From contig OX597815.1 of the NCBI GenBank assembly GCA_951406725.2, forward strand, positions 161,510,001 through 161,574,000: 64,000 bases of DNA. The letters are read 5' to 3'. Both the position numbers and the translations under genes were made by a program. Of the stretch, positions 1-64,000 are shown piece by piece. Every line of letters starts with the position of its first letter. Positions within the stretch are counted from its first letter, which is position 1. This DNA is from Octopus vulgaris (lineage: Eukaryota). A model generated the notes under the pieces. That model saw only the letters and a list, made by a program, of their open reading frames with translations, ran no database searches and had not been told where the DNA came from.

Positions 1-656
1 TAATTTGATAGGCTTTGACTTAAGAGAGTGATTTGGCTGTTATTTCTAACAAGTCAAGTCAATGCATAGACGCTCCCTCCTTCACTTGCTCTATGACCAT
101 ATAAAGGCTTATTCCATAGCTCAAAGGATGTGTTGTCCATGGTGATGGTAATGGAGGAAAAGTGTTGAATGTGCGTGCATGCATGTGTAGGTGGGAAATA
201 ATGTTAATATTGGCTTTTAAAGGTCATTTCCTTGTTATTGTATTTCTATTGTTTGTTTTGCAGCTTTTTATTTTTTTAAATGTATAGTAATTTTAGAATA
301 GAACACAAAGAAAAGTAAACATATTCTTGTTGGTTAATATTGCCATTATAAAAACAGTAAAATGGCCGAATAATTAGCACACCAGGTGAAATGCTTTGCA
401 ACATTCCATCTGTCTTTATGTTATGAGTTCAAATTCTGCTGAGGTCAACTTTGCCTTCCATCCTTTCAGAGTCAACCAAATAAGCACTAGTTGAGTACTG
501 GGGTCAAGTAATCAATTGACCCCTTCCCCAAAATTGCTGGCCTTGTGCCTAATTTTGAAATCAATATTATTACTATAAAAAAGTACCAATCAAGTACTGG
601 TGTTAATGGTAATGATTAACTCTTCTCAGCAAGTGTTCACCTTATGCCTATTGTTA

Positions 657-714
<58 letters not shown>

Positions 715-733
715 CATTATTATTATTATTATT

Positions 734-970
734 AAGTTTAATTTGTCAAAATATTTTCATCGCTTTAAAGCACGAATTTTTGTCAGTGAACAGGTCGCAG
801 TCTTAAAGTGACAAAAATATTTTGACAAATTAAACTTAAATGTTGAAGTGAATCAAACGGCTTTTGTGTGTTTCTTAAATGGCTTACAAACACCTTCCAC
901 ATTGCAATTGTTTTCGTTTCAGCACACGATCTCAGATCAAATCACTTGCTATGCAAGTACATCTCCGTAA
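734..970. mobile_element. Small non-autonomous element with partial terminal inversion, inserted in a (TTA)n tract; same family as 32934-33273
   Basis: 734-768 is the reverse complement of 803-838; 770-970 matches 32934-33135 in reverse and 33135-33273 directly; (TTA)n on both sides. Confidence 0.8.
779..829 (+). ncRNA. Hammerhead-like motif, G3-C8 core variant (A at position 12 in this copy)
   Basis: tttgtca GTGAACA g gtcgc-agtcttaaa-gtgac AAAA atat T T tgacaaa: 7-bp stem I, 5-bp stem II, palindromic AATATT stem III. Confidence 0.55.
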
Positions 971-1015
<45 letters not shown>

Positions 1016-1016
<1 letters not shown>

Positions 1017-1264
1017 TCTCAGAGCTCTCAGTCTTACTTGCTTTAGTTGATTCTGTGAGAGCAGGCAGCAACTTATTGTCAGAGGTCTCGCAGAGTCTCT
1101 TTCTACAAATCATAAGTTTTAGTACCTGGATGTTAACTTAATGTGGAGGGTATTCAACACCCAAGCACTAATCTGAAAATCCTAGCTGTACCAAATAGAA
1201 CAGTTTTTTGGGTCTGCTCTATCCTCATCTCAGTTCCAATTTCTCCGACATATTTCTCATACCT
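1016..1264 (-). mobile_element. 3' end of an R4/Dong-type non-LTR retrotransposon
   Basis: Minus strand reads RYEKYVGEIGTEMRIEQTQKTVLFGTARIFRLVLGC* (QKxxLxGTARIxRxVL terminus); the 3' UTR runs into a (TAA)n tract, the known Dong target. Confidence 0.75.
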
Positions 1265-1374
1265 GAAACTTCAAAGTCATTGTCAATATTATTCTTTTTA
1301 AAGAATAATAAATTAAAAATCGACAAAAGTATGGGGTAACTCTTCAGATTAAAGTAAAATGGTTTTTATTATAA

Positions 1375-1630
1375 ATGATGCCAGTGTCACATAACTGGCA
1401 CCCATTATGGTGGTGTCTAAAAAGCGCCATTTGAGCACTGGGCCTCATGGAGACAATGTGGCCAATGCCAGTGTCACATAACTGGCACCCATGCTGGTGA
1501 CATGTAAAAGCACTCATTTCACTCTCAGACTGAAGTCTGGTGCAGCCCCTGAGGTTACCAGCCTTGGTGAAACCATCCAACCCATACCAGCATGGACAAT
1601 GGCTGTTAAATGATGATAATGATGATGAGT
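1375..1630 (+). mobile_element. RTE-tail type SINE or LINE 3' remnant ending in (ATG)n
   Basis: tggcacgtaaaagcac...ccatccaacccatgccagcatggaaa...ttaaatgatgatgat module, also at 2795-2985 (-), 9490-9670, 36755-37048, 57385-57900 (-), 60700-60955. Confidence 0.7.
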
Positions 1631-2025
1631 GTTAATGGTGAGTTGAATGATGATGAGCACCATGCATCTTGCACAAGAGCATTTATACATCCATATCTGT
1701 TAACGGTTATTTTTTATGCTTTCCTCGCTGTATTGCATATTCGTTTCTTTTTTGCATCTGTTATTTTATTTTTGATCTTTTATATAAATCAAGATATATC
1801 CTTTGTTTTACTGCTTTTCTTTACATGAAATGAGGAGATACATTGCGGAACTGTTATTTTAGCGAGTTATATCTATTTATCATCCGAAGGGACACATCGG
1901 CACTGCCGGATGTTACTGAATCAGTTGTTAAATACCCTACCTGTGAGTGATCAATACTAATGTGCCAAAACAACTGTCATGATAAATAAATGTTCTCGTA
2001 CCTTCCATCTTCCAGCTTTCATTTA

Positions 2026-2075
<50 letters not shown>

Positions 2076-2135
2076 TTCGTTTTTGGTTTTGGTCTGCAAG
2101 ATACTTTATATGAGTTCGTGTGTTGAAGCATATTC

Positions 2136-2377
2136 TGTTGTGTCTGGGGAGAGTCATTTTCTTTTTGTGCCTTATAATGTAACACACTCACCGGTAAAAT
2201 TTCCCCTTATTTCTTATTTTTATTTTCCTAAAATTTTCGTTGTGTCTTGCAACCTTTTCAATAGTCTTTTCAAGAGTCAAGACTATTGAAAAGGTTACAA
2301 GACATAATGGAAATTTTACCGGTGAGTGTGTTACATTATAAGGCACAAAAAGAAAATGACTCTCCCCAGACACAACA
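2136..2377. repeat. Nested inverted-repeat element next to (CA)n/(TA)n
   Basis: Outer arms 2136-2204 / 2309-2377 are perfect; inner arms about 2231-2266 / 2281-2318 are imperfect. Confidence 0.85.
2228..2264 (-). ncRNA. Hammerhead-like motif, U3-A8 core variant
   Basis: Minus strand: cta TTGAAAA g gttg-caagaca-caac GAAA at T T tag; stem I only 3 bp; palindromic AATT stem III. Confidence 0.45.
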
Positions 2378-2380
2378 ACA

Positions 2381-2434
<54 letters not shown>

Positions 2435-3524
2435 CAAAGTATATAACCTTACCAACTGGTTTGGCACCATATGCTAGATAGTTGTATATTACATAACATA
2501 GTAAGTATCTAATACACATGCTCTTCAAGCATGGCATGCATACTCACCAAATGGTGAGTTTGGCTATAATGGATCTATAATATTCCATAATTTGATTAAT
2601 ATCTTTTATTTGTTTCAGTCATTTGATTGCAACCACTATGATGATGATGATGATGGTAACTACTGTTATTATTTATTGTCTATTTTCCATGCTAACATCA
2701 CTTGGACAGTTTGATCCAAGCTATCAAGTAAGGAGAGCTGCACCAGATTCCAATCCAATCTGAATTGGCTTGGTTTCTGTGGTTGGATGCTTATATCATC
2801 ATCATCATCATCATCATTTAGCATCCGCTTTCCATGCTAGCATGGGTTGGATGGTTCAACTGGGGTCTGGGAAGCCAGAGGGCTGCACCAGGCCCAGTCT
2901 GATCTGGCAGTGTTTCTACGGCTGGATGCCCTTCCGAACGCCAACCACTCCGTGAGTGTAGTGGGTGCTTTTTACGTGCCACCGGCATCCAATAAATAAT
3001 GTGTTTTCTTTCAATTGCATGAAAGCTAAAAGTTTGAGGGGGACAGGATAAACTACTTGCATCAACTTGCTATAAAAGCAGGTAGTAATTTTACCATGCA
3101 CATATTCTTAGTGCAAGTTTTAAAGAGTGCAGCTTGATTTTAACAGTTATTTTACAAAGCTGTAATGGAACTAGCAGACAGAATATAACTGAAAGACGAG
3201 ACATTTTAAGACAAATAACTTATTCATTTACCTTTTTTTAATAATTTAATTACTTCATTGAAATTGCATCTGGTGAGGCAACATTTATGAAAACAGGATC
3301 TAACACGGAAGATTTTAGTTTTAATTAGTTTTCCAGGTGTTTATTTGTCATTTGTATTCTCAATGAATTTTTGATTTGTGTCAAATATGAGAATATGAAA
3401 TCACACTAGTATTGTGTAAGAAAGGATAAGATCAGCCAGCATGTATGTTTGTAAAGGCAAAGGCAATCTACTGCCTTTTTACTAAATTTTAAAGAAATCC
3501 TCCATACGATCAGACAGAAATTTC

Positions 3525-3681
3525 AGGTGTGGCTGTGTAATGTGAAGCTTGCTTCCCAACCACATGGTTCTGGGTACAGTCTCACTGTGTGACACCTTGG
3601 GCAGTGGTCTTCTACTATAGTTTTGAGCCAAACAAAGCCCTGTGAGTGGATTTTGCAGATGGAAACTGAAAGAAGTCTGTC

Positions 3682-3712
<31 letters not shown>

Positions 3713-4070
3713 TGTATGTGTGTGTGTATATGTGTGAGAGTGAGTGTGTGTGTGTGTATATGTGTGTGTATGTGTGTGAGAGTGCGTGTGTGTCTGGGTG
3801 AGTGTATGTGTGTGTGTATGTGAGTGTGTGTGTGTATTTGTGTGTGACTGTGTGTGTGTGTGAGTGAGTGTGTGTCTTGCTACCTGTGTTTATACCCCAT
3901 TACTGCTTGACCATTAGTGCTGGTATATTTATGCCACCATAACTTGGCAGTTCACAAAAGACACTGATAGAACAAATACTAGGCTTACAAAAAAATAACT
4001 ACATTCAACTAAAAATTCTTCAAGGTAGTGCCCCAGCATGGCTACAGTCTAATGACTGAAATGAATAAAA
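3525..4070 (+). mobile_element. tRNA-derived SINE family A with an internal (TG)n/(TA)n microsatellite
   Basis: Head ggagtggctgtgtggtaag...ggttcagtccc (A/B-box-like); tail ggtgctccagcatggccacagtc..atgactgaaacaagtaaaag; more than 15 copies in the window. Confidence 0.85.
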
Positions 4071-4319
4071 GATAGAAGGTAAAAGATAAAAGATAAGAGA
4101 TATTATCTTCAGACAGCCCAATCAGCTCCATTTATAACTTTCTGGTGCCTTTGGTACATTAATTAAATCAGATTGGAAAATTAGTTTCAGGGTGTTACCA
4201 GGTTTTTTTTTAAAAACCTAATCATTGAATCTTTCATTGCATTCTTTGATTAATGAGTCCAAAACAGATTAATTGTTGGAGGTGATGTCAGGATTGGTGT
4301 TGTTGTCAGTGTTGGTGCC

Positions 4320-4448
4320 TTCTTCTTCTTCTTCTTCTTCTTCTTCTTCTTCTTCTTCTTCTTCTTCTTCTTCTTCTTCTTCTTCTTCTTCTTCTTCTTC
4401 TTCTTCTTCTTCTTCTTCTTCTTCTTCTTCTTCTTCTTCTTCTTCTTC
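4320..4448. repeat. (TTC)n microsatellite
   Basis: Perfect repeat of about 43 units. Confidence 0.98.
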
Positions 4449-5852
4449 CAATCAGGACTCATGCCATTAGCCACAAAGAATAATCTCTAATTTGAGCCTA
4501 CTCTAAGCTACTAAGAATGTGTGTGGCAACTTGAAAATCCACCCACCACACACGATAGACTGACAGTTGCACAGGTGTGAAAGCTACGTTGTTATCCTCA
4601 TTCCATAAACAGTGGCTTTTAAAGGGTGGAGAGCTGAGCCATCCTGGGGTACAGAGGATTCGCAATCTAGACTAGGGTCTGAAAGTTTTACCACACCATA
4701 GTGGGTTACACCATGGTTCCTCTGCTTTGTGGCAGAAGTAGGAAGAAAGAGTGAGAGAAAGTTGTGGTGAAAGAGTACAGCAGGGTTCACCACCACCACC
4801 ACCACCGGAGCCTTGTGGAGCTTAGGTGTTTTTCTCAATAAACACTCACACTGCCAAGACCAGGAATCGAAACCGTGTTCTTATGACTGTGAGCCCGCTG
4901 CCCTAACCACCAGGCCATTGCGCCTCCACAATGTTGGTGTTGTCATCATTGTTATCATCATCAACATCATTATCATTTAATGTTCTTTACTAAGCTAGCA
5001 TAGCTTGAAAGGAGCTGGCAAGCCAGAGATCTATGTTAAGCTTCAGTGTCTGCTATGGCTGGATACCTGTTTTTTCCAAAATATACACACATTAAGTTCT
5101 TTGTTTCCATAATTTATTTCTGTCGCCTGAAAGCTTCAACTGAGCATGAAAGGGTTGGGAAAATTACTTCTTTCTCAAACCATAATTTTTCACTATATAT
5201 CATATATAGATTTACCTTATAACAAAATACCTACTCGTTTTTTTTCCCCTCTTTGCATTATATCACATGCAAACTCAGTAAGAGAAAAAAAGATTGTATC
5301 TGGTAACACTGTGTAACACGAGTTTTGTCCTTGAATAGCAATCGTTATTTTCTATTTGCTTACTCCTAGAAAGTATGAAAAATGGCTAATATTTCCTTCA
5401 GACTTTGCTTTTGTTACATTTATTCAAACCCCAAAGAATCCCTCTTATGTGCCTTCACTTTTAAAGAATGAGAAAGGGTTAAGGAAGCTTTTCTAATAAC
5501 TAAATTGAATTCTACTATCAACAACAGACAGGAGCTGTATCATACCAATAGGTTAACATAACACTACCAATCTATGAATAGTAGAACACTTCAAAACCCC
5601 CACCACTGCCATCTCCATGACCATGTGCTCATAAGATCACCAGATATAGGTTCAATATCCATTTCCTCTTGATGAAGGATTTATGAAACCAAAATGTCAA
5701 AATATATAATGTAAAAGTGCAAGCTGTGACTTTGTTTTGTTGTCTTTTGTTTCCATTCCTGTGTAATTCTAACTCACAATGCAGTGACTTTATAAACCAC
5801 ATTTTCACAATTCTTCATGTAAACTATATTACTTTCATTAGTATGCCCTTAC

Positions 5853-6660
<808 letters not shown>

Positions 6661-6930
6661 TAAACTGTTTTAAAATTTTTACTGATATTTGATAAGATGA
6701 GATTCATAGAAACCTATATCTTCTTTATATAATTTTTAAAACCATTTTTATTAAATTCCCTCTTAAATTGAAATGTCTTAGACTTACTTCCGTGCTATTT
6801 CCATCTCTGTCTTTTATGTACATACACAAACACACACACACACCCACATATATATATACACACATGCACTCACATGCACATATATAAGAGAGAGAAAGAG
6901 ACAGAGAGAGAAATATATATATATATATAT

Positions 6931-7280
6931 TATTATATTAAATTAGAGATAAAACCACTATTAGGCAAATCAAACAGTGAAAATCATAAGCCAATACATA
7001 GAAAAAAATTAATTAAAAAAATATAAAATATATAAAAAATATAAAATATAAAATTCCAAATTAAAATATTTGAATTAAAGTTAAAATTTTAAAAATTAAA
7101 TTATTTAAATAACTTTTGAAATTTTAACTTTAATTTAAATATTTTAATTTGGAATTTTATATTTTATATTTTTTATATTTATATTTTATATTTTTTAATT
7201 AATTTTTTTCTATGTATTGGCTTATAATTTTCACTGTTTGATTTGCCTAATAGTGGTTTTATCTCTAATTTAATATAATA
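6931..7280. repeat. AT-rich near-perfect palindrome of about 350 bp abutting the Penelope-like ORF
   Basis: tattatattaaattagagataaaaccactattaggcaaatc... is mirrored by ...gatttgcctaatagtggttttatctctaatttaatataata; centre near 7110. Confidence 0.9.
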
Positions 7281-7344
7281 TATATTTATACTATAAAATT
7301 GGATTTAATCCTAAATCTAATTTTTCCTTGTAAGTTTGGATTAT

Positions 7345-8475
7345 TGTTGCATCTGTTCTATGTGTGGACAATATTTTAATTTCTATGTTGGTGATTGATC
7401 CCCCGTGTTCCTGTTCGGCGTGTTGGTACATAATCGATGAGCTTTTACCTTCCTTGAGTTATCTCCAATGTTCATTTACCCGCTCTCCTATGCTTCTTGT
7501 CATTTCCCCTACATATGTCGTTGTCTTGTTACTGCATTGTCCCTCTATACATCTTATATTATAGACTACATTTCTGGCTTTACAGTTTGTTTGTGGGCTA
7601 AATCTACATACAGTACAGTACTTATCAGTACAGGGGGTTCTACTAAAAGGATAGGTTCTACCAATTATAGATTTGATAGGGTTGCCTGGCTTTTCAACAA
7701 CCTTAATCCTTAGCTTAAGTTTGTCTAGTGTCCTTCTAAAGCGGTACACCAGTTCACCTCCAGGGGTGGTGTCAATGAACATGACACTCTGGTATTTATG
7801 GCTATCATACCAAGAGTTGGCCTTCCCTATTTTCTTTTTTGTCCTTTCTATAGTGTTCCATGACTTGTTCCTATACAGCGGGCAAATCCCATTCCTATCA
7901 TTACATAATTTATTATCAAATTTCTTCATGGCTCCTTTGTATACTCTGATCCTTTCTTTATAGCTGTAACCTGAGAACTGCATGCGGTGAATGAAATATT
8001 GTATGTGTCTCTTTAACTCTGTAGGCTCACACATGTATGGCACATTTCTCATTATTCTGACGAGGTCTGCCATCAAAATATTGAATTTGGCATTGTCCGC
8101 AGTGGCTGAGTTCCGGTGGATCAAGTATTTTGAGGCCATAGGTTTAGCATAGTATGAATGAAGGATTTGGGTTTTATTATTCACAATTTCTAGCCAGAGT
8201 TCAGTGTCTAGTACTGGTAGTCTATGGTTGGGGTGTTTAGTGGGGTAGTCTATTGTGACCTTAATACTCTGGTGGATGGAGTTAGCTATTTGCTGGATGC
8301 TCTCCATAGTATTAGTTTCTATTACTATATCAACAGTACTCTCTTGTAGGGGTGCCTTTACCACTATGTTGATATCATCAACATAGCGAGAGTACATGTT
8401 TACGAGTATGAAGTTCTGTATTAGGCGTTCTTTAAGCCTTCTGTCCCACCATACCATGAAAAGGTTGGCCACATT
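7345..8475 (-). mobile_element. Penelope-like retroelement, 5'-truncated: RT C-terminal half, thumb, Cys linker and GIY-YIG endonuclease (ORF 7459-8529)
   Basis: YSRYVDD RT motif; LPVLD..YAKP thumb; CxxxxCxxC linker; VVYNIRC..C..YVGEMTRSIGERVNEH GIY-YIG; the frame continues past the stop at 7459 as SSIMYQHAEQEH. Confidence 0.93.
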
Positions 8476-8754
8476 ATTACTAGTATTGTTGTTATACATG
8501 TAATGATAATAATAAAGGGATGTAAACACATGAACAAAATAAGAATAAACAAAAACAACAACAAAAACAAATTACATGAACGTATATAAACAGAAGATAC
8601 AAATATTACAGGCATCCCCCCACACACACACACACTAAATACACATAGACGCACATAGAGATATAAGCATGCGCAAATGAAGACATACAATAGAAATACA
8701 AAATGGCTGACGGTTAGTAAGGAAAGACACACAAATAAGAAAGAAGAAAGCAAA

Positions 8755-8799
8755 GGACCACTGATGCGGTCACAGGAATGTGACGAAAGAACTCTGGCC
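8755..8799 (+). ncRNA. Hammerhead-like motif (C at position 9), antisense to and upstream of the Penelope ORF
   Basis: ggacca CTGATGC g gtcac-aggaat-gtgac GAAA gaac T C tggcc. Confidence 0.65.
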
Positions 8800-9014
8800 G
8801 AAATAAGATTAAGATTAATGTAAAAAATAAATAACACTGAAGCAAAGTAACACCAAATATATAGCGCGTGTGATTTTATTGGCTAAACTGGCAAAATGAC
8901 CATTCCGAAATATAACAATATCTGTTTCAACACACGACTTCACATAAAAAATCTTGCACAACAAATATATAAACGTATATATGTATATATATAATGTGTG
9001 TGTATGTATATATA

Positions 9015-9670
9015 AAACAGGCTGGGTGAATTTCAGAGACCTACTTTTTTTGGTAACAAAGGGTAGATTGAAAGGCAGATTGTATGATGCCTGTGTGCAA
9101 ACAGCCATTCTACATGACGGTGAGACAAGGGTTGTAACTGCAGAGGATATGTGAAGACTTGAAAGAAAAGAAGTTAGTATACTCTGCTGGATGTACAATG
9201 TCAGTGTGCATGTACAACATAGTGTCTTAGAAGAAAGATTGGGTATAAGAGGCATCAGATATATTGTGCAAGAGAGAAGACTGCACTGGTATGGTCATGT
9301 GATGTGTATGGATGAAGACTGCTGCTTAAAGAAGTGATCTCTAACTGTGGAGGGGAACTGTGGAAGTGGTAGATCTTGGAATAGGTGGAATGAGATGGTG
9401 AAATATGATCTTCAAATGTTGTTTCATGGCAGTGATGCCAAGTGACTGAGTCTTTTGGTAATTTGCTGTGCTTGAGAAGACACATCAAGCTTAGTGAAAT
9501 CATAGTTGTGGCCATTACTAGTGACACATTAAATGCACCCATGGTGATGACACGTAAAAGGTACCAAGGTATACTCTGTGGGGTAGTTAGCATTAGGAAG
9601 GACATCCAGCTATAGAAACCAAGCCAAAACAGACTGGAACCTGGTCATCTAACTTATGCCACCATGGAAA
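9015..9670 (+). mobile_element. RTE-clade LINE 3' fragment, decayed
   Basis: KGRLYDACVQTAILHDGET...RLHWYGHVMCM...GRSWNRW C-terminal RTE motifs with stops, followed by the RTE-tail module. Confidence 0.85.
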
Positions 9671-10179
9671 GCAGGCTGTAACTGAAACGAAATGTGTGTG
9701 TGTGTGAGGATTCTTCAGTCTCTATCTACAACTTCATTCATCAGGTATTGGTCAACTTAGGATCATAATGTAGAACACCAGCCAACATTCACAAAGTGAG
9801 ATAAAACACCTAATCATTTGATTCTGAAGTTGACTCCTTAACCACACACCCATGCTTACACCAATATATACACTCACTCATACACACACACACTTGCATG
9901 TGCACATGCACACACATATATAATATTGATGTATGAATCACATATAATATGTTTGTTTACACACAAATAGGGAAAGTACTTGAGATGTGATTTTTAACAC
10001 AAATTTTCAACACAGAAGTTCTCTTAAGAGAACTTCAAATGGCATCAGGAGTGTAGGTAAAGTTACCTTCATGCGTCATAGGGACTCATAAGGACCGGGT
10101 TCCTGATTTCATGGCACATATATTCCCCATCAAGATAGGATGCTGGTCTGTTGCAAGATTATTCATTTTTGCCCAAGAA

Positions 10180-10430
10180 GGTGGCGAGCTGGCAGAAACG
10201 TTAGCACGCCAGGTGAAATGCTTTGCCGTATTTCGTCTGCCATTACATTCTGAGTTCAAATTCCGCCGAGGTCGACTTTGCCTTTCATCCTTTCAGGGTC
10301 GATTAAATAAGTACCAGTTATGCACTGTGGTCGATATAATCGACTTAATCCATTTGTCTGTTATTGTTTGTCCTCCCTGTGTTTAACCCCTTGTGGGTAG
10401 TAAAGAAATAGGTACTTCGTCTGTCTTTTT
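10180..10430 (+). mobile_element. SINE family B
   Basis: ggcggcgagctggcagaaacgttagc...gttcaaattccgccgaggtcgactttgcctttcatcctttcggggtcgat; copies at 360, 16650(-), 24304, 29330, 35060, 39025(-), 48339, 51090(-), 51310(-), 53180(-), 55660(-), 59000(-), 60975, 62695(-). Confidence 0.85.
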
Positions 10431-10437
10431 CTTTAGG

Positions 10438-10850
10438 CATAGGAATGGCTGTGTGGTAAGTAGCTTGCTTACCAACCACATGGTTCTGGGTTCATTCCCA
10501 CTGCATGGTACCTTGGGCAAGTGTCTTCTACTATAGCCTCGGGCCGACCAAAGCCTTGTGAGTGGATTTGGTGGACGGAAACTGAAAGAAGCCTGTTGTA
10601 TATATGTATATATATGTATGTGTATGTGTGTGTATATGTTTGTGTATCTGTGTTTGTGCCATCAACATCGCTTGACAACTGATGGTGGTGTGTTTATGTC
10701 CTCGTAACTTAGCAGTTCGGCAAAAGAGATCGATAGAATAAGTACTAGGCTTACAAAGAATAAGTCCTGCGGTCGATTTGCTCAGCTAAAAGCGGTGCTC
10801 CAGCATGGCCACAGTCAAAGGACTGAAACAAGTATAAGAGTAAAGAGTAA
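10438..10850 (+). mobile_element. SINE family A, full length
   Basis: Intact head, internal microsatellite and gagtaaa tail. Confidence 0.88.
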
Positions 10851-11108
10851 TACAACACATCTCTTGGTCCAGGAATTGAAAACACAATCTTATGATAATG
10901 AGTCCAACACCCTAACCACTAAGCCACTCACCTCCACATCAGCAGGGTGGCATCATTTGATGGATAAAACAATGCAAGGATGCACATTGTGACCAGTGGT
11001 GTATAACAACAGCTGATAGTGTGGTCAATGCAAAATATAGTGAACAGTAGTTTTTATTTAGGCCAGTCCAGCAGCCTGTGACTCTGGGGTTTCCATGGTA
11101 TGTTACAT

Positions 11109-11413
11109 CACCGTGATCACCATGACCGACCAGGCTATCAGATATTGCTACACATCGCTTGTCACAATCCACTTTGCATTGTTTTAGCCTTCAAATGATG
11201 CCACCCCACTGGCTAAGCGAGCAGGCCAACAGGAGAGTGAGAGAAAGTTGCAGCGAAAGAGTACAGCAGGGATCGCCACCACCCCCTACTGGAGCCTTGT
11301 GGAGCTTTTAGGTGTTTTTGCTCAATAAACACTCACAATGCCCAGTCTGGGAATTAAAACCGCAATCCTATGACCACGAGTCCGCTGCCCTAACCACTGG
11401 GCCATTGCGCCTC
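11109..11413 (-). mobile_element. tRNA-derived SINE family C with 15-bp TSD
   Basis: Head ggaggcgcaatggcccagtggttagggcagcggactcg; TSD catggtatgttacat at 11094 and 11414; related copies at 4670, 13745, 28505, 40498, 47752, 62395. Confidence 0.85.
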
Positions 11414-11541
11414 CATGGTATGTTACATATACATCATCGTCATCATCATCATCATCATCGTTTAGCGTCCGTTTTAAACAATGATGATGATGATGATGAT
11501 GATGATGTATATGTAACATACCATGGAGGCGCAATGGCCCA
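11397..11541. repeat. Near-perfect hairpin (local inverted duplication)
   Basis: ctgggccattgcgcctccatggtatgttacatatacatcatc... is mirrored at 11475-11541. Confidence 0.92.
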
Positions 11542-11729
11542 GCTCTTTATCAAATCAAACTGTTTGTGTGCATGCACACATGGGTGTGTACGTGTATGTC
11601 AGACGTGAGCATGCACACACTCTTGTACTGAGACTTGCAAACACAAGTATGCACATATGTGGTGGTGGTGATGGTAGTTATGGTGGTGTTTGTGGTGGTG
11701 GCCGCAGCAACAGCAGCAGTAGCAGTATT

Positions 11730-11763
<34 letters not shown>

Positions 11764-12075
11764 GTAGTAGTAGTTACAATAACAACAAGAATTAGCTTTG
11801 TTGCAATTGCTACTTCAATATTATTTTTTTTCCCTTCAGAATTCGATTTTATTTACTTTTATATTATATTCAAGTGTCAAAGCTGGAAACCTTTTAAATC
11901 TGTTGTTGATTGCAAACAAGTGTCTGGGAAGAGGTTTGTATTATAGACTCAATGATAAAATATCTTTATTTTCCAGCTGCTTTCTCTCTTTGTCTCTCTC
12001 TTCACGTCTCTATTTCTTGCTGCCTTCTTCTGTCTTGTTTGCTAGCATGCATACAGACACATCGATAATGAATAT

Positions 12076-12116
<41 letters not shown>

Positions 12117-12169
12117 TGTCTGTGTCTATGTCTGTGTCTGTGTGTTAATGCATGTATACATACATATAT

Positions 12170-12603
12170 AGCAGTAGAAAAAGAAAAGGAAAATAAAGAA
12201 CACTTTGAACAATGCAGAAAGTTTTACAAGAACCTTTATATTTCAGGTGCAAATGCCTATCCTCAGAAAGAAGCTGTTCAAGAAATATTTAGTTAGATCA
12301 ATTCCATTATTTTATTTTAAACAGCTTAGTGTTTGGGTTAGCAGCAGTAGCAGATGGTGCAAGTAACTCTCCAACTGTTGGTCAATGTGATATATTTTCA
12401 AGTGGTTGTGGTGGTGGTGGTGGTGGCAGTAGAAGATAGTGTTGGTGATGTATGACATGATCTCAGATGCAGTCGCTATGATGTATTCATAGAAGCCATC
12501 AACCCATCTCTGACTGACTGTTAATTTTTGGGTTGAGTTGGTGGATCAAAACAGCTTCCTTGATATGAAGATTTCTTGTGTTCCTCTTGATGCTAGTATG
12601 GAG
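12170..12603 (-). mobile_element. Penelope-like 3' remnant: GIY-YIG C-terminus plus 3' UTR
   Basis: Minus strand reads HTSIKRNTRNLHIKEAVLIHQLNPKINSQSEMG* (stop 12499-12501), matching the LxIKEAxxIxxxxPxLNxQxE end of PLE endonucleases; a hammerhead lies downstream. Confidence 0.7.
12233..12270 (-). ncRNA. Minimal type I hammerhead motif
   Basis: Minus strand: cttt CTGAGGA t agg-catttgca-cct GAAA ta T A aagg; palindromic ATAT stem III. Confidence 0.65.
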
Positions 12604-12649
<46 letters not shown>

Positions 12650-12651
<2 letters not shown>

Positions 12652-13053
12652 TCTTTTACTCTTTCATTAGTTTCAGTCATTTGACTGCGGCCATGCTGGA
12701 GCACCGCCTTTAACCGAGCAACTCCACCCTGGGACTTATTCTTTTGTAAGCTCAGTACTTATTCTATCAGTCTCTTTTGCCAAACCGCTAAGTAACGGGG
12801 ACATAAACACACCAGCATCGGTTGTCAAGCAATGCTAGGTGGACAAACACAGACACACAAACACACACATGCATATATATATATAGATACATACGACGGG
12901 CTTCTTTCAGTTTCCATCTACCAAATCCACTCACAAGGCTTTGGTCGGCCCAAGGCTATAGTAGAAGACACTTGCCCAAGGTGTCATGCAGTGAGACTGA
13001 ACCCGGAACCATGTGGTTGGTAAACAAGCTACTTACCACACAGCCACTCCTGC
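12650..13053 (-). mobile_element. SINE family A, full length
   Basis: Reverse complement of the family A consensus; other minus copies at 14665, 30186, 33668, 38610, 44590, 49520. Confidence 0.88.
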
Positions 13054-13064
13054 TGTGTATATAT

Positions 13065-13129
<65 letters not shown>

Positions 13130-13689
13130 TACCAGTAAAATCTGTTATTGATCAAGTAAATAATTTTACTGTTTATTGGGAGCCATATGGAAAGTATTAT
13201 TATATGTATAATTTACTCCTCCTGTATGTGTGCATTTTTAGAAGAGAAAACCATGTAATAATTGAAGAAGAAAGATCAATATCATACATGAACTTGTGTT
13301 TGTTTATGACATGACAATAATAAGTGAGTTGTATGTATTATTTTATTTATCTATACAGTAATGGAAATATGATATTTTTATAAGAGAAAAACATGTAATA
13401 CTTGAAGTAGAAAAAAGATCATTTTTATACATGAAACTCTGTTAGTTTATTACATGATAATAATAAGTGAAATGTATGTGTTATTTTATTTATCACTACA
13501 GTAATGACAGTTATATAATACAGTTCATTGAAACAGGTAATTTACTCATTCTTCAGTGTAATGATAGTAATGGTAAATGAAGTTATTGAAGTATTGATGT
13601 TGCATTAAGAATGAATATTTCTTTATGAACAGTGTTTTTCGTTTTATTTCGGGGTGCATAAGCCTTTAGTACAAACAGTGAGACTGTTT

Positions 13690-14345
13690 GGGTCAATGAA
13701 GTTTGTGCACAATTAATCTTGTACCACTGCATAATTTTTTTATTTTATTCACCCTTTTGAAGCCTAGCCAGGCTCATGGGCTCGGTTTCCTGGTTTCTGT
13801 GGCGTATGTGATACCCCCAGCTGGACGGGATGCCAGTCCATCACAGCGTTACTCAAGAAACAGGAAGAGGGAGTGAGAGAAAGTTGTGGCGAAAAAGTTC
13901 AACAGGGATTGCCACCATCCCCTGCCGGAGCCTTGTGGTACTTTTTAGTTGTTTTCGCTCAATAAACACAGACAACGCCCGGTCTGGGAATTGAAACCGT
14001 GATCCTCCGACCGCGAGTCTGCTGCCCTAACCACAGGGCCAGTGTACATCCACCTGCATAATTTTGGTTGAGACAAAATATGTAATAGCATAATAGGAGT
14101 CCTCTTTTTTCAACTGAAGACAATGAAGAGTTGTACCTGGTGGTTGTAGTGAGTTAAAGAATTTGATGGGGTAGTTGACACTATCCTGATCATCAACAAC
14201 TCTGTCAGTTCAGTTATAAGTGAAGACTTGTGGAAATTTATTCAATGGCATATTATTAACGGTACTTAGAAGAACATATTGAAGAGCTTATTCAATAGCA
14301 TATTAATGTTATGTACTGAAACTATTTTGGAGCCAGGATAACTCA
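13690..14345 (-). mobile_element. Helitron RepHel (PIF1-type helicase) fragment split by a family C SINE (about 13745-14053)
   Basis: ILAPK...[40 protein letters not shown] / SGTRLIVHKL; SINE TSD ctgcataattt at 13727 and 14054. Confidence 0.85.
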
Positions 14346-15009
14346 CTCACAGATCCAATCTGTTTTGTAATAATGAAAGAGATTAGCAAAGGTGTGTGTG
14401 CGTGTGCATGTGTTTTCTTTTAGTGAGAGAAAGAAAGAGATACAAATAGAGAAAGAAAGAGGAGAGAAAGAAAGGGAGAGAGAAAGGGAGAAGGGAAGAG
14501 AGAGAGAAAGGGAGAAAGGAAGAGAAAGAGAAAGGGAGAAAGGAAGAGAAAGAGAAAGAAAGAGAGGTAAAGTAGACAGATTGAGAAGAAAGAAAATCAT
14601 AGAGATGGTGTCTGGTTTTAGTTTCGATTTGTGGACAAAGAGACAGAATCTCTCTTTTATATACTCTCTTACTCATTTACTTGTTTCAGTCATTTGACTG
14701 TAGCCATGCTGGAGCACCGCCTTTAGTCAAGCAAATCGACCCCAGGACTTATTCTTTATAAGCCTAGTCCTTATTCTATCAGTCTCTGTTGCCGAACTGC
14801 TAAGTTACGGGGACATAAACACACCAGCAAACACAGACACACAAACATATACATACGCACGATGGGCTTCTTTCAGTTTCCATCTACCAAATCCACTAAC
14901 AAGGCTTTGGTTGGCCCGAGGCTATAGTAGCAGACATTTGCCCGAGGTGCCACACAGTGGGACTGAACCCGGAACTATGTGGTTGGTAAGCAAGCTACTA
15001 TATATATAT

Positions 15010-15627
15010 ACCATCCGTTCGTGGCCGTTTGCCAACCCTGTCTGGCCCCCGTGTCAGTGGCATGTAAAAGCACCATCCGTTCGTGTCCGTTGCCAGCCTC
15101 ACCTGGCCCCCGTGCCGGTGACACGTAAAAGCACCATCCGTTTCATGGCCGTTTGCCAGCTCTGTCTGGCCCCCGTGTTGGTGGCACGTAAAAGCACCAT
15201 CCATTCGTGTTCATTGCCAGCCTCGCCTGGCCCCCATGCCGGTGACACGTAAAAGCACCATCCGTTTCGTGGCCGTTTGCCAGCTCTGTCTGGCCCCCAT
15301 GTTGGTGGCATGTAAAAGCACCATCCATTCATGTCCGTTGCCAGCCTCACCTGGCCCCCGTGCCAGTGACACGTAAAAGCACCATCCGTTTCGTGGCCGT
15401 TTGCCAGCTCTGTCTGGCCCCCGTGTTGGTGGCACGTAAAAGCACCATCCATTCGTGTTCATTGCCAGCCTCGCCTGGCCCCCATGCCGGTGACACGTAA
15501 AAGCACCATCCGTTTCGTGGCCGTTTGCCAGCTCTGTCTGGCCCCCATGTTGGTGGCATGTAAAAGCACCATCCATTCATGTCCGTTGCCAGCCTCGCCT
15601 GGCTCCCGTGCCGGTGACATGTAAAAG
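15010..15627 (+). repeat. Minisatellite of about ten 62-bp units with higher-order periodicity
   Basis: Unit accatcc.ttcgtg.ccgtt(t)gccagc...ctggcccc.gtg..ggtg.cacgtaaaagc; variant pattern recurs at 124 and 248 bp. Confidence 0.93.
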
Positions 15628-17138
15628 AATATATATATATTCTTTTATTCTTTTATTCTTAAGGGGTTTTTAGTCAAAGAAATCAACCTCAGGACTTATA
15701 TTTTGTAAGCCTGGTACTTAATCTATCAGTCTCTCACTAAGTTAAGGAGACGTAAACCCACTAATACCAGTTGTCAAGTGGTGATGGGAAAACAAACACA
15801 TATATGAACATCAGGTAGGGCATCAAGCCATAAAAATCAAGCCAAAACAGACTATGGAACCCTGGCCTCACAAGTTCTTGTCAAATCGTCCAACCCATGC
15901 CAGCATGGAAAACAGACATTAAATGATGATGATGAGTTACAATAGTCTTCTTTTAGTTTCCAGCTACCAAATCCACTCACAAGGCTTTGGTTGGCCTGGG
16001 GCTATAAAAGATGACACTTCTCCAAGGTGTCACAGAATGGAACAATCAAACCTAGAACCATACAGTTGAGAAGCAGTTGTATTAAAAGGTTTGCCTTCAC
16101 CCAATTACTCATGAGTGAATTGCACTATTTGATATTCTGAAAGTGTTGCTTCTACTATTGTTCATATCAACGTTGCCATTTTCAAGATTACATATTTGTG
16201 CATATGGGGCATTTTTCTACCATTAATTGTTCTCTAAACTGTTCATTTGCTTCTTTTTTTTTTTTACATTCAGTTGTGTGTCTTTTATTTTTTTTAGTAT
16301 GCATGCATGTGTGTGTATGTGTTTGTTATTTTAGTGTTTCATTGTGAGTGTAGCCATCTTTGATGTGAAATTGTAATATGTGGAAATAAAATATTAGAAG
16401 TTTTTGAAACAGAATTTCTTTTCTTTTGTCTATCTTCAAGTATGAGGAAAAGCCTTCCTTTGGCAATTGTACTCTTTTAATACTTGAATAAATCGAGTTT
16501 CAAAGAGAAAAACAAAGCGATGTCTTCACACTATGAGAGTTATATACTACTACTACTGCTGCTGCTGCTGCTACAACTACTACTACTGCTGCTACTAAAA
16601 ATAATAATAATAAGATATCATTTTGCCAGTATGTCTTCCTTGACTGTTAAGAAATAAGGCAGCAATTTTGGGGTGATGTTAAGTCGATTACATTGACCCC
16701 CAGTTCTCAACTGGTACTTATTTTATAGACCCCCAAAAGGATGAAAAGCAAAGTCAACTTCAGCAGAATTTGAACTCAGAACATAAAGACAGATGAAATG
16801 CCACTAAACATATTACCCAGCAAGCTAATGATTCTGTAAGCTTGCCACCTTACAATATCAATATTAATACCCTTATTGTATTTAATGGCCAATTTGAAGA
16901 AAAAGAAATATTTTCATGAAATATTTTCTTGAAATGAAATTTAAAGGAGGAGGGATACAATCCCAAGTTCTTGTCAAAAGCAGCTTAAATGCTAGTAAAA
17001 TTATCCAGTACTAATGAGATCCAATAAGACTGAAACATATCTGAAGTTCTCACTATATTGCCAAGATCAGTCTCACTCTTGAATTTCTTGACCAGAATTT
17101 ATAAGCTAATGCTTCTTTCTTCTCACCATGGTTGTAAC

Positions 17139-17349
17139 CAGTGTTGGATTTAGGACAAATGAGGCCCAGTGCTTAGTTAAGTTATGAGCTCCTTTACTAG
17201 GAATGTTTGACATTTGAAGCCCCTTATTTGAACATTTGGCATTTGAAAAATTCACCATAAAAAATTTGGGTGGGCAGGAAGAGGGGCCCCTTTGGATAAC
17301 GGGGCCCTGTGCTTATGCACACTTAAGCACAGTGGTAAATCCAGCACCG
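17139..17349. mobile_element. hAT-type MITE
   Basis: TIR cagtgttggattta / taaatccagcaccg; exact 8-bp TSD gttgtaac at 17131 and 17350. Confidence 0.88.
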
Positions 17350-17614
17350 GTTGTAACTATGTAACTGGGTTAAGTATGTTAAGACAACTACTTAGAAAAA
17401 TAGTATCTCTTTGTACAAGATCTGATTGACCTTTTATTCATATACCATAACAATGAACAATAAAAATAATTAATTAAATAAATATGAAATTGGGACAATT
17501 GAAATGGAATAGTGACAACAAGCATGGTTATTTAATGGGAGAATGGAAAATACACTTTACATCAGTGGGAAATTTCCATCATCAGCTGCCAATTGAATAT
17601 CCTCATGATTTTGA

Positions 17615-17867
<253 letters not shown>

Positions 17868-18897
17868 TGTTTATTCATTGACTGCACAAAAACAGAAAAA
17901 TCCCTTCCATTTTTCAAGCCAGCTTATGTGTTAGCACCAAGAGTGATCAGCTGAACTACATGTGTATTTACTTAAGGACTTTGCAAGACCATCACTATAT
18001 TTGCCAGGTTCTGAAGTATCAGTTAATTTTTTTTTTTCCTAATGACAGAAAACAAGATTTGTATTTAGAACATAGAGCGCCAAAATATACACTGAAAGTA
18101 ATTTTGCACAGCTTCCATTTACCAAACCCCTTTTATAAGATGGCATTTATCAACCTTAGGTTATGATAGAAGATGCTTCACTGTTGGACCAAATCCAGAA
18201 CCGCAGTCATTACAAAACAAGTTTCTCACTCACCCACCATATACCTAGTGTTTCTCACTTTTTGAAAATAGTAGAATATGATTTAGCTTTTTCACTTTAA
18301 GATTACTCTGTCAAATTTATGCTTTATTCTCATTGTTTTATATGAATCGTGTATTATCTCATAACTTTGTGATTTCCTCTATGTAATTGAGTATTTTTAG
18401 AATGATATTGTAGGACTGGTGTGAGAGGCTGAATCTAGCTGGCTTGAACATAAAACTAATAGAATTTTTGAACCAGATGCGACCAGTTTTAACATTAAAA
18501 GTTAGAATATTTTTGGCCAGATATAGCTGACTTAACTATTTGGCTTTCAAATTACTCATTCAAATTTATGCTTTATTTATTCACATTGTTTTGGATTGAT
18601 CATGCATTATCTTGTAGCTTTGGTATTTCTATGAGGTGATTAAAAAAAATTTTTTTTTTGTTTTAGAATCACATTTAAGGATAGGTATGAGAGTCTAAAT
18701 TTGGCTGGCTTGAATGTAAAATAGGTAGAGTATTTGGATCAGATATTATCAGTTTTAACATTAAAAGGTAGAATATTTCAACCATGGGCATATGGTGTAG
18801 TGGTTATGAGTGCATGCTACTAACCCCAAAATTCCAAGTTCGATTCCAGGCAGTGACCTGAATAATAATAATAATAATAATGATAATAATAATAATA

Positions 18898-19440
18898 AAT
18901 GCCCTGATGCCGTACCAGACAGTGGCTCTCATGGCTTCTGATCTTAACTAATTGGAAGTGTTATCATGTACATTGTTTTGATGGGCTACAGAAAATATTC
19001 TGCTCAATACCACAGATTTACTTGTCATTTGTTTGACCATAACCAGTTGACCATGTCCCTTAGTGGCTGACGATATGTGCATCTTTGACCATGTGCGGAA
19101 GTAGTGGGGGAGCATCATAGCCATGTGTTGAAAGGAATTCTTGGAGGTTTGAATAATTCACCTTTGGAAACCTGGGTGGTTTGTTCAACATCCTTAAACA
19201 ATCCTTATTCAAGGACCTTTTGAGTGGGATGGGCTACTCGACCAGAAGAAAATTCTAACTGGGCCCCACCTGCAAGATCATGTGCTGTTAATCTTGATAT
19301 GAGATCACCATGTTGCGCACATATGGTTGTGATGCATGCGCCTGGTATACTCATATCAGACGGGTAGTCATGATGGGTATACTGGGCTTCGTATATTTAA
19401 CCCCAGTGTCACTTTGATGGCATGCATTACTCTCTCCCTC
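18898..19440 (+). mobile_element. About 540-bp non-coding insertion within (AAT)n
   Basis: GC-richer block bounded on both sides by (AAT)n; no ORF. Confidence 0.6.
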
Positions 19441-19441
19441 A

Positions 19442-19477
<36 letters not shown>

Positions 19478-19524
19478 TTGAAAAATACCTTAGGAATGAG
19501 AACCCAGGTTTGAAATTTCCCCAA

Positions 19525-19570
19525 GACACCTGATGAAGGCAGGAGAGTATATCAGCTGAAACGTTGTGTT
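19525..19570 (+). ncRNA. Minimal type I hammerhead motif
   Basis: gacac CTGATGA a ggcag-gagagtatat-cagct GAAA cg T T gtgtt; palindromic ACGT stem III; stem II partly decayed. Confidence 0.7.
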
Positions 19571-20144
19571 AACAACAAACAAGATGAGGACAAATATCTG
19601 TCAAATGTAAATAATGTAAATAATGCTGATATAGCTGGTTTAATGCTTTAGTATTTGGATTACTCTGTCAAATTTATGCTTTATTTTTTCACATTGGTTT
19701 GGATTAATCCTGTATGGTCTCATCACTTTGAGGTTTCCATGATGTAATTTGTGTATATTTAGAATGATTTTTGAGGGTTGGTGTAAGAGGCTGAATCTGG
19801 CTGGGCCAGACACGACCAATTTTAACATTTTGGCCAGATATGGCTGGTTTAACCCTTTAGCATTCAGATATTTTATCAAATTTATGTTTTATTAATTCAT
19901 ATTGTTTTGGATTAATCATGCATTTTCTCATAGATTTGAGATTACCATGATGTAATAGTTTATGATTGTGTATTTTTAGAATTACTTTATAGGGTAGGGG
20001 TAAAAGCAGATCTGGCCAGTTTGAATATAAAACAAGTAGAATATACGGGCTTCGTATGGTCAGTTTAGATACTGAAGTGTTAAGGGAGATTTTTACTCAT
20101 ATTTCTAGCAAATCAATAAATTATGTAGGGGTTCTAGTTCCATT

Positions 20145-21752
20145 GCCCAGACTTGTGCCACAGAGGGTAACTTTCTAGGTGAAATCCCATGGTCATTCAA
20201 GACTGAAGTGTGTTTTTACCTTACTTTTTAACTTCTAATGACCCTTTCAAGTATTTGAAGTATTTCGAGTATTTGAATGAATTTATTTTACAGGTGCTCT
20301 GAATGCTGACCACCCCTGTGCATCTGTCACTTGTGGTATATTCATTCTTTGACATTAATCTGCCTGTGACTCTACTACATCTCTAGTTTATAGTGTTATA
20401 TTATATGCTACAAAATTATTAAGGTGCTAATAATAATGTTAATCTATTTTAAACTTAAAAGTTAATGCTTTAGGCCTACCTAATTCAATTAACAGTAGGT
20501 TGGTTACTGTTTTGCAAGGTAATCTTCCATTCTTAAATGAGCCGATGCAAAAATAGATATTTTTAGTAAATCTACTGGAAATGATCATGAAAGAGTATAG
20601 CAGACTGCCCCTATCACTCACCCAGTACAAAAAGGCCAGAAGTCTATGAAGACAACATATGAAAAATATTATGTATTTCAAGAGGAAAAATTAGTTCTCC
20701 AGTATACTGTACCGCCATTACCCCACCACTGCCACCACTGCCATCGCCACCGCTGCCACTGCCGCTGTCGTCATCATCATCATCTGTTTTTTTTCATGTT
20801 TGCATGAGTTTGATGGGTCATTTCTAGTAGAACCAGGTGTTTCTTGTTGACAAGACACAACATGTCAAAACATATTGTCCCAGAATCCCTTGCCTCAATG
20901 CGCTAAGTGTATTATGAAAAAACCTGTCATCATGAATGGGAGAAGTTTTTCTCCAGTGACATACACAACAGTGACTAGCATATTTATGTTCAAATATGCA
21001 GGAGCAGGTTAAGAATAAATATGTATAGCATCATTTCAGATATCAGTGTACACAATGCAAATAATGATTTCCTTCCCAGTAGAGTGTCAGACCACTTGTT
21101 TTCGTCCTCTCTTATCTCCTTTGTGAGTATCAGTAACCTCACTGAGCCTGCTTGCTTCATTTCTTTCCTTCATGCCAGTCAAGTTCTGGTTACTTGGCTT
21201 TCAGAACACTCACCTCTACTGTTAATGAGGTTACATAAGTCATATAAGTTACTGACTAATTCTAAGGAGTGAAGGCGTCAGGCTCACAATCATGAGATAG
21301 TAAATTTGATTCTGAGACTGGGCTGTGCATTGAGTTCTTGAGCAAGACACTTTCTTTCATGTTGCTCCAGTTCACTCAGTTGTAGATATGAGTTGCAACG
21401 TCACTGGTGCCAAGCAGTATCAACCTTTGCCTTTCCCTTGGATAACATTGGTGATGTGAAGAGGGGAGACTAGTATGTATGGGCAACTACTAGTCTTCCA
21501 TAAACAACCTTGCCCAGACTTGTGCCACAGAGGGTAACTTTCTAGGTGAAATCCCATGGTCATTCAAGACTGAAGTGTGCTTTTACCTTACCTTTTTAAC
21601 TTCTAATGATCCTTTCAAGTATTTGAAATATTTCGAGTATTTGAATGAATTTATTTTACAGGTGCTCTGAATGCCGACCACCCCTGTGCATCTGTCACTT
21701 GTGGTATATTCATTCTTTGACATTAATCTGCCTGTGACTCTACTACATCTCT
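20145..21752 (+). repeat. Dispersed direct duplication of about 240 bp (20143-20383 and 21510-21751)
   Basis: ttgcccagacttgtgccacagagggtaac...ctctactacatctct present twice with few mismatches. Confidence 0.9.
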
Positions 21753-22565
21753 TGTGAGTCCATGGTTTACATTGGGCAAACTGTATGAAATACCTAAATA
21801 TGCCTTTTCTGAAAAATAAACATAGCTGCTTCCCAGATGACAGGAAAGTCCTGTTTGCTTTTCTTAATAACTAAAACGTTCATTTTTGCTGCTATTCAAA
21901 ACTCACTAGAAGGCTGCAAAGAAATGAAGAAAGATAAATATTGAGATTTAAAAAAGCACTCCTCTATTGACTATTCAAGAAAAATCGTTTAAAATATTTT
22001 AGCCTTAGGAAGAAATTTAGACATCAAAACACTCCTAGAATTCAATGGAAAATATTGAAATTTCTCTACAAAAGATAATGCAGTCCTATTCAGTAGAGTG
22101 TAGTAAATGAAAATATAATAATAAAAAATAAAACTAGAAAATAGTATTACAAAAGATGTTGAGAGCCATGAAATATAAAACAGTTGCCTAATAGCTGTTG
22201 TTGTTTGGCCTCAGGTCTTAACATTAATTGAGTAGACCTTTGGACAAAGACATTCTTTTTGTGGCCATCCCATCCTTTTAGAAGCACACTGAAATAAATT
22301 GCCAGCTATGTCCTTCCTTATCTTAAGATGATGGAGTTTGGCTTGTAGGGAAATCTGGTTGTTATTTGTGACAGGCTCAGCAACTGCATTGAGATTCTCA
22401 CAATAACTTGTTGCCCAATAGGAGAAGAAAGTGTAAAAACTGTCAATGTTGAGTTACTTTTTATCTGATCCTTGTTGGTGCTGTTGCTGCTGTTGTTGTT
22501 GCTGTTGTTATTGTTGTTTAACACATGTCAGCCCTGATTGAACAAACTTATAAGCAAAAACATTC

Positions 22566-23012
22566 TGTAGTGATGCCTGATTCCAGACGCCATTTTGGAA
22601 TTTTCATCCACGCATGCGCAGGGATTAGAGCCTTCCAGAAGGCCTGCCGGAAGCCCCTTATGAGCAGTCATCATCAGCAGCTAGGCTTGACCGCCATTCT
22701 CTCTCTCTTCAGCCCTGGCTTTTGACCAGACAGGACGCAACTTAGACCAGCTCTGTGGAGCTGGAATTCTGATGGTGAGCGACGTTGCGATTCTGTAAAA
22801 ATGCCTTCGTATTTTTGTGTCTGACTACCAACCCTGCTGCTTCTCACACACCAAGGCGTCCAGGCTACCGATGTTCAGAGATGAAATGTTTATTCAGACG
22901 AAATAAATTATTATTATTATTTGTTCAGAGATTCTTGTTCCTGCTATTTTCCTTTCCACGACTATGTAAGGAATTGTGAGGCACCCATCCAGTGCCATCC
23001 GCACTTCCTACA
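22566..23012 (+). mobile_element. Solo LTR (447 bp), Gypsy-like
   Basis: TGTAG...CTACA termini; 4-bp TSD attc at 22562 and 23013; internal AATAAA near 22902; GC-rich relative to flanks. Confidence 0.85.
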
Positions 23013-23779
23013 ATTCCATTCATGATCATTTTTGTCCTTCATTTAAGCCTAAAGGTAAGCAGATCATGAATGAGTTCGATTCCCAATGGCACATTGTGTC
23101 CTTGGGCAAGACATTTTATTTCACAATTCGCCAGTTCACTCAGCTAACAAAAATGAGTTATGCCTGTATTTCAAAAGGGTTAGCTTTGTCACACTGTGGG
23201 TGTCACACTGAATCTCCCTGAGAACTATGTTGAGGGTAAGCATGTCTGGGAGTGCTCGACCACTTGTACATTAATTTCATGAGCAGGTGGTTACATCGAT
23301 CAGATTAACTGGAAAAATTGTTGTCATAATTGATGGAGAACCAGGCAAAGACATGCAGGTCTAGAGTATTTGATGTATCCTTCTTGAAGACTATAAAGTC
23401 TGAACTGCAGATTTTGATGCTATTTCTAGCAGATCAAATGACCCCTAAGAGACCACCACCCCTCGTTTGTTGATAATGGAAAAATAGCCCATTGAATAGA
23501 AAAGGCTGAAAAGTGTCTTTTGAGTCAGAGCTTTGACAAGAATTTCCTCCAGAACTTTTCGTGTCAAAACACAAAAAATAAAACCTACAGCTGCCAACAT
23601 ATAACCTATCATTCACTTATTTAAATGAGAAATCTAAGATAACTTGTTGTTGCTGTTGTAGTACTGTTTGCTGTTTAGCCCTAGGTCAAACCTGTTCTGC
23701 AAATCTATGATCAAAGACATTTAAGCCTTTTGCATTCAGAATATTCTGTCAAATGTAATGCTTCTTTATTCACATTGTT

Positions 23780-24600
23780 TTGAATTAATCAAGCATTATC
23801 TTGTAGCTATGAGGTTTCAATGATGTAATTATTTATTTTTAGAATAACATTGTGGAGGTAGGTGTGAGAGGCCAGAGTTGACCAGTTTGAATTAATCATG
23901 CATGATTTTGTAGCTACAAGATTTCAATGAGGTGCTTGTTTATTTTTAGAATGACATTGTGGGGTAAGTGTGAGAGGCCAGATGTGGTTAGTTTGAATTA
24001 ACCATGCAGCTATAAGATTGCAGCTATAATCTTGTGGCTCTAAGATTTCAATGAAGTGATTGTTTATTTTTAGAATGACATTGTAGGTTAAATGTGAGAG
24101 GCCAGATGTGGTTAGTTTGAATTAATCATGCAGCTATAAGATTACAGCTATGATCTTGTGGCTTTAAGATTTCAATGAAGTGATTGTTTATTTTTAGAAT
24201 GACATTGTAGGTTAAGTGTGAGAGGCCAGATGTGGTTAGTTTGAATTAATCATGCAACTATAAGATTGCAGCTATAATCTTGCAGCTATAAGATTTCAAT
24301 GAAGGCGGCGAGCTGGCAGAAACGTTAGCACACTAGGTGAAATGCGTAGCTGTATTTCGTCTGCCGTTATGTTCTGGGTTCAAATTCCGCCGAGGTCGAC
24401 TTTGCCTTTCATCCTTTCGGGGTCGATAAATTAAATACCAGTTACGCGCTGGCGTCGATGTAATCGACTTAATTCCTTTGTCTGTCCTTGCTTGTCCCCT
24501 CTGTGTTTAGCCCCTTGTGGGTAGTAAAGATATATATAAGATTTCAATGAAGTGATTGTTTATTTTTAAAACAACATTGTGTGGCTGGTCTAAGAGGCCA
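23780..24600 (+). repeat. Tandem amplification (about 105-122-bp units) of MITE interior, interrupted by a family B SINE
   Basis: Repeated ttgaattaatcatgca...agatttcaatgaagtgattgtttatttttagaatgacattgtagg...gaggccagatgtgg; SINE 24304-24534 has TSD tataagatttcaatgaa. Confidence 0.85.
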
Positions 24601-25217
24601 GATCAGGCCAGTTTGAACACAAAGCAAGTTGAATGTTTGGGCTGGATATAGCCAGTTTAAATGTTAAAGTGTTGAACCATAATCATTTTATCATTTCCCC
24701 AGTTGAAATGTGTCAAAAAACCATATTATCCAAATACTTCCTTCCAATTTTTAATATAATAGGATATGATATGAAAGCAACTCAACTACTATTTTTAGTA
24801 GGCTGAGTAACCAAACCGTCCAGAAGTTCCCTTATTTAACTTCACTAAGATGTCTCATTAACAGAAGATAGTTTAGCAAGAAATCTAGATAAGCAAGGCA
24901 GATATTTGAATTTCTTGTAATTTTCACTAATCTCCCTGGAGATAAGGGATCTCATTAAAATGAAATCCATGTCTTCTCTGTTAGTAGGAAATGGAGAATG
25001 TGTAGGCCATCAATTTAACACCAGCATGCATTAATATTCATTGTAATACCAAGTTTATTTAATCAACTCTCATGGTATCTGGTTTCCTTTAATTAAAGAC
25101 ATTATTTATTCAAATTCAATTTCTCATGATATTTCATTTCAGTCCATCAACTTTATTTCCTTCTTAATTCTGGCACTAATACTTTTACATACATTCACTT
25201 ATACATTGCCTTTCTCT

Positions 25218-25530
25218 TGCTCTCTCTCTCTCTCTCTCTGTCCCCCTCTCTCTATCCCCTCTCTCTCTCTCTCTGTCCCCTCTCTCTCTCTATCCCCTCT
25301 CTCTCTCTCTGTCCCCCCTCTCATTCTCTCTCTCTCTCTTTTCTCTTTTTCTATCCGTCGGTTTATCTGTCTATCTATTTATCTGTCTGTCTATAACTAT
25401 CTATATATCTATCTGTCTGTCTGTCTGTCTGCCTGCCTGCCTGCCTGTCTGTCTGTCAGTGCGTCCGTCCGCCCGTCCTTCCGTCTGTCTGTCTGTCTGC
25501 CTATCTATCTATCTATCTATCTATCTATCA

Positions 25531-25585
<55 letters not shown>
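25218..25585. repeat. Compound (CT)n/(TCTG)n/(CTAT)n microsatellite
   Basis: Seen directly. Confidence 0.95.
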
Positions 25586-25587
<2 letters not shown>

Positions 25588-26005
25588 ACCTGCTTGTTAG
25601 AGTGGATGTGTGGTAAGCAGCCTGCCTACCAACTACATGGTTCCTGGTTCAGTCCCACTGCATGGCACCTTGGGCAAGTGTCTTCTACTATAACCTTGAG
25701 CTGACCAACACCTTGTGAGTGGATATGGTAGACGGAAACTGAAAGTAGCCCGTCGTATATATGTATATATGTGTGTGTGTATATGTTGTGTATCTGTGTT
25801 TGTCTCCCCAACATCATCTGACAACCAATGCTGGTGTGTTTAGGTCCTCGTAACTTAGCAGTCCGGCAAAAGAGACCGATAGAATAAATACTACGCTTAC
25901 AAAGAATAAGTCCTGGGGGCAATTTGATTCGACTAAAGGCGGTGCTCCAGCATGGTCACTGTCAAATGACTGAAACAAGTAAAAGAAAAAGAAAGTATAT
26001 ATATA

Positions 26006-26406
26006 CTAGCAGCTAAGCCCAGTTTCACCCGGTCTGTTTTGAGGATGTGGCTGTGATTGTTTTCGGTTAGGCATAATCTATAACAGTGTTTGTCAACCTT
26101 ATCATCTCGGGTCCCCTGTTTCGATTGGAGCCTCCAGATATATGAAAATTTCCTGATCCCACCCCATCAGCTTCTGAGCAACTGGTTGTTTTAATGGCAG
26201 AAGAAAGAGGGAAATTCCATTAGAAAAGTTTTAATCGATTTTCTCGGTAAGTATGGGGGTTAGGAAAAAATACAAACTGCATTCCAATCTATGCACCTGT
26301 CTCCACATATATGCCATTTTTCACACAAATCCACCTGGCCATTTGGCTGTGAACCTCAAGACAAGAAAGAATACAATGACTGCCCATGTCCAATTTATAT
26401 TATAGA
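26006..26406 (-). mobile_element. Non-autonomous Helitron
   Basis: Minus strand begins TC(tataatataaa) and ends CTAG, between host A and T; GC-rich imperfect hairpin ccgggtgaaactggg just before the 3' end; no TSD. Confidence 0.75.
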
Positions 26407-26948
26407 TATAGCGGTGTATATACACTTTGGTCTCTCTCTCTCTCTATATATATATATGTCTGTCTGTCTATCTATCTATCTTTCTATCTATTTGTCTGTA
26501 CACATGCCCAATACACAATGCACACATACACACCTCACACAAGCACACACATATACCACACACACACACACACAAACTCACACTCACACACACATACACA
26601 CATACACATATATTCGTATTTCTATTCTTTTATTGTTTTACTAGTTTCCATCCTTGGATTGCAGATCAGCTGTTGCATGGCCTTCGAAGGTTTTGGTTGA
26701 TCTTATTTACCCAGGACTACAACATTAACAAAACCACCAATAAAGACATGGAAACATATACACAAAGACACTCACATACACTGACTCACAAATACTTGCA
26801 TACACACATATCCATCCATCCATCCATCCATCCATCCATCCATCCATACATACATACATACATACATACATACATACATACATGCATACATATAGGTAAT
26901 GAAAAATTATAGAGGTGAACTCTTTTCAGGAAACAAAATTTGAAACTA

Positions 26949-27101
26949 ATAACCCTTTCATTACTAACCTGGCTGAAACCGGCTCTGACTCTGAGTACAA
27001 ATGTCATGTTTTCATAAGTTTTGAATTAAAATCTTCCACCAAACCTTTAATTGAAAGAAACACAGAGCATCTCAAAATAAAAACAGTAACGTAAGGGTTA
27101 A
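26949..27101. mobile_element. piggyBac-type MITE, internally deleted
   Basis: ataa-ccctttcattac ... gtaacgtaaggg-ttaa termini. Confidence 0.55.
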
Positions 27102-27820
27102 ATAAGCATTACATTTGACAGAGTAATCTGGCCGCAAAAAGGTTAAAGTATTTTTACAACAGCTGATTGAACATGTGGAAGCCATCTAAAGAATAGATAC
27201 TCAGAAAAAGACCATGAGAGTAGATGGAAAGAAAGACTAAACATGAAGGGAGAACACAGAAGAGATAGGAAACAAAGAAAGAATAAAGCGAGAGGTAAAA
27301 ATGTCCAAAATGAATTTTCGTTTTGTATCTTTTCTAATGATTCATTGATATGAGAAATTCCATCATCACCAGTGGAGGTCATCTTGATAAGTGGCTTTTA
27401 CAAGGAACTTTTGTTTCTTCAAGATATTTAATCAAATATATTATGGCACTTAAACTGAAAAGGTTAGTGAAAAGGCCATGGGTTTTCTTATTAGCATGTA
27501 TTTCTGCTGTGACACTGTCATCTTTATTATAATCTTCATTATTATTATTACTATTATCTTCATTATTATTATACAAATTAAAAATCTCCAGCTTTCTGTT
27601 GAATGCTATATTGCTATATTAACCTAAAAATTAAAATTTTAGGAAGCATTACACAAATATACAGGTGCAGGAGTGGCTGTGTGGTAAGTAGCTTGCTTAC
27701 CAATCACATGTTTCTGAGTTCAGTCCCACTACGTGCCACCTTGGGTAAGTGTCTTCTACTATGGTCTCAGGCTGACCAAAGCCTTGTGAGTGGACTTGGT
27801 AGAGGGAAACTGAAAGAAGC

Positions 27821-27865
<45 letters not shown>

Positions 27866-29329
27866 TATGTGTGTGTGTATTAAATATATTAAATATGCAT
27901 GTATGTAAACATACCAACCGATGTTGGTGTGTTTACATCCCCGTAGCTTAGTAGTTCAGCTAAAGAGACTGATATAATAAGTCCTGGGGTCGATTTCTTT
28001 GAGTAAAGGTAGTGCTCCAGCATGGCCACAGTCAAATGACTCAAGGAAGTAAAAGATTAAAAGAGTAAAGGAGTATGTGTGTGTATATATGTGAATATGT
28101 ATGTTTGTGTGTATGTATATTTGTGAGTGTATGCATTTGAGAGAGGGGTATAAGTGTGTGCTTATGTGTATGTATATTTTTATGTATGTGTGTGCATACA
28201 TTTGTGTTTGTATGTATTCTTTTATACTTTTACACATTTCAGCCTAATGCTGTGGCTATGCTGGGGCATTGCCATGTCTACGTATGTATGTGTGTGAATG
28301 TATAAGTATTATTTTAAGCTGTAATTCTTTGGATTATGACTGCACATCATATGATTCACTGAATCTTGAGCAATTAAAAAATAAATTAAATGCTCTTATC
28401 ATCATCACCATCATCATCATCATCATCATCATCATTATCATCATTTAACATCTGTGTTCCGTGCTAGATGGATAGGTTATATATATATATACCTATCACA
28501 CACATGATCACGTGACCGACCAGGCTATCAGATGTTGTTACATATCGCTGGTCACAATGCGATTTTGCATTGTTTTAGCCATTGAATGATGCCACCACGC
28601 TGGCTAGGTGAGCATGCCAGCATTCCCCACCTGATCGAAGGGGAAATTACATGTTTTGCTCAAGCATACAATACACCAACCAGTCAGGGAATTAAACCCA
28701 TGATCTAGTGATCATGAGTTCAACAGCCTGACCCCTAGGCCACATACCTTCACATATATACATACATATCACTAAAATATATATAAAGCATTAGATATAT
28801 GTTAACAATAAAAAAAAAATCTTTCGATCTAGTTAGAATATATTATATTATTATATAAGGCTGTCTGTCATTTACTCGCTGTCTTTTTGATATATTACAA
28901 CAAAAATAACAAATATTTGATTCGTAGGACTAAAGCGAATTTTTTTTAATCTTTTTGAAAGCATTGATTAAAATATTACCTGACTGTCTAGTCTTCAGTC
29001 ATCAAGTGATTAAAATCTTTTAGTAAATATTTTGATTTGTAATGACAGTGTATGCTCACAAATACAAGTAGCCAAAACGGGTTCCTCTGAAGATTCTCTG
29101 GAGTAATGTTACTCGTGAAGGTGCATAACTTCGAGATCAGGGAATCCCCCAAGGTTTATCAGCTATTTCTCCAGGTTGGGAGGTCACAGCTCTGGCATTA
29201 CAGACATGTAATTAGAATGCTGCAGGAAGGAATCTCATGAGGGATTCTTCAAGCTAAGCCAAGCCAGTCAGCAGGAGAGCTAGAAGTAGGCCAAGAATGA
29301 AATGCTTAGTGTATTATAACCTCAATTGG

Positions 29330-29560
29330 GTGGCGAGCTGGCAGAATCGTTAGCATGCGGGGCAAAATGCTTAGCAGTTTTTCATCTGCCGTTACGTTCT
29401 GAGTACAAATTCTGCTGAGGTTGACTTTGCCTTTCATCCTTTCGGGGTCAATTAAATAAGTACCAGTTACGCACTGGAGTCGATGTAATCGACTTAATCC
29501 CGTTGTCTGTCCTTGTTTGTCCTCTCTGTGTTTAGCCCCTTGTGGGCAATAACGAAATAA
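29330..29560 (+). mobile_element. SINE family B with 17-bp TSD
   Basis: TSD attataacctcaattgg on both sides. Confidence 0.9.
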
Positions 29561-31030
29561 ATTATAACCTCAATTGGTCATGCTTGGGAATTCAATCAAA
29601 AAACGTAATGATGGTTGCTTCTGATAGGATCTTATGATATCTCAGAACCCTATTCTAGCAATCCTCCCAGGAATAAATGGATGGATGAATGGATGACAAA
29701 AAATCTAAATTAATTCTGTATGGACCTTAAAGATGAAATTTCTGGTAAACAATGTACTTATTGTCTTTAAGAAGTAAAGATCATCACAATCATCCTTTTT
29801 TTATTTAAAAGGTTTAGGGGACTCCACCCCCATGTGTCATGAATAACCATGGGACTGCACCTAGAAAGTTCCCCTCTGAGGCACAGGTCCAGGCAAGATT
29901 GTTTTTGGAAGACCAGCAGTTGCCCATGCATACCAGCCTCCACTTTCCATGACACCAATGTTATCCAAAGGATCTGCAAAGGCCAATCAGTTTGGGACCA
30001 GTGGTGTCACAACTCATTTCTAAAACTGAGTGAACTGGAGCAACATGAAATAAAGTGTCTTGCTTAAGAACACAACACACAGCCCAGTCTGGGAATCAAA
30101 CTCACTACCTCATGATTGTGAGCCCGACGCTCTAACCACTGAGCCATGCACCTTCACAAGATTTAGCCTAAAAAGGTTCAGCATATTACTCTTTTACTCT
30201 TTTACTGGTTTCAGTCAGTTGAGTGTGGCCATGCTGGAGCACCACCTTTAGTCGAGCAAATCAACCCCAGGACTTATTCTTTATAAGCCTAAAACTTATT
30301 CTATTGGTCTCTTTTGCTGAACCGCTAAGTTACGGGGATACAAACACACCACCATCAGTTGTCAAGCGATGTTGGGGGGACAAACACAGACACACACACA
30401 CATACATATACATATATATACATATATATGATGGGCTTCTTTCAGTTTCCGTCTACCAAATCCATTCACAAGGCTTTGGTGGCCCAAGGCTATAGTAGAA
30501 GACACAAGGTACCACGCAGTGGGAATGAACCTAGAACCATGTGGTTGGTAAGCAAGCTACTTGCCACACAGCCACTCTATAATTTTTTTAAAGAATTTTA
30601 TAAATTCTAACATTGTTATTTTTTTAAAATCATAGATATTTTGACAAACTTGTAGAAAGATCATCCCATATGTTTAAAAGAACACTTATGCTGATTAAAT
30701 TGTCTTATAACTGATTCCTGTAAAGAGCACTGCTGACACAATTTAACACGGTATTGAGTTATAAAAACGTTTGATATACTTCATCATATATTATGGTTGC
30801 ACAATGAAATACCACATCCCTACAAGTCATTAGTTAATTCCTAACTCAAAGAACATTTAATTTTATTCAAAGGAAACTATAAAAAAATCGTTTTAAATTT
30901 ATAGTAATATAATACATTCATTCTTAAGAATGATACTAATAACGTTCAACAATAAAAGATTTATTTATTAAAATTTGAACAAGAGATTCAGAGGAATGCA
31001 GATTTTATAACCAATTTAAACAAAGCTTCA

Positions 31031-31265
31031 CTAATGTTCAATATGCACACCACCTGTGACACGACACACATGAAGTCAGTAGTCCAGCTCCTGCCAAACT
31101 TGTTGTAGCATGTCTTGTGTAACATTCTCCAGCACCTCAGTGATTTTCTGCTTGAGTTCATCTAGGCTTGTAGGAAGAGAGAGGATATAAACCAGTACTT
31201 TCACATAGCCCCATAGAAAAGAAATCACAAGGTGCCAAGTCAGGTGAAAATGATGGCCATTTCAA
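31031..31265 (-). mobile_element. Tc1/mariner-superfamily transposase C-terminal fragment (rosa/DD41D-like)
   Basis: WPSFSPDLAPCDF../WGYVKS..PTSLDELKQKITE..QDMLQQVWQELDY..VCRVTGGVHIEH*, with frameshifts. Confidence 0.8.
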
Positions 31266-32247
31266 CAGCACGCTGTGATTATCACTGGCAGACCCAATCA
31301 GTTTTTGCACATTTTGTTAAAATTTGAGATCATTTGAGTGAGAATTGGCTATGTTATTAGGCTGCAATAGTATGATATGAACATATGTCTGCGTATGTAT
31401 GCTTCTTTCTTTGCTTGTGACATGTACTTGTAAATGTGTATAAGTATTTGCGCATGCATGCGCATACACTTGACTCTGTGTGCATGTCTGTGTAATTGTA
31501 CCTGTGTATGTACATGTGTTTTGTACTAGCAACAGTGAAAGCATACATGTGCATGTGTGTCTGTCTGTGTGTCTGTTTAGAGCTGCAGTTCTCAAACCTC
31601 TTATAGCTTGGTGTCCCTTTCATCGAACGGTATTTTACAAACAGCTGCTATGCAAGTTTAACACACACATACACAAATATGCACCCACACACAAACACAC
31701 ACATGCACATACATGCACGTGCACTCACATGCACACACACACACACACACACAAATACACACACACAAATTCATTCACATACACTCACAGAAATACACAC
31801 ACACACACACATACACACAAATAATAAAGAAAACACAGCACAGATTATTTTAACTAAACAGAAGCTAATTCCGAGCAATGGCTTATTATCTATATTTTTT
31901 CCTCATCCATCAAATACCTCTTTTTCAATATCTGCATGGCTTAATATGCAAACACTATTAAGTTTTTATGAAAATTATTGAAGAAAGTGAGAACTTACAT
32001 AATTTAATTACATTGAACCTTGATACATTATCAATCATGTTTCTATTCAAAGATAACCAAATGTTTGACTCATATTACTATTTTTGAAAATGTATTTATA
32101 TGTGTTGTACCTGGATTAACTCTTTCTTTACTTCCCCACCTGAGACCACAACTGATTCTATGATGCATACTCACTATTTTAAGGTGATCTACATTAAAAC
32201 TTCCCATTAAGATTTTATGATAATTTACATTCCAAGTACTAGAACAA

Positions 32248-32365
32248 GTTTATGGCCATATCACGTTGAATGTACCGGTTCTCAACCAATCACCGAAGTC
32301 AAACAACTTTAAACCTAGTGAGTACTTAGATAGGTGACCGTTGAGAAACCTAGGTGCTGGAAGCA
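32248..32365 (+). pseudogene. 5S rRNA pseudogene
   Basis: gtttatggccatatcacgttgaa..accggttctc..atcaccgaagtcaa..agtacttagataggtgaccg..ggtgctg aligns with the full length of 5S; many substitutions; A-rich 3' flank and no T-run terminator. Confidence 0.88.
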
Positions 32366-33073
32366 TGGAAAAAATAAAAGGATTAATAAAAATTAATCAA
32401 TATAGGTGCAGGAGTGGCTGTGTGGTAAGTAACTTGCTTACCAACCACATGGTTCCGGGTTCAGTCCCACTGCGTGGCACCTTGGGCAAGTGTCTTCTAC
32501 TATAGCCTTGGGCTGACCAAAGCCTTGTGGGTGGATTTGTTATATATATATATATATATATATATAATAATAAGAGTAAATAATTCCTATAATGGTTTTT
32601 AAAAAACCAACAATTATTTACTGGTAGAATTCGGCATGTAAATATAACCGATTAACGGTAGGAACTTCTGTAAAGTTCAGTATATATATTGTATATAAAT
32701 AAATGGGGCAGGCAACAGGTTGCTTGGCCGCATACCGAAAAGCTAGAAATAGCAGTCAAGACTGTTTATTTCTATTTTCTACAAGTGGGACTCCACATAC
32801 GACATATCCCTGTAATTCACATATGCAAAACAGAAGGAATAAATAACAAAAACAAAGTCTGACGGTCATTTGCGAACATGTTTCTAGATTATAAATATAT
32901 TGAATATATATTTCATATATATTTTGAATATATTATGGAGATGTACTTGCATAGCAAGTGATTTGATCTGAGATCGTGTGCTGGAACGAAAACAATTGCA
33001 GCGTGGAAGGTGTTTGTAAGCCATTTAAGAAACACACAAAAGCCGTTCGATTCACTTCAACATTTAAGTTTAA

Positions 33074-33124
33074 TTTGTCAAAATATTTTTGTCACTTTAA
33101 GACCGCGACCTGTTCACTGACAAA
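33074..33124 (-). ncRNA. Hammerhead-like G3-C8 variant, copy 2
   Basis: tttgtca GTGAACA g gtcgc-ggtcttaaa-gtgac AAAA atat TT tgacaaa. Confidence 0.55.
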
Positions 33125-33143
33125 AATCCGTGCTGCACGGATT

Positions 33144-33193
33144 TTTGTCAGTGAACAGGTCGCGGATTTTTGCGACAAAAATATTTTGACAAA
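33144..33193 (+). ncRNA. Hammerhead-like G3-C8 variant, copy 3
   Basis: tttgtca GTGAACA g gtcgc-ggattttt-gcgac AAAA atat TT tgacaaa; perfect stem II with a different loop. Confidence 0.55.
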
Positions 33194-33879
33194 TTAAACT
33201 TAAATGTTGAAGTGAATCGAACGGCTTTTGTGTGTTTCTTAAATGGCTTACAAACACCTTCCACGCTGCAATTATTTGAATATATATTTCATATATATTA
33301 CATTTATATATTACTATTTATATATTACTATTTCTAACTTTTCGGTATACGGCCAAGCAATCTGTTGCCTGCCCCTTTTATTTATATATATATGTTGGGG
33401 ATATATATATATATGTATGTATGTGTGTGTATATGTTTGCATGTCTGTGTTTGTCCCCCCAACATCGCTTGACAACTGATGCAGTGTGTTCACATCCCCG
33501 TAACTTAGCAGTTTAGCAAAAGAGATTGATAGAGTTAGTACTAGGCTTACAAAGAATAAGTCCTGGGGCCGATTTGCTCGACTAAAGGTGGTGCTCCATC
33601 ATGGCCGCAGTCAAATGACTGAAACAAGTAAAAGAGTAAAAGAGTAAAGACAAAGTTATTTATATTTTTCATCTTTTACTTGTTTCAGTCATTAGACTGC
33701 AGCCATGCTTGGGCACTGCTTTGAAGTATTTTTATCAAATGACTTGACCCCAGTACTAACTATTATTTTGTAAAGCCTGGCGTTTAGTCTATTGGTCACT
33801 TTTGCCCAACTGCTAGGTTGCAGGGATGTAAACACACCAAGCAGTGGTACAACACAAACACAGACATAAAGAGACACAG

Positions 33880-33928
<49 letters not shown>

Positions 33929-34722
33929 ATGGACTTCTTTCTGTTTCCATCTACCAAATCCACTCACAAGGCTTTGGTCAGCCCGAGGCTATAGCAGAAG
34001 ATGCTTGCCCAAGATGCCTCAAAGAGTGACTGAACCTGGAACCATGTAGTTGCAAAGCAAGCAAGCTTCCTACCAGACAGCTACTCCTGCACCTGCTTCT
34101 AACTTTACCATTCTTTCTTACCTCAAAAGAATGGTAAGCTAAGTGGACTGTAGTAGAATTTAAATCCAGAACATTTAGCCAGAAGAAATCCAGCTAAGCA
34201 TTTTGTCCAGCATGCTAAAGTCTCAGTCAGCTCATCACCCTACATTAATTTAATAATGACAAAGTTACATAACCATTTAGCATTTAAACTGGCCGTATTT
34301 GGCCAAAATATTCTGCCTGTTTCATAGCCAAACAGGCCAAATCTGGCCTCTCACACTTACCCTACAATGTCATTCTAAAAATAATCAGTCACATCATCAA
34401 AATCTTGAAGCTACAAGATAATACATGTTTAATACAAAGTTGTTGGCATACTTTTTGTCTTGGGAGACAATGGAGTTGCACATAAAATAATCTAGTCCAG
34501 CTTTTACATTTCATGTCCTAATACATCTCCTGCTGTGGCTGTGTAGTCCTATCCTGGACAAACACTCTTTGCCTGGCTGGTTGTAATGTGCATAAATAAG
34601 CAGTACATTTAACAGAATAATCTCAATGCTAAAGGATTAAATAAATTCTTCATTATTTTATAAATAAATTGAAACAAAGGCAGTGTATTACTGCACTTGC
34701 TTTCCTGCCTGCCTGTCTGAAC

Positions 34723-34995
34723 ACCACTTGCTACTGACACCTTCTCCAGTAGTAACTTGGTGAGTTCAGTAACCAGCCCAGGCTTCGTTGCTAGTCAGGC
34801 TGAAAAGAGCAAATTTTCAAAGTATCGTTCATTCGCTCGCTCTCCAAAAGGTTTATAGTCAAGACCATATCCCCGATCACCACTATTGGGGCAAAGATGG
34901 CTGTCCACAAGTGTGAGCCCCATGAGTCAGAGTGCCCATTCCAGCACATCACACTTGCCATCCTCTAGGATTACACCTTTTTCATTTTGCCTGCT
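34723..34995 (+). mobile_element. CRE-clade retrotransposon, restriction-like endonuclease C-terminal fragment
   Basis: TDTFSSSNLVSSVTSPGFVASQAEKSKFSKYRS and IGAKMAVHKCEPHESECPFQHITLAIL resemble the DT..S.......G..A..AE..K..KY and FQRLSIAIQRGN motifs. Confidence 0.7.
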
Positions 34996-36679
34996 GGGAA
35001 CATGAAGCAGTCTGAATTACAGGAAATCTAGAGATTGTAAAAATTTCGTAGCTTACTGCTCTGGCAGAAACGTTAGCATGCCGGGCGAAATGCTTAGTGG
35101 TATTTCATCTGTCTTTACGTTCTGAGTTCAAATTCCGCTGAGGTCGACTTTGCCTTTCATCCTTTCAGGGTCGAATAAACAAGTACCAGTTACTGGGGTC
35201 GATATAATCGACTTAATCCGTTTTTCTGTCCTTGTTTGTCCCGACTGTGTTTAGCCCCTTGTGGGTAGTAAAGAAATAGGTATTTCGTCTATCTTTACTT
35301 TCTGAGTTCAAATTCCGCTGAGGTCGACTTTGCCTTTCATCCTTTCGAGGTCGATAAATTAAGTACAAGTTGTGTACTGGAATTAATCTAATAGACAGGA
35401 CCCATCCCCTAAAATTTCGGGCCTTGTGCCTAGAATAGAAAAGTTGGTTTAATATACCTTTACTTGCAAACAAAGAACATAGTACCATGGTGCAATTTCA
35501 CTTCATTGTTTATCTGTCTGTCGCCTGTCTGTCTATCTGTCTGATTTTCTGTTTGTCTTTTTGTGTCTTCCTACTCTACCTGTCTGTCTGCCAGTCTGCC
35601 TGCCAGCCCTGTCTGTCTGTCATTTCTGTGTCAACTAGGAAATTTCTTGGATACACATATGCACATATAATCTCTGCCATACAAGCGACTCCCAGCCTAT
35701 CTGCCTGTCTGTCTGTTTTGTCTCCTCTCTCTCTCTCTCTCATTCTCTCACAAGCAAACATAGACTTGCTCCTACACAACACATCTATCCGCATGTCTGC
35801 CTGCCTGTCTGTCTGTCTGTCTGTCTTTTCGTCTGACTATCTGTTTGCTTACCACCTGTTGAGCTTCCTTGTCAACCTAAATCAGCTGATCACTTCTCAC
35901 TGTCCATTTGTCTGTCTGTATGTCTCCATATATCACTTTTGTCTGTCTGTCTGTCTGTCACTCGTTAATGTGTTTGTGCATTTGAAGGCTTGCATATGAG
36001 TGTTTGTGTGACTGCAGGTGTATTTGTATTTGTATTTGTGTTAGCATATGTATGTGTATGTATGTGTATGAGTGTGTGTCTGTGCGTGTGTGTGTGTGTG
36101 TGTGTGTGTTAGTGGTTTGCTGGGGTCTCTGTCTCTGTGTGCAACTTTATTATTTGTTTCTGTATTTTGAAGTTTATCTTCGTGAGTATGTTTGTTTGTG
36201 TTTGTGCGTCTGCGTACATGTTGGTACGCATGCATGTGTAATATGTGTACGCTCGTCACTATGTACGTTTTTCTGTCTTCTCTGTGTATGTCAATGTTTA
36301 CACAAATGATTTAGCTGTGTGGTTGCTGTTGTTGCTGTTGCTGTTGTTGTTGTTTTCTTATCGTTGTTTAACCCCAGGTTAGAGCAGAGATATGATGAAA
36401 ACTTTTCCAGCCGTGACCATATGGCTTTTTATAAGTGTATGTCATGGCTTTTTATATGTGTATGTCATATGTCATGGTGTATTTTAGAATGACGTAATCT
36501 ATTGTATTCCACTTCATTTTTTCAGTTGGCAGGGTGTGATCTGAGAAAGATTTAGCTGCTTTAACTAGCAAGTCAAACAAACAGATAGAGCTTCTCTCAG
36601 TAGCATGTCTCTGTGGTTCTATCTGTAAACATGTTTATGTGCATGTGTGTTTTTATTACATGTATATAAATAAATGTGC

Positions 36680-36737
<58 letters not shown>

Positions 36738-37047
36738 TTGCATGTATAGACAGAACCATCCGAACGTGGCCGTTGCCAGCGCCGCCCCGACTGGCCTCCA
36801 TGCTGGTGGCACGTAAAAAGCACAATCCGATCGTGGCCATTGCCAGCCTCACCTGGCACCTGTGCCGGTGGCACGTAAAAAGCACCCACTACACTGACGG
36901 AGTGGTTGGCGTTAGGAATGGGCATCCAGCCGTAGAAACATTGCCAGATCAGACTGGGCCTGGTGCAGCCTTCTGGCTTCCCAGACCCCAGTTGAACCAT
37001 CCAACCCATGCTAGCATGGAAAGCGGATGCTAAACGATGATGATGAT

Positions 37048-37085
<38 letters not shown>

Positions 37086-37664
37086 TACACACATATATGT
37101 ATATATCTTACAGCTCTTTCTAAAACAGCTGTGCATATGAAGCATTTTTCAACAAAGATGAGCTTTCCATTTAATAGAGATATAAAGTACAGTATGAAAG
37201 AAAAATGGTCAGAAATTCATGAGAGCAGACAGATAGCAAATAATAGGCATATATAGATTAGGAGTTAGAGGGAGATTCTCTTTAGACAGAGAATTAAGCA
37301 ATATTATTTGATTCTGTGTTTGAAAACTTTCTTATACAAGATATCTTATATGTTTTCTACTACAGGTACAATTTGGTTAACTCCTATTAGCAAATGAAAC
37401 ATATGTAATGGTGAATAAATACTACCAAATATTTTCCACTTTCCTCTTGGTGTATAAGTACTCTGCAAAAATATTTTCCAGTTTTTTTCAACTCTTATGC
37501 ATACCTTACACAATTATAACTGCTACATACAAATCTGGAATATTGGAATAAGCAGATGTGCTGCAAGAGGACACACCTTACACTTTAATCATATCAACAT
37601 AATATATAAATATATATATATATAAATATATGAAAGAATGGAGTTGAACGACGAATTAACAAAA

Positions 37665-37763
37665 TTCCTTTATTTTCGACATATGTTTCAAAGGCTGCAT
37701 ATTCCTAATTTCGAAGGAATAAGGAGTATATTATGCCGCTTTCTCATCAGGAAAAGCAAGGAA
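37665..37763 (-). ncRNA. Type I hammerhead ribozyme with long stem II
   Basis: ttccttgcttttc CTGATGA gaaagcggcata...tatgcagccttt GAAA catatg T C gaaaataaaggaa; GUC cleavage site. Confidence 0.85.
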
Positions 37764-38326
37764 CTTATCAACATCAAGATGTTGACATTTTTATATATTT
37801 CACCCCCATAGTCAAAAAATTCTTTTTATACTTTCAAAGAACTACTACCCAATCCAGTGAGGTATGTGTTACCTTTGTCCCTATACCTCGCCCTCCTCTT
37901 TCTCTCTCTTTCTCTCTCTCTTTCCCTCTATCTATAGTAAGCACATTCAAACACACAGACACAAACCGTTTACCTCACCACTGTCTGTTTTCTGACACCC
38001 ACCCATCCACAAACACAATCACGCACACACATACACACACACACACATTAATGCCATTATATACAGTCACACACACAGACACTCATTCACAAAAGAAAAT
38101 TCACCATTCATTTGAACTGCACCCTTTCACCTTCCTATTCTTATGCCTCTCTTCTCCTACTTCGTTTGAACCCTTGAACCTTTAGAACCTTCTAGATTCT
38201 TCTACATCCAACCATTTTGACGTCACTCCTTATAAAGGAATTTTTTAAAGAGACACTCATTATCACTATGGGCTCCATGTGAGCAGTCATCTAAAAGTTT
38301 TTTGTGCATCTTGATGTTGACATAAG

Positions 38327-38425
38327 TTCCTTGCTTTTCCTGATGAGAAAGCGGCATAATATACTCCTTATTCCTTCGCAATTAGGAATATGCAGCCTTC
38401 GAAACATATGTCAAAAATAAAGGAA
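38327..38425 (+). ncRNA. Type I hammerhead ribozyme with long stem II
   Basis: ttccttgcttttc CTGATGA gaaagcggcata...tatgcagccttc GAAA catatg T C aaaaataaaggaa. Confidence 0.85.
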
Positions 38426-38823
38426 TTTTGTTAATTCGTCGTTCAACTCCATTCTTTCATATAAAAAAACATACAAATTTCCACACGAAAGCACGTAACT
38501 TCAAACGTGTCTTCTCTGATGTGAATTTGCTACCCAGGTATCGGTTAACTGAATTATCCATAACAAGATAATTCATTCAACTACTCTTATATATATATAT
38601 ATATATATATTCTTTTATTCTTTTACTAGTTTCAGTCATTTGACTGCAGCAAATGCTGGAGCACTGTCTTGAAGGGTTTTTAGTGAAACAAATAACCCCA
38701 GGACTTATTTCTTAAGTCTAATACTTATTCTTTCTCTTTCTTTTTGCTGAACCACTAAGTTACAGTGATGAGGGAACAAACACAGACACAAAGACACACA
38801 CACATAAATACACACACACATAC

Positions 38824-38865
<42 letters not shown>

Positions 38866-40095
38866 GCAGTCTTCTTTCAGTTCCCCCCTACCAAATCTAC
38901 TCACAAGGTAGAAGACACTTGCCCAAGTCACCATGCAGTGAGACTGAACCCAGAACCATGTGGTTAGAAACAAGTTTCTTACTACACAGCCACACCTGTA
39001 TGCATATGGGCACTTACTGTATATATTTCTTTATTGCCTACAAGGGGCTAAACATAGAGGGGACAAACAAGGACAAAGGGATTAAGTCAATTACATCGAC
39101 CCCACTGCATAAGTGGTACTTATTTAATTGACCCCTAAAGGATGAAAGGTAAAGTGAACCTCAGCAGAAATTGAACACAGAACGTGACAGCAGACGATAT
39201 ACCGCTAAGCATTTCGCCCGGCATGCTACCGTTTCTGCCAGCTCGCCACCCTAACTATATATACTTATTGTATATACGTATTGCATTACATCATTAGGTG
39301 CAATTTTAACTGGATTATATAGGTGCAGGAATGGCTGTGTGGTAAGAAACTTGCTTTCCAACCACATGGTTCCAAGTTCAGTTCCACTGCATGGAAACTT
39401 GGCAAGCGTCTTCTACTATAACCTCGGCTGACCAAAGACTTGTGAGTGGATTTGGTAGATGGAAACTGAAAGAAGCCTGTTGTATGTATATATATATATA
39501 TATGTGTGTGTGTATGTATGTATGTACGTATTTGTTATTTGTGTCTGTGTTTGTCCCCCACCACCATTGCTTGACAACTGAGGCTGGTGTGTTTGCGTAC
39601 CCGTAACTTAGTGGGTCAGTAAAAAGAGACTGACAGAACAAGTACTAAGCTTACAAAGAATAAGTCCTGGGGTTGATTTGTTTGACTAAAGGTGGTGCTC
39701 CAGCATGGCTGCAGTCAAATGACTGAAACAAGTGAAAGAATATATATATTTATATATATATACATATGTATGCATATTGTATACGCATATTTATAAGTGT
39801 CAGCGTTTATATATGGTGTATGATCTGGTTTCCTTTTCTTACTGCCACCACAACCACCACCACCAAAGCCGCCACCACCACCACCACCACCACCACCACT
39901 ACCACCACCAAACTACCACCACAACCAACAACAACAACAACACTAGATGACGTGTGGTTTAGCATACATGAGTGACATTAAGGAGATATCTAGATCCAGG
40001 CACAGGCAGGAATGTGTGCTTAAGAAGTTCCAGACTGACCAAAGCTTGCGCGTCGATTTGGTAGATGGAAAACAAAAGGATCGCATAACACACAA

Positions 40096-40138
<43 letters not shown>

Positions 40139-42660
40139 CGTGTGCACACATATGTATGTATGTATGTATGTATGCATGTATGTATATATGTATGTATGTA
40201 TATATGTATGTATGTATGTATGTGTCTATGTGTGTGTATGTGTTTATGTATGTATGTATTATGTGATGAGGTATGTCTGTTTGTCTTGGTAATGTGTGAT
40301 AGTCATAAATGAGTATTATAATCATGCAAGCAGTGTCCTTCATTTCTAAACCACCATGAAGCATGTTTGGCCATGGGGAAATATTGACTTGCTTGGAAGC
40401 AGGCAAGGGTTAGCAACTGTAAGAGCATACAGTTGTAGAAAATCTGTCTCAACAATTTTCATCCACCCTGCGGAAGCACAAGAAAAATGAATAAATGCAC
40501 CCTTTTAAAGCCTAGCCAGGCTCATGGGCCTGGTTTCCCTGGTTTCAATGGCATATGTGTTCCCCAGCTGGACAGAAAACTAGTCCATCACAGCGTTACT
40601 CATTTTTGCCAGCTGAGTTGATTGGAACAAAGTGTCACCCTGTCCAGGAATCGAAACCACAATCTTACGATCATGATGCTGACTCCTTAACCACTAGACC
40701 ACACACCTCCACAGGGAAGCATGAGAAAGTGGACATTAAAATGATGGTGATGATGATGATGATGATGATGATGATCCTTAAGTGTGAATGTCCATGTATT
40801 TAGGAGTGCATGTGTATATCCATAATGCACGTATGTATTCATTTGTTATTGTGTTAGGTCACTTGAGTGCTACAGGTAAGGTGTAATCCAGTAAAACTAG
40901 TTACTTGGTTCTCATCGTTAATGAGGAAAAACCCAAAATTTCTTAACCAGGTTAACTTAGTGAAAGAGGCTTGCAATAAAAAAACAGATCTGCTAAAAGG
41001 ACAAACTGACCTGTCAGAAGGTCAGTGTCCATCTAGCAACAGAGTATGATGTGGGTGGGTGGTGGACGGAAAGACATAGAAAAATGTGAGATAGTGAACA
41101 AGTATGATGTAATGCCTGTAAAACCACTTTGTGAGTTCACTAGTTTCTGTCATAATATCTAACTAGAGCAGTAGCAGGAGTAGATAAGGCTCCTTAACCA
41201 TAGTGGTGAAGAAGACTACCTCTCTGCACTACTTTGCTGCCTTGCAAGTGAATATATGGAATTAAGAAAATAAAGGTTTTAGAGACACCCACTAAGAGGA
41301 AAACATACTGAGGCATTTATATTTCAGGTAGTTCCTGACTCTTCTGTTATTGGAAGGTGTGTTTTGGTGTCGTAAGTTACCTAACCACTAATAAGGTTTA
41401 CTAGAATAACAATGAGCCTGGTGCAGCCATCTGGTTCACCAGTCCTCAATCAAGTCGTCCAATCCATGCTAGCATGGAAAGCAGACATCAAACGATGATG
41501 ATGATAATCATAAAGACCAACTATGGGTAGTAAGCTATGAAATTCTTACATTCCCTTGATTTTTGGTAATTCAGACCATCTCACAGTCCCAGCAGACAAA
41601 ATGGGAAAGGTGTTGCCCTGGAGGACGGTGAGGAAGATGCACTGGAACAGCCACTCTGACACATGTACTTGAACTTGTGGACACCCATCTCCACCCAGAT
41701 AGTGGTGTGTCATGATATGGTTCTGGGGATCCAAGAATGCTGGAGGTTTCCACTGCCACAGGCTCAACCATAAACCTATCAGAGAATGACCAACTGATAC
41801 TTTGACAGTTTGCTTTGATGAGTAGCAGAGCCTGGGTTGGTAGTTGAATAAACCTAGTTTCACTTGCAAACAGCCATCTCTGCCTCGTCAGCAGTGAGCA
41901 GAGAGATGGTGCAGGGGCTAAGACCACCAGAGGTCCCCACTGCGACAGGCTCGACCACAAACCTGTTACAGGGTGATTGATACCTTGAGAGTTTGCTCTT
42001 CTAAGCCTGACAAGCAGTGGAGCCTGGGCTGGAAGCTGGACACACCAAGTTGCTGCTGGAGAAGGCGTCACAGCATGTGGTATCCCAGATGAGAAGCTTA
42101 CCACTATGGAACTTCATAGGGAACATAGCATTGCTGCTAACTGTGCACCCTAAGTATAACTGTAAATGTTCATTGCAGAGGTAGTTTCTCCTGTTGTGTG
42201 GTTACTAGATTTTGGATTTCATAATGCATTCAAATCCATAGGAGAGAAAGAGATAGAGAGAGAGTATGTGCGTGTGTGTATATGTGTGTGTGTGTGTCCA
42301 AGCTTTCTTATCCATTTGTTTATTCTAAGTGATGTATGTGCACCTTCACCCTTTCACATTTGAACTGGCCATATCCGGCTCAAACATTCTACTGGGTTTT
42401 ATATTCAAACTGGCCAGATCTGTCTTCTCACGCACATCCTGCAAGGGCACTCTGAGAATAAACAATCATATCATTGAAATCTCAAAGCTTATATATATGT
42501 GAGAATTTGTTTTGGAGTTTGAATATGCACCTGAATTAGAAAAATGTGAAGTTTTTAAATAGATTTGTTAAAATCAACTACATGTAAATTCAGGTGCATT
42601 TTGAAACCCCAAAACAAATTTCTTATATTTTTTTCCAGTGTGGGACTACAACTCCTCTTT

Positions 42661-42710
<50 letters not shown>

Positions 42711-42924
42711 TTAATAATGATCAAGAGAATGGAAATTTTATCCACATCTATAATTTTATTAAACAGGAGCGGCTGTGTGATACGTAGCTTGCTTACCACC
42801 ACATGGTTCCGGGTTCAGTCCCACTGCATGGCACCTTGGTCAAGTGTCTTCTACTATAGCCTCAGGCCTACCAAAGCCTTGTGTGTGGGAACTGAAAGAA
42901 GCCCGTCATATAAATATGAGTGTG

Positions 42925-42988
<64 letters not shown>

Positions 42989-43366
42989 TGTGTGTGTGTG
43001 TGTGTTCGTGTGTTGGTGTTTATCCCCCCCACCATCACTTTACAACCGATGCTGGTGTGTTTACATCCCCATAACTTAGCAGTTTGGCAAAAGAGACCGA
43101 TAGGATAAGTACTAGGCTTACAAAGAATAAATCCTGGTGTCAATTTGTTCGACTAAAAGTGGTGCTCCAGCATGGCCACAGTCAAATGACTGAAACAAAG
43201 AATTAAAAAGTTATTTACAGCATTCTCTCTTGTACCTACATGTTTTTCAGCTGCATCAACTTCACATTATTAAACATGCAACCACGTAGTGCCATGTTCA
43301 GTACAGTTTCATCAGGGTCCATTATTTACTGTCACTTGAAGTGAAGCTGAAGGAATCAGTAAGCTT

Positions 43367-43397
<31 letters not shown>

Positions 43398-43462
43398 GGT
43401 CCCGGGTTGAGTCGGGGTTAACCACAGTAAATAAGGTACTCAATACATAGCAGAGTAAATTA

Positions 43463-43587
43463 ATTTATTTTATAGAAGGAGCTTCTACAGGACTAGAACT
43501 GTTTCATTCAAAAGAAATCATCAGGTGCTTCCTGATGATTTCTTTTGAATGAAACAGTTCTAGTCCTGTAGAAGCTCCTTCTATAAA

Positions 43588-43593
<6 letters not shown>
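43463..43593. repeat. Perfect palindrome (63-bp arms, 5-bp spacer) between (TA)n tracts
   Basis: 43463-43525 is the reverse complement of 43531-43593. Confidence 0.95.
43527..43575 (+). ncRNA. Type I hammerhead ribozyme
   Basis: gcttc CTGATGA t ttc-tttt-gaa t GAAA cag-ttctagtc-ctg T A gaagc; GUA cleavage site. Confidence 0.8.
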
Positions 43594-43628
<35 letters not shown>

Positions 43629-44138
43629 TGTTTAGCTGTTTCTCTAATTCAATCTAAACTCTCCTTTCCCTACTTCAATTTATCCATATCATAAACAACA
43701 AACCCACTTTGTGAAACATACACAGATGTATTAACAGCAGCAACAACATTAACAACAAGCATATCAGAAGAAGCTAAGTTGCATTTGTGGTTCCCCAGGA
43801 GATTATCTTTAATGTATAGAATTCACATAAAATTCAATAAATTGATTTACCCTGAGATGTGACTCTTAAATATGGTACTTAGTAAGGATGTGACACTTAA
43901 ATCTTTTTGTTCCATTTGTTCCCAGGCATGGCTGTGTGATAACAAGCTTGCTTCCTTACCACATTGTTCTGGGTTCGGTCCCACTCTGTAGCACCATGAG
44001 CAAGAGCCTTCTATTACAGCCTCGGGCCTTGTGAGTAGATTTGGTAAACAGAAGCTAAAAGAAACCCATCGTATATATGTGTGTATATATATGTATGTGT
44101 GTGTATATATATGTGTGTATATATATGTGTGTGTATAC

Positions 44139-44176
<38 letters not shown>

Positions 44177-45051
44177 GTTTGTGTGTTTTCATCTGTATTT
44201 GTCCCCCACCATTACTTGGTAATCCGCACTGGTGTGTTTATATCTCTGTAACTTAAAAAAAGAAAATGATAGAATAAGTATGAGGCTTACAAAAGTACTT
44301 GGGTGGATTCATTTGATTAAAAATTCTTTAAGGCTGTGTCCCAGCTGAAACAAGTAAAAGATCTTTTAAATAGTTTTGTCTACAGAAGTCATAGGCAAAT
44401 TGCAGTTCACAGCACTTTTTGAATTGCAAGGCCTAATGAACAGTTAACCTGAATTCTTTCAGTATTGCATCCCATCTGATGAAGAATCGCGTCTCATTTG
44501 GTCTGCTTCTCAAAACATGGTTGCCAGTGCTTCATATGTATGTATGTATGTACGTCTATATCTGTCTATCTATCTATTTATATATATATGTTCTTTTATT
44601 TTTTTACTTGTTTCAGTCATGTGACTGCGGCCATGCCGTTAGTCAAACAAATCAACTCCAGGACTTATTCTTTGTAAGCCTAGTACTTATACTGCTTATA
44701 CTATCATCTCGTTTGCCAAACTGCTAAGTTACAGGAATGTAAACACACCAACATTGGTTGTCAAACAATGGAGGGGGGACAAACACACACACACATATAT
44801 ACAACGGGCTTCTTTCAATTCCCATCTACCAGATCCACTCACAAGGCTTTGGTCGGCCTGAGGCTATAGTAGATAACACTTGCCCAAGGTGCCACACAGT
44901 GGGACTGAACCCGGAACCATGTGGCTGGGAAGCAAGCGCTTCTTACCACATAGCCACTCCTGAAGCTCAGCCACATACAAATATTTGCATGCATATATAT
45001 ACATACATACATATATAAATATACATATACATAAATATAAATAAATGTGTC

Positions 45052-45082
<31 letters not shown>

Positions 45083-45460
45083 GCATATATACAGAGAGAG
45101 AGAGAGAGTGGTTTCCACACAGTTTCCATCTATCAGATTCACTCACAAGGCATTAGTCAGCCCAGAGTAATAGTAGAAGACATTTGTTGAAGGTGCTGTG
45201 CAATGGGATTGAACCTGAAGAGTACGAAAAGAGATGATCATATTTGTGCTCAATAGAGGCTGAACTCAGCTAAACAATTTGAGCAACAGCCCTTCTGTTT
45301 ACCTGATATCTTTCTGATTTTCTGTAACTGTGTTTGTACATCTGCAAGGATAAGTGTATGTATGTGTGCGTGTGTGCACGTGTAGCTGTGTGTAACAGAT
45401 ATAGCAGAACTTATTACTAATTAGTTTGTCTCATGATAATTAGATCTTCATTTGGAATTT

Positions 45461-45495
<35 letters not shown>

Positions 45496-48400
45496 TGTTA
45501 TTTTTTTTTCTTGTATAAATTATTTCCTCATTAGCTTACCTGAGCAAGCAATCTGTGAAATCCATACCTTCTTGGAAACACAATGTCACATAAAAGAGGA
45601 CAGCATTGACGATGAGGATGACGATGATGATGACAATGATGATGAAGATGATAGTGATTAAGAGGAGGAGAAAGATGAAAAAGGAGAAGGTAGAGGAGGA
45701 CAAGGATAATGATGATGTTGATGGTGGTGATGATGATGAGGAGGATGAGGAGGATAACAATAACTTTCATTTCCCTTTGTTTTTTCTTTTAACTGTAGCT
45801 ATTGAAATTGATAGGATTTCAGACAATCAAATACAAGGTCGTCCTCATCATCATCATCATCATCATCATTATCATCATCATCATCATTATCATCATCATT
45901 AACATCAACATTGTTATTCATTTGTGCTCCATTTTCACAGTGTTTAATTTTTCTCTTTTTACTTTATAGGTTTCATCCAAATAAAGAAAGAAGCTGCTCT
46001 CCCATGGTCTTCACAGGCTCTCCAGGACCATTGAGTCTAATGAGATTAATGTGCCTCTTGAACAATTGAGGCGTTTAGAAACAGACCGTTGTAAGCATCA
46101 CAACTTAAAGACCAAGAAAAACGCAATCGAAGTTTCACGACTTTCGGCAAGGATTGAAGTTAGGAAGCTAGTTTTGGTCTGAAAATGACCGTGAAGACCT
46201 CCTCTAATCATTCCACCTATGTAAAATTATTTATTTATATATGCCTATGAAAGATGAAATAATGATTGTGTCGTTCTCAGTTTGTAGAATATACCGGTAC
46301 TACGAAACTGTGTATTGCATTGCATATTTTAGCCATAATATCTAGAAAAAACAGAGACCCACCCCAAAGGCATTGCTTGTGTTTTAATATACCAAGGTAA
46401 GTCTGTTTAAGAGCTAAATAAGACAAGACAGTAAGATAATAGCCCATTATTGTTGCAATGGGAATGAGGAATATTAGGAAATGAGTCATAAGACTTCAAA
46501 AAACAATACAAGGCCCACACCAAAGTTATTGATTGAGTGTGTGTGTTTACAATGGTTTGTTACTAAGCTGTCTGGTGTGAGTTTCAGTGAGTGAGCGTAG
46601 TGTCAATAGCGTTAAGGTACAATTTTTTCCAGTCGGATTTTTGACCTTATTGCAAGCCTCACTGGTTTTTCCTCCCAACATTTTTGAATTCTAGACATTA
46701 AGACAAAGAAAATGATACTAACTCTGAAAATGGTCAGAGTGGTGCTTACAAAACTCTGTTACTAAATGCCTCAATTGCATGCTGACAGTAAATATTACAG
46801 ATCTTACTAAGCATATGCAATTCATTTCTCTTCAATTCCCAAAATATTTTCTGTGGAATTCTGGTTTCATCACACAATGTAAACCCTCATAGTGCTTTTT
46901 TATTCTTCAGAAATTTGCAAAAAAATTTTGCAAATTATGTTAAATTACACACCCTTTTGTCTGAAATTATAAGAAGCTTGCTTCCCAACCACATGGTTCC
47001 ATGTTCAGTCCCACTGCATGGCACCTTGGACAAGTGTCTTCTACTATAGCCTCAGGTCAACCAAAGCCATGTGAGTGGCTTTGGTTGATGGAAACTAAAA
47101 TAGCCCATCATATAAGCATATGTGTGTGTGTGTGTGTCTTTGTGTCTGTGTGTGTGTTTGCTCCACACATCCACAACTTGACAACCAGTGTTAGTATGCT
47201 GACATCTCCATAACCTAGTAGTTCAGCAAAAGCAATTGATAGAATAAGTACCATACTTTAAAAAACAAAAAATAATTACTGGGGTTGATTCATTCAACTA
47301 AAAGTTCTCTAAGGTGGTGCCCCAGCATGGCCACAGTCTAATGACTGAAACAAGTAAAAGATACAAAATAAAGAAGCATCTGGCAGATTCAGACTGACTG
47401 TATTTTAAAACTATCAATACAAAAAAAAAAAAAATTCAAAAAAATTGTTGAAATTTTAGGATTTCTGGGCAGGAATTACACAATTTAAAAAAATTGTTTT
47501 TTTGCATAACTATATGAAATCTCATAAGTAGAACACAAATTCACAAAAAATTTCTGAAAATTCCAAAAATTAAAAAAAGTTATAAAGGGTTATATGATGT
47601 GTTTAAACCAGAATTCTGCCAGGTTTTTTTTTTCCTATGTTCAGGGTATTCATTCAGATCTTTTTATCATCCAGCAACACACATCTTTCAGAGTGTACAC
47701 CAATTGTATTCCTCTTTCTCTTCTATCTTCCTCTCACAGACTTACCAATGTGTGGAGGTACATGGCTTAGTGGTTAGGGTGTTGGACTCATGATCATAAG
47801 ATTCTGGTTTCAATTCCTGGACCGGGTGATGCATTGTGTTCTTGAGCGAAACACTTCACTTCACATTGCTCCAGTCTACTCAGTTGGCAAAAATGAGTAA
47901 TCCTGCGATGGACCAGCATCCTGTCCAGGTTGGGAATATATACACCATGGAAACCAGGAAACTGGCTCTTATGAGTCAGTATGACTCAAGGCGAGTCATC
48001 AAGCCAAGTGAAATTGTAGTTGAGGCCATTGCCATGTCATGTAAATGGCACCCATGAAATCATAGATAGATAGACAGAGAGGGAGAGAGAGAGAGACAAA
48101 TATATAGATATAGACAGACAGACAAGCAGAGAGGTAGGTAGGTAGGTAGGTAGGTAGGTAAGTAGATGGATAAAGAGATATAAATAGATACTTACTTTGA
48201 TAAAACTTACTTGGAAAAGGATGCATGGCATTCGATCATATAATAAAAATAATATATAAATATATGCATATATACATATATGTACATACATATATGTACA
48301 TACATATATATACATACATATATGTACATACCTACATAGGCGGCGAGCTGGCAGACACGTTAGCGCGCCGGGCAAAATGCTTAGCGGTATTTCGTCTGTC

Positions 48401-48774
48401 ATTATGTTCTGAGTTCAAATTCCGCTGAGGTCGACTTTGCCTTTCATCCTTTCGGGGTCGATAGATAAAGTACCAGTTTCGCACTGGGGTCGATGTAATC
48501 GACTCAATCCCTTTGTCTGTCCTTGTTTGTCCCCTCTATGTTTAGCCCGTTGTGGGCAATAAAGAAATATATATATGTATATATACATGCATATAGGGGT
48601 ACAGGACATCATAAAAACGTTGAACACAATGAGAAATGAAAACAATAAAATAGATAGATAGATAGATAGAGAAAGAGAGAGAGAGAGAAATATATAGATA
48701 TAGACAGACAGAGAAGGTAGGTGTATAGATAGATACTTAGATAGATAGACAAACAGACAGACAGACAGATAGAC

Positions 48775-49098
48775 ATCAACATCATTGTCATCATTATCAC
48801 TATCGTCGTCGTCATTGTAACCATCATTATCATCATCATCATCGTCGTCGTCATCATCAACATCATTGCCATCATCATCATTATGTTGTTGTCATCATCA
48901 ATATCATTGTCATCATGAACATCATCATCATCGTCATCATCAACATCATCATCATTATTATCATCATCAACATCATTGTCATCATCATCCTTATTGTCAT
49001 CAACAACATCATTTTCATCATTATCATCATCATCATCATTGCTGCTATCATTGTCATTGTCATCATCATCTTCATCATCATCACTGCCATCATCATCG
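48775..49098. repeat. Degenerate (CAT)n microsatellite
   Basis: Seen directly. Confidence 0.95.
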
Positions 49099-49750
49099 TT
49101 TTTACATACACTTCTCCATGCTCACACATGTCGGCTGGAATTTTAGTTGAGACAGAATTGCTATGGCTGGATGCCCTTCCTGTCACCTAAGATCCGGCGC
49201 TCAACTCTTTCCACATAAGATAATAGTTCCCCATGACCAAACCTGTTTTCACAGAAGATTGGAAATGGAAGACACCACTCACATGGCAATGATGCCCATT
49301 TACAAATACCACCCGATGGGGGAGTATAGTGTGAAGTTCTATGCCACTGAAATCTATGAGATCCAATCAATGAAATATTTTTTTAAACACTGAAATTATT
49401 GTAACATGAAGAAGGCTGCAAAACAGCTGTAGCCCTAAGGGTGTCAAGTGGTTAGATAAATATATTCACCTCTCAAAGCACGTGACTTTTTATGGTTTAT
49501 ATATAAATATATATATATATTACTTTTTTCAGTCATTAGACTGTGGCCATGCTGGGGCACCTTCTTAAATTTTTAGTTGAATGAATTGATCCCAGTACTT
49601 ATTTTTTAAAACTTTGTACTTATTCTTTTGGGTTTCTTTTGCTGAACTGCTAAGTTATTGGGATGTAAACACACCAACACCTGTTGTCAAGCAATGGTGG
49701 GATACAAACACAGATACGAAGACACACACACATAGACATATATTTCTTTC

Positions 49751-49860
49751 ATTACTATACGTGACTAAGGGTGCCTACGCACCTACATTGCTAGAAATAA
49801 GAGTTAAAATACTCTTAATGTTGTAGTGTTATAGCACCACCCTTAGTCACACTTAGTAAT
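49751..49860. repeat. Imperfect long hairpin inserted in a SINE microsatellite
   Basis: attacta..gtgactaagggtg ... taagagt/actctta ... cacccttagtcac..tagtaat. Confidence 0.7.
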
Positions 49861-51607
49861 AATTGAATTTTTCTTCTATAGTATCACAATGTGCTTAGCT
49901 GTTTATATTGGTTTTTTAATATATATATATATTTATATACAATAGGCTTCTTTCAGTTTCCATATAGCCCAGTGCTATAGTAGAAAACACTTGCCTAAGG
50001 TACCACACAGTAGGACTGAACCCAGAACCATGTGGTTCGGAAGCTAACTTCTTGCTGCACAGCCCATGTCTGTACCTAATATCTTAACTGTAAATATGTT
50101 TCTATTTTTTCCATAAAATATTGGTGCACATTCTGTTTGTTTAACAGTCCAAATATCTTTGCCAAGTGAACAAGCTTGGTACATGAAATAACCATAAATA
50201 TTCTCATTTCTTTAGAGTTGTAAAAACTACTTTCTGTTTTTCTTCCAACTCATAAATATGAACAAACACTTTCTCCATAGACAGCTGCCTTACTTATGTT
50301 ATGCAAAAATCGAGCATTCATCATGAAAAGCTATTGTTTTACAAAGCTGTTTTGAAAAACTGTCATTTCAGGTATCTTGATTTAACTGGTAGTAAAACTG
50401 GATGTTACTCATACTGGATCTCACCTTAGTGACAAGTTCTGTTTTTTTTTTGCTCTAATAAGATCCATCTTATATAAGAATCTATGATTATTCAGCTTTT
50501 GTATTACACATTGCCAAGTTGAATATTCAGATAGTAGACCCAGTTTCTTTTTAACAAAAATTTTCATGATAGGCATAGGAGTAGCTGTGTGGTACGTAGC
50601 TTGCTTACCAACCATATGGTTCCGGGTTCAGTCCCACTACATGGCACCTTGGGCAAGTGTCTTCTACTATAGCCTTGGTTCGACCGAAACCTTGTGAGTG
50701 GATTTGGTAGACGGAAACTGAAAGAAGCCCGTCATATATATATGCATATATATATATATATATGTGTGTATATATATATATATGGCCACAGCTCATAAGC
50801 TGAAACTGGAAAAATCAAATCAAAATCATATATGTATGTGTGTGTATATGTTTGTCACCCTGCCATTGCTTGACAACCGATGCTGGTGTGTTTAGGTCCC
50901 CATAACTTAGTGGTTCGGCAAAAGAGACCGATAGAATAAGTACTAGGCTTACAAAGAATTAGTCTGGGGTTGATTTGCAAATCGACTAATGGTGGTGCTC
51001 CAGCATGGCCACAGTCAAATGCCTGAAACTAGTATAAGAGTATGCGTTCTACTACCTGTAATATATATATATATTTAAATAATGGTCTTTTCCAAATTTT
51101 GGCACAAGACCAGAAAGTTCATGGGTGGGAGGGTAAGTTGATTACATTGACCCCAGTACTCAACTGGTACATAATTTATTGACCCCAAAAGGATGAAAGG
51201 CAAAGTCAACCACAGCAGAATTTGAACTTAGAAAGTAAGTGCTGCTAAGCATTTTGTCCAGTATGCTAATGATTTTGCCAGCTTGCTGCCTTAATAATAA
51301 TAATAATCTTTTCTACTATAGGCACAAGGCCTAGAATTTGTGGGAAGGTGTATAGTCAATCATATCGACTCCACTACGTGACTGGTATTTATTTTATGGA
51401 CCTCTAAAGATGAAAGGTAAAGTCCACCTCAGTGGAACTTGAATTCACAACATAAAGACAGATGAAATACCGCTAAGCATTTTGCTTGGTGTGCTAACGA
51501 TTCTGCCAGCTTGCCACCTTAATATATATATACTTGAAGAATGAGACATGATTTATAAATTCTTTAATTAAAAATATGTAATTAGAATATTGAATGTATA
51601 ATATCTT

Positions 51608-52595
51608 TCTTCTTCTTTCTTCTTCTTTGTGCCTTTAAGCCTCCTATGCGGAGTATAGGCCACTTATAGTTGAATTCCATGTCGTATAATTTTTGGCTTT
51701 TGTTCATATACTCTGCCATGAATGTCCCCCTTTCTCTAGTTCCTTTTGTGTTGATCTCTGCCACGAGTTCTTAGGCCTACCCCTCCTATAACCATCCGGT
51801 TTTCACTGTAAAGCACTTTTTGCTACATTTGGTGTGTCTTTTCTAATTGTGCTACCAATCCACTTCCACTTTTTCTGAAATATTTGCTCCCTAATCGAAA
51901 CTTGATTTGTTCTTTGCTATAGCTCCATATTGCTTATGTGTTTGGGCCATCTAATTTTAAGTATACTACGCAAGCATCTGTTGATGAATGATTGTATTTC
52001 CTTATTTAACTTAACTGTTGTTCACCATGTCTCAGCCCCATACAATAACACTGCTTTTACAGCATACTAGACAAGTACATATCTGTAATAAGAGCAACTT
52101 ACCAAGGAATGTCATGCCGAGTCTTGCATGGAAATGGAGCTATGGATAAATTTGAAGTAAAAACAGGAGTTCAACAGGGCTGTATACTTTCTCCCTTTTT
52201 ATTTCTACTAGTAATAGATTGGATTATGAAGGAAACTATGATTGAAAGCCAAACAGGCATTGAATGGACGGATGTGGAAGCTCTAGAAGATTTCGACTTT
52301 GCAGGTGATATTGTGCTACTTTCACAAACATATAGCCAAATGCAAAATAAAATGTCAAAATTAGAAGCAATAGCTACCAAACCGTGACAAATCAAAAATT
52401 ATGTGCATTAATGAAGAAAACAGCGAATCTATTAAACTAGAAACCGGTGAACTAGAGGATGTAGCTGAGTTTACGTATTTAGGTAGTAAGATAACGTTTT
52501 CAGGTGGCACCGATGAAGATATTAAGACGAGAATAAGTAAGGCAAGGACTGCTTTTCACCTGTTAAAGAAAGTATGGAGTGCAAGTGTAATTTCA
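51608..52595 (-). mobile_element. RTE LINE insertion with inverted 5' segment and 10-bp TSD
   Basis: Plus part 52063-52595: GVQQGCILSPFLF, DFDFAGDIVLL, FTYLGS. Minus part 51608-52062: VKAVLLYGAETW, KWKWIG, RRGRPK, (GAA)n tail. TSD ataatatctt at 51598 and 52596. Confidence 0.92.
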
Positions 52596-53876
52596 ATAAT
52601 ATCTTAACCTCTGTTATTTTCTGGAAGCTCTTGGTGGGATAAAAAATTGTTTATAATTCAGTTCATTGAATGAAATGAATGCTAGTAGTTGTGTTTTATA
52701 GTGAAACCTTTTTAAAATAAAATTCATTTTCTTTACATCAAAAGAACTATGCTCCTCAGTGCTAGAAGACATTTCCATTATTATTCTGCAGATTATATGA
52801 CTATATACATCATTTTACCAATGTTACGTTCAACATCATTACCAAATATTGTTCTTGCAATCAAGCCACATGCTGGCCAAAAATGACCTATCTTTGTAGT
52901 GTCTGGTTTCATTTACTTTATTATCATTTCTGTTATATGATAAGAATGACACTGAACTTTAGTACAAAAGTTTAATCATTTCTCAAAATGGCTTTTTTTG
53001 TTTATTATCAGCTCAATCTTTTATAATTATTATGATCTATGTTTTTGAAATTTGTACGTTGGATTATTAAATGTCTCCACTTTACTGGGTACTGAGCCAT
53101 CATTCCTAAGATTTTTGCTTGGACAGTCTCCTTGCTGATAAAATAAAAGTTAAACTTAAAAAGCTGGCTGTATAATATTGATTTCAAATACTGGCACAAA
53201 GCCAGCAATTTTGGTGGAGGGGGAAGATGTAAATTGATTAGATTGACCTCCAGCACTCAACTGGTACTTATTTTATTAACCCCCCCCACACACACACCCA
53301 AAAGGATGAAAGGTAAAGTCAACCTTAGCAAGATTTGAACTTGGAACATAAAGCCAGACGATATGCATGGTAACAATTCTGTCAGCTTGCCATCTTAATT
53401 GGTTGTGTATCAACAAATGTCACAGGTACAAATTATTTTTGACAACTGCTTTTCTCAAACAAGTTCTACCAGCTGAAACTGGATCTACTATTGACATTTT
53501 CGACTCAGCAATGAGTAATAGTTATGTTATCACTTCAACAACTTCCTTGAAATAGATCTATTTTATTTAGGAGTCAATTTTATTTTAGTCACCACCACCA
53601 CCACCACCACCACCATTAACAAAACAACAACAACAACAACATACAGCACAACTGGCACTTAGAACAGGTAACAAGAAACATGCAATTTATTGGCACCCGG
53701 CATATAAATCATTGAACCTAAACCTATGTCAGCAGTAACTAGAGTATAAAATGTAGACACTTTTCATTCTTTTTGCAAAAATTTATATATGTGTATATGT
53801 GTATGCGTGTGTGTGTGTATAACAATTTTTATATATATACACATACATATACATACATATATATAGATACATGTAC

Positions 53877-53957
<81 letters not shown>

Positions 53958-54140
53958 GAAAGGAAAATATATTTTAAACCATGGTTTTACCTTTAAATTA
54001 CAAACTACTGTATACCTTATAGCTAGGAGTATACATAGTGAGGTAATATACCAGTAGTGTCTATGGATACATTTATTCCTTAGACGGTTGAATAACCTCT
54101 AACTCATATTTTGCCATATATATATATATATATACATACA

Positions 54141-54179
<39 letters not shown>

Positions 54180-54220
54180 TGACACACAGACACATGCACA
54201 AACACACACACACGTGCACG

Positions 54221-54274
<54 letters not shown>

Positions 54275-54834
54275 CACACACATATATGGAACATTGTGTC
54301 TGCTGTGAAATGAAGTAAAAACACATCAGATTAAGAATTTTTTTCACTTTGCTATTATATTTTCTTTAAACTCTTAACATATTTACTTTTCTTTTCAAAT
54401 ATTTATTGTTTAAAGCAGGAGTTAGCAACAGGTGAGTTGCAGCCCTTCAGGTGTGCCACTATGGATACTATGGGTCACAGACCTTTCCTTAAACTTTTCC
54501 AAAGTTAATGTATTTGTGAGCTGTTTGAGCAATTGTTGGCTTTTAGACAGTCTTTCATGTTATGATCTGTTCAATATTTTGCTTAGGGACAGAAAATTGT
54601 GGATAGGAGGACTCACAAGGATATTTTTGAATGTAAGATATGATATAATATATACATAAACCACTGGTTACTACAAAAAGAAGTTGCTGACCTCTGGTTG
54701 AGAGGAAACAAAAATATCTGAATAACAGTAATAATCATATTTTCAACTGAATATAGGAACTTGTCAAATAAATAGAAAAATTATTATTTTAAAATCTCTC
54801 AATGAGACATTCAGTAACTCTACTCTAAAGTAAT

Positions 54835-55005
54835 GGTTATTTGCCAACAGAATGTGGAAGTCCAGATTGAGATGAATGTTACTGTTATTTAGCCCCAAGA
54901 ACACAGATAGTGTGTTGTATAGCCAGCTGGTGACTATGTTTCCTGGGGCTAAACAACAGTAACATTCATCCCAACCAGGACTGCCACATTATGCTGGCAA
55001 ATAAA
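54835..55005. mobile_element. Hairpin MITE with about 70-bp imperfect TIRs
   Basis: ttatttgccaacagaatgtgg..gatgaatgttactgttatttagcccca / tggggctaaacaacagtaacattcatc..ccacattatgctggcaaataa. Confidence 0.75.
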
Positions 55006-55114
55006 CTTGTCAAATGTTTTGTGGTTTTACCCTTTCGCATTCAGATTACTCTATCAAATGTGAAGCTTATTTATTCCCATCATTTTAAATAAATCTTTTT
55101 CATTTTCTTTTTTC

Positions 55115-55332
55115 ATTTCATCTAGTTTCAGCTCATGAGCTGTGGCCATGCTGGGGCACCGCCATTTGGTGTTGCTACATAATTTTACTTCATGAATGCT
55201 TTTTTAGCTATTGACATTTGGTGCATAAGAGAGTTTGATGCAGCTGCCCTCATCTGCCTTTCCTGCCACGAAGTTGGTTCATCTAGGACACCTAACAGGA
55301 AGAGGTCCAACTTTATTTTGAGGACCAGCTTT
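55115..55332 (-). mobile_element. Probable LINE 3' end sharing its tail with SINE family A
   Basis: Open frame ...LDLFLLGVLDEPTSWQERQMRAAASNSLMHQMSIAKKAFMK* followed by ggcggtgccccagcatggccacagctcatgagctgaaactag. Confidence 0.5.
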
Positions 55333-56030
55333 ATTCATGCATTATTTCATGGCTTTGAGATTTCAATAATGTTTTTGTTTAATTTTAAAATAATACTGTA
55401 GGGTAGGTGTGAGAGGCTGAATCTGACCAGTTTGAAGATCAAACAGGTAGAATATTTTGGCCAGATATGGCTGGTTTATATACTATAGAGTTAAATTAAG
55501 CATGGACAATCTTTTTCAAGAAGTGGGTGACATGAGACATGCTTCATCATCAGGCTTGCCATACTGTGAAAAATTATGATAAAACGTTATATCCTTCATG
55601 AAATTGTGAGATTCAGAAAGCTTTGCAAGGTTGTAGCTTACCCATGACTTGTCTAAATATTGGTTTCAAATTTTGGTACAAGGCCAGCAATTTTGGTGAA
55701 AGGATAAGTTGATTAAATCAACCGCAGTGTTCAACTAACAATTTTGTCAGCTCACCACCTTGACTTGTCTAAATATTCTTTTCTACTCTAGGTACAAGGC
55801 CTGAAAGTTTTGGGGAGGGGACCAATTGATTAGGTCAATCCCAGTATGCAACTAGTACTTAATTTATCAACTCTGAAAGGCAAACTGGTACTTAATTTAT
55901 CGACCCCAAAAGGCAAAGTCGATCTCAGCAGAATTTGAACTTAGAACATAAAGACAGATGAAATACCGCCAATTATTTCACCTAGCTTGCTAATGTTTCT
56001 GCCAGCTTGCCACCTTGACTTGTTTAAATA

Positions 56031-57290
56031 TTAGGTTGTTTCACATGAAATGCCGCATTTTTAATTACTTGTCATTTCAGTCATTTAAAGACTCAATTAT
56101 GTATACCTTGCAGTTAATCTTGACTCTTTTTCTATCTCAACAATATTGGTACACAAAATTTGTACCCACAGACCTAATGAAAATGAAAACAACCAAACTA
56201 TGTTGAGGGATTTTCTTGTATGAGTACAAACTGGGTCACTCTATGGAATATCTATGCTCTATGGAATATCAAGTGGATCTTTGGTAATGGCTTTGTTGAC
56301 ATCAGAACTGTTCAGAGATGGTTCCAAAGCTCTCATTCAGGAGATGATAGCCTTGAAAATAAACCAAGAGGTAAGCCACAATCAGTTATTCGGCATGATG
56401 GATTAAATGCTTTGGTTGAACAAAATGCAAGAACAAAGGTTTGAAAACTTTCATCAGAACTCCAAACATCTCGCACAACTGTTTTTGGACACCTGTAAAA
56501 AATTGGAAAAGTTAAGAAAACGGATAGGTTTGTTCCATATCAACTGAACGAGATTAAAAAAAACAGACACCTCGAAGTGTATTCCTTATTGCTTTCTCAA
56601 CTGGAAAAAGACCATTTTTGCTTCAAATCATTACTTGTGATGAGAAATGAATACTCTTTGACAACAGAAGAAGAAGAACAGGACAGCGATTAGATGCAGA
56701 AGAGTCACCTAAAATCTACCCAAACCCACCATTGCACCCTAAAAATTTAGTGGTCACTGTATGGGGGTCTGCAAAGGGAGTTATTCATTATTCATTTTTG
56801 CAACGAGGAAAAACGGTAACAACAACATCGTATTGCCAGGAAATTAATTGAATGCATGAGAATTTGAAAAAGAAGCAACCCAGACTAGTGAATAGAGATG
56901 GTCCAATTTTGCCCCATGACAATGCCCATCCTCACACTCCTCAAGCTTAAGGTCCAAAAGTTGCAAAGCCTAAATTATGAGATTTTGCAACATCCTCCTT
57001 ATTCCCCTGATATCTCTCCTACTGATCATCACTTATTTAAGCATTTTGAGCTTTTCATAAGTAATAAACATTCTTAAATAGAGAAGAGGTAATTGAAGCA
57101 TTTGGACACTTTATCACAGGAAAAAGGTGAATTTTTTTTTAAAAGATGGAATATATGACATAGAGAAACGTTAGGTAAACGTCATAAATGAACAAGGATC
57201 ATACTTTGATTAAATAAATCAGTTCTCTAACACTTCTGAAATATTTTATTGTTACCTTTCAAATATGACATTTCATGTGAAACAATCTAA
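56031..57290 (+). mobile_element. Full-length mariner transposon (1260 bp)
   Basis: TIR ttaggttgtttcacatgaaatg / catttcatgtgaaacaatctaa; TA on both flanks. Confidence 0.95.
56177..57213 (+). pseudogene. Mariner DD34D transposase pseudogene
   Basis: RTVQRWF..LENKPRG, FVPYQL, IITCDEK, HDNAHPH, HPPYSPDISPTDHHLF, GSYFD*; multiple stops and frameshifts. Confidence 0.93.
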
Positions 57291-57552
57291 TATTAACTTA
57301 AAGTAAATGCAAAAGTAAGAATGATAGATGCCATCTTTGAATTTTGGCTTTGTTTAATATTGTTTCTATTATATTCTCTCATCATCGTCATCATCATCAT
57401 CATCATCAACATCATCATCAACATCAACATCGTTTAACATCCATCTTCCATGCTAGCATGGGTGGTATGGTACCACAAGAGCTGGCCAGGATGCCCTTCC
57501 TAACACTAGAGCCAGCCAGGATGCCCTTCCTAACACAAACCACTTAGTAGAG

Positions 57553-57795
57553 TGTACTTAGTTCTTTTTTCATGGCATAAGCTCAGGTGAGGTGAGTAGT
57601 GCTTTTTAAGAGACACAGGCACAGGTGTGGTCAGTACTTAGTTCTTTTTTCATGGCATAAGCTCAGGTGAGGTGAGTAGTGCTTTTTAAGAGACAAAAAC
57701 ACAGGTGTGGTCAGTACTTAGTTCTTTTTTCATGGCATAAGCTCAAGTGAGGTGAGTAGTGCTTTTTAAGAGACACAAACACAGGTGTGGTCAGT
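57553..57795. repeat. Tandem repeat of an approximately 80-bp unit, three copies, inside an RTE-tail element
   Basis: gtacttagttcttttttcatggcataagctcaggtgaggtgagtagtgctttttaagagacac..acaggtgtggtca repeated. Confidence 0.9.
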
Positions 57796-59249
57796 TTTGG
57801 CAAGGTTTTTACAGCTGGATGACCTTCTAAAACACCAACCACTTTACAGTGTGAACTGGGTGCTTTTAAGTGACACCTGCACTGACAGGGTCACCAAGTA
57901 CAGCAAGACATTAAAAAAAAAAGTTATGACTCTTATGTCTATAGCTCATATCTAAAGATATGGCATATATATTTTTCATGAATGTGGTAAGAAGTTTGCT
58001 TCCCATTCACAGGGTTCTGAGTTCAATCTCACTGCATGGTACTTTGAGCAAGGGTCTTCTATTATTGTTTCAGGCCAACCAAAGCCTTGTGAATGGATTT
58101 GCTAGATGAATCTAAAAGAAGCTTGCCATATATAAGTGTGCATGTGTGTGTCTCTGTACTTGTCCACCAACACCACTTGACAACTGGTGTTGTCAAGTGT
58201 ATATGTGTATATATATAAATATATCTTTATATTTATGTGTGTATGTGTTTGTCCCTCTACCATCGCTTGACAGCTGGTGTTGGTGTGTTTACATCCCTGT
58301 AACTTAGGAGCTCACCAAAAGAGATCAACAGAATAAGTACTAGGTTTTAAAAAAATAGTTCTGGGTCTGATTTGTTCAACTAAACCCTTCAATATGGTGC
58401 CCCAGCATGGCCAGGTCAAATGACCGAAACAAGTAAAAAATAAATAAAAAATAAATATATTTGCAACAGTGTTGGATCAAAGATGAAGAACCAATATAAA
58501 GAAGATTAAATGTTCTGGAAACTTTAACAGAAGAATAAAAAGTCTATCAGGTTACCAGGCCTCCAAACTGAAATGCTTTGAAAGCTTAGATGACAAAGAA
58601 GAAGGGAAAACAGACTTTGCAGATGAAACTCTTCAGTTCTACCCTTATCAAGTCATTGACTTTTCTCACTAGAATCTTGAAGATTGTTTCAATCAGTCTA
58701 TAATATAACCTGATAACAGCAAGTGTAAGAATATCAATATAGGGGAAGAGTGGGGTCACTAATAAAGTAGCTTATAGGAGAAGGGGTGTCACTAGTAAGT
58801 CATCTAGAGATTTGTTGCAATGAATGCACTATTAGTATTTGTAGATTCAAGGACACTTTTGAAATGAATATATCTCTACTTCAGAATGTGCTCGTTCTTA
58901 TGAAAGAAGTGGATAAACAGGTTTATCAAGGAAGCATTAGAAATGTTCAATAATAAAAGTGCAATTTCTCTCCTACAAGAGAGGAATGTACTTTTAATAT
59001 TGGTTTCAAATTTTGGCACAAGGCTAGTAAGTTTGGGAGAGGGAGTAAGTCAATTACATTGACCCCAGTGCTTAACTGCTACTTATTTTATTGACTTCAA
59101 AAGGATGAAAGGTAAAGCAACCTCAGTGGAATTTGAACTCAGAATGTAAAGTCGAATGAAATTCCACTAAGCATTCTAACAATTCTGTCAGCTAGCCGCC
59201 TTAAATGTACTTGGAATATTGAATTTAACTTCACTAATTACATGTATTC

Positions 59250-59533
59250 AGTATCTGGACAAAATACCCCTCAGGACAAAATCCCCCAAGGACAAAGAAA
59301 GTCCTGCTGAACAAATTTTATGCAGAAATATCAACAAATAAATATTTGAAATACTTTTACAAAATTTCACTTTCCTAAAATATTTTTGTTGTAAAGAAAG
59401 AATAATATCCCAGGGGATATTGACTACCAGTGGGGATTTTGTCCAGTGGGATTTTGTCTGGGGGTGGATCTTATCTGGGGGGATTTTGTCCAGTGGAAAT
59501 TTTTTCCTTGGTGAGGGATTTTGTCCTAGTACC
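59250..59533. mobile_element. Mutator/Foldback-type MITE with modular TIRs
   Basis: Repeated ggacaaaatccc motifs on the left and gggattttgtcc on the right; 9-bp TSD catgtattc / aatgtattc. Confidence 0.8.
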
Positions 59534-61221
59534 AATGTATTCAGCATTCAAAATAATAATTATAGTGACTTTGCCCATGAAATTCCCCAACATTTTATAA
59601 ATAAGAACACTGTATAAGGTTAAAATAATGACATTTTGAGTGTGATGAATACAGTACAATGCAGCTAACCATAATTCCTGAGTAAATATGGTAGGGTAAC
59701 ATGTACCAAGCTTACACCAATTGTTTCAGGTACCTATGTAGTCCCAAACAAACATATACACCTTCTCGATCACTTACTCTCAATCCAGAGAAATATCCAG
59801 GATGCGACGGCTGGAGGATGATAAACATGCTGGTAATCATTATAATTGAGTAGACTGAAGCAATGTGAAATGGTATTCCTTGCTCAAGGACACTATGTGC
59901 TATCTGCACTAGAAATTGAACACATGGCATTAGGATTATGAGCTAAACACTCTAGCCCTCATGCCACACATTAGAACACCTAGGATAAGGTTGAGTTTTT
60001 AATGCAACTATGATAAATATATTGAAATTTGCATTGATTTCAATATCTTTATCTATTCTTCTGATATTTTTCTTCATGTTTGAGAAAGATTTCTTTCCAA
60101 AGAACAAGAATTTGAGAAATTAAGTGTGTTAGAGCTATTCTGATTTGAAAGCATGAATAAAAGGTGTCAGTAAGTTTAATTGTCGTGCTTAACATTATCC
60201 AATATGCCATTTTGAGGAAGGTTTTCCAAAGAATAAGGAATTTGGTAAAGTAAATGTGTCAAAGCTAATCTGAGATAGAAAAGCGAATAAAAAGTAAGAG
60301 TAAGTAAGTTTACTTGTTATACTTAATATTTTCCATCAACGTTTTTACCATTTATGTATTCATAGAAAGATACTTATGCATAGAAACCGATATTATACAG
60401 AAAAAAAAACAACTTTTAAATGCTGTCAGGTAAATTTCAAAGAATGAAAAGTGAATTAGATAAGTTTTGCCATAAAACATGAACCTAAATGTGTTCTATG
60501 TAAGTAACTGTATTGAACTTTATAAGTTGTGATAAAGGATTTGCAGGTTCACTCTTAGCGCTAAGATTATTTTCATTTAGCCCTAACTCAGTCTCGATTG
60601 AACTAACAAGCTATAACTATTACATCTTAAAATCGTGGCCATCCATACATACAGGTATGTCCTTTATGGCCATGCTCCCACCATTCCCTCTCTCAGCTGA
60701 GAAGTCCTTGTCTTGTGAACTCATGGGTGCTGATGCCACATAAGAGCACCCATGTCAGTGTCATATAAAAGCACCCATGTGGTGCCACATAGAGCACTCA
60801 GTACACTCTGTAAAGTGGTTGGCATTAGGAAGGGCATCCAGCCATAGAAACCATGCCATAACAGACAACTGGAGCCTGGCTCATCAGCTCCTGTCAAACA
60901 ATCCAACCCATGCCAGCATGGAAAACAGACATTAAATGGTGATAATGATGATGCTGTATCTAAGACAAAACATTATGGCAGTAAGATGGCAGAATCATTA
61001 GTATGTCAGACAAAATGCTTAGTAACATTTCTTCTGGCTTAACATTCTGAGTCCAAATTCTGACAAGGTCAGCTTAGCCTTTCACCCTTTTGAGATTGAT
61101 GAGATAAATACCACTTAATTGTCAATGTAATTGATTACCTTCTTTCCTTGCAAAAAAATTTCTGGTCTTGTACCTATATTAGAATGGATATCTAAGATGA
61201 CATTATCTTCCTTATTTATAA

Positions 61222-61550
61222 GATGGCTCAGTGGTTAGAGCGTCGAGCTTACGATCGTGAGGTTGTGAGCTCGAATCCCGGACCGGGCTGCGTGTTGTGT
61301 TCTTGAGCAAAACACTTTATTTCACGTTGCTCCAGTTCACTCAGCTGTAGAAATGAGTTGCGACGTCACAGGTGTCAAGCTGTATCGGCCCTTGCCTTTC
61401 CCTTGGACAACATTGGTGACGTGGAGAGGGGAGGCCGGTATGCATGGGTGACTGCTGGTCTTCCATAAAACAACCTTGCCTAGACTTGTGCCTCAGATGG
61501 TAACTCTCTAGGTGCAAACCCATGGTCAGTGTCTGACCAAAGGGGGTCAC
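61222..61550 (+). mobile_element. tRNA-derived SINE family D with CORE-like centre
   Basis: tggctcagtggttagagcg (A box), gctcgaatccc (B box), gtgttcttgagcaaaacactt...ctgtagaaatg; related copies at 21270, 23060, 29815 (-). Confidence 0.8.
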
Positions 61551-62137
61551 CACACCACAAGATGTGGTTTGAACTGTCATTTCAAAAAAAAAAAGTAAAA
61601 AAAAATGAAAAAAGCAAGAAAAAACAAAACTTTTAAATATTCACTTAATATACCTATTTAACCCTTTAGCATTTAAACTAGTCATATCTGGCCCAAACAT
61701 TCTACCTATCATGTTCAAGCTGGCGAAATCTGGGGTCTCACACCTGTTCTAGAATGTCATTCTAAAATCAAATAATTCCAGCATTGAAATCTAGAAGATA
61801 CTAGATAATGCATGATTAATTCAAAACAATGTAAATAAATAAGCAGCAGATTTGACAGAGTTTTCTCAATGCTCAAGAGCTGATCTGTTGTGTTACTGGA
61901 AACAGAAATTCAGAGAAAAGAATACCATTCTGATCATAACCTGATTTTCAATTGAAGGGGTTTTCAGTTATTAACCTGGATCCTCTAGAAGCCATCTAAT
62001 TTGCATTTGTATGTACATTATACATATGTGTACATATAAACACACACATAGTGATTGGCAGTTGGTTCAAACCGGAGATATTACCACCACCACCACCTTG
62101 TGTGCGGATTTGGTAGATAGAAACTGAAAGAATTCTG

Positions 62138-62171
<34 letters not shown>

Positions 62172-63281
62172 CTTTGTCTCTGTATTTGCCCTCACCCGCA
62201 TTTGACAACCAGTGTTGGTGTGTTTACATCCCTGTAACCTAGGGGTTCAGTAAAACAGACAAATAGAATAAGTACCAGACTTTAAAAAAATAAATATTGG
62301 GGTTGATCCGTTCAACTAAAATCCCTCAAGGAAATGCCCCAGCATGGCCACAGTCTAGTGACTGGAACAAGTAAAAGATAAATGATTATTCTACCATGAC
62401 TGACCACATTATCAGATGTTGTTACACATCTCCGGTCACAATGTGCTTTTTGTATTGGTTCAGCCTTCAAATGATGCCACCCTACTGGCTAGGCAAGCAA
62501 GCCAACATTCCCACCAATCGAAAGGGGGACTGGAGCAACCTGAAAAGAAGTGTTTTGCTCAAGAACACAACATGCCACCCAATCAGGGAACTGAACCCGC
62601 AATCAAGCAGTCATGAGTGCAACAACCTAACTGCTAGGCTATATGCCTTCATAAAAGATAAAGGATAAAAGATATAAAAGGCTAAAAAAAAATACTGGTT
62701 TCAGATTTTGGTAGCAGACCAGCAGTTTCTAGAAAGGGGCTAAGTTGATTACATCAACCCCAGTACTCAACTGTTACTTATTTTATTATCAACTCTGGAA
62801 GGATGAAAGGCAAGGTCAATCTCGGTAGTATTCGAGCTCAGAATGTAAAGATGGACAAAATGCTGCTAAGCATTTTGCCTGATATGCTGGCAACTCTGCC
62901 AACTCAGTGCCTTATACAGAAGGGAAATATTGATTTCAAATTTTGGCACAAGACTAACAATTTCAGGAGAGGGGGTAAGTCAATTACATTGACCCCAGTG
63001 CTCAACTGGTACTTTTTTTAATTGGCCCCAAAAGGATCAAAGGCAATGTTGTTCTGAAATGCAGTTAAGCATTTTAATCGACATGCTAATGATTCTACCA
63101 GCTCACCGCTTTATACATAAGAAAATATTAAGATATATGAGTATTGTAGTTTGCTTGAAGCATTGTAATATCAAAGAAGGTAAAAAGAGAGAAAATAGAA
63201 AGCTTCTGACAATGTGGAATGTTTAAGAAAATATTTATATTTCAAGTGCATTGCCAAAAGATGTCTGTTTTCTTTCTTTTT

Positions 63282-63610
63282 ACCTTCTTCATTAAGATAT
63301 ATCTCGTATCCGAGAATTTAGTTTTTTCTTTGCTGAACACTTTCTTTATGATGATGGCATTGATGACTCTGTAGACCAATTCTTGCATAGAAGAGTAGAC
63401 GGCATTGACTGCATGGTAATGTTGGTGGAGAACCTTTCTCTTCTGTCATTTGATTTCTTCTCTTTCTATTCTGGTGGCTTCAAAATTTTTGGTTCTGGTG
63501 GTGATGGAACACTACCACTTGGTACAGTCTTGAGTTTTCGTTCCAAATGATTTAGGCTCAATTCCAGTGGCTTTCAGAGTTGCTTGAGTTGGTCCTTGTA
63601 TATTTCTGTA
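63282..63610 (-). mobile_element. RTE-type LINE extreme 3' fragment with C2H2-like terminus
   Basis: YKDQLK..TLKATGIEP...CSQCRLLFYARIGLQSHQCHH with frameshifts; gaagaag tail. Confidence 0.75.
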
Positions 63611-64000
63611 GATCATATACAATGCATAATCATAAATATCAGTAATCATCAAGAATTTAATAATAATTTATGAAATCATTATTAAAATCATCAAGACAAT
63701 CATTCCTCTTCCTCAATTTCACCATCGTCAGTATCCAGTGTTAGTTTATTTATTATCAGTTCCTCTCTTTCTATAAAAGTGGGATAGACTAAGACATTCA
63801 ATAACTTTCTAAAGCAGCTGTATTCTTTTCCATCATTTTGTCTCATTTGCTGCAGCTAAAGTGAGATGAACTCATTAATCACCTCTAATTTGATTGTCTT
63901 CTCTTTCTTTATAATCATTTTAATCTATTGTAAAAGTATTACAGGTTAAATCTAATTTTAAAGGTCAGTTGCTTCCTTTAAACTATCAAACTTTCATTTC

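What the first reader, a model, noticed from the sequence alone, without database searches (positions are those of the whole stretch)
734..970. G3-C8 hammerhead variant family (GUGAACA core)
Three full copies (779 +, 33074 -, 33144 +) keep a 7-bp stem I, a 5-bp stem II whose loop varies while pairing is retained (gcgac or gtgac), and a palindromic AATATT stem III. All three have A at the catalytic G12 position. The partial inverted copy at 741-768 reads gcgatGAAAatattttgacaaa on the minus strand, so G12 exists in the family and the A could be CpG decay (cg to ca). Either these are dead copies of an active swapped-core ribozyme, or an A12 subfamily amplified without cleavage.
Basis: partly seen in the sequence, partly recalled or inferred. 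Interest (0 to 1): 0.8.

Follow-up and report, generated by a model that had tools for sequence, protein, structure and literature searches.

The report
Swapped-core hammerhead in octopus retroelement
This is the clipped end of a very common octopus jumping gene whose hammerhead-shaped RNA motif has two paired core letters swapped across thousands of copies; the family form likely still cuts itself weakly, while the three copies here carry an extra, likely methylation-caused change and are predicted to be dead.

Summary
The motif is real. It sits in the pseudo-LTR of a Penelope-like retroelement (RT + C-terminal GIY-YIG), 56 nt before the ORF start; the window copies are 5'-truncated tips of that element. 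The family has G12, not A12: 67 of 74 copies sampled by their tail carry G12, and A12 (7) occurs at the rate of neighbouring CpG transitions, in copies with about four-fold more CpG decay. The 'A12 subfamily' branch is refuted. G3-C8 is the family consensus (at least 5,923 motif matches) and is shared by an older sister family; related families in the same genome, one copy inside this window, carry C3-G8, U3.G8, U3-A8 or C3.A8 at the homologous place, with compensated stems. In published mutagenesis G3-C8 is the one double change in this loop that rescues cleavage; my searches found no natural G3-C8 in print. Cleavage is not shown: copies derive from uncut RNA (no 5'-end pile-up at the cut site), and relatives with damaged cores also spread. 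New variant of a known kind. This scan reported the same family at least six times on other DNA of this genome.

The parts
734..768 (-). Short inverted arm of insertion 1 (3' half of the hammerhead, G12 kept, C11.1>T)
769..970 (+). Direct arm of insertion 1: 5'-truncated tip of the Penelope-like element (pLTR end, hammerhead, first 92 nt of ORF), between (TAT)n tracts 649-734 and 971-1016
   Evidence: 90% identical to full-length copy L198; tandem repeats
779..829 (+). Hammerhead copy 1: stem I 779-785/823-829, G3 786, C8 791, extra G 793, stem II 794-798/808-812, A12 813, AATATT 816-821, U17 822; predicted cut 822/823
879..970 (+). First 92 nt of the element's ORF (ATG at 879); short 3' end near 910, long 'tail' end at 970
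   Evidence: full-length copies L196-L198 continue in frame past this point; two ends 60 nt apart
32933..33134 (-). Long arm of insertion 2 with tail; hammerhead 33074-33124, A12
   Evidence: (L016)
33135..33273 (+). Short inverted arm of insertion 2; hammerhead 33144-33193 (G3 33151, C8 33156, A12 33177), loop II of another subfamily than the long arm
32900..33299 (.). AT-rich flank duplication around insertion 2 (24 nt at 32900-32923 and 33276-33299)
7329..8993 (.). Insertion of the sister Penelope-like family (family C): RT/EN fragment on minus (7329-8474), pLTR on plus (8498-8993) with the homologous hammerhead, core CTGATGC starting at 8761 (C3-G8, C at 9, C17)

Best explanation
The feature is the truncated 3' tip of an abundant octopus Penelope-like retroelement whose minimal type I hammerhead motif carries G3-C8 instead of C3-G8 family-wide; the G12 family form likely self-cleaves only weakly (predicted to need a dimer through its palindromic helix III or the element's protein), and the three window copies are predicted dead because a likely methyl-CpG transition turned G12 into A after insertion. 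Shown: element anatomy, homology of the motif to C3-G8 motifs of sister families, G12 consensus, neutral CpG-level A12, insertion into AT-rich/(TA)n targets with inverted arm and 60-nt tail, and that the sampled copies were mostly made from RNA that still held the whole motif. Inferred: target-primed reverse transcription starting at two sites inside the ORF start (as in the anole element PAc), selection for the 3:8 pair, and cleavage after UUU.
For: Full-length element: hammerhead - ORF start - RT/GIY-YIG - 947-nt 3' region - second hammerhead, unit 4,261 bp (L198); 999-aa open frame with RT motifs, CX3CxxC linker, GIY-YIG above Pfam cut-off. G3 62 of 65, C8 63 of 69, G12 67 of 74 in 100 tail-selected copies; A12 rate equals that of three neighbouring CpG guanines (21 of 208; Fisher p=1.0); A12 copies have 0.51 other-CpG decay vs 0.14 in G12 copies (n=5 vs 59, p=0.002) and the window is CpG-poor (o/e 0.33, below 97% of 308 fetched loci). 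Sister family with 57% protein identity has C3-G8 at the same place; G3-C8 families A and B form one clade (support 0.945); stems I and II change in compensated pairs and helix III stays palindromic in A and B (AAUAUU, AAUU). C3G/G8C is the only rescuing double change in the CUGA region in a full double-mutant scan (PMC9901934) and partly rescues a PLE hammerhead (PMC11167929). Both G3 families have U17, avoiding a G3-C17 pair.
Against: No cleavage data. No pile-up of 5' ends at the cut site: 4 of 100 direct arms within 3 nt (about 1.7 expected, p~0.10; the 2 exact ones use stem I microhomology) and 0 of 51 inverted arms. The swap is one evolutionary event, and A and B are 76% alike, so its retention alone is weak evidence. 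Damaged cores also spread: the youngest sister subfamily has C at 9 (81 of first 100), a G3.G8 group forms separate insertions on C16, family E has U3.G8 (30) and C3.A8 (14) of 69. ViennaRNA pairs G3 with U17 on top of stem I, a possible inhibitory fold; the isolated AAUAUU duplex is marginal (-0.2 kcal/mol; -4.6 for the longer cofold). Search patterns fixed the other core bases, so their conservation across families is partly built in.
Confidence: 0.68

Rival explanations
1. Hammerhead relic kept for its fold: the motif descends from a ribozyme but no longer cuts; stems are kept for protein binding, template structure or RNA pairing, and G3-C8 arose by drift through mismatched intermediates.
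For: Copies come from uncut RNA; A9>C, G3.G8, U3.G8 and C3.A8 cores amplified in relatives; cleavage was dispensable for insertion in PAc in vitro (PMC11167929).
Against: The two transversions are exactly the complementary pair that rescues activity; G12, A13, A14, A15.1-U16.1 and H17 are kept in the family master; no family-A copy among 19 with C3 has G8 and 97 of 100 G8 copies keep G3, so single changes are scattered, not fixed.
Confidence: 0.26
2. An A12 subfamily amplified without cleavage.
For: All three full window copies have A12.
Against: A12 is 7 of 74 and 5 of 100, equal to other CpG sites, tied to general CpG decay; the three window arms belong to different loop subfamilies; full-length copies have G12.
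Confidence: 0.02
3. Chance likeness: a palindromic MITE-like or SINE-like repeat that only resembles a hammerhead.
For: No Rfam hammerhead hit; inverted-repeat appearance of insertion 2.
Against: The motif lies in the pLTR of an RT/GIY-YIG element and aligns with canonical CUGAUGA/CUGAAGA motifs of sister families; arms are unequal, 5'-truncated at many points, with a one-sided tail.
Confidence: 0.02

Closest known systems
Minimal type I hammerheads (min-HHR) in pseudo-LTRs of metazoan Penelope-like elements (Cervera and de la Pena 2014, PMC4209133)
   Same: Position in the pLTR; type I topology; extra nucleotide between 9 and 10.1; G10.1-C11.1; palindromic helix III; U-rich 5' and AU-rich 3' flank; thousands of dispersed solo and opposite-strand copies.
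   Different: G3-C8 instead of C3-G8 (the paper reports U3-A8 as the covariant); extra nucleotide is G where the paper's consensus has H; U17; 7-bp stem I.
PAc (Poseidon of Anolis carolinensis; Frangieh et al. 2024, PMC11167929)
   Same: Hammerhead at the pLTR-ORF junction; two 3' ends inside the ORF start forming a tail; AT-rich targets; copies made from unprocessed RNA.
   Different: There C3G/G8C is an engineered rescue, here the natural state; tail 60 nt; ORF starts 56 nt after the cut site; the protein has a CX3CxxC linker (Neptune/Nematis-type) that Penelope/Poseidon lacks.
Neptune/Nematis-type EN+ PLEs (Craig et al. 2021, PMC8557442)
   Same: C-terminal GIY-YIG with CCHH-like residues, Zn-finger-like linker, (TA)n targets, 5' truncation, inverted upstream copy, tail.
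   Different: Clade not placed by a tree with named references; DKG reads DKS.
Natural 3:8 covariant hammerheads (Perreault et al. 2011, PMC3088659)
   Same: Both bases of the 3:8 tertiary pair change together.
   Different: Reported natural covariant is U3-A8 (two transitions); here a purine/pyrimidine swap (two transversions).

Membership tests
EN+ Penelope-like elements | Single ORF with PLE-type RT and C-terminal GIY-YIG | tested here: met
   999-aa frame in L195 with RT motifs and PF01541 above cut-off; no copy with a wholly unbroken ORF among the 4 long family-A copies read
EN+ Penelope-like elements | Pseudo-LTR from partial tandem; inverted 5'-truncated copy; one-sided tail | tested here: met
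   L198 layout; 50 of 100 with inverted arm; two 3' ends 60 nt apart
EN+ Penelope-like elements | AT-rich or (TA)n targets | tested here: met
   61 of 100 tails followed by TATA; flank duplications of 8 nt or more in 11 of 22 non-microsatellite sites
Neptune/Nematis clades | CX2-5CxxC linker and CCHH in EN; phylogenetic placement | tested here: inconclusive
   Motifs read from the translation against definitions in PMC8557442; no tree with named references
Hydra clade | CCHH absent, CxCX5C linker, DKT | tested here: not met
PLE min-HHR (type I hammerhead) | Stems I and II around the core, G10.1-C11.1, extra nucleotide after 9, palindromic helix III, NUH site | tested here: met
PLE min-HHR (type I hammerhead) | Core letters CUGANGA | tested here: not met
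   GUGAACA in the family (G3 62 of 65, C8 63 of 69); no Rfam hit
PLE min-HHR (type I hammerhead) | Watson-Crick 3:8 pair and G12 | tested here: met
   Family state G3-C8, G12; not met by the three window copies (A12)
Hammerhead ribozymes | Site-specific self-cleavage after N17 | not testable with these tools
   No assay; 5'-end distribution gives no sign
Non-LTR retrozymes | Tandem non-coding units each with a type I hammerhead | tested here: not met
   Window copies are solo/inverted insertions; a 166-bp tandem array of the same motif exists elsewhere (L056-L060)

The most novel reading that the evidence does not exclude
A naturally evolved, functional G3-C8 hammerhead: one ancestral swap, kept through two successive octopus PLE families together with U17 (which avoids a G3-C17 trap), inside a clade that samples every 3:8 geometry (C-G, U.G, U-A, C.A, G-C). 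Because CUGANGA descriptors and Rfam miss it, swapped cores may hide in elements now scored as lacking hammerheads.
Probability: 0.5. Interest if true: 0.58.

Novelty: new variant of a known kind. Interest (0 to 1): 0.42.

Why it matters
G8 sits at the catalytic centre of the best-studied small ribozyme, and the G3-C8 swap is known as a laboratory rescue; a thousands-copy natural version with matched C3-G8 sisters gives a ready panel for testing whether PLE hammerheads are selected for cutting, for weak cutting, or only for their fold, which is an open question. It also shows a blind spot of standard searches. The host element and the presence of a hammerhead in it are expected, and the window copies themselves are ordinary decayed repeats.

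Tried and rejected
Rfam scan: no hammerhead family among 112 matches. Within-family compensation: none; 97 of first 100 of 186 G8 copies keep G3, 19 of 19 family-A C3 copies keep C8. 5'-end pile-up at the cut site: not found. Intron reading of the upstream ACTAAC...TTTCTCAG: no spliced exon found, no GAG|GT donor in the 947-nt region of L198; left open. Idea that the two arms usually come from two templates: only 2 of 31 scored pairs differed in loop length class, one of them by a deletion, though five mixed cases are visible by eye; not used as support. Metagenome scan with the EN region: 77 pattern hits, 0 confirmed. PDB sequence search: 0 hits. Sequencing runs: no RNA holder listed; contigs of four runs of guessed type cover the motif without a listed variant at 3, 8 or 12 but cannot show ends, strand or expression; distribution across octopus species is left open. 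Alignment A2 had two mis-specified rows and was not used for counts. Lunse et al. 2017, Przybilski and Hammann 2007 and Nelson and Uhlenbeck 2008 were seen only as reference entries; Lunse et al. lists about 150,000 PLE hammerhead variants (recalled) and could contain G3-C8.

Full report
Observation. The three full motifs and the partial inverted arm are as described. Copy 1 reads stem I 779-785/823-829, core G3-U-G-A-A-C8-A9 786-792, an extra G, stem II 794-798/808-812, A at 12 (813), AA, AATATT, U17 (822). Stems I and II are the predicted fold of all three. Rfam finds no hammerhead among 112 matches at E<=1. The window is G000:C2:161,510,001-161,574,000 of a 2.8-Gb genome; a protein labelled Octopus vulgaris by its source matches G000 at up to 100%, so the host is an octopus.

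Position 12. The exact 51-nt G12 form occurs 405 times, control 0. With 8 and 12 free there are 5,923 matches; the first 100 listed have G12 94, A 5, T 1 and C8 94, G 4, T 1, A 1 (counted by hand). To avoid selecting on the motif I took all 100 listed places (of 3,823) of a search for the element's 3' end. Among copies covering each site: G3 62 of 65, C8 63 of 69, G12 67 of 74 with 7 A. G12 follows C11.1, a CpG; three neighbouring CpG guanines show A in 6 of 69, 8 of 70 and 7 of 73, the same rate (Fisher p=1.0). A12 copies have 0.51 of their other CpGs decayed against 0.14 for G12 copies (5 vs 59 copies with at least 6 sites, p=0.002), and the window has CpG o/e 0.33, lower than 97% of 308 fetched loci (those loci are shorter, chosen for young repeats and not independent). 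So three A12 copies in one window are best read as local methylation-driven decay (inference). G12 is the general base (PMC6155905, PMC8495972, passages), so these copies are predicted inactive.

The element. Copies are 5'-truncated at many points and share a 3' end. [quoted passage not shown] In L196-L198 the 'tail' continues in frame into the ORF: L198 has a hammerhead at 5240, ATG at 5334 and a second hammerhead at 9501. The window's 879-970 is thus the first 92 nt of the ORF. Half of the sampled insertions (50 of 100) have an inverted arm upstream, which mostly ends about 60 nt short of the long end; 61 of 100 tails run into TATA; 11 of 22 other sites show flank duplications of 8 nt or more. 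This is the described structure of EN+ Penelope-like elements (PMC8557442, passages and section 11) and matches the two internal RT start sites of PAc (PMC11167929, parts 1-2 of 4). The CX3CxxC linker and CCHH-like residues point to Neptune/Nematis type; no named tree was built. None of the 4 long family-A copies read has an unbroken ORF; L195 holds 999 open codons.

The swap. A sister family with 57% protein identity and many intact frames has the homologous motif before a homologous ORF start; one copy lies in this window at 8761. A pattern fixing C3 finds 4,592 matches; 99 of the first 100 have G8. Further searches gave five groups whose majority motifs are A GUGAACA, B GUGACCA, C CUGAUGA (young copies CUGAUGC), D CUGAAGA, E UUGAUGA. 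In a tree of 78 hand-picked rows (motif plus 170 nt; one chosen row, L112, dropped out by pattern) A and B form a clade with support 0.945, so G3-C8 arose once and was kept while loop II, N7 and helix III changed (AAUAUU in A, AAUU in B, both palindromic, both followed by U17). Stem II changes G-C to A-U between A and C, and stem I runs U-A, U.G, C-G within A and between families. Within A there is no second compensation: G8 copies keep G3 (97 of first 100 of 186) and C3 copies keep C8 (19 of 19). In a complete double-mutant scan the G:C swap was the only rescue in the CUGA region (PMC9901934, passages), and C3G/G8C partly restores a PLE hammerhead, which needs the protein to cut. That the natural change is exactly this pair is the main reason to think it was selected. 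A G3-C8 variant was noted to work less well with C17 than G17 (PMC3884650, passage, data not shown there), which fits U17 in both G3 families (inference).

Against activity. If cut RNA were a main template, copies should start at the cut site. They do not: 39 of 100 start within -5 to +3 of the ATGCAG that lies 58 nt upstream of the site, 11 further upstream, 4 within 3 nt of the site (p~0.10), and 0 of 51 inverted arms. Relatives with impaired-looking cores spread well: C at 9 in 81 of the first 100 sister copies, a G3.G8 group with different flanks on C16, and in the 69 matches with a 5-nt loop U3.G8 30, C3.A8 14, C3-G8 9, U3-A8 5, other 11 (counted by hand). The folding model adds a G3.U17 pair. 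The swap is a single event and A and B are 76% alike. The search patterns fixed the remaining core bases. Hence weak, dimer- or protein-assisted cleavage that is not needed for each insertion is my reading (0.68), a fold-only relic the main rival (0.26).

5' ends. The pile-up sits at a sequence that looks both like a branch point plus 3' splice site and like an initiator. In copies that stop there, the base before AGATG is G in 27 of 38, where the element has C (some are templated by the inverted arm). A copied cap on a transcript starting at that A would explain it (inference, untested); no upstream exon was found.

What is known. Minimal hammerheads in PLE pseudo-LTRs, the extra nucleotide, palindromic helix III, low dimer activity and a U3-A8 variant are in PMC4209133 (parts 1-2 of 4, and a term search of one of two supplement files; the other could not be searched). 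Natural 3:8 covariation to U3-A8 is in PMC3088659 (section 8 and passages). Searches for a natural G3-C8 (supplement search of PMC8557442) found only engineered cases. The library lacks most subscription papers; Lunse et al. 2017 was seen only as a reference entry and could hold such variants. The 2026 retrozyme preprint (part 1 of 5 and passages) does not mention octopus. Earlier notes of this scan describe the same family six times in this genome and G3-C8 candidates in two other genomes; they are not independent evidence.

Verdict. Real, a new variant of a known kind, activity untested; the window copies are decayed. Interest 0.42.

Noticed in passing
window 7329-8993: Insertion of the sister Penelope-like family with a 370-aa RT/EN fragment and a hammerhead whose core reads CTGATGC (A9>C); this A9>C form dominates the young, intact-ORF subfamily.
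   Followed up: partly
G000:C2:17,908,264-17,912,966 (L056-L060): Tandem array of 166-bp units each with the G3-C8 motif and G12, a retrozyme-like arrangement in which dimers could form in one transcript; good assay template.
   Followed up: no
G000:C16 about 1.6-6.9 Mb (L200, L201, L203, L204): Cluster of G3.G8 copies with loop GGTCTGAAA and different flanks.
   Followed up: partly
window 32933-33273; L032, L033, L052, L053: The two arms of one insertion come from different loop-II subfamilies, suggesting two template RNAs in some events.
   Followed up: partly
L134 about 8935-8965; L198 about 5195-5225: ACTAAC...TTTCTCAG just upstream of the motif looks like a branch point and 3' splice site; most short copies begin here, often with an extra G.
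   Followed up: partly
L340, L343, L348, L375, L383-L407: Old related family with mixed U3.G8, C3.A8, U3-A8 and C3-G8 cores.
   Followed up: partly
window 32248-32365 (+): 5S rRNA-like sequence above Rfam gathering score (68.6 bits vs 38), next to a common SINE-like repeat; probably a pseudogene.
   Followed up: no
window 11403-11536: Near-perfect 130-nt palindrome built around (ATG)n/(CAT)n.
   Followed up: no
window 15010-15627 and 23908-24304: Two unrelated 124-bp tandem arrays.
   Followed up: no
L202 8330-9376 (-): 349-aa frame of another, different Penelope-like RT/EN element near a family-A fragment.
   Followed up: no
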